NCBI RefSeq assembly: GCF_964355755.1
Contig: NC_092675.1
Coordinates: forward strand, 24,710,912-24,774,911
Direction: 5' to 3'
Length of the DNA: 64,000 nt
From: Antedon mediterranea
Lineage: Eukaryota; Animalia; Echinodermata
Part shown: piece by piece, positions 1 through 64,000 of the stretch
Numbering within the stretch: position 1 is the first letter of the stretch
How the letters are laid out: the number at the start of each line of letters is the position of its first letter
Position numbers and translations under genes: made by a program
Notes under the pieces: generated by a model
Told to the model about the DNA's origin: nothing
Seen by the model: the letters and a program-made list of their open reading frames with translations, nothing else
The model's database searches: none

Positions 1-364
1 TATTAAAATACGAAAAGATATTACAATTCAGTGACTTATTTCTATTTTATATCACTGTGCTCCCCTGGCTCCAAATAGGGTTCAAATGAACAAAGTGTAT
101 TAAAATACGAAAAGATATTAAAATTCAGTGACTTAACACTGGTGCTAAATTTGATCCACTGAACCAGTACCGTAGTACTATTTCTATTTCGGAAGTAAAT
201 AAAGGCATAAATGGCGCTCCGTAGAAGTAGAGAATGCTCGATCGTCGAAATGACGCTCTGAATATACCTCATATTTTTCCTAATTTTCTGACATAAAATT
301 GAGGGCGCTCAACATAACATTTACGAGATCGAAGGAGGTGGCGTAAAGCACAGAAAAATAAAAG

Positions 365-577
365 TATGTTATGTCGTGCTTTCCCTGCATCAGCACTAAG
401 GCCCTGTCACAGGCTTGGGGTTGTTTCCACGTCATCAGATGCATTGATGTTGCTGCCTCATGATGTGGTGAAAAGTGGGACGTATCATTCTGTAAACCTC
501 AAACACAGTTGCTCGTATAGCTTTAACTCTATTCCACCACTGAACGTTCCGACCAGCGTGAGATTCGAACCCACGAC
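365..577 (-). mobile_element. 5'-truncated tRNA-derived SINE
   Basis: Reverse complement gtcgtgggttcgaatctcacgctggtcg (T-arm/B box), followed by a GC-richer body. Confidence 0.55.
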
Positions 578-2273
578 ATTTTTTTTAACACGAAGCTCAT
601 TCACAACGAAAGAATAGACTGGATGGACACACTTTACAAAGATTTAAATACTGTACTATTTATTAATAAACCAAAACATAATTATAAAAGTTTTACAACA
701 TTAACAAAACACTCTTGATGATTCACGTGTGATGTTTATAAAAACTACAAAATATTGCACACAATACAGATTCACTATACTAGGGTTACTACAACCAACA
801 AAACGGATACACACAATCACATAAATTATAGTAAATGGCAATTTCAGTTTGCATAATTATTTTGAACAGGTTGTGTTTATGGCATTATATAACAGTTATT
901 ATTTCATACTTAACTATCTACTACACTACTATTGTGGAATTATTTTATGTCTTGAAAACCTACAGTAGATGGCAGACTATCACGTTTTCATGATTATAGT
1001 AAATAATGTATTTTCTCGTTTACATAAGACTTTGATATTTTAAAGCAATAAACAAATCCAAGCTATTGACTATTAACTTGAGCAGCATGGTGAGAAGGCT
1101 TTTTGAATTATTCCCACTAGCCCATACTGTATGTCCAATGTGACTGAACAAACTATTCATCAAAATGAATAAAAGGTAAAAACTATGATTTCATAGAAAA
1201 AGAAGTTATAGCCAATACAAAATATTATATAAACACTATAATACTAAGCAAAAATTGGAATGTATTTTAACTTTTAACAAGGTGATGGAAATTTAGGCAT
1301 ATTTAGTAAAAACAAGTTTATTTAAAATGGTATTTAACCACAATTGGCTTATATACATACAATATCTTTTCTTAGTAACTAATGTTAACACATGTAGTGG
1401 TGGTCTTTAACATATATGTGTCTAGGAGACGTATGCCACTAGATTAAAGCTACTGTATTGCCAGAAAAAAAGATTTAATTCCTATCTAGATAACTTTTTA
1501 AAGGTGTTATGACACTCATAGACGATGTAAGGTACGCTTACGTCAACGCGGAACTCAACTAAAAGGAACTAATTACTTTCAAGCAACTGAACTAATATTG
1601 GAAATTGGAACGGATTGTAACTATTCGTGGCAATATATTGAATCATTCAAACTGATCACAGTTACTCTTTCTGGGTTTAGCCAGGTACTGCTGATAGCAG
1701 TTACGCCTCTGCTGGCTATTCTGTTTAGAAAAGAATAAAAGCTGCACACACAACATGTGCAGTGACAAAGACAATATTGTCTGGATAGCAGAACTTTCAA
1801 GAAATCTTCAGTGCACACTAGATAAAGAACAAACTGGATCGTAATGTGGCTGGTTGGAAAAAAAATGCCAGCTTTACTCAAGAACATCATAGCAAAATTG
1901 TGGTATGAGCATAATATGAAAAACAATTACAGTAAAATATATTACTGAACCAGAAGAATACTATAAGAAATGCATACCAAAAATTTCATATGAACACTGT
2001 ACGTATAGTATATAATATTTATGGGCTAAAATAAAATTTTCTGGTATCCTAATGACAGGTACCATTGTCCAATTGTTCTATCAGAGATTCTGGAAACTGG
2101 AGATTCAAGTTGCAAGCCTCTCAGAAACTCTTGGAGCCTAATTTGAATGAAGACATACGTATGCTAAAACAAACTTTTCAATAAAACTACAATTAAATAA
2201 AAACTTTAAAAAAGATGCACACAGCTCTATTAAATAATATGACAACATAATTTTTAAAATGTTCTGTATATTC

Positions 2274-2357
2274 TTAGTGAATTAAAGTTCTCAGATTAAA
2301 GAGAGTTGTTCTCAAATTGGCATTGCTAAAGTACTTGCTAACTGGTAGAATTGTCAT
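2274..2357 (-). CDS. SRPBCC/polyketide cyclase-like protein, last coding exon
   Basis: ttttctctttcAG acceptor, then MTILPVSKYFSNANLRTTLFNLRTLIH*, which fits the C-terminal amphipathic helix of the SRPBCC fold. Confidence 0.7.
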   Translation of the reverse strand: MTILPVSKYFSNANLRTTLFNLRTLIH

Positions 2358-2631
2358 CTGAAAGAGAAAAAAATGATAATTGAAAATGACAATAACAATT
2401 AATCTGCAAAAAGAAAATATGTTTGAATTACATTTTCGTATCTATATTAAGCTGTGGATAAGATCAACACAGCTTAAAGTGTTCATATAACACACACACA
2501 CACAAATGGACATATACAGCTAATGGCATTATACTACTTTTTCATTACATCATGCATGCAAACTTGATAGGCTAACCTAAAAAGTGGTTCTTTCTAATGG
2601 ACTAGTAGTACATTACTAGCAACATACTTAC

Positions 2632-2904
2632 ACAAAATAAATAACTTCTACGCCTGGAATATGTTTTCCATGTAAGTCGGGTTTGGCCAGGTTTATTTCC
2701 AGGTGTGATTTCTAATTCCATCCTTGGTTTTAGCAACTCCATATTTGAATTATAGACTAGCTTTGAGGTTGGAGTATATTGCAGTATCTCAAGTTGCTGC
2801 TTGGTTTCCCCAACAAACGGTGTTTCGACCATCTGATAGAATTGCTTTCCTTCTCCCATCAAGGAATCATCAAGCTCTTCAGTTTTACCAATTCCTCCGA
2901 TCCA
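2632..2904 (-). CDS. SRPBCC/polyketide cyclase-like protein, coding exon 2
   Basis: Polypyrimidine tract + TAG acceptor. 91 open codons WIGGIGKTEELDDSLMGEGKQFYQ...TRLTWKTYSRRRSYLFC. GTAAGT donor; phases match exon 1. Confidence 0.75.
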
Positions 2905-3938
2905 CTAAAGTAAAAAAAAACGACAATTGTTACTGTACGTATGTAAATTTATCATTGCTGTCAGGGTATATAGACCTTGCAACGGCATGAATAACGGCGC
3001 AAGTCCTTATTACAAAATTTAGTTTAACACCTACTGTACAGTATGGGTAAGGAGAGCCTTGAACCTGTGCCGATTGCCTATGCTTTGACTGTCTTAACAT
3101 CTTAATCACTAAACATCTGGCTACCTATGCTTTTTTATCAATCCCGGTATTAATATCTTAATTTCTATGGGAGTAAAGAAAAGCTACTGTAGAACTGAGG
3201 GAGATATTAACATCATCCTCAGAATACACAGCAATTACATTGTCTTGTTTTACAATTTGTTTTTTTTTTTATATAAAAGTTGGTTTCAGAGTTTAAAGCT
3301 AAAGGCTAAAGTAAGAGGGTTATCTTAGGTTAATGGCAACCATTATTTTGTTGATACATTGTATTTGCAAGCTCTAATTTGAAACAATGCCTTTAGCAAC
3401 TTATTATAGTGCATCCTTAAATTAAACTAAACTGTCACCATTAAAATGCATTTTTTTATTAGTCCGCAACAATTGATAAATTTTTAATTAGAATTTGAAC
3501 TTTATTGCACATGTTTGTGTTTGCAATTTTTGCAATACATTTTTATGACACAAATTGGTAATCTTCTATTCTGAACATTTTTGTCTACATAATTATACAT
3601 AGAAAACATAAACTGTATTCAGAATTCATATTTTGATATTGATCCCTGTCATCGTTTACTGCATAATAAAATAAGCATTATCAATCTTATTACAAAGCAT
3701 AGATTTAATGAATATGAAAATTTTTTTTTCTTGTTGCAGAGTAAATAAGCTTGAACATTTTAATCATTTTCTGGCATTTTTTGCATAATAAATCATTAAT
3801 CAAAATTGGTTATGAAAACATGGTGTATTTGGTATCATTTTCACACAAAACAATAAACAGAAAGTTTATGGTAGTTCTATAAAGAAATTGTTGCATTGAT
3901 ATTATTGGAACTTATAAAAGATATTCCATAGAGTATAA

Positions 3939-4117
3939 AGCGTGGTTCCCACTAGCGACGCAACACAAGGACGTAACGCAACGCAAGTGAATTGACCAAT
4001 CACAAGCGATGGCTTATTCGTTTGTGATTGCTAACTGTCTATAACTTCGCTTGTCATTGGTTAAAACGCTTGCATTGCGTTTACGTCCTTGCGTTACGTT
4101 CTAGTGGGAACCAAGCT
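3939..4117. mobile_element. PIF/Harbinger-like MITE
   Basis: TIRs agc.tggttcccactag / ctagtgggaaccaagct with extended internal palindromy. TAA/TAG flanks. Confidence 0.75.
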
Positions 4118-4638
4118 TAGGAAAGCAAAAAGAAATAACATAATTATTAATATGTTAATATTCCATTACTTCCAACCACCAACAACCCTCTGTGGCAGTT
4201 TTCAAAATTTTAAGCCCTCACAAGGGTCACATACTGTACAATTTCAGTCATTTTTCATACGACCACCAACCACCTAACCGCCCCCCCCCCCACCCCAGAA
4301 AAAATTAGCCTTAAAACCAGGTAGTAAACCTATTTTGAAATTTAGAAACATGTGTATTTATTTATTTATTCAAAAACATTATACATAAATATAACTTAAA
4401 CAGAAAGGTGATGCATTTACCCGCCAATTTGACCTCTAATTAGATCCAGTATGTTGAATAATTAATAGTAAAATTTCATAAACATTCACAGTACAACTTG
4501 TCTACCCAGTGTATGGATGCATGCAGTAGGAAAAATGTGTATCACAACGATGTACCATGGATGTACAAAGCAACACACAGACTTCAACAATTTCTAAAAT
4601 GAAAAGGTTTTGTGGGAAGATTTTTAAATATAGTGTAC

Positions 4639-4803
4639 CTTTTTATGATTATGGAAATCAGCAACATAGTAGAAAACTTGCTTCTGGGTCCTGGCTAAGA
4701 CAACTGACTTATCGACGATGAGTGGATCATAATCTACCTCCAGTTGGCTAAGCATTGCACATATAGACACCAAAATAACCCCGATCACTGCAATAATCTC
4801 CAT
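4639..4803 (-). CDS. SRPBCC/polyketide cyclase (START-like) protein, coding exon 1 (signal/TM N-terminus)
   Basis: ATG at 4803 gives MEIIAVIGVILVSICAMLSQLEVDYDPLIVDKSVVLARTQKQVFYYVADFHNHKK, then a GT donor (phase 0). 'VFYYVADF.N..KW' resembles the SRPBCC N-terminal motif. AG acceptor at 4829-4830. Confidence 0.7.
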
Positions 4804-5395
4804 TTCTAAAGGCGGCAAAGAGTAATTCTGTAATATTTAGTATGTATATATATAATATACAAATTGTACTAATAATACCAGTGCAAAACAAAATTTAATC
4901 AAATTATGCAAATTATTTATTTTATTATTTAATATTTAAAGATGCATTCCCCACATTTTGTTATTTTATTTTAAGGTCACAAAATATATATGTTTTTTAA
5001 TCATAACATCATATTCTTTTGATTTGATAAACAATGGAAGAACCGAAACATTTTCAGCAAAAACAATTCTTCCACAATTCCTAGGCCTAGGCCCCTAGTA
5101 TTAAAAAAAACAGAAAGTAAATTAATTTTAGCTAGCGCCTAGCCTAGCGTAGAGAGTAGAGAGGCCCTAGTCTAGCTAGGGCTAGGCCTAGGCCTAGACT
5201 CCTACCTAGTCTCTCTAGGCCTAGCCTAGGCTAGATAGGGATTCCCCTACAGAGTACTCTACCTCTGGTCTGCGATACCTAGCTAGCTAGTCTAGGCCTA
5301 GGTTAGGTCCAGTCTCCAGACTGGGGCTAACTAAGCCTAATTTAATTGCAGCTTCATGTCACACTACCCAATGTGTATTTAACAAACCAACATAC

Positions 5396-5546
5396 CAACT
5401 TAAATGTAAATGTAGGCGGGAGAAGCTAGGGTAGACTATCTATAAATTTCGTCGCGATACTTCATGCGCTTGAGTCGAGCGATCGTTTTTCTTCTTCGAT
5501 CATCGAAGAAAAGTCGAGCGGAAGATCAGAGGGGTAGAAGGAGACG
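5396..5546. promoter_or_regulatory. Putative bidirectional CpG-rich promoter / 5' non-coding exons shared by the SRPBCC gene and TMA16
   Basis: Local CpG/GC enrichment in AT-rich DNA. Minus-strand GTATG donor at 5395 and plus-strand ATG|GT at 5547-5551. TCGCGA and GCGGAAG (ETS-like) motifs. Confidence 0.5.
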
Positions 5547-5549
5547 ATG
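5547..5549 (+). CDS. TMA16: TMA16 exon 1 (initiator ATG only)
   Basis: gacgATG|gtggcg. The next exon starts in phase 0 with CCA (M-PK.., as in TMA16 orthologues). The donor is weak. Confidence 0.45.
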
Positions 5550-8357
5550 GTGGCGCGATTCCTTCTGTCTTAGGTGGTCGTGTCGTGTCGCACATGTTAT
5601 TGTTAACAAGTAGGCCTAGTACAGTAGTTTGAAGGATTTTATAATAACAATGGTTAGTTTTTATTTTAGTCTCTATCCATGGAGGTATAACATTATAAAA
5701 TTAATGTTTTACCTCCATCTATGTCCCTACCACCTAGCCCAAACCGGAAGGAACCTTGTCCTAGACCTAGTAAAAGTAGGCTTTTTTAGTTTTAGGCTAG
5801 GGCGGCTAGGCCGCGCTAGCCTAGCCTAGTACTACTACAGTACTGCAGTACTACGCCTCTTCCTTCAAGCTTTACAGTATTACTATTCTAGGCCTAGGTC
5901 CACTTCTGTTGTGATTAGCCGAGTGATGTATTAACACGTAGGAGGGCTTACCTGCTTAGAATAGAAAGGGGCTGGTATTTATCCTCGCTAGTCATCGCAG
6001 CATAAATTGCACATATGATTTCTTTTCTGTTGCTGTTCTGTGTGTGTACGGATTAAATTTGGCTCCAGTGACTGATGCCTAGCCTTTCTAATCTAGTAGC
6101 AGTCGTTCGTGGTAGTACCTAATCATTACGTGTATACCCATCAACAATTAAATCCAAAAAGAGACCACTCCTCCCTTTGTGAGCAACTCACATGACCTCG
6201 TGTCAAGCTTTACAAACAAAATAAAAGACTTCTCTTGAGCCACGTGTTGGCTCGAACCTCAGGACATCAGAAAGAGATCCCTGATGTTCTTTCGAGTCAA
6301 GTATACGACTTGCTTGGCGTCCTGGCCCAATATCCTCCCAACTATCTCTGCAGTCGAGTACACAAGATGTGTCATGACCTGGCGGAGAAGTAAAGCCTGT
6401 CAAATTCTATCAGCAGCTGGCAATGGTATATGTGCTTGGTGTTGAAGCCACATGTGTAAAGCCGAAGTAGGTTAGGGAAAAAGCCATCAGCACCATTGAC
6501 AAAAGTTGTACAGGATGATACAGATGTTCCTCGGAAGGTGAGCCAACTGCAGATGTAAAGGTAGTTCTGGTAGCAAATCTGCCCAGTTGAGTCTTATGGC
6601 TGCCCATTAGACAGATCGCTAGGTGGTCCTGGGTGGAAAAACCTTGCATCAGGAGACAGTGCAGCATAATTTTCTTATGCCTAAACTAGTCTGAAGGTGG
6701 GACGCAGTATGCTAAGCCAATCTACCCAAGCACCTGGGTTGCACCAGAACGCACCAATCCATCTCGCCGGCCGGAGGCGATGTAGTCGACTGATAAGAGG
6801 GAGGATCGCAGAAAATGGCGACACCGCCAATCAACTCTACTTGCTTGGTCTTTGGACTGGCTGGTCCGGCTCGTAGAACTTCTCTGAATATTCCGCGCTT
6901 GGACAACTCCAGTGCAATCGATCAAAATGAAAATGAGAGTCAAAGGCTCTTGGCTTCTTCTTGACTCCCTGCCTTTTGGAAGGAGAGTAGAAGATGGTAG
7001 ACAAAGTCTGGGTTGCAATCTCAGGCAGGGTGGCGGATGACTGGGCAAGGGCATTCTCAGCGTCTGCAACCAGCTAACCCATCTTGATGAGGACCATGCG
7101 TCGGACCATCAACACCAGACAATGCCTTGTTCATCATTACCAGAGTCCTTGTGTCGACAAGCAGCCGAGAGACCAATTGGGTCCGGTCGGGGCAGTCTTC
7201 ACGCATCCTCTTGCTCACCGTTGGATAAGAGCCACCATTCATTGTCTCTGCCGTATATCGATAGAGCCGCAAATCGACCTACGGAGATAAAAATGAAAAC
7301 TGTTAGCCAATGATACCGGACAGTCCTTTGAGATGAAACTGCTCAGTCCCAGCATTTTGTGAAACAGAGTCCCCGATTACTTGGATGAAAATGCCTGCCA
7401 CCAGCGGAGGACACAGCTTTTTACACTTTACCCTTTTGGCTGGCTAGCAAGTATACCTTATCCCCACAAGCATAGGGATGGGTGAGCACAGGGAGACCGT
7501 AATCCCTTTTCATGCATTGCTGTGTCTCCCCAAGGGTGGTCCTGGCTGTCTTATGGGCTTCCAGGATTGCCCGGGTGAGGCCGTCCATGTAGCTGCAAAC
7601 ATGATGTCAGATTGATTTCCTGTCCAAGCATCAGCATGTTGGTCCGTCCCCTACATTGGGCCGTCACTGCTTCTGACCGTGTATCCCTCATCGACCTCTG
7701 TCAGAACAGGAAGTTTTTTTGAGTTATTCAAAAGCAACCTGCTGGTCCTCCCCCACACAAACTGAATGGCGAAGTGGCTGATAAATTCTCTATGGTAGTT
7801 TGCCAAGTTGAGAAACTGTCACAGGTTTGTTGGAGTATCTACATCATCTACATCAGTGTCGGAAACTGTCCGGGAGTTATCGCCCAGGAAATTCCACCTA
7901 TCTATGAAAGAAACACACAGGAGTAATCCCATGGCATGGGAGAAAGTAGTGAAGTGTTCAGTCACATCAGGTTGTCCTCCCTGTGATGTTGGTGCAAGCC
8001 TAGGACTTGGAGCAGATGATGTAGCACTCCGGATCCCTTGCTAGGTTTCGGAAATCCACTAAATACGTTGCAGTGTTACGTGTAGGGACAAACCCTCCAT
8101 GCCTCGGTTTTAAGGTGAAGTCAATTCATTTTGTAAACTTGACTTGGTCTAGTCCTTTTATATCCCCTATATTGTCTAGGGTAATATTCAATGTTGTGAT
8201 GAGCCGAGTGACAATTAACACAAGGAGGGGATTACCTGCTTAGAGGCACAATGATGATGTATACAATAATCCCCAACAGCACACTATAAGTACTTAGTAC
8301 GACTCCAAAGGTGAGCTATCTGGGACCAAGCACACAGGGTAGTTTGGGAGCAGGTAA

Positions 8358-8477
8358 ACGTACGGCCATACTGCGTTGAAACACCGGTTCTCGTCAGATC
8401 ACCAAAGTTAAGCAATGTTGGGCCCGGTTGCGTTCTGGATGGGAGACCGTCTAGAAATCGCAGTGGGTGCTGTATAT
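8358..8477 (+). pseudogene. 5S rRNA-derived sequence (pseudogene / SINE head)
   Basis: tacggccatac...caccggttctcgtc.gatcacc.aagttaagcaa...ggatgggagaccg...gggtgctgta follows the metazoan 5S consensus with many substitutions. Confidence 0.88.
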
Positions 8478-8478
8478 A

Positions 8479-8796
8479 CTGGAGAGTATTGGTAATATCG
8501 GACTAGCATGTGATAGGCATGGGTTCGAGGTTATCTGTACCATACTAATTGCATCCTTAGGCAAGATGCTTTACTCTCATTGCCTCGTCCTTCGGATGGG
8601 ATGTAAAGCCGTTGGTCCCGTGTACTTAACAGTGCACTTTAAAGAACTTGGTACACTATTTGAAAAGAGTAGGGGTGCTGATCTGGTAGGCGCTGCACTG
8701 GTGGCTGCCGTGGGTCCGTAGAGGGCCTAATCCGAATCTCCTTAGTTTCCAGTTAAGCTTGAGGACTATTAAAGATAATTACCTTTACCTTACCTT
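8479..8796 (+). mobile_element. tRNA-head Deu/Nin-domain SINE
   Basis: B box ggttcgag. Core gtccttcggatgggatgtaaagccg...taaagaac..gtacactatttgaaaagagtagggg resembles the Deu domain. (ttacct)n tail; paralog at 45320. Confidence 0.8.
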
Positions 8797-9118
8797 AGGT
8801 ACGATTTGCCTTTCCATTGCTGTACGTGTATGGATTAAACCTGGCTCCAGGAACTGATACCTAGCCTTTCTAATCTAGACCGCTCCTCTCATTGTAAGCA
8901 ACTCACATGACCTTGTGCCATGCACCTAAAATCTCAAACTTTTTCGCCAATCTCAATTTGTATTTATCATGCCTAGAATCACCGATTCCAGGCCACAAAA
9001 AAATCAAATACAGTAGAAAGATCTTAAAATGTACCTAAGTGTTAATATATTACTCTATTGCAATTTAATTTCTGAATATGGAAACAGTAATTCATAGAAT
9101 TTTTTAATTTCCTTACAG

Positions 9119-9225
9119 CCAAAAGAAAAGAAAAGTCGAAAATTTCCACAGAAATTAGTCCATCCTAACAGTCGTAAGGCTAATAAATTAGGAGCTAAGG
9201 TGCTTCGTAAACAGAGAATTAACAG
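9119..9225 (+). CDS. TMA16: TMA16 exon 2
   Basis: PKEKKSRKFPQKLVHPNSRKANKL matches the TMA16 'HP.SRKA' motif. AG/GT boundaries. Confidence 0.9.
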
Positions 9226-10136
9226 GTTAGTTAATTACTTTCCAATGAAGTAGTTCATGTTTTGCAACCCATGTTCAACTGTGTAAGGGTGTGAGGAAAC
9301 ACATAAATGCATAACAAGAAGATAATAATAAATATATACTGGAGGAGATGCAAATAAGGCAAAACAGGTGTTTTACAAAGAAACAGGAACCAACAAAACA
9401 AAAAGAAGCATGTGTTTCCAACGAATTAGTATGAAACACACATTTGATAGTAATAACTTTGAATTGACGATTGAGACTGTTGGACATAGTTTTCAAAAAA
9501 CAGTGACTGTTTTTATATTTTCAAAACACAAAGTTTTTAAAGTTAATTATGTTTTGTGTTAGAGAAATAAGTTCTAATAAATCTTAAAGCCTTTCCCACC
9601 AGAAATCTGTTGATTACTAAGCGGCTTGCTATTTATTTTCACAACTGTCCCCAAAGGATGTAATTCCAGATGATGTTAGATGTTGTGCATCTAGAGTAGT
9701 TGAATGATTAACCAATTCTGTCCCTAAGAGACTTGATTTCCAATTATCAGTTTGAAAGGCATTTTAAACAGAGTGTCTGATTTCCAATCTATGTTGATTC
9801 ATTGTAAATTTATTTCCGTTACTTTTTTTAATTGATTGTACTGCTAATTAATACAGTGAGGCTATTGCCTATCTTAAGGCATTTTGATTCTTACGGTATC
9901 TGTACAGCCCAGCAAACTAAAAATATATTCAGCAACCTATTTTTCTTTGTACTTGATACAGCCTGCTTAGTATCCTAAATTAAAAATATTCTTGTCTTTG
10001 CATTCCCAAAAAACTTGTTAAAAATGTTAAAATGTTGTACTACTGTATTCACTTTTCTTTTAATAATGCAAGAGATTTAGAACACATTTTATTAAATTTA
10101 ATTAACAATTCCTTTTTCAATTTAACATATTCTTAG

Positions 10137-10259
10137 AACACAGGAGGAGACAAATCTAAAACGAGGTACGCTTATAGAGAAGCTTCTATGGTTTCAGAAT
10201 GAACTGGATCCTGACAAAGACATGTTTAGCAAAGAAGAAATGCATACAATTATTGAAAA
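10137..10259 (+). CDS. TMA16: TMA16 exon 3
   Basis: TQEETNLKRGTLIEKLLWFQNELDPDKDMFSKEEMHTIIE resembles human EKLQWFQNHLDP. Phase 2/2 is consistent. Confidence 0.9.
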
Positions 10260-10691
10260 GTTGGTATTTTATTTTATATATGATATATTATAATCAAAAC
10301 AACACAATTTTGATAATTCAAGGGAAATATGGATGAGAAAAAAATCATAGAGATATAATGAATAAAATTGTCATGTGTATGAAATTATAATTTTAAATAC
10401 TGTTACCTAATAGTCACTGTCTCAAAAGTTTTTTCTAAAGAATCCAGAGAGAGAAACGGATAACAATTTATATATGTGCCCTTTTTTCTTTTATTTATGT
10501 GCCCTTGATAAAGTGTTAAACACCAAAGAGATGAATACTTGCCATTTATGTATTAAAGAATATAATTCTGAGAAATAGTATTCTTGAAGTATTCATTCAT
10601 GGCCAATTAATCCTAAAAGCCCCAGTTATCATAAATTGTCTGCTGAATGTATTCAAATCATTTATTTGCTTTTAACTCTATGGAATGGCAG

Positions 10692-10840
10692 GTATTTACA
10701 TAGATTTGACGAGGAACTAGAACAAATTGACATTGTTAAAAGCTTGAAACATCGTAAAGGACGCCAACATGCTTCAAGAGAAGATGTAATACTAGCAACC
10801 ATAGCAAGAGAAAAAGAAATATACCAATTGTCGGGGCTAG
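10692..10840 (+). CDS. TMA16: TMA16 exon 4
   Basis: YLHRFDEELEQIDIVKSLKHRKGRQHASREDVI resembles human YLNRFSSELEQI...GRRHCSRE. Confidence 0.92.
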
Positions 10841-13523
10841 GTATATTATTCATGTTTTTTTATTTTTGTGACTATTTTTTAAATGATAATAAAAAATATG
10901 TAAAACTATTTGTGTTTTATTTTATTACATATCTTTAGTGCATGTTTTTGGGTTGTTCTGTAAATTAAGACAAATTACAATGCAATTTTTGAAAATTATT
11001 AGGAAATTAAACAAAAAATATTATACTGTATTTATAAATATTCAGCTCACAAACTACATTTATTATTATTAAATTCCATTGCATTGATTATATTACTGTA
11101 TCATGTTGAGTTGCTGATTGTGAATCAGCAAAAGGGATCCTATAAAAAGCTTTCAAGGATTTACTATTAGTATTAATAATTTTGGAGGAATAACACTTGA
11201 CTTAAATGTTGTTGATTGCGTTATCTGTTAAAATGTTATACTTTTCGGTGATTTCAGTAAATCTGTTATTACAAACAGTTTAAAATTAAAATTATTTTTC
11301 CTTTAATTCATCAGAAATAAGTTAATAATATTATGTACACTAAACTCAAAATTTCATACATATGCACATTATAACACATCAATACAGAATTTCAGTTGAT
11401 ATTATCTGCATTTTTGCTGGGTATGCTTGTCACCAGTCACTTCTTTGAGTTGATATGCATATGAAAGAAAATGGAAGCCTTGCAATCATGCCACAATAGT
11501 AATGATTTATTTTATATAATCTGTAGTACAGAATATAGCATGCTCTCATTTTGAACTTTGGTTTACTTTCTTCCCTTTTTTGGTATGTTGGATGTTGTCA
11601 TGTTGTAAACATTTTGTCATGTTGTAAACATTGCTCATAAGGTTTGTTTACTGATTTCTTTTCCAATGGTTGTCTGACTTTCTGCTCCATATTTGTTAGA
11701 ATACATTGGTTAAATCTCTTCTTTAGTCACAATATTATGCTCTCTTGTTTGTGGAGATACATTCCATAGCACCTCCATCATGCTTTCCCTCTTATTTCTA
11801 TTTCTTCTTCATCCATGTTCATTCATTCAAAGCTGAATTGGATATTGATTTACACAACATGTTGAAACTGTCAATAATGTCATGTTATTCGTTCCTTATT
11901 CTCAAGTATTTGGTTTATGGTTGGTTATATCTTCAACTGCACTGATTATCCCTGCTGTATAAAAGTGGATAATTCTACTTTAATCAGCACTGTGTGTACT
12001 AAAGTAGAATCTAGCACATACTTGTGTCTTACTGGGTTGCTAATTTCTGTTATTAAGATAGAATGTTTAATTTAGAAACATTTTAGGACTGATAATAAAA
12101 CTGCTAGATGCCTTCCTGCCTAATTTTGCAAACATTTTTACTTATAACTATATACCCTTGTAACAAATGTCCTCAACTATCCAACAACCAACAAATTAAA
12201 AACTGTGTTTTAACAAAATAAATTAACCAAAGAAATTTGACAAAAAGTACTTCTCTGAAGCGGTATGAAACTATTAATTGATTCACAATCAGATTTCATT
12301 CTTTATTATGTGGTGCTTAGCAGACTCATTCCAGAATTACAATTCACTGCAACATATTATTTTAATATGATTATTATTCCTTTAAAAATTGCTGTTGCTT
12401 GAAAATAAGGAAATAAGTGAAAAAAAAAAATCGAAATTTTAGTTAGATTTATCATAAAGAAATTAAGAAGTCATTACTCATTTTTTATATGTTACAAATA
12501 TTATTATTTAATAACTTACTAATCATTTTAAACCTTAATTTTATTTCACCTTTGAACTTTGTTATTGTAAGAACATGAAAGTTAAGAAAGAAAATACTGT
12601 ACTTTGATTTAAATGACTTGCTATAAATTGTCATTTTTATATTGCTTTTTTGCTATTATGAATACAACAAGAAATAAAAGGTTAAAAGATAATCAACAAT
12701 ATATAAATCAAAAAGCGCAATATCCTGTGTTTATGTCTGTTTTCCCCTCAAGACTTTACATTACCACCTGATAACACTGTTGAGGAAATAAAATGGTATG
12801 GGAATTAAGTTTACATCTTTGACTAGGATTAACCATAATAATTGTTTGTAAGGAGTGATCACCTACTGTTGGCTAATTATTCTGTTGTTAAAAAACATTT
12901 TACTTGTATGCTAGTATCATTGCAAATTACAAAATATTAATGTACAGTAATCTGTTCTGTGATTGATTTTTCGAATTTCTTGGTTTTTTTTTTCTTGATG
13001 GGAGGGAATTTTTATTTTATGGATATACCCAAACAAAGTGCTACACAGAACATGTTTTTTAAATTTTAAAGAAGAAAAAAAGGGTTTTTTGCTTCTTTTA
13101 TTGACAATTTGAAATGATGCCAGTGACCACACATATCTATATCAATGTGTAAACCCCTAAATGTTGTTTTCAATACATTAATTCATCTTACTGCAGTTTC
13201 ATAGTAAGAGTTAATTTATAATTTATATTTTGCATTAAATTTAAGAATCATTATTCCTCATAAATATTCTGATAGATGATTTTGTTTTATTGATTCAAGT
13301 AAAGTAAAATCGATGACTGTACCTGTAAAGTTTATATGACAATGTGTCTTTTTCATATGTAATTCTGTTATAAATCTCAACTCATATAACAGCATTACAT
13401 TTCAGAACTTTACAGATTTTACAAAATTGTATTTATTATTTGTTTGGTGTTACTCAATAAAACATCAGCATTTTTAATACAAGATATTATTTAATATTTA
13501 CAAAAATTATTTGTTTTATTTAG

Positions 13524-13684
13524 AAGTCCCAGATGTGTTGACTGTCCATGGATGTGAGGTTTTCAGAGCTTGGAATGGAGAGGCTAGATATCTTCAATCA
13601 TTGAAACTTACAAAGATAATAGCCAAGAATATTGATACAAAGACAGAGATAGATAATAAAGAACAAGAAGAACAGATAAAATAA
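13524..13684 (+). CDS. TMA16: TMA16 last coding exon
   Basis: (E)VPDVLTVHGCEVFRAWNGEARYLQSLKLTKI...K* resembles human EIPDIL...FREWD. AATAAA about 90 nt downstream. Confidence 0.88.
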
Positions 13685-16600
13685 GTAATCAAGGTGATGA
13701 TATATAGAAATATATAATAATTCTAATATAAATACATTTTACTGCATTTACTACTGTTGTACTGTACTTTGGGCCTAATAAAAATAAGAAATGTTATACT
13801 GGATAGATTTATGATCTGTTTATTGTTGTTTTAATTAGTTTATGAGGAGGACATTGTACATTCATTATAAATCTCTGTCTGCACTATCAAACTTTATTAT
13901 TCCAAACTCCGGGTAAATTCATTTGGTTGTGGTGTACAAAAATTCGTACAAAAGGCAAGCACAAGCACAACAATCATAATAGGCCTAGATAGGCTAAGAA
14001 GGTAGCGATGCCATTTACGAAACCTCGACGGGTAACTGAAACTCATCTAGGCTAATACTGTTTTTTCACGTCTTGTAGAAGAGATGTTCCCTTAAATTAA
14101 TCAAAATCATGCAAACGATCTAAAGCTAATTTTAATGCGTCTAAACATTACAGTACATATACAGTATCTCTCCAAAAATGTACTTCCGTCGCGATACGAG
14201 ATCACATTCCATTCATCGCGGCGGAAGTACAAAATAGGCGGCGCTGTTGGATTTTTAAAGTAATGCTTCGTACACGAAAAAAAAAAACCAAACTACTGTA
14301 TTAAACGACCGTTGCATGCCATGTGATCCACAATCAATTGACAGGAATTTATTTAGGCGTTATATACAGTAATGTCAATAGTAGCGGGTCACGTGAAACC
14401 ATTGCATGCCGTAAGAATATTGAAATCGCAAGGAAGTGTAACTTTGAACCAAGCGGAGGAAATCAACTTAAAATGCAAATGCAATGAAAACTGAAACGAA
14501 TTCGTATCAATAAAATGACCATCACAAGAACAGACTACATCAAACATGGTTAGACTTACAATGATGTGTCTATCTTGTTCACGCCCGAATTATCACCGCT
14601 ATGTCGCACAAAATCATCTTCCTTTCGTTATAATTACTGGCTAGAATAATTGTGAATAAATTATATTATAAACTATCAATATTTAAAATTCGCATTGCTC
14701 TGCGTGGGAAGTGATATGTATTTTATTTAGTTGTGCGTAGGAGTTACTTAAAAATCAGTTGGACATGACATGTGTGAATAGTCAAACAACATCGAACGCT
14801 TATGTCAACTCGCATCGTAGAAGATAATTTGCGTTTAATCTGTACCCACTTGACCAACTTGCATAACTAGTATATGTAGGTCTATGATTATAACTAAATA
14901 TATAAAACATATTTAACTTTATTTTAATTTAGACTTATTTACATAATAAAAATTATAGTTGTTGTTAGGGTAAGTATTGCATTACATCCATAGAGTTGAA
15001 GTTAAAGCGGGAAATGATAAGGAAAGAATGATGGATCAACTACCAGTACTGTGGTGTGCAACGCATATCTACACTGTATCAAGTACAGTACTTCTCCAGA
15101 AATTATTATTTGCACTTGTTAGATATTTTCAATTATATATTATAGGCCTACTATTAGTTCCTTGGTTACAATACAGATAATTAAAATATGTATATATGTA
15201 TTATTTTAAAGGAAAAAATGGGTATGTTGTTAAATGTATGTATCTGATTTTAATTAGCACATAAATTATAGTTCTTGGTTTTCATTCATTCATTCATTCA
15301 TTTATTCAGTCAAAATCAACATACAATACATGTTTACATAACAATGTTACAATACAGAAAGTTAAAACTTGAGACTCACAATTAAAAGGAGGAAAAAATG
15401 TTATAAACAATCTAAAACAATGCAAATGTCTAAAAAAATGGTTTAAAAAAGGTTTAAAATAGCATAAAAAACAGCATTAAAACGGAAACCGTTCAGAACC
15501 TTTTAGTTAAAAAGTCATTAAAAATACAAGTTATTAAAACAATAGAATATTAAAAAGCGTTCAGTTAAAAAGTAAGAAACAGAATAAAGTTATAGTTATA
15601 TACAGATTAAGATACATATGTGTGTATGTATGTATATATATGTATATGTGTATTATGTATTATTATTATTATGTTAAAGAAAGAAAAAAAAAATATGTTA
15701 TTAAATATATATCTCTGGCTAATTTGATTAACACAATTATATTTAGTTAGATTAGTTACATAATTGTGGAAAATACAGCATTTACTAAATTAATTATTTA
15801 CTTTAAAAAAAATGGAATTAATAATTTATAGTTTTTAATATTGTTTGATCACTGTAAGTTACTTTATTTAAACGTTCATATTACTTTGATACAATTACTT
15901 TAAATTTAAGTGATTTTTTGTTATGGTTGTATTTTTTGAAATGAATAAAAAAAAAGAATAAATAAAAAAGTACGGTACTTCTCTTAATCGATTCTTTCAT
16001 TTTCATCATATTCGTGACAATGCCTTTGCCTATTTTATGCTATGTACCCAACCGTGGGTATTTTTTATTTTCCATCAGTTCCATATCTCTTGATAACTTT
16101 TTTTTGTTTTTTTTTTTTTTTATTCAGTATACATATGCAAAAGAAAAACAAAACCGACACACCGGTGACATGAGGCAAAACAAAATAAATAAAATTCTTG
16201 CATGCATGCATGTCGTGGCAGATTATTATGAATTACTTTCGGGTCAGTGTCGCAAATAAAAGCACCTGTAAAGTAGACGGTGAATATGCTTTAGTGACGC
16301 ACCCTCTCGCATTTTTGACAACCGGCCCGTTGAATAGAAACATCGAATATAACTGCAGTTTATTAACGAAATAACCAACAGTAGGCCAGCCAATCAAAAA
16401 TGTTACGGATACGTTGTACTTATAATATTTGTTAAAATATGAAATACACTGAAAGATGGCTCAACATGACTCGAATACAAATAGCAGTCAACACTGTGTT
16501 TCACTGATTCAACAATGATTGTAATTTGAATTACTAATATTTCTTTACCTTACGACTTTGATTTTGTAGTCATATCAAGGGACCTCGTTTAGTTAAATAT

Positions 16601-17424
16601 CGATTTGACTACGTTGAAACCCGTGTAATATAGAAGGTACGGTTAATATAAAATACTTCATGTATCCATTTGACTTTAGATCAGCTCAATATTTTCAAAT
16701 GGCCGTTAGGAAGCATTACGAACTGCATTGCCGTAAGTGAAGATTTCGTTTGCATAACAATTCCATCGTAAATAACATTCCATGCCGTTTCAAACAAAAC
16801 TACAATTAACATCAAGGTACAAAAATTAAGGTGTAATGACTAGTAACAGAATCGCCATCACTTTTCCCAGAAATTCAAATTATTACAGTGTTATTACGTT
16901 TCAATATAATGTACAAAGGCTGGATATCGTTTTTCAAAATAAAATGACAAAGGGAATTGTATATCGATGCATATGTTCGTGCATTAAATTTCGTTTAGAA
17001 TTACATTCATTATGTGTATTGCACTTAATGCAAACAATAGATGTGTCAATACATTCACAATAGACATTCATAAAAAGAGCTGTTCAATTGTGTGCTTGTT
17101 AAACGATCTCAAAGCAATGATTTTTTTTTTGTCAAGACAATAATAGGTGCCAATTCTTTTTTTTTCAATTTGTTGAATTTTCACATAATTACTCACTTTG
17201 ATGTGCGCTAAATAAAACACAAATCTAATGTAGAAAAGCTAATAATAAAACAGGAAATGGAAGAAAACTATTCATTCCGGGACTGAAGTATGGTATGCAT
17301 TAGAATTATTAAGTTAATGATTATCTACGCAATAGCTTACAAAAGTTAGTATAATGTAATGTTTTTTTATATACGCAGAATGATCTTTTGCCTGCCATAA
17401 CGAACTATGTAATGTTCATTAGTA

Positions 17425-17516
17425 TTAGTCTACAGCTCACTATATCGGTCGGTCTGTCGGTCAGTAAACACAAACTCAAATTTGTGCACGCGATTGCAGT
17501 ATATATGGCCTTGTTT
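17425..17516 (+). mobile_element. HINE/DINE-1-like element copy
   Basis: ctacagctcactat.tcggtcggtc...gcacgcgattgcag..tatatggccttgttt. Confidence 0.6.
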
Positions 17517-17629
17517 ATATTATAGCCTATGGGCTAGTTTTTTTAGTTGTTGATATGTATGTATGAAAACGGAATGCTTTTTTGCCAGTTTGAAGAAAAG
17601 GATTCAGAGAATATCGAAATGATCTTTTT

Positions 17630-18150
17630 TCAACCTTGCAATGTATTCGTGGGTCTACATCCTCTCCCTCCTGAGAGGAATAAATAAGTGCTCCATGCTT
17701 ATAGCTATCAGCTACCGGTGTGGCCTACGCTTGCTTCCAGACATTCAAACTTAGCATAAACACAATGGTGAACACACTTTTGAAACGATGGCTTATGCTG
17801 ACGACATCCGGCTATTTCCCGGTTAAAATGGTCAGAAACCGTGGAAAATCTTTATTAATTACATCACGGTAGAAACGCTACTTCAACATCTCCTCAGCAT
17901 TAACACGCGATTGCAACATCTCTGAAATATGTGGGTACAAGGATACACTGACAATAGATTCTGTACATCCCTCTGTGCCATTACGGACATACTGTCCTGA
18001 CACACTTTTCAATAGGCCTTCTGGCCAAATAAATTACGAAGAAGATTTATTTTCTTGTGTATTAGTATGGCTTGTAATATTTTTCTTGTATTTTTCTTTT
18101 TGTAACGAGTTATTGAAATTGATTTTGATTAAATTAATGAATGAATAAAC
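17630..18150 (+). mobile_element. Possible decayed non-LTR RT fragment
   Basis: FETMAYADDI motif at about 17780-17808 in a GC-richer patch ending in an AATAAA-containing tail. Other motifs are unclear. Confidence 0.35.
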
Positions 18151-20663
18151 GCACGTCCATATCAAGAACGCTTTGACTAACACGTGCTGTTAATATCATA
18201 CTGTCTGACATTTAAATATTTGATTCTACTATGAATGGAAAATTACTGGACTAATTTTAATCAATTTTGGTCCTTATATCTGATGCCTTCTTATCTTCAT
18301 TTAGAGGGTGTTCGCAAATTGAAAATGTGTCTCTTGTTTGATGATCATGTCTAAGCAAACCATGTTTTTGTCATCTGAAAGAATATGTAGATCCTGTAAT
18401 TTAGGTCTCAGTCGCTGATTGATTCCACATGTCACCCTCTCTAAATTTAATTAGTTAAAAACTACGATATTTTACAGTTTTCAGAGTCCTCCATGTATGG
18501 GTATACTTACTAGAGGGAGTAGGAGCAGCAAGCGAACCCTCTTGTTTTTTTTAAATTAATGCTTGTGTTTTTTGTTACATGGCTTTATGTAACGACCAAT
18601 ATTTGAAAAGTCAATTAATTCATACATACAATATCTTTAGAAATAGTTTTTAATGATTACGCCTTGATATCGCATTAAAATGCACATACCAGTATATGAG
18701 CATCGGAGTCAAAATTAAACGGCATATAACCAAACTAATAATAATGAACATCAGTTTGTTTATTATCCATTCGACGTGATACAGTATATTGTATTATCCT
18801 AAGGGTATTATTACTTATATTAAAAAAAGATGAATTTGATTCTTAAGCAGATTACCTTTTTTAAAATACCATATGAATACAAATTGTCAGTGTTACTTAC
18901 TAACGGAAGTGTGTAGGCTTAAATGAATGAACCAAATAATATTATTAAATCATTTTCTAAAATTCACAACGTTGTTGCTTGCATCGTCAAACCGATATAA
19001 ATATCATTCAAAGTATTTAAAATTTTATATCTCATTTACATACTTATGAATAGACTGTAGTTATAATATTGTCTGCCTTTGGAATTATTGTTCATTCTTG
19101 ATAATGATCAAATATTAAAGATCGACACGTTGAATCATGGCTTGCCTCTTGTAATTTGGAGTCAATTTTATACTTTTATATTTATTAATAATTATTAATT
19201 ATTTTTTTTAGCAGTGTGTGGTTGTTAATTATATACTATTGGAATGTCAATTAACATAAACTACCATGTTCTGTTTTGAATCACCTTTGTATAGATTAGA
19301 TGCTGCTTTACGACTCACTTACAGGTTGAATCATCCAGGTACGAGAACCTCTGACCGCAGTGAGACTAGCATGACTCAATCAGGCTTGCACATTCATACT
19401 CAGCTAAATCCAAGTATTGTATATATTTGATTGTATAATATCGGGTTTTAGCAATCTCATTGGTCGAGCAGCACAGCATCTCACTAATCAGTGTGTATGC
19501 AGTATCTGAAAATTTTTTCAGATCAGATCTAAGCAGGAATTGGCGTATGTCACGTCTTATGTTGCTGTTCGTTTATCAATACCTACTCTTGAATTTGGTA
19601 TGATATTTATGTACGGTTTATTTAGGACGTAATATAATAAACAGACGGTGTCTGTTCACCATTGTAATCGTACTCTACACATCGTGATAGCGGCGTTATT
19701 GTTCATCTCTAAACCTTCTCGGAATCAATATTATTCCAATTGTATAGCTGTGAGTGATAGTAAGATTTTCGAATTAACTTTTAAGGACGAGAGTTGAATA
19801 TCAATGTAACTGTTCATCTATTGTAAGTAGTCATCGTTGTTATTACATTTTTAATTATTTCATTATTATAACTAGTCATCTAATCTAATACGTCAGATAA
19901 ATCTATAGATATACTTAGGATTGTCATCCCCGAATTTCATAAGAAACAAATGAGACAATATGCATTTTCGCTGCGAATGTGTGATGGATTCCCTAACTCT
20001 TGAATAGTGTGGAATTGTAGGTTCTATTTTAAGTGAATGAATATGTTTATATCTTGACCTGCATGAATTAATATTATTTATTTGGCAATACAGCATACCA
20101 TTTCTACGAGTAGTAAGACCCAGCAGAAAAACTTAACAAAACTATACTGAACTCAAACACGAACACAAACTTTGTTGTAAGTCGACAGTGCTTCAAAGTG
20201 TCCTTAGTCGAGATAATAAAGGATTTCTTCGATATGGTTGGCTTTCAATGCTATTTGCGTTAGGCAAGTCAGATATGACATCTTCATTTTTTATTTGGAT
20301 TTGTCGAGCCTACTAATACATTAACATTAAACTCTTTTAATTTTCTAAACGTATGGGAAGGCCATAGAATTGATTTGATTTTGTATTGTAGTTTTGTATG
20401 CCAAAAGCCAGGCTTTTTGTTTTTATGAACTAACGTGAAAATTAACATAACGTGTGATGTACATCAACATTCTTTCTGTATCAATTGTATGGTTGTATGT
20501 ATAAAGGGTTATTATAGGTTATTTATGTTGCATTTGTTTGTTTACATGGTTGTTGGACAAAAGTAACAATATGGATATTTGTTAAATCTGTTCGTTTTAA
20601 CAATTTGCTAATCGAGCTGTATTCTATATATGCCTACTATCAACGGAAATTTCTAATGAATTG

Positions 20664-20775
20664 TTTTTAATCGCGTGAAAACGCTACTCTACAGCTCACT
20701 ATGTCGGTCGGTTGGTCGGTCGGTAAACGCTAACTCAATTTAGAACACGAGACTGCAGCCATGTATATGGCCTAA
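20664..20775 (+). mobile_element. Helentron-associated (HINE/DINE-1-like) element
   Basis: tttttaatcgcgtg subTIR, (gtcg)n microsatellite, 3' hairpin gccatgtatatggc. Paralogs at 17425 and 35035. Confidence 0.65.
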
Positions 20776-23700
20776 TTTTTAATATCACAATTACTATTAA
20801 AGATAAGATTAACTTAAATTAAAAACTGAACATGCTAAATCAGCATATAGATTGGCAGATTTAGTGTTTGTATGACACCCCCGACTAGATACTCATAACA
20901 TCATCGTTTATAAATCATTATCTATTTTCTCTATATTTAGTTGAAAATATATATCATATCCTAGTCTAGGGTCTAGACCGAGATTAGTAAAAGGATAAAT
21001 AATTTGGAATAGGGTTTACTTGAGCTCACTATATTCAGACAAAAATCGGTGGACTTAACAGACATGTGGTCTAATTATATTATCATATCCATGTAAGGCA
21101 TATAAAAATATAATACATGCCTATAGACGGTAAGGATGAGTGAAAGTGAGAATGAGAAAAGCTCGTCCAACCAAAATTCGATCCCAGAATCCTCTGCTTG
21201 ATGTGAATAAGATAATGATGGAAATAACGACAAGAGTCACGTTCCATAAAACAATACTATAAACAATATACATCATTAATTAGATTATGTGTTTTGCAAT
21301 TATTACAGTTTCAAGTCCCATGACATGGTATACAATCATACTTGATAAGTGTGGTGTGGTAAATATAACGGTATAGTACAATAATGCAGTAAACATCATC
21401 TAATTGTGGATTCAATTATCTGTTTAAAATTTATATTACGTTAATCAATTGCGTCGTAGGAAATATTCTCAGTGAAACCAGCTGTGGTTCTCAGCATTCA
21501 TCTAGGGTATATTTTAGACATTAAAAATAGCAACATTGGCAGTATCCACTGTGTGCAATTTATTGATTTGTAAGTTTCAAACAATAAAACACAATTGTCC
21601 AGACTGTCTCATATTCCTTATTGACTCCATCGTGATATTTACAATACTGATTGGAGTATTGTTGGCGCACCTTGATGTAAACATTTTTTTTCTGGATAGA
21701 ATATTTATTTTATGGGAAGACTTCCGTATTTTAATAAACTCAATGTAGTAAAACTACATTCATATTTCGGATTGACTGTAAGGGTTATACTATTCTGAAA
21801 TTTATATCAAGGGGGTATATAAACTCCTAAAATAACTGTTATAATTTGTGTGATCTCAATGCAATTTCTCCAGATATTTTGGATAAACAAAGTAAATAAA
21901 TAAAATAAAACATTCCGATATGTATTCAATTCAATTTAATTCAACTTAACATTTATTTCTTCCTTCAAGAAAATGAGGTAAACATAATAAATTCCAGTAA
22001 AATTTATAACAAGGCAATTGATGATAAAAAAAGTATACATTTATCAATAAGAGGAAGTAGGCAGTGCCAAAGAAGATAGAAATCTTGTGGCGGTCCAGCC
22101 TATTTACAGACACAGGTAAAGCGGATTAAAATTCAAGAAAAAAGGATTCAAAATACAGGACACATTCATGTATTCTGCTACTATATATATTGCGATAATG
22201 TAGAACAGAAAACATACTAATATCGGTCCGTTTATAATTTGTTTGGTAAGTGAAATAAATTAATGAGTAACGCCTGGCAGATGCCAATATCTTTTGGATT
22301 TTTAATAGCGCCCTCTATTGTTTGATGTATTTTCAAAACGTTATAGCCCCCTTTATAGTTTGAAAATAAATTTATTTAAAAAAAAAACCTCCCGCTATTC
22401 CATTTTAGAAAAATTGCATAAATTTAATCAACACTTAAAAAAATGTTTAGGCTACAACAGAAAAGAAAAACCATGGTAGTTGATAGGTAAAGTTGAATTG
22501 ATATAAGCTAATAAATATCATAATATGGGTTTTACATGGTGATGGTTCACAATAATCTATTGTAGATTTTACCTTGACCTCTCCGTACTACTCTACACAG
22601 TGGCCCTTAGGAGAAATATCATTTTGAATCAAAATAAATTGACGTAATCTATAACGTTTAAACATAAAAAGTAATGCAAAAAAATATATAACACACGCCA
22701 CGTAAGTAAAGTACTCAAACGTATTATATTCTCTTCTATTAAATATTACAAAATAATGTTGAAATTGGCAGAATAAAATGAAAATACAATTGTGACCTAG
22801 TTCATGTGCAAGATAAGATAAAATTTAAATATCACGTTTTTAAAAAAATAGATCCAATCTGTAGTGTACAAGAAAGAAATTAGCCCACTTCATACCAGGA
22901 CGACGTAAGCCGCAACGACAAGACATCTAGACAACTGGTGAGATACCGTAGTCAGTTAGAATCTAGTGACAGCGACAGAATCAGCTATGAGAATTGGTTG
23001 GTATTTCAAAGATTCTGACTTCAAATGTTGTTCTTATTCATTTATAAAAGTTACATTTCTTACCTAGTTACAACAAAAACAGTTTGAAGATTAGGGAAAT
23101 GGCGAGATAACGCCATGTTTGCCGGCACATTTGTGATTTGCAGTTACTGAGAAGAACATAAAGTGCTAAACGGATGTAGTGAATTTTCTCATAGGTAACA
23201 TCAACCTTTGTTATCACAGCCAATAACCTGTATGTGAAAATATAATCATTAATTTACACAACTTCATTAATTAATATCAGTTGATGTGTCTTAGAGTAGG
23301 CTGACATTACAGACTATTAAAGCTTTGCCACTCTTACAGTGAAGGATCTGAAATCTTGTTTACAGAAACCCACAAAAATAAATCCGATAATTCTAAATTA
23401 TACTGTAATATCACTATTTATAATCTTTACTTTTGTCAATGTCAGGACACAAAGGCCCTAAACGCTTTGAAAGTAATATTGATGCATCAATGATAAATTA
23501 CTGACAGACAAGTCAGTCGCCTACACTCGTTGTATGACGAAATACATTGAGTGTCGCGCTCATTGATATCCGATTGATCGATGCTCTGTTGTCACCGATA
23601 ACATCATTAACAATTCATATCTTAAATCTTCTCAACAGCCCGAACTCATAATTATTATTATTAATTATAACCATAATTTGTCGCCACTCCAACCTTTTTA

Positions 23701-26700
23701 AAAGCTGTTGAACCTTTCTTTTCTCGTTTAAAAGTTCATTTTAAAAATAATTAACATGTTTTAGTCTGCTATACTACAACGTGTATAAAGTGCAAGGATT
23801 TTTTATTTTAGTACGCCCTATCCCCACCCAAAAATGTAAAAAGAAATGGTGTTTGGGCTAATAGTTAATTTACAACATAGCTATACGCGTAGGCTACGTA
23901 ATTAACATTGTCTAGTCAGATTACACTATGTTTATACAATATAATGTGTGAGGAGATGTGTATGTGGATTTAAGGCAAGTGGACCTAATGGATCATGCCA
24001 GAAAGTGTTTAAAAAAGTATATTCACTCTTTAAGGGCGTTTGGAGTTAATATACATTATCAAAAGGCTGAAAATAATGACAATACTGTTGGTAACAGTGC
24101 CTCGATCTAAATGGAGATACAAAATAAGCAAACAACTAAATCAAAACGATAGAGTGTTTTGATATATTTATATAAATATTATTATTTTAATTTAAGATAA
24201 TAGTTATATTCCATTCATAAAACATCTTCTGTATCATATACATCTTATAAAAATATATTGCAAATTACCAATTTATTCGCACACCTCGAGTATGATTATT
24301 AAAAAGGAAATCATGCGTATTTTACCGTAAAATCTAATTAGATTCATCTAAATTAACATTTTTATTCTGACATCATCAGGAATAATCACATATATCTCTC
24401 CACGATTTTCGTTTATACATTATTTATTATAAATTTGTTAATTATATAAAATAGTTGGTTATACTTGGTGGTTTGAAATTACTCTGATGACCTATGACAT
24501 ATTCAACTCCAGAATAAGCTGATTGATTATGTTATCATTACTTGCTAGCTACGATCTTACTTATTAACTTTTTAACGTAATGGTTGCCTTATTTTTGTTA
24601 ACATTCAACTTATGAATTATGCATTTAGCTGCTGGCTATATCGACGCTAGATTGATTATTGATGACTGATAGCCAAAGTAATGATGAAGCACAAGTAATA
24701 TCATGTATACAAATATACACGTCGTACAATATTATACTATACATACTATACTAATGCAAAATGTTAGTACAGATAAACTTATAGTGTCAAATACGTAAAC
24801 GACATTCGTTGTTAGTAATGATCAGTTCATGATGTCAGGATGTACCCCGAAGAGAAGCGGGTTTAAAATGCTGGTTAACAATACTTTACTTGGCTGTTAC
24901 GATATTGCTTTACTATTTTAGTTCCGGGTTGCGTAAACTTTTTCGAAGGCTTTTATAAGAAAATCCGAGAGATTGCAAGTTAACTGATAGTACATAGCTT
25001 TCGGGTGTGGTACAGTTTCCCAATGCTTCCGTCCTCTTGAAGATAACTGCCTAAAGACGCGGCGCAAAAAAACACAATAAAGTTGATGGGTTTCGAACCA
25101 AGGGATCCAAAAAGCTGTAGGCCTAAACCCATTCAGACAAAGATCTGGCTTTCAGAAAACTGTTGATATTAAAAAAGAAATAATAGAAATTTGATTCCAG
25201 GATCTACCCTTTAAGTCATTTTCCATCGTAACGCCCTGATAAGTAGTCAACCAAGCATTACAAGCCAAGAAAATGTATTCTCCTCCTATAATATCTTTGG
25301 CATGACGTCGTTCATTGGAATTGTCTGAACTTGCTAATTGTATCAATTATGCAGTGTTATTTGTTTAAAGTTCTTGATAAAAAATTAATTAAGGCACATG
25401 CCAGTACAGTAGAATGTGTACAATTATGTAGTATTATGTGATGTTTAGAGTTGAAATAAAATACATTAAAGCAGTACTATGGCAAGCAATTCTAGAATAT
25501 CAATATTGCTGGTTCTAAATTAAATGTTTTACAAAAAATGTCTTAGTTGCAATATAATCAGAGCAGCTGGTAGTTCAAGGAGGTATATAGATCGATTTCA
25601 CACCAAAGAAAAGAATAATAACTTAAAATAATAAATATTAATTTTGTTCATAATTAAAAATCAATATTCACCTGCTCAAATAGGAATCTATAATTATAAG
25701 AAAACAGACCTTAATAATTGTATGTTATTGGACCAAACTCTTAAGCCTAGTAATTGTGGGATTTTGAGTGAATTATTTTGTTTGTAAGTAATTTAGGAAA
25801 TAATAGTTTTAGAAAGCTATTTTCGCTACATTAGTTCAGTTCAATCTAGTTCAATTTGCACACTTCTTCTTCTTAAGAAGATTATTTATATATTCATAAA
25901 ACTAATAATACCATAATCTACATTTATTTCGAATTTGTATTAATCGTGCCATGAATGTTTGGTTTCATTTTACTTACATAACATGGACTAAATATATCTT
26001 TTCTATTGTTGTTGAAGTAGAAGTCATCATTATAATTTACATGATTCAATCTGGTATTTATAGTGTATGTTCTCAAAAATGTATCAGAATTTCAATTTAC
26101 ATGTTATTATCAAATTTTCAGTAATCAAAAATTCGTTTTAGATAGGAATTAAAGTTATTTTCTTGCCTTAACTTCGTATAATGAGTATTCATTTTCGTGG
26201 ATCTTCTTAAAAAATCCTGAATTCAATTACAACTTTAGTGGAAAAGTGAGTAATTTTTGTTGAAAGGGTTCATATTTTTAATTTTAGTAATCTTAAATAG
26301 AAATATTAAACCTTTAAATGTCACAATGATTAGGTCTTTGAAAGAATTGGTAGGCAATATTCGAGAATATTTAATTTTAATGGAGAAACAACAAGCAGGG
26401 CGACGTGCATGTCAAAAGATTAGTAGAATAATTGAATTTACTTTAAAAATTAAAAGGATAAATAGATCTATTTAAAGTATACTGTAATGCATTTCTCTTT
26501 ATATGAATATTTTCCATATCCATGTATTGGAAGAAAAATACTTGTTATATCTTTACGCAAGTTTGTAATTGCATGCAATACCATTAAATGCGTGAGGACT
26601 GAATTGTATTTATTTTGTGACTTTTTATATTATTATGGTATGGTAATTACTTCAACTAAACTAAGAAGATAGACGTCAATATAATAAATATTACCAGACC

Positions 26701-29575
26701 AGAATAGATTTTGTTCAGACTAATAATCGTATTGAATGTGTAATATCTGTATCATGTAATTCATTTTATTGGTTTTCATGATGTTTATACACCGTTTATA
26801 TAAACTAAATAATTTCCCGTACAATAGTATAGTTTGACTAACTTAATTTTTTTGAATATAATTACTTTTGTATACACATGTTTAATTTATGCACAGTGGG
26901 CAATCTGCTTGTCGGTTGTCGGGTCAGCTAAAGAGCTGTTAATCGGTTTGCAAGTCTGGTCTGTATAGATGAAAAACTTTCTGAGGTTTGTCGATCAATA
27001 GCGAATCTTACTCAAACTTAATCTTAGTTTAAATTCTGCGTATGTAATGTATAGCTATTGTATAGTGTTGTATATAAAATACAGGAACAGTATATCGTTA
27101 TAATGTAAATATAATCATCTGTAATTGTTTGTAGCAGTTATCTTTGATTTGCATTATCTAGAAATATCCGTCAAAGTATCCGTTTCAATAGAGGCTTATT
27201 ATTTTAAGTAACACAAGATAAATATAATTGCATACTGAAGTAATTACAAATGAGCTTTCGTCAATCAGCGATAAATAAAAGCGGATATGTAGAATTGATG
27301 AAGCTAGCTCGCGAAATCTTCATTTGATAAATAATGTCAAAATCAAATCAAATTGGTTATGATATCGAGATACAGTGCAGAAAAATCATTTAAAAACAAA
27401 ATCGTCATATTGTAGATATTTACAAGATTGAGAAATCTATAGTGACCTGTTTGTAAGCTAATAATGACAATTCAAAGAAAAAGACCTAAATAATTAAAGC
27501 CAATGGTTTTATAACAAATATTTTAAGTCGTATCAAGTGAAGTGATCCAGTACAACCAGACTTCTTTGTATAATTGATCTGATAGAATCTCATTTATGCC
27601 TTGTGGCGAGTGGGATCTTGTCGAACTGTAAAGTTACATCCCTATTGGGATTTTTTTTATAGACGATGTCTCTCTTCCAAATATATTACGGACGTATCGT
27701 TTGCTTTACGTTTTTAAGTTATCTGAACATGGTTTTGATGCCTTGATGAGCTACCTCTTATTAGGTCAGTTCGAAATGTGTTCCGCTGGTGATTAGCATC
27801 GACCGACGATATCAAAGGCAAGGATTGAATTGTATTTAGGCATTACTTATTTTTCATTATAGTATTGACACGTGTTGCTTCTTTTCTTAGAATCTTTCTA
27901 GATAGGAAACAATCGTAACCATGCTCGTAGCTTCGTGGTTTTGTCTTCGTTGTTTACAGTTTGTTTTGAATTGCCACACGGTTGGTATCGTTAACATTCT
28001 ACTGAAGATGTGTAGGCTTTCTGGGTCTATATAGTTGGAGTTGGAGTTAGAGTTTGACTATTATATTCGATTATCAAATCGGAGTAATAGCATTAAATTA
28101 AATAACATTAAAAACACAGATATTATAAACAATGTATATAAATTATGAGTATATTATGCATTATCAAGTTATGTGCATGCTCACGTGCACGTTCATAAAC
28201 ATAAATTATTTAGATTATGAATTATAAATATATACAATGTTTTACAGTATTACAAAAGATATATTTGACTATTCACTATAAAGTTCGATGTAATATTTAG
28301 TTTCCCCAAGATGGAATTTTCTCGTTACTTTGATTCTATTCTATTTAATTATATTGACGCTAACAGTCGAGTCAAATCCCATTGGTCTTTTATTCACAGT
28401 TTGCCTACTATTAACTTTTCATCTTATACGCATATACTTGTTAAATTCCATGCTAATTTGTACCGTTGCAGATTTCATTTCCTCGTTAAAAAGCAATCAC
28501 GTCTACGAATGAAAGGGAACGTTCTCAGAGAAGATCGTAAAGTAAGAAAAAAAAAGTCGATTTATTGCTGTATATAACACAATTAAAGGTCGACGTCCGT
28601 CAGACTCAATGTGGTGCCGGTTATTCAAATCTGAAATGAAACATGGGTAGAATAATAGTATTGTAAAGTAGTAATGGTCTAGAAATAGTATTAGCCTACA
28701 GCAGAAAACCGTTTCTTTCGTTTAAGAAAATAAAAACATTGATAGGACAGTGACTCGGTCAATATGGCAATTTACACTATTTCACGTGTATCATAACAGT
28801 AATATAATCTAATTAAATAATGTCGGAACGAACGAACTTTATGTGTGAATCGTTTTATGTTAGTGGAGTTATGTATTGTAGGCCTACGGTACCATTGTTA
28901 GTCTGTATTGCTTACTAATGGTGGGAATGTCAGACTCTTTGTTTCTTTCAGCTCTACAAATTCTCTGTGAACTATCCAGGATGTCCATACATTCATCCTC
29001 TCCAATAGGAAACCAATTGATTGCAGTTTACAATGAACAAATTGATTTCAATCGTATAGATTAACATTAAAATTCATGTTGAAATGATTAAAGTCAGCTG
29101 GCACAAAAGATTAGAAGAAACGATTGCTAAGAAAACAACTGTAATAACAATTCAAGAATACCCTACCAACAATGGTAATCATTTTGAATTTATCGGGTTA
29201 AGGTTTGCAAGTTTTGTAATAGACTTTTTTCCAAGAAAAAAGATACCTTCTGTAAGATTAAGCAAATTCGGGGACAAAATTAACCACATTGACAAGTCTT
29301 TGGGGTATTCGCATTCCTAAGAATAAGATTTGTGAATAATCATGAATTTTGCCATCACAATATTTTGAAACAAAAGTAGGCATATGTGCTGGATAGTATT
29401 GGACGAAACTGAGGATTTTGGAATTCGTTGAAAAATAAAAAGGAAGCAATATTTTGGACATATCGCTAGACATCGGCGACTAGACATTTTGATGGGAGCT
29501 GAGACAAATAGTCACGAGGAATAGGAGATGGAAAGACGGAGTACGGTAGCACATCATCAAAGACTGGTTGTACAG

Positions 29576-29955
29576 CAGTTACATCACCCTTCTACGTATC
29601 TAGTTACATCACCCTTCTACGTGTCCAGTTACATCACCCTTCTACGTGTCCAGTTACATCACCCTTCTACGTGTCCAGTTACATCACCCTTCTACGTGTC
29701 CAGTTACATCACCCTTCTACGTGTCCAGTTACATCACCCTTCTACGTGTCCAGTTACATCACCCTTCTACGTGTCCAGTTACATCACCTTTCTACGTGTC
29801 CAGTTACATCACCTTTCTACGTGTCCAGTTACATCACCCTTCTACGTGTCCAGTTACATCACCCTTCTACGTGTCCAGTTACATCACCCTTCTACGTGTC
29901 CAGTTACATCACCCTTCTACGTGTCCAGTTACATCACCCTTCTACGTGTCCAGTT
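29576..29955. repeat. 25-bp minisatellite x15 (cagttacatcacccttctacgtgtc)
   Basis: Near-identical head-to-tail units with no spacers. Confidence 0.95.
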
Positions 29956-32259
29956 TTCTTCCAAATTTTAACACGATCTTGTTCATACATTTATTTTATA
30001 TTTATTTATTTTCCGTAATTTTCATTTCATGTTTTATTACGTCATCATGTCAGAAAATTAGAATACAGGGTCCCGTAATTTTACCTATGCCGCACTGTAT
30101 GACACATAACAGACACAAGTCGGCACTACGTATACAATTCGGCACTACATGTATTAACGTATGTGCATGTTGCGTTTGCGCAGGTTTTTTAAAATTCAAA
30201 TGTTGGTAACATTATCTTCTATCACAAAAATCACCTATAATTTGTTTAAGTGACGTATTAAAATCTACTTATATTATTCAATGTTTACCATTCATTCGTT
30301 TCATTGTTAATGTATACACATTGACGTTGATGCAACAAACTCATAAGTTTATTCAAATGATACGGTATTAAAAAAATGTATGATTAATTAAAGAACAATA
30401 TTGCTTCAATTTGCTGAATTGAGTAAGCGTAGTATTTGATCTGAATGATGGTGTATTTACTATACTTGACCACGCTTCAACGTCGTGCTGCTCTACCGAG
30501 TACCTTGTTATTTATGAAACCGTATTGCAAAATTATCATTATTTCAAATAGCCATGGTAAGAAATCGGTCGGATATATACGTACTGTAGGTAATTTGTAT
30601 ACTAAATTAGACTTAAATAACATCTGTCAGCTATTTTAGTCACCCGCTCCCACGTATCTCTAAAGGTATTTTATACGGTATAGTAATAAACACAGTATAT
30701 TCATTCAAAAGGTTAATTCCATGCTTGCTATGCACGACCCTTCAATGGATAGCGCGACGAGAAATAGTGTGCAGTATCGTGTCTTCTGAAAGCACCATTT
30801 CCTTCCATATATGACTTAGCTCTCATGACACTACAGTCTAGGTAAGATTGTGATTGATGAGTGTAATCTCACACTTCCCTGACAATATTCAGTAGCCATT
30901 TGAAAAGGGGTTTTTGAAACTCTTTTCTACCAACCTGCTAAACATGATACGGTATGATAATCGGCTGATTATAATATCCTTATTAACAGACGTGTATATA
31001 TCCCCTTTTTCGTCTGTCTTATACGATATTAGAGACAATGTGGAAATAAGGGCATGCCCCGATGTTTTAATATTATTTACATTTACCTAAATATAATCGA
31101 AAACATGATAATTGAAAAAAAAAAACAAGAAAATTAATCTTTAATTTATTCAAGCTTTGTCCCACTTTCAAACTAAATGATTTTTATAATGAAATAATAC
31201 TGGTACGTTACAATTATGAACAATAGTCAATAATTTCTTAATCAATAATACTCCTCATAGTTGTCTAATCAATAATCCTCATAGTTTTCGAATCAATAAT
31301 AATCCGCCTCAACAAGAAACCGAAAGTTTATTATTCGTTGATACAAACTGTAGTAATTCTAAGCCGATCTGGCCTAAAAAAATAGTATTATTAGAATAAT
31401 AGCCTATAGTATTTCCTTTCCAGTTTTGAACTGAATTTAAATACACGAACCAAAGACTAAGACTGATCTTGATTGATCACTGACGGAAAAATCAAGTCTT
31501 GAATTCGAGTGACACAGTGAACAGTCAGAGAAGTTTCCTGTCAAATATTACGTATTAAATTCGTACATTTTCTACCTAAAGTATTTGGTTTCAAAATTAC
31601 GAATTACAATTTCATGAAACATCACATGCATCCTGCAGCAGGGGCCTTCATACACATACATGTTTGGTCCAGGTAAAATAATACTGTGTAAGTTTAAACT
31701 GGAAAAACGTAGTTCCATATTTTACGTTAAAAATACGATGAATCCGATAGAAATGAACTACCGTATGGTTTTGAAATAATATTTTAATTTAAACGTTGTA
31801 ACTGAAGTTAGCGAGACATTCATTCTTCACTACGTACATTAATGATAATATTTATAGGATTATAACACAGATAGGCCTAGCCACATTAAAAATACCTAAT
31901 GACGTCATTTGTTAAATGAACTTCTTTATAAATATACCTCAATTACAGAAGAAGAGTTTCATATTGCAAGACTGAAAATTAGATTGCAATGCTGCAATTT
32001 TTTAATGGCCCATTTCAGTGAAATTATAATCTTATTAAATAAATTACCATTCAATGATTAACTCTGTTTGTTGTCCCCAGATGAACGTGTTATTTAATTT
32101 ATATGGAAAATGTTCAACGCGCACCAACGTGACAACATTTAGTTAGTAATTGCCTTAATAAAAACAAGTAAGCAAGCCGGCGACAATAAATGCGCAGCCT
32201 CCTATTCGGGTTCTAGTTTTCTATCTATATGATATGTATGGTCTACTGCATTATGTTTA

Positions 32260-32747
32260 CACTGTAAAAATAGTGTTTAGATCTTAAACATGTATTTTGT
32301 ACCCACTTTTTCCACACATTTAGCCTTAAACATGTTTAGATGTGAAACATGTTTAGGTTCTAAACACATTCTAAACATGTAGTCTGTATCCAACTCAACA
32401 CATCAGTGACGTATTGATTGTTAAACATGTGGAGCAATATGAAGACAAGTTTAGGTTTTAAACGTGTTTAATTTGCCATGTGTGGAGCTCATGTGTGGAG
32501 CTTTTTTCCGCCACAGTAAAATCGTATGCACGCAACGCTAAACACATACCTAAACATTTTGACTGCTAAACATGTGGAGTAATTGAACATAATATTGACA
32601 TTAGTCAAGTGGAGGAAAACAACATGTAGCTATAAACACGTTTAGCTTTTAAACACGCTAAACATGTAACTCGTGTCTAAAAGCTAAACGTGTGGAAAAA
32701 GTGGGTACAAAATAGGTGTTTAAGATCTAAACACTATTTTTACAGTG
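32260..32747. mobile_element. CACTG-ended (CMC/EnSpm-like) MITE with TA TSD
   Basis: About 58-bp TIRs cactgtaaaaatagtgtttagatcttaaaca... Internal taaaca(t/c)gt repeats. Confidence 0.85.
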
Positions 32748-34113
32748 TACATTTTAAATAAGTAACAATATTATTTTCTATAGCAAAGAACAAAATGTTT
32801 TCCCCACTGAGGAATTTGGAATTTGTTGAAAAACACAAAGCAAGCAATATTTCAGACATATCGCTAGGCATCGGCGACTAGAACAAGACATTTTGACGGG
32901 AGCTACATGAGGCAAATAACCACGAGGAAGATGAGATAGGAAGGACGTAGTACGGTAGCACAGCAAAGACTGGTTGTACAGCAGTTATATCACCCTTCTA
33001 CGTGTCCAGTTTTCTTCCAAATTTTCAGTTTCATTACGGCATCATGAAAATCATCAGAAAATTAGAAAGAAAAGAAAAATGTTATCCCAACTTAAATTTT
33101 GATTTTCTTACCATGTTCCTTGTAACAGTTTCCACAGACTAAAATAATAGTCGATACCAATTACAAAAAAATATCTATTTTATTTATTTAAAAAATAAGT
33201 TATTTATAGCTCACGATAATCTCACTCTTAAATCTCGCATCTTTTAAACATGCATAATCAACAAAACGTGCTATCACTTGTCGACAATCTAGTTAATTGA
33301 AGGAACATGTTAACAATAATTTATCCAAATTTAAGACACGCATCATATTTTGTAGTCTGTAAACATTACCGCAATAGCAACAAATTGTCTTCATAGGCCT
33401 ATATCATAAATGTACTAAACCTATTTTCATCATTGTAAAGCAGCATTCTGCCATGGTATGGGTATTGATGAACCAAATAAAGATTTACATGACACTGACA
33501 CAATAACAAACCACCCTTTTATCAAAACGTACACAAATTGAAACTAACTGTGGAAATCATAATGCAGGAAGATGGAAAACGTTAATTTAAGTATGAGTAA
33601 GAATAGGTATGAACGTACTTTCCTGGATAGGAAAGAGTGTAGTATTTTCCTGGTTAGGTACTAGGTAAGAGTGTAGGCGTGGTTATTCACGCAGAATATT
33701 CTCCTTCTGGAATTTTATGAATACCTCTAAGCCTTGCTATATAGGCATTCTTCTTCTTCTTCTTCTTCTTCGGGATTTGTCAGTTTACAGCAGAATATCC
33801 CTTCCTCAAATCTCTCCATTTACTTCTCTCTTACTATTCTATTCTCAACCAGTTGGTAGATATGACGGAAATTACTATACTAATATGTGTACAGTAATAC
33901 ATGATGATTGGTCTTGAATGGTTCAACGAATACTAAACATTTCATATGTTTTATATCAGCTCAATCCTAAAGTAAATTTAGTTATTATACAATAGATTAA
34001 CCGTAAACATTAAATGATTGTATGTATGTAAGTACTGTATGTATGTATGTATGTATGTTTTTCTTGCTGGCACTTGCCAGCTTTATACTATGACGTTCCT
34101 TCAAATTCCTTCA

Positions 34114-34278
34114 CTTGCACTGATGAAGGGCTAGTGTTGCCCGAAAGCTCTGCTAACTTTTCTGGCTGTTTACTTTATCGTTTTGATTTAGCTTTTCGCT
34201 TTTAATTTTTGTATCTCCATTGAGATCCAGCCACTGATACCCACAGCATTGTCATTTGTTTCTGTAATTTGCCTTTGG

Positions 34279-34282
<4 letters not shown>
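34114..34282 (+). mobile_element. Hammerhead-bearing ~170-bp repeat (probable Penelope pLTR 3' end); paralog at 41124-41290
   Basis: Near-identical to 41124-41290. Both end ...gcctttggatt followed by (TA)n. Confidence 0.75.
34117..34153 (+). ncRNA. Minimal type I hammerhead ribozyme variant (second copy)
   Basis: GCA-CUGAUGA-A-GGGC(UAGUGUU)GCCC-GAA-AGCU-C^UGC. Differs from the 41127 copy only in loop II. Confidence 0.75.

Positions 34283-34347
<65 letters not shown>
34282..34347. repeat. (TA)n microsatellite
   Basis: Pure TA run directly after the hammerhead-bearing repeat. Confidence 0.95.
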
Positions 34348-34353
<6 letters not shown>

Positions 34354-35034
34354 TGTATATATACCACTGCAACCTTTTCTATATACTTACATACTAAGAT
34401 GTTATGGTGTTATATTAATTTTATAAGTCTACATCACCGTGAGTTGATTATTTCATTAAGCCTTGAGTAGGCCTACTAGATTCTCCATTAATTTACTTGA
34501 ATGCTGATATCATATTCAAGTATGAAGGCATTATATCAAAATACATTTTTTAATTTCTATATAAAACTTTGTCTTATAGGTTAAGTGGCTTTTATAGCAA
34601 ATAAATATAAATATAAAGACAATTTTTTATGAATAATTGTCTTTTTCTAATAATTAAATATTACATGACGCGTTTGTTCATCTGACGTCTTGTCATAATT
34701 GATTTGTTTCACAGCAAATTATCTCCATCGATTCATCTCGATAGAATAATAACTAAGGTAGTAATTAGTCAATATCTAGTGGACTTTAACATACAAAAAA
34801 AATATTTACAAATAATTATCAATCGCCCAGTATTATCAGCACACAAGAAGCTTCATGCATGGATTTAGAATTTAAGTTACGTTCATAAGCTGTTGGGAGT
34901 GGCTTAATATTTACAATATTGTAAAAGATGACCAGAATCCGGGACGCATTATTTTTTTTCCTATTACATTAAGGCAGAAAATATAGAGGGCGTGCATATA
35001 TCATGAATATTCATGATGCATGTCTGAGCTCATC

Positions 35035-35125
35035 CGCGACTATACAGCCCACTATGACGGTCGGTTGGTCGGTAAAGACTAATTTGCGCACGCGACTGCA
35101 GTCATGTAGGCTATATGGCCTTGTT
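35035..35125 (+). mobile_element. HINE/DINE-1-like element copy
   Basis: cgcgactatacagcccactatgacggtcggttggtcgg...gcacgcgactgcag..tatatggccttgtt. Confidence 0.6.
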
Positions 35126-36489
35126 ATTGGACGAAAGGCTATTTCGAACACGTTTTCTATCGTTTTAAAAACTTTTTATAATGGTTTTTTACTTAATGCT
35201 TACGTTCATTCACAATTAGTATGCATAGTTTAAATTTATTTTAATGCTAATAGTGTAATACTATAGGCCTACAATACTATAACAATATGTTGTTTTCATG
35301 TGTTTCCACTAAGGAATAGCAAATGTCAATGCATTAAGGACAATTAATGAGATACTATATTAACATAAATGAAAATACGTTGAAAATCATGATTGCGCTT
35401 CTCCAGTTGAATCACTTCCTAAGGCCTGAGATTACCGAACCCAATGATAATGAATGATGCATAATTTACATCACAAATGTTTATTAAGTTAAACATCGTG
35501 TTGCTGTGGCCTTCTAGATGGGCTGCTGATGGCGACGTACTGCAACAAAAATATTTATTGCAAATATTCACCTTTTAAATCATTACATTGATGACTTCGA
35601 CCTAATTCACGTTATCGTAGTACAACTTTATTTATTCAAAGCCTAATTTGGTACATTTTGAAATATATTATTGTATGCCACCACATATGATGTAGGCCTA
35701 TGGTGTATTGAAAATAATATTTAAAGTGCGTATTATAAGACTTCGGTTATAAAAAAAATCGGGAATTAATTTTCGGTCGTATGCAAAACATTACATTAAT
35801 AATAATAATAAATATAATAATAATAATAATAAGATTTTTATAGCGCACATACCACTCCAGAGTGCTCAAGGCGCATTTAAAAATAAAAAAGAAATAAATC
35901 ATACAAATTCCTGACAAATAAAATGCAATTTCTTTGGAGGGTCCCCATTCCAGAGTGTGCTTTTGTTTGATATTTATTATAATTTTCTATTCAACTTAAA
36001 TATATATTATCATTCTAAGCGTTTTCTGGAATTACGTTGGTCAAAACAGGAAAATAATACGTTTAAAAAGTCTTAAAATATTCGTTCAATACAGACAACT
36101 AATTTTTCATACAATAATCTAAAGTTTTATTTACAACTTTTTATATTTCCAAATCGTAAAATAAGAACATTACTAGACAAAATTAGGGCCTATATTTATA
36201 TGGAAACACGATACCCTGTGTATTATGTTGTATGAACTCTGTTGGCAAAATCACATTTATCGTTTTAACGTATATAACGCATTGTAATAAATTCAAATTG
36301 GCCTATGCGTCAAGCATTCGTATACATTACACGTACGTGCTCGAAACAGATTAAGATTTTAGAAAATACACTAAACAGGTAGGCATATGCACATTCTATG
36401 GAACGCCGTTTACGCAACATTTCGATGATATGAATTTTATGACGCGATATGTGAATGAAATGCATCGATATGAATTGAATGGCGTGATA

Positions 36490-36657
36490 TATGAATGAAA
36501 TGTTTTGAATTGAATGCTTTGAATTGAATGTTTTGAATGAAATGTTTTGAATGAAATGTTTTGAATTGAATGTTTTGAATAAAATGTTTTGAATGAAATG
36601 TTTTGAATGAAATGTTTTGAATGAAATGTTTTGAATGAAATGTTTGAATTGAATTGA
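36490..36657. repeat. 14-bp tandem repeat (gaatgaaatgtttt)n
   Basis: About 11-12 degenerate units. Confidence 0.85.
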
Positions 36658-36691
36658 AAAGTCAAACTATTGGCGGCGTATGTCATTCCCG

Positions 36692-36920
36692 CTCGCGATT
36701 TTTTTTCAACCTCTTAATAGGCCTAAGCATGGGTACCCTCATCTCCTTTCAACGCTGTCATCAATATGAATCCTTTACAGAGACTTCCTAACAGACCTGA
36801 AACATTGAAATACATATTTCCGAACCCAGGTCTGTTAGGATTCTCTGTAAAGGCAGCGTGGAAGAAAGGAGATGAGGGTACCCAGGCTTAGGCCTAAGAG
36901 GTTGAGAAAATAATCGCGAG
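36692..36920. mobile_element. Palindromic MITE/foldback
   Basis: ctcgcgatt...caacctctt..aggcctaagc.tgggtaccctcatctcctttc...cctaacagacctg is mirrored on the right side. Confidence 0.75.
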
Positions 36921-37433
36921 AATTGTCATTGAATTAATGTTCTTTGCCTGATGTGTTTATATATATATATATAGTGAAATATATAGGCTGCAGTCAAGAT
37001 TTTAATCTTAAACAGATCTATTTTATTTTTACATTAATTACTAAATACTAATAAGATTTAACTTTTCAATTTTTCACGTCAGTGATGTAAAAATAGTATA
37101 TACGCTAAACATTGTATAGTTATGGTAATACAAAAAGGTACAGTATATGATGGACATATAATTACTAGAGTTCCAAGAAGCTCTCACGTTATATATGATT
37201 AGTTTGAGAGTATTACGTCATGGCAAATGAGTAAAGATTTGACGTTCAGGTAAAAATGATGACGTACATTACGGTACATTACATGATGACAATTATAATT
37301 TTGTTAATTTACGTAATTAAACTTAGTTTCAAGTACGGTAACCTTATCAGTGTCATGTGTCAATTGATTTTTAATCTTGTTTAATGGAAAATTAGTGGTT
37401 TATCATCAATTGTTGTAATTTGTTTACGTTATA

Positions 37434-38083
37434 TTTGCCGGTCAATATAACACGTTTTATAACACACCTAGATATATTCTTGTAATTGATTGGATGATAG
37501 TTGGTCACATGGAGTTTAATAGACGTCAAAGTGAAATGCAAACATGTTCTATTTTTTCATTATTTAAATCCACAGACAAAAAATATGTCTGCATATTGAT
37601 TACGTCAATGTACCTATCTAATGTTCATTTATAACGCTTGTATTTTGGGGCTGGTCGCCCTTATATTCTGATTAAAATCTCTCATTGGAGAGAACCAAAA
37701 GATATTCTTGTTGCACAGTGAACAACTGGATCGTGCGACGCGGGCCGGGGATAGGCTGTTGACTGCGCGTTCGAAAATCAACCTGTTAAAAGGTACAACT
37801 TGACCAAGAACCATATTTTAACAACGTATTAAGGATGTACATATGATTTCAGAACAATCGCGAAATTTACGATATCGCCGCACGCGCTCGCCGTACAGCC
37901 GTCGCCGTAAATTGCTGTGACGTCACAAGTACATGGCAAACGCTACCTCATGAGTTTCACTGTTGTTAACATACAAGAGATAGGTACCGTCACTCCAATT
38001 GTTAATTTGACCTGTATTAGGCTTAAATTTGGTTCTCGGTCAAGTTGCCCTTTAAACATTAATTATGTATATTGGCCGGTAAA
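37434..38083. mobile_element. MITE (TIR tttgccggtcaatata) containing a nested TTAA-flanked Kolobok-like MITE at 37790-38051
   Basis: Outer TIRs at 37434 and about 38068-38083. Inner TIRs agg..caacttgacc.agaacca / tggttctcggtcaagttgccct with TTAA on both sides. Confidence 0.65.
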
Positions 38084-38306
38084 ATTATTGTATGTATTAC
38101 AAAGGCTATGTAATATCAGTAAAGATCGTATGAGTATAAAAACACAACTAGCTATATGATTGTTGTCACCGTAATGTGTAATCGCTCTCACCAGCATTTG
38201 ATATTCAATATACAAAGCGGCCGAGTAATTTGAACAAAGTTTAGTTTAAAACAATACAGATGTGTTGAATGAAATATATTGTTTGAATGTTTGCATGGCG
38301 AAATCA

Positions 38307-38453
38307 AATGTTGATATAAGTTTGCGGTACACCACGTATATTAGTTCTGACTGTTGAGTTTCTCGACGTTTCGATTAATATGCTTTGATCGTCCTCACTC
38401 CTGAACTTTTCAGAACTAATATACGTGGTGTACCGCAAACTTATATCAACATT
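38307..38453. mobile_element. 44-bp perfect inverted repeat enclosing a disrupted minimal hammerhead (inverted Penelope pLTR remnant)
   Basis: Arms 38307-38350 and 38410-38453. The minus strand of the loop reads UGAGGA-C-GAUCAA..UUAAUC-GAA-ACGU-C-GAG. Confidence 0.65.
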
Positions 38454-39122
38454 AAATGAAATAATTACTGTTCTGTGTATTATTGCATCTAGAATTCTTC
38501 TAGTTGATAATTAATCAAATTAAGATTATTCGTCCTCAAAAAATTTGTATTTGCACAATCTGTTGTTCCGATACAGTACAGTATAGTGATTAGTTATCTT
38601 ATCAATTTAGAACATTGATGATAACATAAGAACAAAATAGAATTCGGACACGAACTATCAATTTTCAAATTCTAATCCGAAATTAACAGAATTCAAACAC
38701 ACGTGCTGACAACATGGCACTTTGCAAGGAAGTAACATTGATGTAGGTTAATGGTTCAGAAACAATACTATAGTGGACAAACCTGAGACAAAAATTAAGA
38801 TGTGAATTCGTGCAGATTACATGTGATAACTAGAGCAATCAGATGGTCAAGCCACATTATATGAAATTGATGCAACCATGCGCAATACCACGTGATTGCA
38901 TTTGAGAAAGTAGCTTATACATAACGTAGGCCTACGCAATTTACTTACTTAACTTGTATATAGTGCGTTTACGTAAGTGGTGCAATATTTCTTCTAGTTT
39001 CTACTACTTGTGACTAAAGTAAACTATGTTTAATTTTCTCAAGTAGGTCTAAGGCCTTAAGTCATTTGGGTAGGCAATTTTCTGTTCTACTTCAGGTAAT
39101 CCAACATTAATTCCTTGTCAGT

Positions 39123-39852
<730 letters not shown>

Positions 39853-39872
39853 GAAGTAAAAACTACAGTTTG

Positions 39873-39921
39873 GTCTCTACAGGCTTGTTTCGTGAGTCGT
39901 GCAACTCACTCATCAGGAGAC
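39873..39921 (-). ncRNA. Type I hammerhead ribozyme (Penelope pLTR)
   Basis: Reverse complement: GUCUC-CUGAUGA-GUGAGU(UGCACG)ACUCAC-GAA-ACA(AGCC)UGU-A^GAGAC. Intact core and all three stems. Confidence 0.9.
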
Positions 39922-40006
39922 TATAATGAGAAGAATCAATTACAACGTTGCTTATAAGAACATTTACTTGTAGAATTAGCATTTACAGGTGATATGTTTT
40001 GGAATG

Positions 40007-40981
40007 TCAGCTGTTATGTAACAATGCTTTCTTTCTGTGCCGGCAGGCGGACACAAGTTCGTTACGTTTGTTTAATGTCGATAATTCAGGGTGGCGGATG
40101 ATAAATAATTTCTCTTTGAGGCAGAGGTTGCATTTTTTGTTTGCGCTACTATATGCTTTAGTAGATGCCAAGATGCGCCATGAGATTGAATAGTCTGTGT
40201 TGTTGTCCTTGAGTGTCCAAATATGTTTACTGAGTTCGGTTGAGTTTCTAGAACGTGTATTACGGAATGATGAGGTATGATTTCTGTATCGTGTTTTAAA
40301 ATCATTTTCAGTGAGTCCGATATAAGTTTCTGAGGTGGATTTGTCTTTGCGTGTAACTGTGGCTTGGTATATTACAGATGATTGTAAGCAATTTCCGTTT
40401 AGCGGGCATGTGTTTTTCTGTCGGCAGTTGCATGTTTTGTTTTCTTGCGTGTTTTCCACGGATGTTGTTTCGGGCTGGTTGAGTATTCTCTTGTTGTGAC
40501 TGTCTATTATCTGTTTCATATTGTTCATACAACTGTAGCTAATCTTGATGGTGTTTCGGTTGAAGATTTTTCTTAGTTTGTTATCTTTTGGAAAATGCTT
40601 GTCTACTCGGGATAGGAATTTCTGTCCAATGTTTGTGCTGACGTTTTTGCTGAACGGTGGGTTGTACCACAGAATGTCGTTTCGTTGTCTGTTTTTTCGT
40701 CTTGTCTGGGTTACCGGCTCGTATTTTAGTGTGTACTGGTATCCACTGTCGTTGAGAGTTTTCTGGTATACAGGGCCGGCTTGGTTGAATGAATTCTTGT
40801 CGGATGACAAGGACGAGAGTCGTTTGTTTATTCCGGCGGGTATATTCTTTAGGATGGTCGGTGGGTGGTTACTTTGTTGATGGATATACTGTAACGTGGC
40901 GTTTGGTTTGGTGTAGGGCTGGTATGTGTTCTTCGCTAGGTTGAGTGTGACGTCTAAGAAGTTGATGACTTGTTTGTTTGC
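40007..40981 (-). pseudogene. Truncated Penelope ORF (RT C-terminus + GIY-YIG endonuclease)
   Basis: The 267-aa ORF-track entry extends upstream without a stop to the truncation point at the TA run. Confidence 0.85.
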
Positions 40982-41032
40982 TTATATGGTATATATTATA
41001 TATATATATTTATATATATATATATATCCAAT

Positions 41033-41077
41033 CTGCAGACAGTACTGTTTCGATCTTATTAGATCTCGTCAGTGCAG
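41033..41077 (-). ncRNA. Type I hammerhead ribozyme
   Basis: Reverse complement: CUGCA-CUGACGA-GAUCU(AAUA)AGAUC-GAA-ACAGUACUGU-C^UGCAG. Intact core, palindromic stem III. Confidence 0.9.
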
Positions 41078-41126
41078 CTTAGGTTTCGAAATGAAATGTA
41101 CCGCAGAACTGGCACAATATAGGCTT

Positions 41127-41163
41127 GCACTGATGAAGGGCTATTGTTGCCCGAAAGCTCTGC
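41127..41163 (+). ncRNA. Minimal type I hammerhead ribozyme variant (dimer type)
   Basis: GCA-CUGAUGA-A-GGGC(UAUUGUU)GCCC-GAA-AGCU-C^UGC. Palindromic AGCU replaces stem III. Confidence 0.75.
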
Positions 41164-43952
41164 TAACTTTTCTGGCTGTTTTACTTCTCGTTTTGATTTA
41201 GCTTTTCGCTTTTATTTTGTATCTTCATTGAGATCCAGCCACTGATACCCACAGCATTGTCATTTTTTCAGTAATTTGCCTTTGGATTTATATATAGGAA
41301 AATTTATATATATATAAGTATATATATATATTGTCCAAAAAATGACAAGTATTATGTAAAAAAAAATTGAATATACAGTAAAGAGATAGAGTAGGCCTAA
41401 TTGAAAACAAGGCAGAAAGCAATGATGATAACAGACAATAGGTGATAAGTCTCACCCATATACAAGACAAGGAACGAAATATGATTAAACGTATTTCCAT
41501 TCAGAATCAATGTTTCTCTTGTTTGCCTGTATGTGTATGACTATTATTTCCATGAATGTCTCAGTATACAAGCTGAACAGACAGACAAAGCAGAAATATA
41601 ACTCATATAAGAGCCTACTAAATTGCGCTATGTTGGCCGAATTATTTTCAAAGAACTTTTAAAGGTCTGGCGAAGTAAGAGGAAATGACGAACGATCAAT
41701 CATGGCTAATTTAACATGATGCATACGTTTGCACTCATTTATTTAATGATGAAAACCTGTCTCATAAGGTGCATGCATTTATATTTGTTTATATTGCATA
41801 GCATTATTTAAACACCATGTCGTCAAAATGACATCATTATGACTTCCGTTTCGAGAATCGTAAACGTTTTAAATTTTCGAAGAAAATTATGCAGACTGAG
41901 CGGGAGACTGAGTAACTTTTGTGTAATTTTCGTGTTCGCGTAATGAGACATGAAATCCAGTGAAATCTGGAGGATGAGTAACTTTCGCGAGCAACTCGCG
42001 TCTGCGTTAAAAGTTTGTAATTGTTCAAAACTGTAGGCCATTTCAACATCTTCAAAAGTAGCGAAGAGGTACATCTCTCGATCTCTTGAATTAGGCCTAC
42101 CTCCTTTGTAATATTATGACTTTTAACTGTAGTATTATTCTCTGGGCCAAATATCTAAATTAGTAATTGTTTGCCTTTAAACGGTCATTTTTCGGCAAGT
42201 TAATTCTAAGTAGGTTAGGCTGCAGAGAGGCCGAACACACCAGCAGGTAAGTTCCACTAATATTTGGCTATATAATATAAAAAATATACTGTAGCCTTTT
42301 ATATCGGTGAAATATAACATTTGACATTCCCTTGGAAATTATATTTTTCTCTCGGGATTATATTTTCCCTCAGCTTCGCTTAAAAAAAAATATAGCCTTT
42401 TCTTTCGGAAATCAAAAGTTAATTCACCTCTAAGCAGGCAATATGTTGTATAATAATATTGAAATCTCAATTTCACGTAATATAATTTTTTTTTGAAAGA
42501 ATCAATTCAAACAAAATATCTGGAATATCTTTGATCTTTGTTTGAATATTCATGTAATCAGCATAAAGTAGCGATAAAGTGGAATGTTAAATATGAATTA
42601 TTAAAATGTATTATTTTGTAATAAAAAACGAGCATTTATTTTATTTTGTGATAAAAAATTATACAAAATACTGTTTAAATGCGACAAAAACAATAGTATC
42701 CATGGGTATGTTATCTGGATCATGATACTATTTATCACCATTTCAACAATTATAAAATTGCCTAATTACTAACTGCGGTTATAATATCATACAGCAGGTA
42801 TAGTTATTTCTCATGTGAATATCTTCAGCTGTTATTTAATCTAATCAGTATTAAGTGAAATATCTTGGTAATTAGTATTTGCCAAATAGAAGATAGTATG
42901 AGTGTTTACTTCCAATATCATACAACATACAAGCATGATCTCAACAGTATTTTATTTCAGCTGTTTTTGCAACTTCAATACTATTAACTATAGTATCATT
43001 ATGTGTCTACTTTAAGGGCTCAAAGTAACTTTAAGTCCACTAATCATATGTAATAACTTAATTCTTCATTAATATTGGTCGCTCAGGTAAACGAGATTCC
43101 AGTTTTTACATTGGTTGTTCAGGTTTCCAAAATGTACTATTGTGGTTGTATACGGGCAATCCACTCGTTGTAGATGCGGAATTGCTAATTAAGACGAATA
43201 ATCTAATCCATATAGTTAATGGAAAACTATATGCGTATAGACAAAAAGCTTTCAGATTTAAGTAAAGCATGATAGTTACCTGTCAGAATATATATAAACA
43301 ATTTCCGTTGTGCTGTGATGAATTGTGTTCAGAGGGAGATATCTATCGGAAAAACAAAATACACGCCCATGATTTAAATATATCCTATATCGTTGGCTAT
43401 AGTCACCAAAATGGTGTTTAACATTATTATTTTGTGATTGTTTTACTACGTGGATTTAGACCAAATTTTAAACGGACACATTACATCTTATTGAATTGGG
43501 CTGATAGTAACTACATGAAAAAAGCTATACCCAGTTTGAATCATTACATGTGTTTAAGCAAAGATTAGTGCCGCTACACTCTATTTAACACTGCTCCCGC
43601 TAGGAAATCTAACGGCTAAGGGGAAAAGTTAAACAATATTTAATACTATTTAATAAGCACATTACTAGACTAGATTAAACTTACTTTGACTAGATTAGGC
43701 AATTTAAGTCCTGTTTTATTGATTTTTAAAATAGTAACAATTGTTACTATTTTACTCGTATTAGTTTAAATTATTTTGAATAAATATTGTGTATTCCGAT
43801 CTGATTATAATTATTGTGTGTAATTATTGTAGGACAATATATTATTAGAGATATATTAGCAATATGATTTGTTTTTAATTTGTAAACTTTCCATTTGTTC
43901 GGACTGTTCACCTGAATGGCGTCCAAGTTATTTACATTGAACCAAACATAAG

Positions 43953-44025
43953 GTGTCTAAGTAGTTTAATGGTAATGGATGTATACATCAAGCATGATTC
44001 CGGGTTCGAATTTCGGTTGGAGCAG
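43953..44025 (+). mobile_element. Degenerate tRNA-derived SINE head
   Basis: A-box-like tagtttaatgg and B box ccgggttcgaatttcgg; does not fold as an intact tRNA. Confidence 0.45.
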
Positions 44026-45319
44026 CTTTTTCTAACTTTCACGGATATTCTTCACCGTCTAGTTTTCTTAGATAATGTCTAAAGGTAATCGTATGTTGCA
44101 ATCATTAGCATTCAATTATAATGGATTCTCTATATGTTGATAAACATCAATTACTTGAAAGCTTTTTGCCTCGAATATTCTTAATTGTGCTTTATAAAGC
44201 CGCCTTCAACGTTTTCGCATAATACGTTACGAACACTTAATTGTGTATACTGTCACTACCTATACTGTGTCATTATCATTTTTACGTTTCTACATTTATA
44301 GAAAATCACGTTTTTTGTTGAAAATAGGCTTAAAAACGTGATTAGGATGTTGGACATTTGATGATATTCTTCCATTCGACAAGTGTTATTGGTTCGAAAC
44401 AACTGGAAACACCGTTTCTATTTTATAGATGTCTGTAATGAAATAGATTACGTTTACAGTAAAACAAACCATCACTTCAGTTTACAATAGGCCTCCTACT
44501 GCTCGTCGAGCGAGTTTTTGGAAACTTATTTACAATAATGATTCCATTCCCTGATAAAATACAATATCTATTCACCATCTAACCCTTAAGCCTTTTGTAA
44601 ATTCCAGACATTAGTGGGAGTGTGTAAACATCAATTAATATGTATGCGAAGCATAATTATATTTAATTTAAAAGTAGAGTTGTAGTGATGATGTCATGTC
44701 ACTGTTGCTAGAATTGCTAGAATCAAGATTCATTAATCCGTTTAATGGGTTTGTGGTGTGATAGTCGGCTTCTTTGAGAACTAAAGCACGTAAGACTTAA
44801 TGCTTTAAGCATCGATAATAATGATTGTATTGTTTTCTTCATCAACATCAAATTGGTTATAAGAACTGAGATTTACACCACAAAACAAGCTGAATATTAA
44901 AGTGTGACGCCATATTTCAATAAGTTTCCACAGACAAAATTGGTTTCAGCAGTGCAGAAAATCATTTCGTTATTACAAAACCTTGTTTATAATCACAGCA
45001 AATATTAAAAGGTAAGGAGGTCGCTACTAAAATTTATCATATAGCAAAACTCACGTAGGCCTACTCCAGGCAATGAATACAGGCCATCATGATAGGACAC
45101 TCCTTTCAATTTCTCTTTCTGGCAACACTTTTGTGGAAATAGGATGTCTAGAAAACTAAGACTTAAAATATTTTTGTTTTCTATATCTAGAAAATCAAGA
45201 TATCTTAGGTCTTAGTCACTCGTGGAAATAACCGTCTCGGATCAATTTGTTTACGTGCACACATTTGGAAAAAAAAATTATTTTACGATGATACTGTTCT
45301 TAACCAGCAATAGCAATTT

Positions 45320-45658
45320 ACTGGTGTAAGGGTAATATCGGACTAGCATGTGATAGACATGGGTTTGAGGTTATCTGTACCATACTAATTGCATCCTTAG
45401 GCAAGATGCTTTACGCTCATTGCCTCGTCGGATGGGATGTAAAGCCGTTGGTCCCGTGTACTTAACAGTGCACGTTAAAGAACTTGGTACACTATTCGAA
45501 AAGAGTAGGGATCGTCTCCCGGTGTTCTGATCTGGTAGGCGCTGCACTTCTGGCTGCCGTGGGTCCGTGGAGGGCGTAATCCGAATTTCCTCAGTTTTCC
45601 AATTAAACTTGAGGACCAGTAATAATACATTTAACACATTTAACATTTAACACATTTT
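45320..45658 (+). mobile_element. tRNA-head Deu/Nin-domain SINE (second copy, no 5S part)
   Basis: Highly similar to 8479-8770. A-box-like tggtgtaaggg; (acattta)n tail. Confidence 0.8.
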
Positions 45659-48600
45659 AAAATATCAAAAACTGATAGTGGACAGTACTGTATCACAACC
45701 AGACTTTGTTTGTGGAATGGGCTACCTGTAGATATTAAACTTAATGTCTTTATGTTAATGGCCACTATAAAGCCTAATTTATATTGATAATTCAATTCAA
45801 AATAACATTTAGTTACTTCTTTTTTAAGATTAAAGCAATAATGGAATAAGAAATAACATATACAAATAAAAATAACTGTGGGGTGGGGAGGTGGGTTCGG
45901 AGGGAAAAGGCAGGATCTCAGAAAGATACAGGATCTTGAGTCGGGTTATATATATTCATGTTTTGTTTGTAGGCTTATACTTTGAGTGTTATATGTTATG
46001 TCTTATAGTAACAGTTGTTCTCGTTTGCCTCTTCTTGGTACACTCAACAAAGTGTTTTCCATCAGGGAGGTATAAATACCTCCCATGTTGCTGAAATATA
46101 AAATAATAAAATAGTTAGAGCTTTGTCTGCTGTTTACATAAATAATATAGATTCACAGCATGGCGTTAATTATAATATGTTTGTCAATATTCAATTTCCC
46201 ATAATGTAATTTACATTATTAAGGGACTGTCTTCTAGACTTCGTAATGATAATCATCATAATCGTGTTTTGTAACATGCTACTTAATATTATGCTTCTTT
46301 TGATTTAGCAATTAGATTGAAAAGGTGTGATGAGTAATTCATATTTTTTAATATGTATATGATTTTCTTACAACATGCTTCTTCGCTTACGCGGTGTAGC
46401 AAAAAAACCCAGATATCAATTGCATGTAGGACAACGCTCCCGGTGATTTAGTTTCGTTTAGTTTAGTGAGTTGTGAGAAGTATTTTTGTTGTTCAAAACA
46501 TTATCTATTAGTCAGTCATCTTCTTCCTACTAACAATTTACTGTCATAGATATGTTCTTTAATTAGCTTACGTTGTCATATAATAGTGTACTGTATACGT
46601 ATGTAGAAATTCACCGAATTATTATTAGTGTCTCTAAAAATACAAAGCCATCGGGATTGAAATTAAATCACGACAATGTATTTGGAGAAATCACAATCCG
46701 TAAACAATAACCCACAATCCGTGTCAAACTCATTACCATTTTTTTTACTGTACAGGAGAGGGCGTAGTTACACAAACAGAAGTGGTTTTGGGAAGAGAAC
46801 TTGTAGTTTCATATAATTTAAACAAGGAGTTATCCGCCAAGGTGTGGATTACTAAAAATGTATGTTTATTAAAAGAATGACTTTATATCCGAGTCAGAAA
46901 TATAGTGATACACGATAAGAAAACAGTACAAGATTTATATTCTATTGTACAGAATATCAAGAATAGTATAATTGTTAGGCTTTAAGAGGTTGATTCGGTA
47001 GTTTAAATATTGTAAGTTTGCAATTGTATGATAAATATGTTTATATCTGAAAATGGTATTGTCAGCAGGATTGCCGTGTACAGAAACAACACATGTCTTG
47101 CAAACGAGTGTAAGTCAAATTAATTATGGGAGCATCATCATTTAGGTCATCCATTACCGTACCAAACATTATAATATGGCTATAGTATGTTGGTTGAAAA
47201 CGTTTCGTATATTATGTTTTACAGTTTCATTTAGTCAGTCAGTATAATAATTATATTGTCTTTGTTGAATATGCCATTTTAATTTCACATAACAGTTATT
47301 TACTTTGACCAAAATTTGGATGAAAAAAAACTGTAATTTAAAGCAAAAATAATAAAATTGACTGGCTGTCAGTGTGTTTTTGGCATTTGTTAATTTTTTT
47401 CTAAAGAAGTGAATATCTTTATTAAAACAGTGAAATAACCTATTCAACGTCATTTTTTGTTATCAATCTTCATTGTTCATGTTTTTTGGGGAAAATACAT
47501 CTTTAAATCAATCTCTACATGTTATGTACCCTTTGAATAGCCCGTACAAATGAAGGTTATTATGTCTTCTCAGTAGATAAAGTTACTCAAAATCCGTTTC
47601 TGCAATAACCATAACTAAGTCTCAACATGTCACCATTTCATCATTGTAATGGTAATTACATTCCATTAGCAGATTAGAATCATCACACATCTTCAGTTTT
47701 CTTTTCAGATATTACGATCTTAATTACACTGTTTGATACTAGACTAATAACCTTAATCTTTATTGCAACATGTATCTTATTCGATGACGATTATATTCAT
47801 TGTATAGTTAGTTAAAGGTACAATTAATCTCTCTAATCATGTAGGTTCTATCTGCATGGCATAGATAAACAATCCAACATCATTATGAATACTATATTTA
47901 ACTAAACGTATTCTGTATGGTTTAAATGCGATTTATCCATGAACTGATTTGTAATTCCTGAATCATTTCAGGCAAAAACAGCAGTATAAGAGTTTTTACG
48001 ATTTCCTAATAAATATTCTCAATACAAAATAAAACAAATAACTTAAATCCTGTTGAATAATACTTTAAATTCTATAAACATACAATTGCAGTTTTGAATG
48101 CACTGAAGACTTACTTCAGTAATAAAATGTAATCTCCTACATTAAATGATGCATATTTTACTTGAAATAAAGTTTTATTCAAGACAAAGATAAAAATTAA
48201 CAAATAAAATAATAAAGGAAAAACGATTGTAATTAGCTACCAGAAAATCATAAACCACTGTCGCCAAAATAGGTAGAAAAAAAGTAGAAAAACAAATAGT
48301 AATACGTACTTAAAATGTTTGTATTAAATCTGGTATTTCAGAGAGTATAACCATTTCTGATTGCCAAATGTGGTTGTTGTATGATGCCTAAAAAGTAAGA
48401 AAAGAATGTTGCGTGTTAATATTCTTACGAAATTCTTTATCTAAAAAACCTTTTCCGAATTGAAATAGCACTTTGTAGGCAGTAAAAAAGAAACTTAGGT
48501 CATCAAAGTAAAAGTGGGCAGTTGGAACGCATTCTATATTTCTAACAACACAATGTCATAAAGCATTGGACTATAAGTAACGACGAATTATACAGAAATA

Positions 48601-50796
48601 ATAAATATACCTGACAACCTGCGATACCGCTGATTGCAAGCAAAAGAAATTTGCCTGTTATGTCAAATGCATTTGTGTTCGTATTGAAGACGTTTGAGTC
48701 ACATTTTCCCCTTGAGAATGATGGTAATGTAGAAGAGATTATAATATAAGCAGACAGTAAATCAACGATCAAAAACAATTCCAACACAGAATACTTCTGT
48801 TTACGTGATCTGAAGATGAACGATTTCTTTCTTTAGATTTTGGACAACGTTATAATAACATACTGTTACAAAACCAATAGATACACTTATTATCTGCAAA
48901 TACCATGATTATCATCAGGATGATCATATAAAGACACTTCACTCTCATTTATGGAGTTTGTTTTATCCAATAGGTCTAGTACTTAAATAATGATAATACA
49001 AAGAGCTTTAAAATCACTCCAACGTGTGCTATAAGGTATATTCTGTCCTCATGGTAATACTTGAATGCCATATTATTTGAATAAAAACGCAGATTAATGG
49101 CACACAATATTGGCTTCATGTATTACACATTCTAGGAAATAATGATAGAAGAGAAGCAAACATTTAAACGTCTTTAGTTTTATTGACTTTTCTAGTTGTG
49201 TTTTAACATGGCTGTCATGAAATCAACTTCACAGTATATGAAACAAAGACAACATATAGGTTTACCAAAACTAAATGTCAATGCAATAAAATAATATAAT
49301 GTATGAGAACACGAAGAACACATATACTTTCGCTAGAATGAATAGAATGACGTCTTCACAATATTAACATTAACGAGATTGTATGAGGTTGAGTGTTATT
49401 CAATTGGTGCGAACATAGTCGTCTGGTGATTTGTCTTCTTTCGCACCGTTGGGCAGCAAATGAAATACCACCAACGGCGCTGTTTTAAAGCTGTATTTTC
49501 AAAAAATAGTTAATACAGAATTGTTACTGCGTAAACTGATTACTAGTATTATAGTGCACCTAATATGAAGTACACGTTTTAAATAAACACTGTACGGGAA
49601 TTACAGTCATGTTGTAACTTATAAAGAGTTAATACATGTCAAGTGATTAAAACAGCCAATTGAACTATACAGATATCCTGCAGATATTCTTGTAGCGTCA
49701 TTCTAGCTTGTTTGTTTGCTTCCCTTTTGCTTATTCTAAAACATGTTAAGTGAGCGTTGACAAGTAAAATTACTGATGAAATGTGAGATGAACTGTTCTT
49801 TCCAATTATAGGGTTGCGAATTTTGTAGGATTTAGGAGTAACTTCATATCCCTGGTTTCATAAACCAATGGACTCCAAGCAAAATTTACGATCAAAAACG
49901 TTTTTGTTTATCAGTCAATGCTAGATGTTTATAAATATAACGACAGGTTTTTCTTTATTAAATCATTGAATTGCGTGAATCCTCCTTATAAGTTCTTTGA
50001 CGTTGTTGTATACACTTGTCGTTAGTAGGCCCATAGTTTACGACTAAAAGCTACAGAATGATATTACTTGTATCTCCAGTGTTATTGATAGTTTGATTGA
50101 AATTGCACAGTTCAATCAATCATTTTTCGAAACGGGCAAGATTACCATATTATTTTGTCATGTAAAATGTATTTGTAGAGTGTGTATTTTTTATAAACTG
50201 TACGTTGGTTTAGAACATACGTTGTTTATCAGTTGAATAATCTTATAGTATATCTTATGTATTGGGCATAAATTTACATTACAACATAACATTTCCCGTT
50301 ATTTTTCATCAACGAAGTTATAGTAGCATTGAAATAACAATCTTGAAAAACTATAATTATACTCTTGAAATGTATTTTCTATTGGTTGACGTCCTCTATC
50401 AGAATGTTTATTCTTCAGACGTCATTCGTTCTCATTTACATTAATAGCCGTTGATTTTTCATCAACGAAGTTATAGTAGCATTAAAAAGAACATAAATAA
50501 TAAAATAATAATAAATAATATAAAAGATTATAAATTTAATAATATCCTCAATAATAGCCTAATAAAATGTCTTTAAACAATAAGATATTAATAATGTTGA
50601 TAATAATAATAATAAATAAATATACTTATATAGGCCTATAACTCCATCAAAAGTTAAGTGTTGTACTTTTTCACTATTGTATAATTCATTTCCTTTTCTT
50701 TTTCTTTAAACTTATGAACGCACCGTCATAAAACGTGTGCCGCTGTTCTAAAAGCGTCTGTTCAATAAAGTTATATATATTATTATTGAAATAATA

Positions 50797-51897
50797 GGGT
50801 CAGTCTAATTACCGAAAACAACCGAAAATAACCGAAAACAACCGAAAACAACCATAAACAACCGAAAACAACCGTAAACAACCGAAAACAAACCGAAAAC
50901 AAACCGAAAACAAAATTTAAAAAATCTAAATACCGAAAACAAATTTTGTATAATATTTTTTTTAATGTCGCCCTCTATTGATGGGTGTTTCTAAAGCTAA
51001 GACCATACACAGAGGCGCAAAAATCATGGAAGACCCTACGAAATGGTAGTGTGCACAAAATACAACTAAAAATCGTACAAATTCAATGAAATACACCGTA
51101 GACTACATTTACTTACAAAATCTATAAACACATTTCGTTTTTAGTCTTTTCAAAAACAAAGCATGATTTTACCTAACTTTGCGTTTTCGTCCCCGGTTTC
51201 GTCACTTAAGTGAATACTGAAGCGATTAAGGATAGTATACTTTATAGTCCCTAGTATCTTTGTATAATTTATCTTTGAAAATCTATAATTAAATTGATCA
51301 TGATTAACCATAGTCAATTTACTTTCTATACTATGGATTAACATATTCATAATTATTGTCAAGTCAAGTCAAGTCAAGTATCATTTATTATCATTTGTTT
51401 TAGGAAAAACATAGAAATTCTGTTTGCTCTGTTGGCGGAGCACAATATCCAACGGACACAACACGAACTCAAAAACAAGGAGTAATGCGCTGGTTTCTGG
51501 ATCAAAAATCGAAAGACTAAAATTAAAATATTTTTATAGATTCTGTAAGTAAATGCGATGTTATCAATTGATTGATTGTACGATTTTTAGTTGTATTTTG
51601 TGCACACTGTCATCGTAGGGTCTTCCTTGGCTTTTGCGCGCGCGGTTTTTTGTCTCTGTTATGGTCTTAGATTTAGAAACACCCATCAATAGAGGGCGAC
51701 ATTAAAAAAATATTATACAAATTTGTTTTCGGTATTTAGATTATTTTATGTTGTTTTAGGTTTGTTTTCGGTTCGTTTTCGGTTGTTTATGGTTGTTTTT
51801 GGTTGTTTATGGTTGTTTTCGGTTGTTTGTGGTTGTTTTCGGTTGTTTATGGTTGTTTTCGGTTATTTTCGGTTGTTTTCGGTAATTAGACTGACCG
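50797..51897. mobile_element. Foldback-type DNA element with ~350-bp TIRs and subterminal (accgaaaaca)n arrays
   Basis: ggtcagtctaattaccgaaaa... mirrored by ...ttttcggtaattagactgacc. 10-bp repeat arrays at both ends. Confidence 0.85.
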
Positions 51898-52493
51898 TTG
51901 AAAAGCTATAATTATAATCTTGAAATGTATTTTCTATTGGTTGACGCCCTCTATCAGAATGTTTATTCTTCAGACGTCATTCGTTCTCATTTACATATTA
52001 ATAGCCGTTCGATTTGTCTTTTAAAACTGAAAATCGACTGTTGAGCCTTTCTATATAATTAATTACTTAAAATTGAATACCTATATGCCTACACATGAGT
52101 CAAGAAGTAAATTCGAAAACTGCCTTCTCAGCAAAGTATTTCTGCTTACTTGCTTAAATAAAAAATTAAATTCTAATAATTATAATTCAGTTGTTTGTTT
52201 ATTTATACATCTTTTTTTTTTAAAGAGAGGCCTGTAAAATATTATATATGTAGAGCATGTTTCAATGTTAACTTGTATCCAGATGCATGCAATTAAAGGA
52301 ATTTGAACGTCCACGAATGTTTAGGTATTTCGTGTGTTCACAAAAAGTGAATTAAAAACAGATGTGCGAAGAAGGGGAAAAAACTCACATTTCTCTAATA
52401 ACTGAAGTAAATCAATAATAAGGAAAACTGTTAAATAATAATAACTAATTAGGCCTATTTACATTTGGTTTTTTAACAGACTATTAACTCTCG

Positions 52494-52572
52494 ATGGACG
52501 CAAACGAACGAATTTTTATAAATTCAATGAACAGTTATGGATTTAAAATTACAGTAAGCAAATTGCTGAGAG
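52494..52572 (+). CDS. SYT15: Synaptotagmin-15-like, putative first coding exon
   Basis: Acceptor at 52479. ATG opens MDANERIFINSMNSYGFKITVSKLLR, then a G|GTAGGT phase-1 donor matching the next exon. Confidence 0.55.
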
Positions 52573-54185
52573 GTAGGTAAGTATCATTTCTTATATTTAC
52601 TAATATTATATCTATACTTAACTTACAATGAAACAGAAATCGTAAGTGAGAGAAACGTTGACATGCGAACCTATTTAATATCACTACTTGAACGGTTTGT
52701 GGTGACCAAATTCAATCCAAATTTTTAAATTTCATTTTATTTCATTTATTTCGTCTCACATATAACAAAAAATATAACGAACTAAATCAAACTATCAAGT
52801 GGATACCACAGCATATAAAAAAACTAAATTATCATTATCTGCAGTTCTTTTACGTTTGGTATAAAAAAAATGTAGTCAATGGGCCGCTTGGAATACATAT
52901 ATATTCTTGTCTAATTAGGGACTAAAATACTATTGATCTATGATAAAAAAAAAGTATCTCTATTTACCTAATAGGGTAGATTTTGTGGAAAGTCTGTAAT
53001 TCAATATTTTGTTGTCTACTCTTCTAATAATATTCCATTAAATTACAATTCTTTGAAATTGATAATTTCAGTTTGCATGTATGAAAAATCAACTTAAGAC
53101 GTGACGCTATACACCCAAGATGGCAGAAGGTAAGGATTAAAACAAACAATTCAATAAATGTGTGAGGGAATTGCGAATTTGTCATGGCATTCCATTTTTT
53201 GAAGATACTACAGAGAAAATGCTTTATGAGATAGTAAAATTTAAGTCTGAACGTATGCATAATGTTTTTAAGAGCGTGTTTCACAAGCTTAGAGATGATA
53301 TTGTTTTTTATCAAGATGTTATTTTTTCCAAAATGTTTTCTTCTTAAAGCACCTTCAAGAAAAAGGTAGTAACATTGGCTCTGCAAACTAAAGCGTACAA
53401 TTAGGAACCTAAATTAAAGCACATGCATTTTCAGACATTCGGATTAAATATACGATGTGTCTTACATTTTTCTTGACAATGGTTATAATTTGTATCGTCT
53501 GCATCTGGATTAAAAAAAAAAGGTTTGATAACGTACCTCATCATACGCTATTAGTAAGACTGAAAGAATATGGCACATCTTAATATGCAACATGCCTGGG
53601 TAGCTTTAGGATTAATTATCCGAAGACTCAGTGTTTCGCATATCTTTAAGTGCACCGGTTCAAAGTGGGATACATCAGGATCAATAGATTACCAGGTGCT
53701 ATTAACTCAACTATATTTCCAGATTATTCGCAGAATGATGACCCCTAATTATTTAAGTTTTTGATTTTTACCTTGTAATAAAAACGTATAATTAGACACT
53801 GTATTGCAATAAATGCGACAGGTAGTTTTACAAAATGCGTAAGCCTAATAGAGTACAATAATGAAGTACAATAGACCGTCACAAAAATGCGACAACTTTA
53901 TTCAGATTCGACATGAAATCTAAACGCTTCAGAGGATTCTAACTAACTAATCCGAAGAATTAAAAAGAAAACCAATTATTCAGATAAATATTAGTATAAA
54001 TGATATTTTTCTATGAATTAAATAAGTCGGCAGAGATGCACCTGTTATCGTGGGAATCTGCACAATTTGCGGCGCCAGTGGTAGGGGAGGGACGGATAGG
54101 GTAGGGGTAATTATTCCTCCATTTCTATCAACTAATGTTGTAATATGCACATCTATATATTTTTCAAACCATTGTTTTAACACAG

Positions 54186-54372
54186 CAAATGACGTTGGCC
54201 TAATAATTGGATCTCTGTGTGGAGGATTTGTTATTCTTGGTTTGGTATTCTTATTGTTTCGTATCTATAACAGTCGATGCAGAAGCCAGTCCAAATATGA
54301 ACGTATAGGACCACGGCTAGTTCCCCCTGCTGTTCAGATTGAAAGCAGATGCTTAGCCACACCGTCTATTAA
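54186..54372 (+). CDS. SYT15: Synaptotagmin-15-like, transmembrane exon
   Basis: NDVGLIIGSLCGGFVILGLVFLLFRIY hydrophobic helix. CAG acceptor and GTAAGT donor. Confidence 0.8.
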
Positions 54373-54554
54373 GTAAGTAGCTTTTATTATGCGAATAAAT
54401 ATATCAATATTTTAGGGCTAAATTCGCAACCACTGATGAAACCTTTAATCTATTCCTTTTGTTAGATTGCCTTTTTATGGAAATAGTGACATTTTTCTGA
54501 TCGAATTTTATTCCACTTACTATTGCTTGACAAACTTATATTTCTGTTTAATAG

Positions 54555-54931
54555 CTTGAAAACGGTGCCGTTTATGGTACCAATGTCAACGCCAAGGGAC
54601 CGCAGCCAGACACCTGCAGTTTCTCCAGGATTTACCCAAATTTCAAAGGACCTCTCACCAGAAAACACTGCTGCGTTATCTCGTGAGCGTCGTCTGTCCG
54701 TTCCTGGACCTGAACGCTATAACAATAACGATAGACGGCCGTCTTTCACGGAAAGACGACCTTCTTATACAGAGCAACGTTTACCACTTTACGATGATTT
54801 TGACTCTAGAAGAAGTAGTACTGGATCAATAATAAGTGCATGTAGTGATACGACAGATGGCAGTTCGCCACCACTACACTCACCAGCTCGACGTCTCTCT
54901 TACGTCGGATGTGACGTAACTTCTCCATTAG
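54555..54931 (+). CDS. SYT15: Synaptotagmin-15-like, linker exon
   Basis: LKTVPFMVP...RRLSYVGCDVTSPL open frame; phase 2 to phase 1 is consistent with the neighbouring exons. Confidence 0.8.
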
Positions 54932-57900
54932 GTAAGAAAATATAATATTACAATCAGTAACAGGTAGAGGATGAAAATAATTGTTGTATAATTGTGAATA
55001 CCCAAAGATACAAAATATAATAAGCATGACCACTTCTTTTACTGGTTAAATTTGATTAATTGCCTAATTTATCTTCCTACCCTATGAATTTAAATTATTA
55101 TTTAAATATTATGATAAAATAAAGAGATTCACATTATGATTTATCTCTGTTCGCCTCATGCTAAATAATTATATAAAATTAATTTTGTACGAGAATCGAT
55201 AGAGATCTTTTGGTAATCCTAGCCTTAATGAGGAACAACACTCAATAAACGTATTTCTATTCAAGGATACTAGCCTCTAACGGTATCATTGATTTTAATT
55301 ATTTATACATTTATAAACGTAAAGAATGTGTGGATTCTACCAAACTAATTGTAATATTTATACAGTGCTGGAAAAGTATTGTAATAATTAAATTCGCCAT
55401 AAAAAATAGCTTCAATAAAAAATACTAATCGCATAATATTATTAATGTTTGTTGATAGTTGCCACACAGTATTACGTAACTTGTAATTATCCTACACTCT
55501 CTTATACCATCAACCGTATGCCTTTTTTCCAGAAATGTCAATTTCAGTACCGGGGAGGGTCATGCGAACATTAGTGCTATCATTTAACATTGTTATTTAT
55601 ACATATTTGTGTGTATATACGTACTCCTCCCTCTCCCCATATTAGTTTGCTAACATTCTTGATCGGCTTCTGTTTTACCACGGTTTATATTAAAGCTTCT
55701 TATTCCTTTTAGTTTTGTTGCAAATTAATTTAATGTACTATTACTTTACATAATACATGGCTATGCATACTATAGTACTGTAATACATCATCGTATTATT
55801 GCCTGATAGACGAAAAGGTGATGTCATCCATACATTACGTACAGAAGATGAAATAAAAATAGCATGTTGAACATATTAAACGTAAATCCAAATTTCACTT
55901 TGAAATTTAACCAGCGGACGGCTTTAGTGAGCACTACAGTTTATGACACGGACGTCGGATTTAATTCTGTTTTTGGTTTGATGAATATTAACTGAAAGAT
56001 GCCCATAGGTATCGGTTTGCTTTGCAATAATACGCACGTACGAAAAACTCTGTTTGAAAATCAATCATTGAATAGCTATTGAAAATATTTTCTGCCTTAC
56101 TGTATTTATAATATGGCTGATTATTCAGCAGTGGCCTAGCAGAATTAATAAAACAAAACAAATCTAAAATACGATACGATAAAACTTAATTGTAAAAATA
56201 CAAATCAAATTGAGGTTTAACAAAAAGGAGACAAGAACAGATATAACAAACAAATGTTATTAAAAAAATACCATTATTTTTCAATATTTAATTGATAATA
56301 TAACAATTCACCTGATGTACGATTGTGTTTAAGCAAGAAGGAGTGAAATTCGCTTGTTCCTGGTTTATTAAGACAAATTAAACTACAAGAAAGAGTCTTT
56401 AATAATAATGTCGATTTTTAATTATCTGGCACGGTGTTCTATAGCCTAATGAAATTCCAAAACAGAATTGATTTAATTTTAATTGACGTCAATGGCGATT
56501 TATGAGGGACTGTTTTAATGACCGACTTATAATTTAGAAGGAAATTGCTCAGTGCAGGATTCTTCTGAAATTAATTAATTCCCCAAATTATATAAATAAT
56601 GCAGCATAAAATGAATGTATGGTAGGATTCATATTGACTACAATCTTCGTTTTATATAATACCGCAATCATTAGTGCAATTAGACAATTCGAATTCAAGA
56701 ATTTTTTCATGAAAACTTTACATTAAACCTATGATATAATATGATGATGTTGATGATGATGTTGACGATGACGATGAGAAACTCATAACCGCATAGCAAA
56801 AATGTGCAATAAATATAAAAACGAAAAATATGAAATGTTTCCTTATAAATATTAAACATCTTTATGTTCTCCGATGAATAAACCTAATCTTCAGAGATGC
56901 ACTATTTAACTTATTGTCCCATTATGTCTCATACTAATGCTATTGTACCACTTATAACGCATGTATAACTATGAAAATCACATTAACACGTTTGTCGTAT
57001 TGTTAGTACGTGGTGAAGAAATTATTGTGCAATCAAATTTAATTGGATATCATTCCAAATTTAAAATTAATAATGAAAGCTTGATGAGCAATTTGAAAGG
57101 TCATAATTGCTTAGTATTTTCATTCTATTCCCTGAGTAGTCTTCTCAAAATGCATCATTACTGCAGAAGACAACCAATTACATAACCTAAAATATTCGCA
57201 TTCATTATTAGCCGTTTTAAATAGAATCTTTCATATTTTCGAATTATACGACGGCGTGATTTTAAATGATGTGTTTGCCGACGGTGATGTGAGGATACTA
57301 AGAAAACACTCATGAAACTACTGACCCGTCGTCTCATTAGTCGGCTCATCAGCATACGTTGTATTAATAAAATCAAAGCGTTGTCAAATGGAGTCTGTAG
57401 ATTTGTTCATTCGGAGCTTTTTCAGTCTGCATAATATTTCTGTAGAAACTTATCAAGATAACCATCAATCGATATTTGCGTTTCAATAGTTTGCTAGTTC
57501 ATATTACGAATACCATCGGTAACGTAATTGAAAATCTGCATCGCTTTGGAGATTTACTAAATGTTTTGGATATACGCGAGCACATTGTGAATTTATCTGT
57601 AACATTTCTGTGCTTGATAAAACACCTGCAGAATGTATGCAAGCTCGGGTAAGAACAGATCTGGACATTTGGCTTGATTCTTATAATCTACCTACTACGT
57701 TTGTATTACTTTAATGTTTTAAAAATCAATAAATTCACTATTTGAATATCGTGTACATGTATAATTTAGGCTTACGCAGTTATGTATAAATGCATATTTC
57801 ATTGTAATCTACGAATTGTACATAATATTTCCTAATATTAGCTTTTGTTTTCTTTTAGGCCTAATGTTGCCTTTTTTTAATTGTGGTCATTTTGTGTTAT

Positions 57901-58232
57901 TATTACGTACTAAAATGTAGGTCTATCAATGTAATATACCTTGATGTTTACCCAAGATATAATTGTGTGTCTTCTTAGGCATGTTTTGATTTCAATATTT
58001 CTGTCATAAATACATTGTATTTATTCGGCATATTCGAATTGTACAAAAAAATGCAAAGAATTATTTTCTGGTTGTTTTGTTTAGATGTATTTTATTAGAT
58101 AATTGGTTTTCTTTTTAATCCATAGATGAAACAAAATGTCATCATACATCATTTTCTAATGATTTATTGCGTCATTTGCTTTTTTGTTCAAATACCACAA
58201 ATCTTTATTTCTCTTTTTACTTACATATTAAG

Positions 58233-58534
58233 GAGCGTACGTTGGAGAAATAAATCCAGAGTTATATAAACTAGACCCAGACGAAGATGAAGCTAATTTT
58301 CCAGATGACCATATTGGTAGAATTTGGTTTGCAGTCGAATATGAACTTGAGGCGGAACGTCTCGTTGTCTCTCTAATAAAAGCAAAGAATTTGCCGAGTA
58401 GAGTTCATGGCAGTTCGAGCCAATGTGACCCCCTTGTAAAAATGTTTCTTTTACCAGAGGAAAGACGTCATTTACAGTCAAAAGTAAAAAGGAAAACAAC
58501 AAATCCTAAATTTGACGAAAGCTTTGTCTTTCAG
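58233..58534 (+). CDS. SYT15: Synaptotagmin-15-like, C2A exon
   Basis: GRIWFAVEYELEAERLVVSLIKAKNL...CDPLVKMFLLPEERRHLQSKVKRKTTNPKFDESFVFQ closely resembles SYT15 C2A. Confidence 0.92.
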
Positions 58535-59457
58535 GTAGTGATTTTAATGTTACTTAGAAAGTGTTCAACATTAAAACAATTGCATGTTATCTTCAAATCA
58601 TTCAATACATACTCCCATTCAAAAGAAAGCAAATAAAAGCAACATTGACAATTTAATAATGAAAGAATAAGGGAAACCACAACAATCCGAGGTGCCCTAA
58701 AATAAAATAGTAACAGTATTTCAAGTCAATGGAGGTGAGTTTGATATTATACGAATTCCAGGCTGCTAGGCCCACATTAGGTAGTCCACCACAAGCCTAT
58801 ATAAATCGGAATATGCTAGCAATTATTTCCCCTTACCAGCAGGACGATTTAAACGTAGCTTAGACAAGGATATTTGCTATTACAAATCTAATCATGGTTA
58901 TCTCCAATCATTCAATACAAGGATTCTCCCTAATAAGGTTACCACATTAATAAGCGTGAACAAATTAAACGTTTAATGTTTTATGAAGACATGCTTTATA
59001 AAAGGATTACATTTGTTAGTAGGAACATGAATCTTTAATGAGAATCCAATCAGCACAATAACTAACTGAGCCAAATCCAAATACTAATAGTGGGATGAAA
59101 TTAAAATTCGACTGAAGATGATTCAACAATAGTTGTAAACCTTTTATTAACAACTTCCTTTATTTACAAATTATTAGTAGGCCTACTCTCTAGGATATAA
59201 ACCTGCAATCATTGTAATTTTGCAACAACAAATTTATCATTACGATAGTATTTTAAAAATGGGACATAACATACATTCTTTTTTATAGTATTATTAACTA
59301 CATATTGACAAATGACAAAATAAACATCTTTAAACAAAAATATTAGTAGGACATGAGACCTACATAATTAAGAAAATCATTAGTAATGTCAACGTGTGGG
59401 AAATGCTCATGCTCTACACCACCTTTGGTTTACTAATAATACTATTATTATTTGAAG

Positions 59458-59628
59458 GTAACCTACAAAGCTCTACAGCAGCGAACTTTACGACTATCGG
59501 TGTATGATGTTGATAGGTCTAAACGTCACAAGCTCATTGGACATGCTATGTACGCGCTGCGAGAACTTGCATGTGAAGCACACCAGAAAATAGTCATGTG
59601 GCTAGATCTAGAAAAAGAGGTTTCTGAG
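59458..59628 (+). CDS. SYT15: Synaptotagmin-15-like, C2A second exon
   Basis: VTYKALQQRTLRLSVYDVDRSKRHKLIGHAMYAL...WLDLE; AG/GT, phase 0. Confidence 0.92.
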
Positions 59629-60099
59629 GTAGGCTTACCAGAAAACCCGTTAAGTTGCGTTTGCAATATAGTTATTAAAGTTACTATGATCATGGAGGAA
59701 CCTCCATTCTATGATCCAGTTATATACCAGTTATCTACTGTATGCCTAATTATAAGATAGGTGGACACAATGCAAAAACTGTTGTTCACTTTCGTAGATG
59801 TTCCGCGATATAGTTATTTTTTATGACATTTTATTTGGACGATATTTCTTGGTGAAAGATAAAATGTCATATTTTCACTCGGATTTCACCTCGTGGATTG
59901 TCCCATTCTACTAATAAACTTTATTATATGTATTATATTATTAGTTATTGCACTCCTATTCGTGTTTTCTAACCGGATCGGCGAAATGCCACCAAAAGGA
60001 TCCATCCGAAAAGCCGTTGAACCAAAGGAAGAGTGTTGAAAACATTGCAATAAACACTTAACGTAAACCATTATTGATATACTTGGTATATTTCTTTAA

Positions 60100-60312
<213 letters not shown>

Positions 60313-60599
60313 TAAACTTGTCACTTGGACAATGACATATATGCTGTTTGCTCACTTCATATGTTTTTTGCAAAAACTAAGCACAAAGCTGATATCAAGA
60401 CCATCAATTCCATAAATCATCAATATTCTTTTTGGCTGCAAATGTAAAATGACAAGTGATCATCTCAAAATTCCAATGCTTTTAACAAATTTTTGTTGAA
60501 ATTGAACCTTTCTAGAGCAAATACAATTTAATAATCTTCCAAATCTTATTCCTAACTCTTAATTTCTTAACACTGTAGACGCGAAGTTTTAATCATATT

Positions 60600-61250
60600 T
60601 CTTTCCTCAAAGCAAATGAATCCCCTGATATTGACGACCTATCGAATTTATGCCGACCTTATCCACTATCCTCTAATGTTACATCTTTAATATCACCTCA
60701 TTTCAATTATTTCTATTCTCTCGCAAAGTTTTGAAAGAGTCATCTTTGACCGTATATTTAATTTTATCTGCAAATAAAATGTAATACACCTCGATGCCAC
60801 TTGTTGAACTGACCAACACAATTAGAAAACCGACAATTGTATGATCTTTCCCAGGCTGTTGATAACATTGGCGACAACATCCTTTTCTACAAACTATCCC
60901 AATATGGAATCGGCGGGGACCTATGCATAGTCCTTTAAAAAGCGATCTTGCTAAATGAATTCTATCTCCGATTTTAGTACTATTTCTTGTGGTGTTCCGC
61001 AAGGTTCTCTTAGTATTTATCATCTATAATTCTTTAATTTTTCCCGTATGCTGACGAAACACTGTTGTTTATTCTCACCTTAATATCAACACTTTGACAC
61101 TGTTAATTCTAATGTCATTCTGATTTACAACTATTTTGCTTCAAATAAAGTATCACTAAATTCCTTCTGTCAAATCCAATTTCTTTACATTGCATCGAGA
61201 TAATGTTTATCATGGAAAACACACATTATTGAACTCGAATTGAAAATCTT
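60600..61250 (+). mobile_element. Decayed CR1/L2-type LINE reverse transcriptase fragment in a SYT15 intron
   Basis: Translated remnants ISILS..KVFERVIFDRI, DLSQAVDNI..NILFYKLSQYGI, ISCGVPQGS and YADET, with frameshifts. Confidence 0.75.
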
Positions 61251-61571
61251 CAAAATCGTTGGTATGATTTATTAGGCTGTCTACATTTCTAAATCCTTAA
61301 TTTTGTTATTTCTTCCTTAATATAGCTACTGAAGCATTTTAAAAAACTGGAAACTGGCTACCAATCGCTGTTTTATTTATCACATTTGTTCCATAATTCA
61401 AACCTTCTGGTCCCACTCTCATTAACAATATTCATCTTCCTTAAGATCTTTTTCTGCTAAGCTTAAAACGATTTGTTGTCAAATTACTAATTCTTGTAGC
61501 TTTCTATTCTATGTCCCGCTGCTATACTGCTTTAAACAATGCAAGTTATTCATCTGTTTCAAATATTTTAG

Positions 61572-61757
61572 ATGCATCAGTAAAGGTTAGTCTTATGAAC
61601 GCAGCCCGTAAAGTGATCAAAACAAAGAAAACGGAGGTTGTAAGGAAAACTAACTCACCCACCTTCAACGAATCTTTTCATTTTAAAGTAGCACCAGACA
61701 GTCTTGATGTTGTCAGTATATGTTTAACTGTCCTTCAAAATGCACCAAAAGTGAAAG
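61572..61757 (+). CDS. SYT15: Synaptotagmin-15-like, C2B second exon
   Basis: DASVKVSLMNAARKVIKTKKTEVVRKTNSPTFNESFHFKV; phase 1/1. Confidence 0.92.
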
Positions 61758-62073
61758 GTAATATACTGTAGACTGGTATACACATATATATATATATATT
61801 AGAGAAAGCTAATTTATTTGGTCTTTTTTTTTTGTCATTATTTTTTAATGAAGTTTTTATAGTTATTATTATGTTATAGGATTGTCAAAAGATTATACAT
61901 ACTATGTTAACATTAACATTAACACTCGTAAGCGCACATTTCTATGAAAAACATACCTTTACACACTTAGGCCTACATTCAATTCAATTCAATTTCTTTT
62001 TATTACGGAAATATCATCCATATTAATAAACTTATAAACAGAAAAAGAAAAATCGTAATAACTCTAAACTTAA

Positions 62074-62370
<297 letters not shown>

Positions 62371-62504
62371 TATGCGCCTGGACGATCGAGTTCAACCAAA
62401 GTTGTGTCGTATTGTATGTAGCAAGCGTCTTCGTATAACCATTTTAGCCTCATTGAGTGTCAGAAATTTAATATACTCGACAGTGCACCAAAAGAAAACA
62501 TTAA

Positions 62505-62709
62505 TATACAGAGCACAGTAACAGCCACTAACATGTGCCGCTAAAGTACGTTACATAAACCTTAAGACCCATTTATAGAGCACAGTAACAGCCACTAACA
62601 TGTGCCGCTAAAGTACGTTCCATAAACCTTAAGACCCATTTATACAGAGCACAGTAACAGCCACTAACATGTGCCGCTAAAGTACGTTCCATAAACCTTA
62701 AGACCCATT
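62505..62709. repeat. ~68-bp tandem repeat x3 in the SYT15 3' region
   Basis: tatacagagcacagtaacagccactaacatgtgccgctaaagtacgtt.cataaaccttaagacccatt x3. Confidence 0.92.
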
Positions 62710-63059
62710 TACACTAGGAAGATAACATACATAATTATTTCATACTTAAAACGAAATAAAAAGAAATCTAACATGTTTTCGTCTCATAGGATAACCATCA
62801 ATGCTTCCTTTGATGAAAATGATATTTTCACACGTCCAATCATGATTGATAAAAGCAATAATATCGTGACAACAATACAACGATTTTATTGTTTTTACAA
62901 AATTATGTAATTTGATTGGGTTTAAAACAAAGACAGCATAAATGATTATCCTATAGTCCTAAAAGGAAAACATTTCTAATTTCTTTTGTTCGAAATGTAA
63001 GAAATATGCATGCTTATCTATGTATCGCCGATCGTTATCGTCCAAGTGTAAATGGGCCT
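62701..63059. mobile_element. PIF/Harbinger-like MITE with TTA TSD downstream of the SYT15 stop
   Basis: 26-bp TIRs agacccatttacactaggaagataac / gttatcgtccaagtgtaaatgggcct; TTA on both sides. Confidence 0.8.
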
Positions 63060-64000
63060 TTACAGTATCCAACAGTACCTTCGGTAATTTATGAGTATTT
63101 CTGTTGCGTCGTACGCTGAAGTAGATTTGAGTCGATTTAAAATCTAAAACTAAAACATAATATATGTACGTGTCTTGTAGTTTTATAGGATTTCAAGCAA
63201 CGTATTTATGGCTTCGTGCAATTTCAGTAGGTTTCAGAACCCGTCTGTTCCGTTGATGTACATAGCGCACTAAATATCGCTTTTTTTTCAACATGTCAAA
63301 TTACTTCTATACCTGTGTCATTACAGAGCCTCTAGACACATGATATAAATGTATTGGTGCGTGCACTGGTTCAAGATTGTATTTACATCTATGCTGTATA
63401 AAATGTACGGTAATACATTGTGACAATGAAATGATGATGAAGTTCACTAAAATGGTAATTTTAGTGAACTTTGTACAAATTGTATAATTTTAAAGGGCAG
63501 AAATAATATATTTATGGTGTGGTGGAGAATATTAAACACTAAATACCAAAATATGTTGAAGTTTAGGCCCGTTAAATGTTACAATCTGATGTGTTAGAAT
63601 GAAATAGATGAACAATTGAAAAATGATGAAATGAAAGTAAACTGGTTGGTACTTCATTGAATGACCATTATGCCATAGTTACAAATAATCTATCATTGTA
63701 TATTACAGTTCTGTACTTCCAAATGATGTACCGTAATAGTTTAGTTTGTATGTATGTGGATAGTTTAGGAAAATTCTAGTTTAACCAAAGTAAAGTTAGG
63801 CCTGTATACATGATATATTATATTTTCATTGTCTGATGAACATTGTTGGCATTGTATCAGTGTGAATATATAAACAAATGATGTGCTACTTTATTTTTCT
63901 TCTTTGTATTTTATGTATATAGTATTTTATCAAATTCATGGAATTGGAAACCTATTTTTATACATAGGCCTACTTAAATTAATATACTTACCAGACAAAG

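What the first reader, a model, noticed from the sequence alone, without database searches (positions are those of the whole stretch)
41026..41290. ~260-nt (TA)n-flanked cassette with hammerhead ribozymes in both polarities
Seen: a canonical minus-strand hammerhead (41033-41077, cleavage 41038/41037) and a minimal plus-strand hammerhead (41127-41163, cleavage after 41160) sit about 50 nt apart and point outward. The unit has tcca...tgga ends with TA runs on both sides and no credible ORF. Known: hammerheads in both polarities characterise Avsunviroidae and viroid-like circular RNAs, whereas animal Penelope pLTRs and non-LTR retrozymes typically carry same-sense hammerheads. Inference: either an ambisense retrozyme / retroviroid-like unit mobilised by Penelope RT, or a head-to-head fusion of two unrelated pLTR ends in a TA hotspot. 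The fusion reading gains some support because the 34114 copy has only the plus half.
Basis: partly seen in the sequence, partly recalled or inferred. Interest (0 to 1): 0.85.

Follow-up and report, generated by a model that had tools for sequence, protein, structure and literature searches.

The report
One-off back-to-back Penelope hammerhead stubs
The two opposite-strand self-cutting RNA motifs belong to two unrelated, abundant repeat families whose ends meet at one single-copy join, likely stitched together during a Penelope-type jumping-gene insertion, so this is most likely ordinary transposon debris and not a viroid-like element.

Summary
Both hammerhead motifs are present at the stated coordinates (4 descriptor hits in the window, 0 of 400 shuffles). 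They do not travel together. The minus half (41027-41125) and plus half (41124-41288) are unalignable. Each is a separate multi-copy family with its own upstream sequence in public contigs. The join appears in one contig at single-copy depth in 1 of 4 samples examined, possibly the source sample. The halves overlap by 2 nt there. The plus family also makes same-family inverted joins. A truncated Hydra-type Penelope-like element (PLE) abuts the left TA run. With one ribozyme per strand no monomer can be excised, and in a read-through RNA each core is predicted locked by the other's antisense. Opposite-strand minimal hammerheads near truncated PLEs are in print (PMC4209133). This scan noted eight same-family fold-backs in other genomes. 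What differs here is that the arms come from two families. RNA and cleavage are untested. Verdict: a one-off head-to-head fusion, low interest.

The parts
41027..41125 (-). 5'-truncated copy of a multi-copy family ('minus family') with a canonical type I hammerhead; its end lies 11 nt past the cut site, at a TA run
   Evidence: its own depth block; contigs continue past 41121-41125 into other sequence; no second copy in the window
41033..41077 (-). canonical type I hammerhead motif, predicted cut 41038/41037; palindromic stem III suited to dimer folding
41124..41125 (.). junction: 2-nt overlap shared by both families (microhomology), single copy
   Evidence: X1 record 1 runs 41096-41153 at depth 259.6; one X1 contig follows the minus family through 41125 and then leaves; plus-family copies begin matching at 41124
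41124..41288 (+). near-complete copy of a very abundant short family ('plus family') led by a minimal hammerhead and ending at (TA)n
   Evidence: 92% to the 34114 copy; 72 X1 and 60 X5 contigs leave the window at 41124 into heterogeneous flanks
41127..41163 (+). minimal PLE-type hammerhead motif with an extra A at 9/10.1, predicted cut after 41160
   Evidence: same core in unrelated locus L001 with a different, still paired stem I
40993..41026 (.). left imperfect (TA)n run, shared with the 5' end of the neighbouring PLE
41289..41331 (.). right imperfect (TA)n run
39777..40990 (-). context: 5'-truncated Hydra-type Penelope-like element (end of RT, linker, GIY-YIG-like domain, ORF 40007-40981; own hammerhead with core start at 39916 and cut site at 39878; tail to a long TA run). 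Its pLTR is unrelated to either half.
34114..34281 (+). second, solo copy of the plus family, with non-TA sequence upstream and (TA)n downstream

Best explanation
The cassette is a single-copy head-to-head join of two unrelated, abundant hammerhead-bearing repeat families, likely made in one Penelope-type insertion in which the two ends of a cut TA tract each primed reverse transcription on a different RNA. Shown: two separate families, one junction at single-copy depth, a 2-nt overlap at the join, both 3' ends facing out into TA, and a Hydra-type PLE next door. Inferred steps: (1) a PLE endonuclease/RT nicks both strands of a (TA)n tract; (2) one 3' end copies the plus-family RNA and the other the minus-family RNA, both through their hammerhead cut sites, so the templates were uncut or re-ligated; (3) the two cDNAs stop and anneal through the 2-nt microhomology. 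The product is predicted to be inert. It has one ribozyme per strand, so no unit-length RNA can be excised, and a read-through transcript would pair each catalytic core with the antisense of the other. Together with the sequential-insertion rival, the reading 'one-off fusion, not a mobile unit' carries about 0.92; the 0.5 here is for the one-event route.
For: The halves are unalignable: score 20 against 17.3+-3.0, with 60 of 300 shuffles as good. Summed contig depth forms two blocks in X1, X2 and X5 with a trough at 41116-41124. At 2-nt resolution it falls to 12,602 at 41122-41123 between 119k and 247k in X1; the listed 41117-41151 pieces that reach into those bases carry 3-4 mismatches, which I read as plus copies with TA-like flanks. 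Only 1 of the 32 listed pieces (of 273 laid) crosses the join: X1 record 1, 56 of 56 letters, depth 259.6, against 266-297 for the 8 X1 contigs listed. None is listed for X2, X5 or X8. In X8 the depth over 41092-41115 is exactly the sum of two contigs (5,667 and 6,333), and neither crosses. Minus-family contigs continue into other sequence after 41121-41125 (2 in X1; 2 in X13). The plus family makes a same-family inverted join at the same base (41124/41217, opposite strands, one X1 contig). There is no TA between the halves, and the missing upstream part of the minus family is not in the window (0 matches). A purified PLE protein cleaves and extends both strands, is predicted to be a dimer and uses uncleaved RNA (PMC11167929). 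Head-to-head inverted 5'-truncated copies are typical of PLEs (PMC8557442, PMC3846280). Forming the ribozyme stems costs 10.1 (plus) and 9.3 (minus) kcal/mol in the whole cassette, against 1.9 and 4.6 in the separate halves.
Against: One locus cannot separate a one-event route from sequential insertion. Random placement alone predicts 0.02-0.6 such neighbours per genome under assumed copy numbers, and TA targeting would raise that. Published inverted PLE joins are same-family and were explained by self-priming (PMC3846280). Neither half was linked to an autonomous PLE ORF. The bridging contig has only about 28 letters on each side, short of the tool's 31-letter rule, although a 31-mer assembly cannot give more at a unique join between two repeats. 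X1 may be the window's source, so it is not independent. The tool filters some records, so absence in X2, X5 and X8 is not proof.
Confidence: 0.5

Rival explanations
1. Sequential insertion into a TA hotspot. A minus-family copy landed first. Later a plus-family copy inserted in the TA tract beside it and joined its 5' end to the older copy by 2-nt microhomology, deleting what lay between. The result is equally inert.
For: Three unrelated hammerhead-bearing families sit within 1.5 kb around TA runs. The solo 34114 copy also has non-TA sequence at its 5' side. Chance adjacency is not negligible (0.02-0.6 per genome before TA clustering). Microhomology 5' joins without a TSD are described for PLEs (PMC3846280).
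Against: It needs a clean loss of the intervening TA and of the minus copy's upstream part (absent from the window). The geometry matches the family's own inverted joins.
Confidence: 0.42
2. An ambisense retrozyme or retroviroid-like unit: the 265-nt cassette is copied as a whole from a circular RNA with hammerheads in both polarities.
For: Both motifs are intact. The ends form a 6-bp inverted match, and the unit folds somewhat better than shuffles (z -2.1 and -2.6). The cores pair with each other's antisense, as in viroid rods (recalled). The RNA side is untested.
Against: The junction is single-copy and seen in 1 of 4 samples, while each half is present tens to thousands of times without the other. 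There is no tandem array and only one ribozyme per strand. As a circle only 53-56% of bases pair (-0.22 to -0.23 kcal/mol per nt). Forbidding the cross-core helix costs 7 of the roughly 10 kcal/mol advantage over shuffles, and any two opposed hammerheads with this stem I would form that helix. The right-hand tgga end is native to the plus family (34114 copy).
Confidence: 0.04
3. Assembly chimera: two repeats were mis-joined by the assembler.
For: Both sides are high-copy repeats in a TA-rich region.
Against: The join exists as an exact 58-nt contig at depth 260 in an independently assembled read set (X1).
Confidence: 0.02

Closest known systems
Endonuclease-positive PLE insertions with an inverted 5'-truncated copy at the 5' end (Adineta vaga Pen2/Pen2a, PMC3846280; general layout in PMC8557442 Fig. 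2)
   Same: Head-to-head arms, 3' ends outward, short overlap or microhomology at the join, (TA)n target without a discernible TSD.
   Different: Published arms are copies of one family and form a palindrome. Here the arms are unalignable, so a self-priming fold-back cannot have made the join.
Minimal hammerheads of metazoan PLEs, including opposite-strand pairs 100-700 bp apart in Schistosoma mansoni (Cervera and de la Pena 2014, PMC4209133)
   Same: The plus motif has the listed traits: an extra nucleotide at 9/10.1, the G10.1-C11.1 pair, a palindromic 15.2-16.2 and a short helix I. It occurs mostly as dispersed single copies, and opposite-strand pairs are reported.
   Different: Stem II is 4 bp rather than the 7-8 bp described for S. 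mansoni. The pair here combines a minimal and a canonical hammerhead 49 nt apart.
Non-LTR retrozymes of animals (PMC7229834; bioRxiv 10.64898/2026.07.22.740005)
   Same: Non-coding, low GC, type I hammerhead. The minus motif is of the canonical kind these elements carry, so the minus family may be one.
   Different: Retrozymes are same-sense tandem repeats. No tandem is seen at this locus, and the monomer of the minus family is unknown.
Avsunviroidae, viroid-like ambisense circular RNAs and the carnation retroviroid-like element (features recalled; PMC7761336 passages seen)
   Same: Hammerheads on both strands within about 250 nt; the cores pair with each other's antisense.
   Different: The linked unit does not recur, there is no multimer, pairing is low, both motifs are type I PLE-style, and each half is a host repeat family in its own right.
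Hydra clade of PLEs (PMC8557442, section 11)
   Same: The neighbouring ORF has CxCx5C, CxxC and CxH, no cysteine pair between the GIY and YIG positions, a hammerhead and TA flanks. It is a plausible type of mobiliser.
   Different: Its pLTR does not align with either half (37 and 85 of 300 shuffles as good), so it is not shown to be their partner.

Membership tests
Ambisense viroid-like / retroviroid-like unit | Hammerhead motifs in both polarities within one short sequence | tested here: met
   (sequence only; cleavage not tested)
Ambisense viroid-like / retroviroid-like unit | The two ribozymes recur linked as one unit | tested here: not met
   one bridging contig at single-copy depth in X1; none listed in X2, X5, X8; halves abundant apart
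Ambisense viroid-like / retroviroid-like unit | Longer-than-unit head-to-tail DNA, so that two same-sense ribozymes flank a monomer | tested here: not met
   one motif per strand at the locus; no second minus-family copy in 64 kb
Ambisense viroid-like / retroviroid-like unit | Compact, highly paired circular fold in both polarities | tested here: inconclusive
   53-56% paired, z about -2; no viroid control was folded, so the comparison with viroids is recalled
Ambisense viroid-like / retroviroid-like unit | Circular RNA of both polarities in cells | not testable with these tools
   one search listed no holder on record as RNA; only contigs were served
Non-LTR retrozyme | Type I hammerhead, no ORF | tested here: met
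Non-LTR retrozyme | Two or more tandem same-sense units, each with a hammerhead | tested here: not met
   Not at this locus. One X1 contig shows two plus-family copies in tandem with 32 nt between. The minus family's layout elsewhere is unknown.
PLE inverted (head-to-head) insertion | 5'-truncated arms joined head to head with 3' ends outward in an AT-rich or (TA)n target | tested here: met
PLE inverted (head-to-head) insertion | Both arms from the same family (inverted repeat) | tested here: not met
   halves unalignable; hence a variant that works like this layout, not a strict member
PLE inverted (head-to-head) insertion | Arms are pLTR ends of an RT/GIY-YIG-encoding element | tested here: inconclusive
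   No genome held. The plus motif has PLE min-HHR traits. Neither half aligns with the neighbour's pLTR.
Metazoan PLE minimal hammerhead (plus motif) | Extra nt at 9/10.1, G10.1-C11.1 pair, palindromic 15.2-16.2, short helix I | tested here: met
   against PMC4209133
Hydra clade PLE (neighbour 39777-40990) | CxCx5C linker, CxxC and CxH motifs, no CCHH in the EN, hammerhead, (TA)n target | tested here: met
   Atlas neighbours carry PF26215 (33-84% of members) and GIY-YIG (47% in one cluster); Pfam itself gave no relevant hit
Hydra clade PLE (neighbour 39777-40990) | RWK and DKT motifs, RT phylogeny | not testable with these tools
   The copy is truncated within the RT

The most novel reading that the evidence does not exclude
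The fused locus, though single-copy, is transcribed and gives a circular RNA with working hammerheads in both polarities. It would be a newborn ambisense viroid-like RNA assembled from the ends of two Penelope-type families in an animal genome, a snapshot of how such replicons could arise. A milder novel reading (about 0.5 likely, interest about 0.35) is that the join records two different RNAs being reverse-transcribed at one break, which self-priming models of PLE inversion cannot produce.
Probability: 0.03. Interest if true: 0.85.

Novelty: new member of a known kind. Interest (0 to 1): 0.16.

Why it matters
As it stands it matters little. It shows how hammerheads in both polarities arise in animal DNA by accident, which is a caution for screens that call viroid-like elements from ambisense ribozymes alone. 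The one useful point is mechanistic. A head-to-head join between two different families cannot come from fold-back self-priming, so counting such joins genome-wide would test whether PLEs insert by priming two RNAs at one break, an open step in their mechanism (PMC11167929, PMC8557442). If an ambisense circle were found, it would be a direct bridge from PLE ends to viroid-like RNAs.

Tried and rejected
No whole genome is held, so the genome-wide BLAST was replaced by laying public contigs. I used 5 of the 20 listed runs (X1, X2, X5, X8, X13), 4 of them at junction resolution. No RNA holder was listed; X2 is only guessed to be RNA, so nothing is concluded on expression. Pattern scans found 1 unrelated locus in metagenome contigs (L001, no BLASTN hit to the window), 0 in viral contigs and 0 in prokaryote genomes. 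My first descriptor missed the plus motif because it mishandled a 2-nt palindromic stem III; it was corrected. Pfam gave only three sub-threshold, irrelevant hits for the neighbouring ORF. The tcca/tgga ends were considered as terminal inverted repeats of a MITE-like unit and rejected, because the right end is native to solo plus copies. An ORF starting in the plus hammerhead was rejected: 98% of family depth in X1 has G at 41144, which makes a stop codon. An origin of either half from the neighbour's pLTR was rejected. A simple insertion of the plus copy into a minus copy with the remainder kept on the right was rejected. Summed depths are not copy numbers; only single-contig depth ratios were used for that. 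Literature searches. Their listings showed no report of a linked ambisense hammerhead unit in animal genomic DNA and no two-family PLE inversion, but the library lacks most subscription papers and I read no supplements. The search of earlier findings by sequence found nothing.

Full report
Observation. The minus motif is a canonical type I hammerhead (41077-41033, C17 at 41038). It matches Rfam HH9 at 33.3 bits, E 4.5e-6, under the gathering score of 52. The plus motif (41127-41163, C17 at 41160) is not seen by Rfam and does not fold better than shuffles on its own (z -0.11). It does have the traits that Cervera and de la Pena list for minimal PLE hammerheads: an extra nucleotide between 9 and 10.1, the G10.1-C11.1 pair and a palindromic 15.2-16.2 (PMC4209133). 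A descriptor allowing these traits finds 4 sites in the window and none in 400 shuffles. An unrelated metagenome contig, L001, has the same core and stem II with a wholly different but paired stem I, which supports the fold. There is no ORF above 36 aa. Cleavage itself is untested.

Are the halves one unit? No genome is held, so I searched public runs. 20 hold the stretch or part of it, 8 of them at half the words or more, in organisms coded A and B. Laying the 265 nt on four runs placed 10,992 (X1), 1,882 (X2), 4,128 (X5) and 12 (X13) contigs. Depth falls into two blocks, a lower one over 41026-41115 and a much higher one over 41125-41290. 72 X1 and 60 X5 contigs leave the window at 41124 into mixed flanks (agreement about 0.5). 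From this I infer that the plus family's usual start lies only some 5-10 nt upstream, so this copy is nearly complete. Two X13 contigs follow the minus half to 41121 and continue into other sequence. The halves do not align with each other (60 of 300 shuffles score as well) or with the neighbouring element's pLTR (37 and 85 of 300).

The junction. I then laid the 60 nt around the join on X1, X2, X5 and X8 (273 contigs laid, the 32 longest or joint-bearing shown). One piece crosses it: X1 record 1, 58 nt, 56 of 56 letters identical, depth 259.6. The 8 X1 contigs listed have depths of 266-297, so this is about one copy. For the other three runs the longest listed pieces are 35-36 nt and none crosses. 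In X8 the depth over the minus side is exactly two contigs of 5,667 and 6,333, about 33 times the 170-183 of its 310-342-nt contigs, and both stop by 41121. The bridging contig starts with the first 31-mer that reaches 41126 and ends with the last that starts at 41123. One X1 contig follows the minus family through 41125 before leaving. So 41124-41125 belongs to both families, a 2-nt microhomology. Caveats: the piece has about 28 letters a side, under the tool's 31-letter rule; X1 may be the window's source; and the tool filters some records, so absence in three samples is not proof.

Setting. Left of the cassette, across a 34-nt TA run, lies a 5'-truncated element on the minus strand. It has an ORF at 40007-40981 and its own hammerhead and tail ending at a long TA run. 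Pfam does not name the ORF. Atlas neighbours score 0.95-0.97 and carry PF26215 and, in one cluster, GIY-YIG. It has the CxCx5C, CxxC and CxH motifs given for the Hydra clade, which inserts into (TA)n and occurs in echinoderms (PMC8557442 section 11). The locus is therefore a TA hotspot hit by three hammerhead-bearing families. An unchecked note of this scan calls the genome a likely feather star.

How it likely arose. Head-to-head inverted 5'-truncated copies are a usual PLE layout (PMC8557442, PMC3846280). The plus family shows one such same-family join at the very same base (41124/41217). A purified PLE protein cleaves AT-rich DNA, extends both strands, is predicted to be a dimer and uses uncleaved RNA (PMC11167929). 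The simplest single event is that the two ends of a cut TA tract primed on two different RNAs and the cDNAs met at the 2-nt overlap. Both halves span their own cut sites, which fits uncut or re-ligated templates. The alternative is two insertions in turn with loss of the DNA between them. Random placement predicts 0.02-0.6 such neighbours per genome for 30-400 assumed minus copies, and more with TA targeting. I put these at 0.50 and 0.42; one locus cannot decide between them. Both mechanisms are inferred.

What it would do. Probably nothing. Each strand has one ribozyme, so no monomer can be cut out. Both have palindromic stem III inserts of the kind that work as dimers, and a single S. mansoni minimal motif did not cleave in vitro (PMC4209133). 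In a transcript of the whole cassette each core is predicted to pair with the antisense of the other (pairing probability 0.9-1.0 for the plus core). Forming the ribozyme stems then costs 10.1 and 9.3 kcal/mol, against 1.9 and 4.6 in the separate halves. That helix supplies 7 of the roughly 10 kcal/mol by which the cassette beats shuffles. As a circle only 53-56% of bases pair.

Comparison and novelty. It works like a PLE inverted insertion but fails strict membership, because the arms are from two families. It is not a non-LTR retrozyme at this locus (no tandem), although the minus family may be one elsewhere. It fails the viroid-like tests that DNA can address. Opposite-strand minimal hammerheads 100-700 bp apart were reported in 2014 as probable truncated PLEs (PMC4209133). 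Eight earlier notes of this scan describe same-family fold-backs in other genomes (unchecked, not used as support). I found no paper on a two-family inversion in four searches, which is weak evidence of absence. One point is unexplained: both halves share the same four bases before the core and end in the same four bases before TA, which may hint at a distant common origin or a shared mobiliser. Whether the minus family normally ends there was not tested.

Papers, what I saw. PMC4209133: parts 1-2 of 4 of the text. PMC11167929: parts 1-2 of 4. bioRxiv 10.64898/2026.07.22.740005: parts 1-2 of 5. PMC3846280: passages and the Discussion. PMC8557442: passages and section 11. PMC7229834 and PMC7761336: passages. 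No supplements were read; those of PMC8557442 and PMC4209133 list hammerhead families and might hold relatives of these two.

Verdict. Interest 0.16.

Noticed in passing
window 39777-40990 (-): 5'-truncated Hydra-type Penelope-like element with an open 324-aa frame, its own hammerhead (7-bp stem II, cut site at 39878) and TA runs on both sides.
   Followed up: yes
window 39123-39855: 377-bp tandem duplication (95%) made of the last ~80 nt of that element's tail, a long TA run and the flank beyond it; a local duplication or an assembly effect.
   Followed up: no
window 8358-8772 and 45316-45622: A 5S rRNA match (64.4 bits) runs straight into a ~300-nt sequence that recurs at 87% without a 5S hit at 45316; possibly a 5S-headed SINE.
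   Followed up: partly
window 24064-24151 (-): Decayed 3' fragment of the plus family without the hammerhead (about 85%).
   Followed up: partly
L001 1490-1535: The same minimal hammerhead core and stem II as the plus motif in an unrelated contig, with a fully changed but paired stem I, downstream of a 361-aa frame.
   Followed up: partly
run X1, window 41290 to 41124: One contig holds two plus-family copies in tandem with 32 nt between, a retrozyme-like arrangement; another holds a same-family inverted join (41124/41217).
   Followed up: no
window 41027-41032, 41073-41076, 41126-41129, 41282-41287: The two otherwise unalignable families share the four bases before the hammerhead core and the last four bases before the TA run; unexplained.
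   Followed up: partly
window 29576-29955; 50798-51149 with 51512-51896; 62504-62714: A 50-bp tandem array, an 80% inverted repeat pair and a ~68-bp tandem array.
   Followed up: no
window 54490-54945 and 58232-58636 (+): Open frames that look like exons; the second resembles a synaptotagmin-type C2 domain (recalled, not tested).
   Followed up: no
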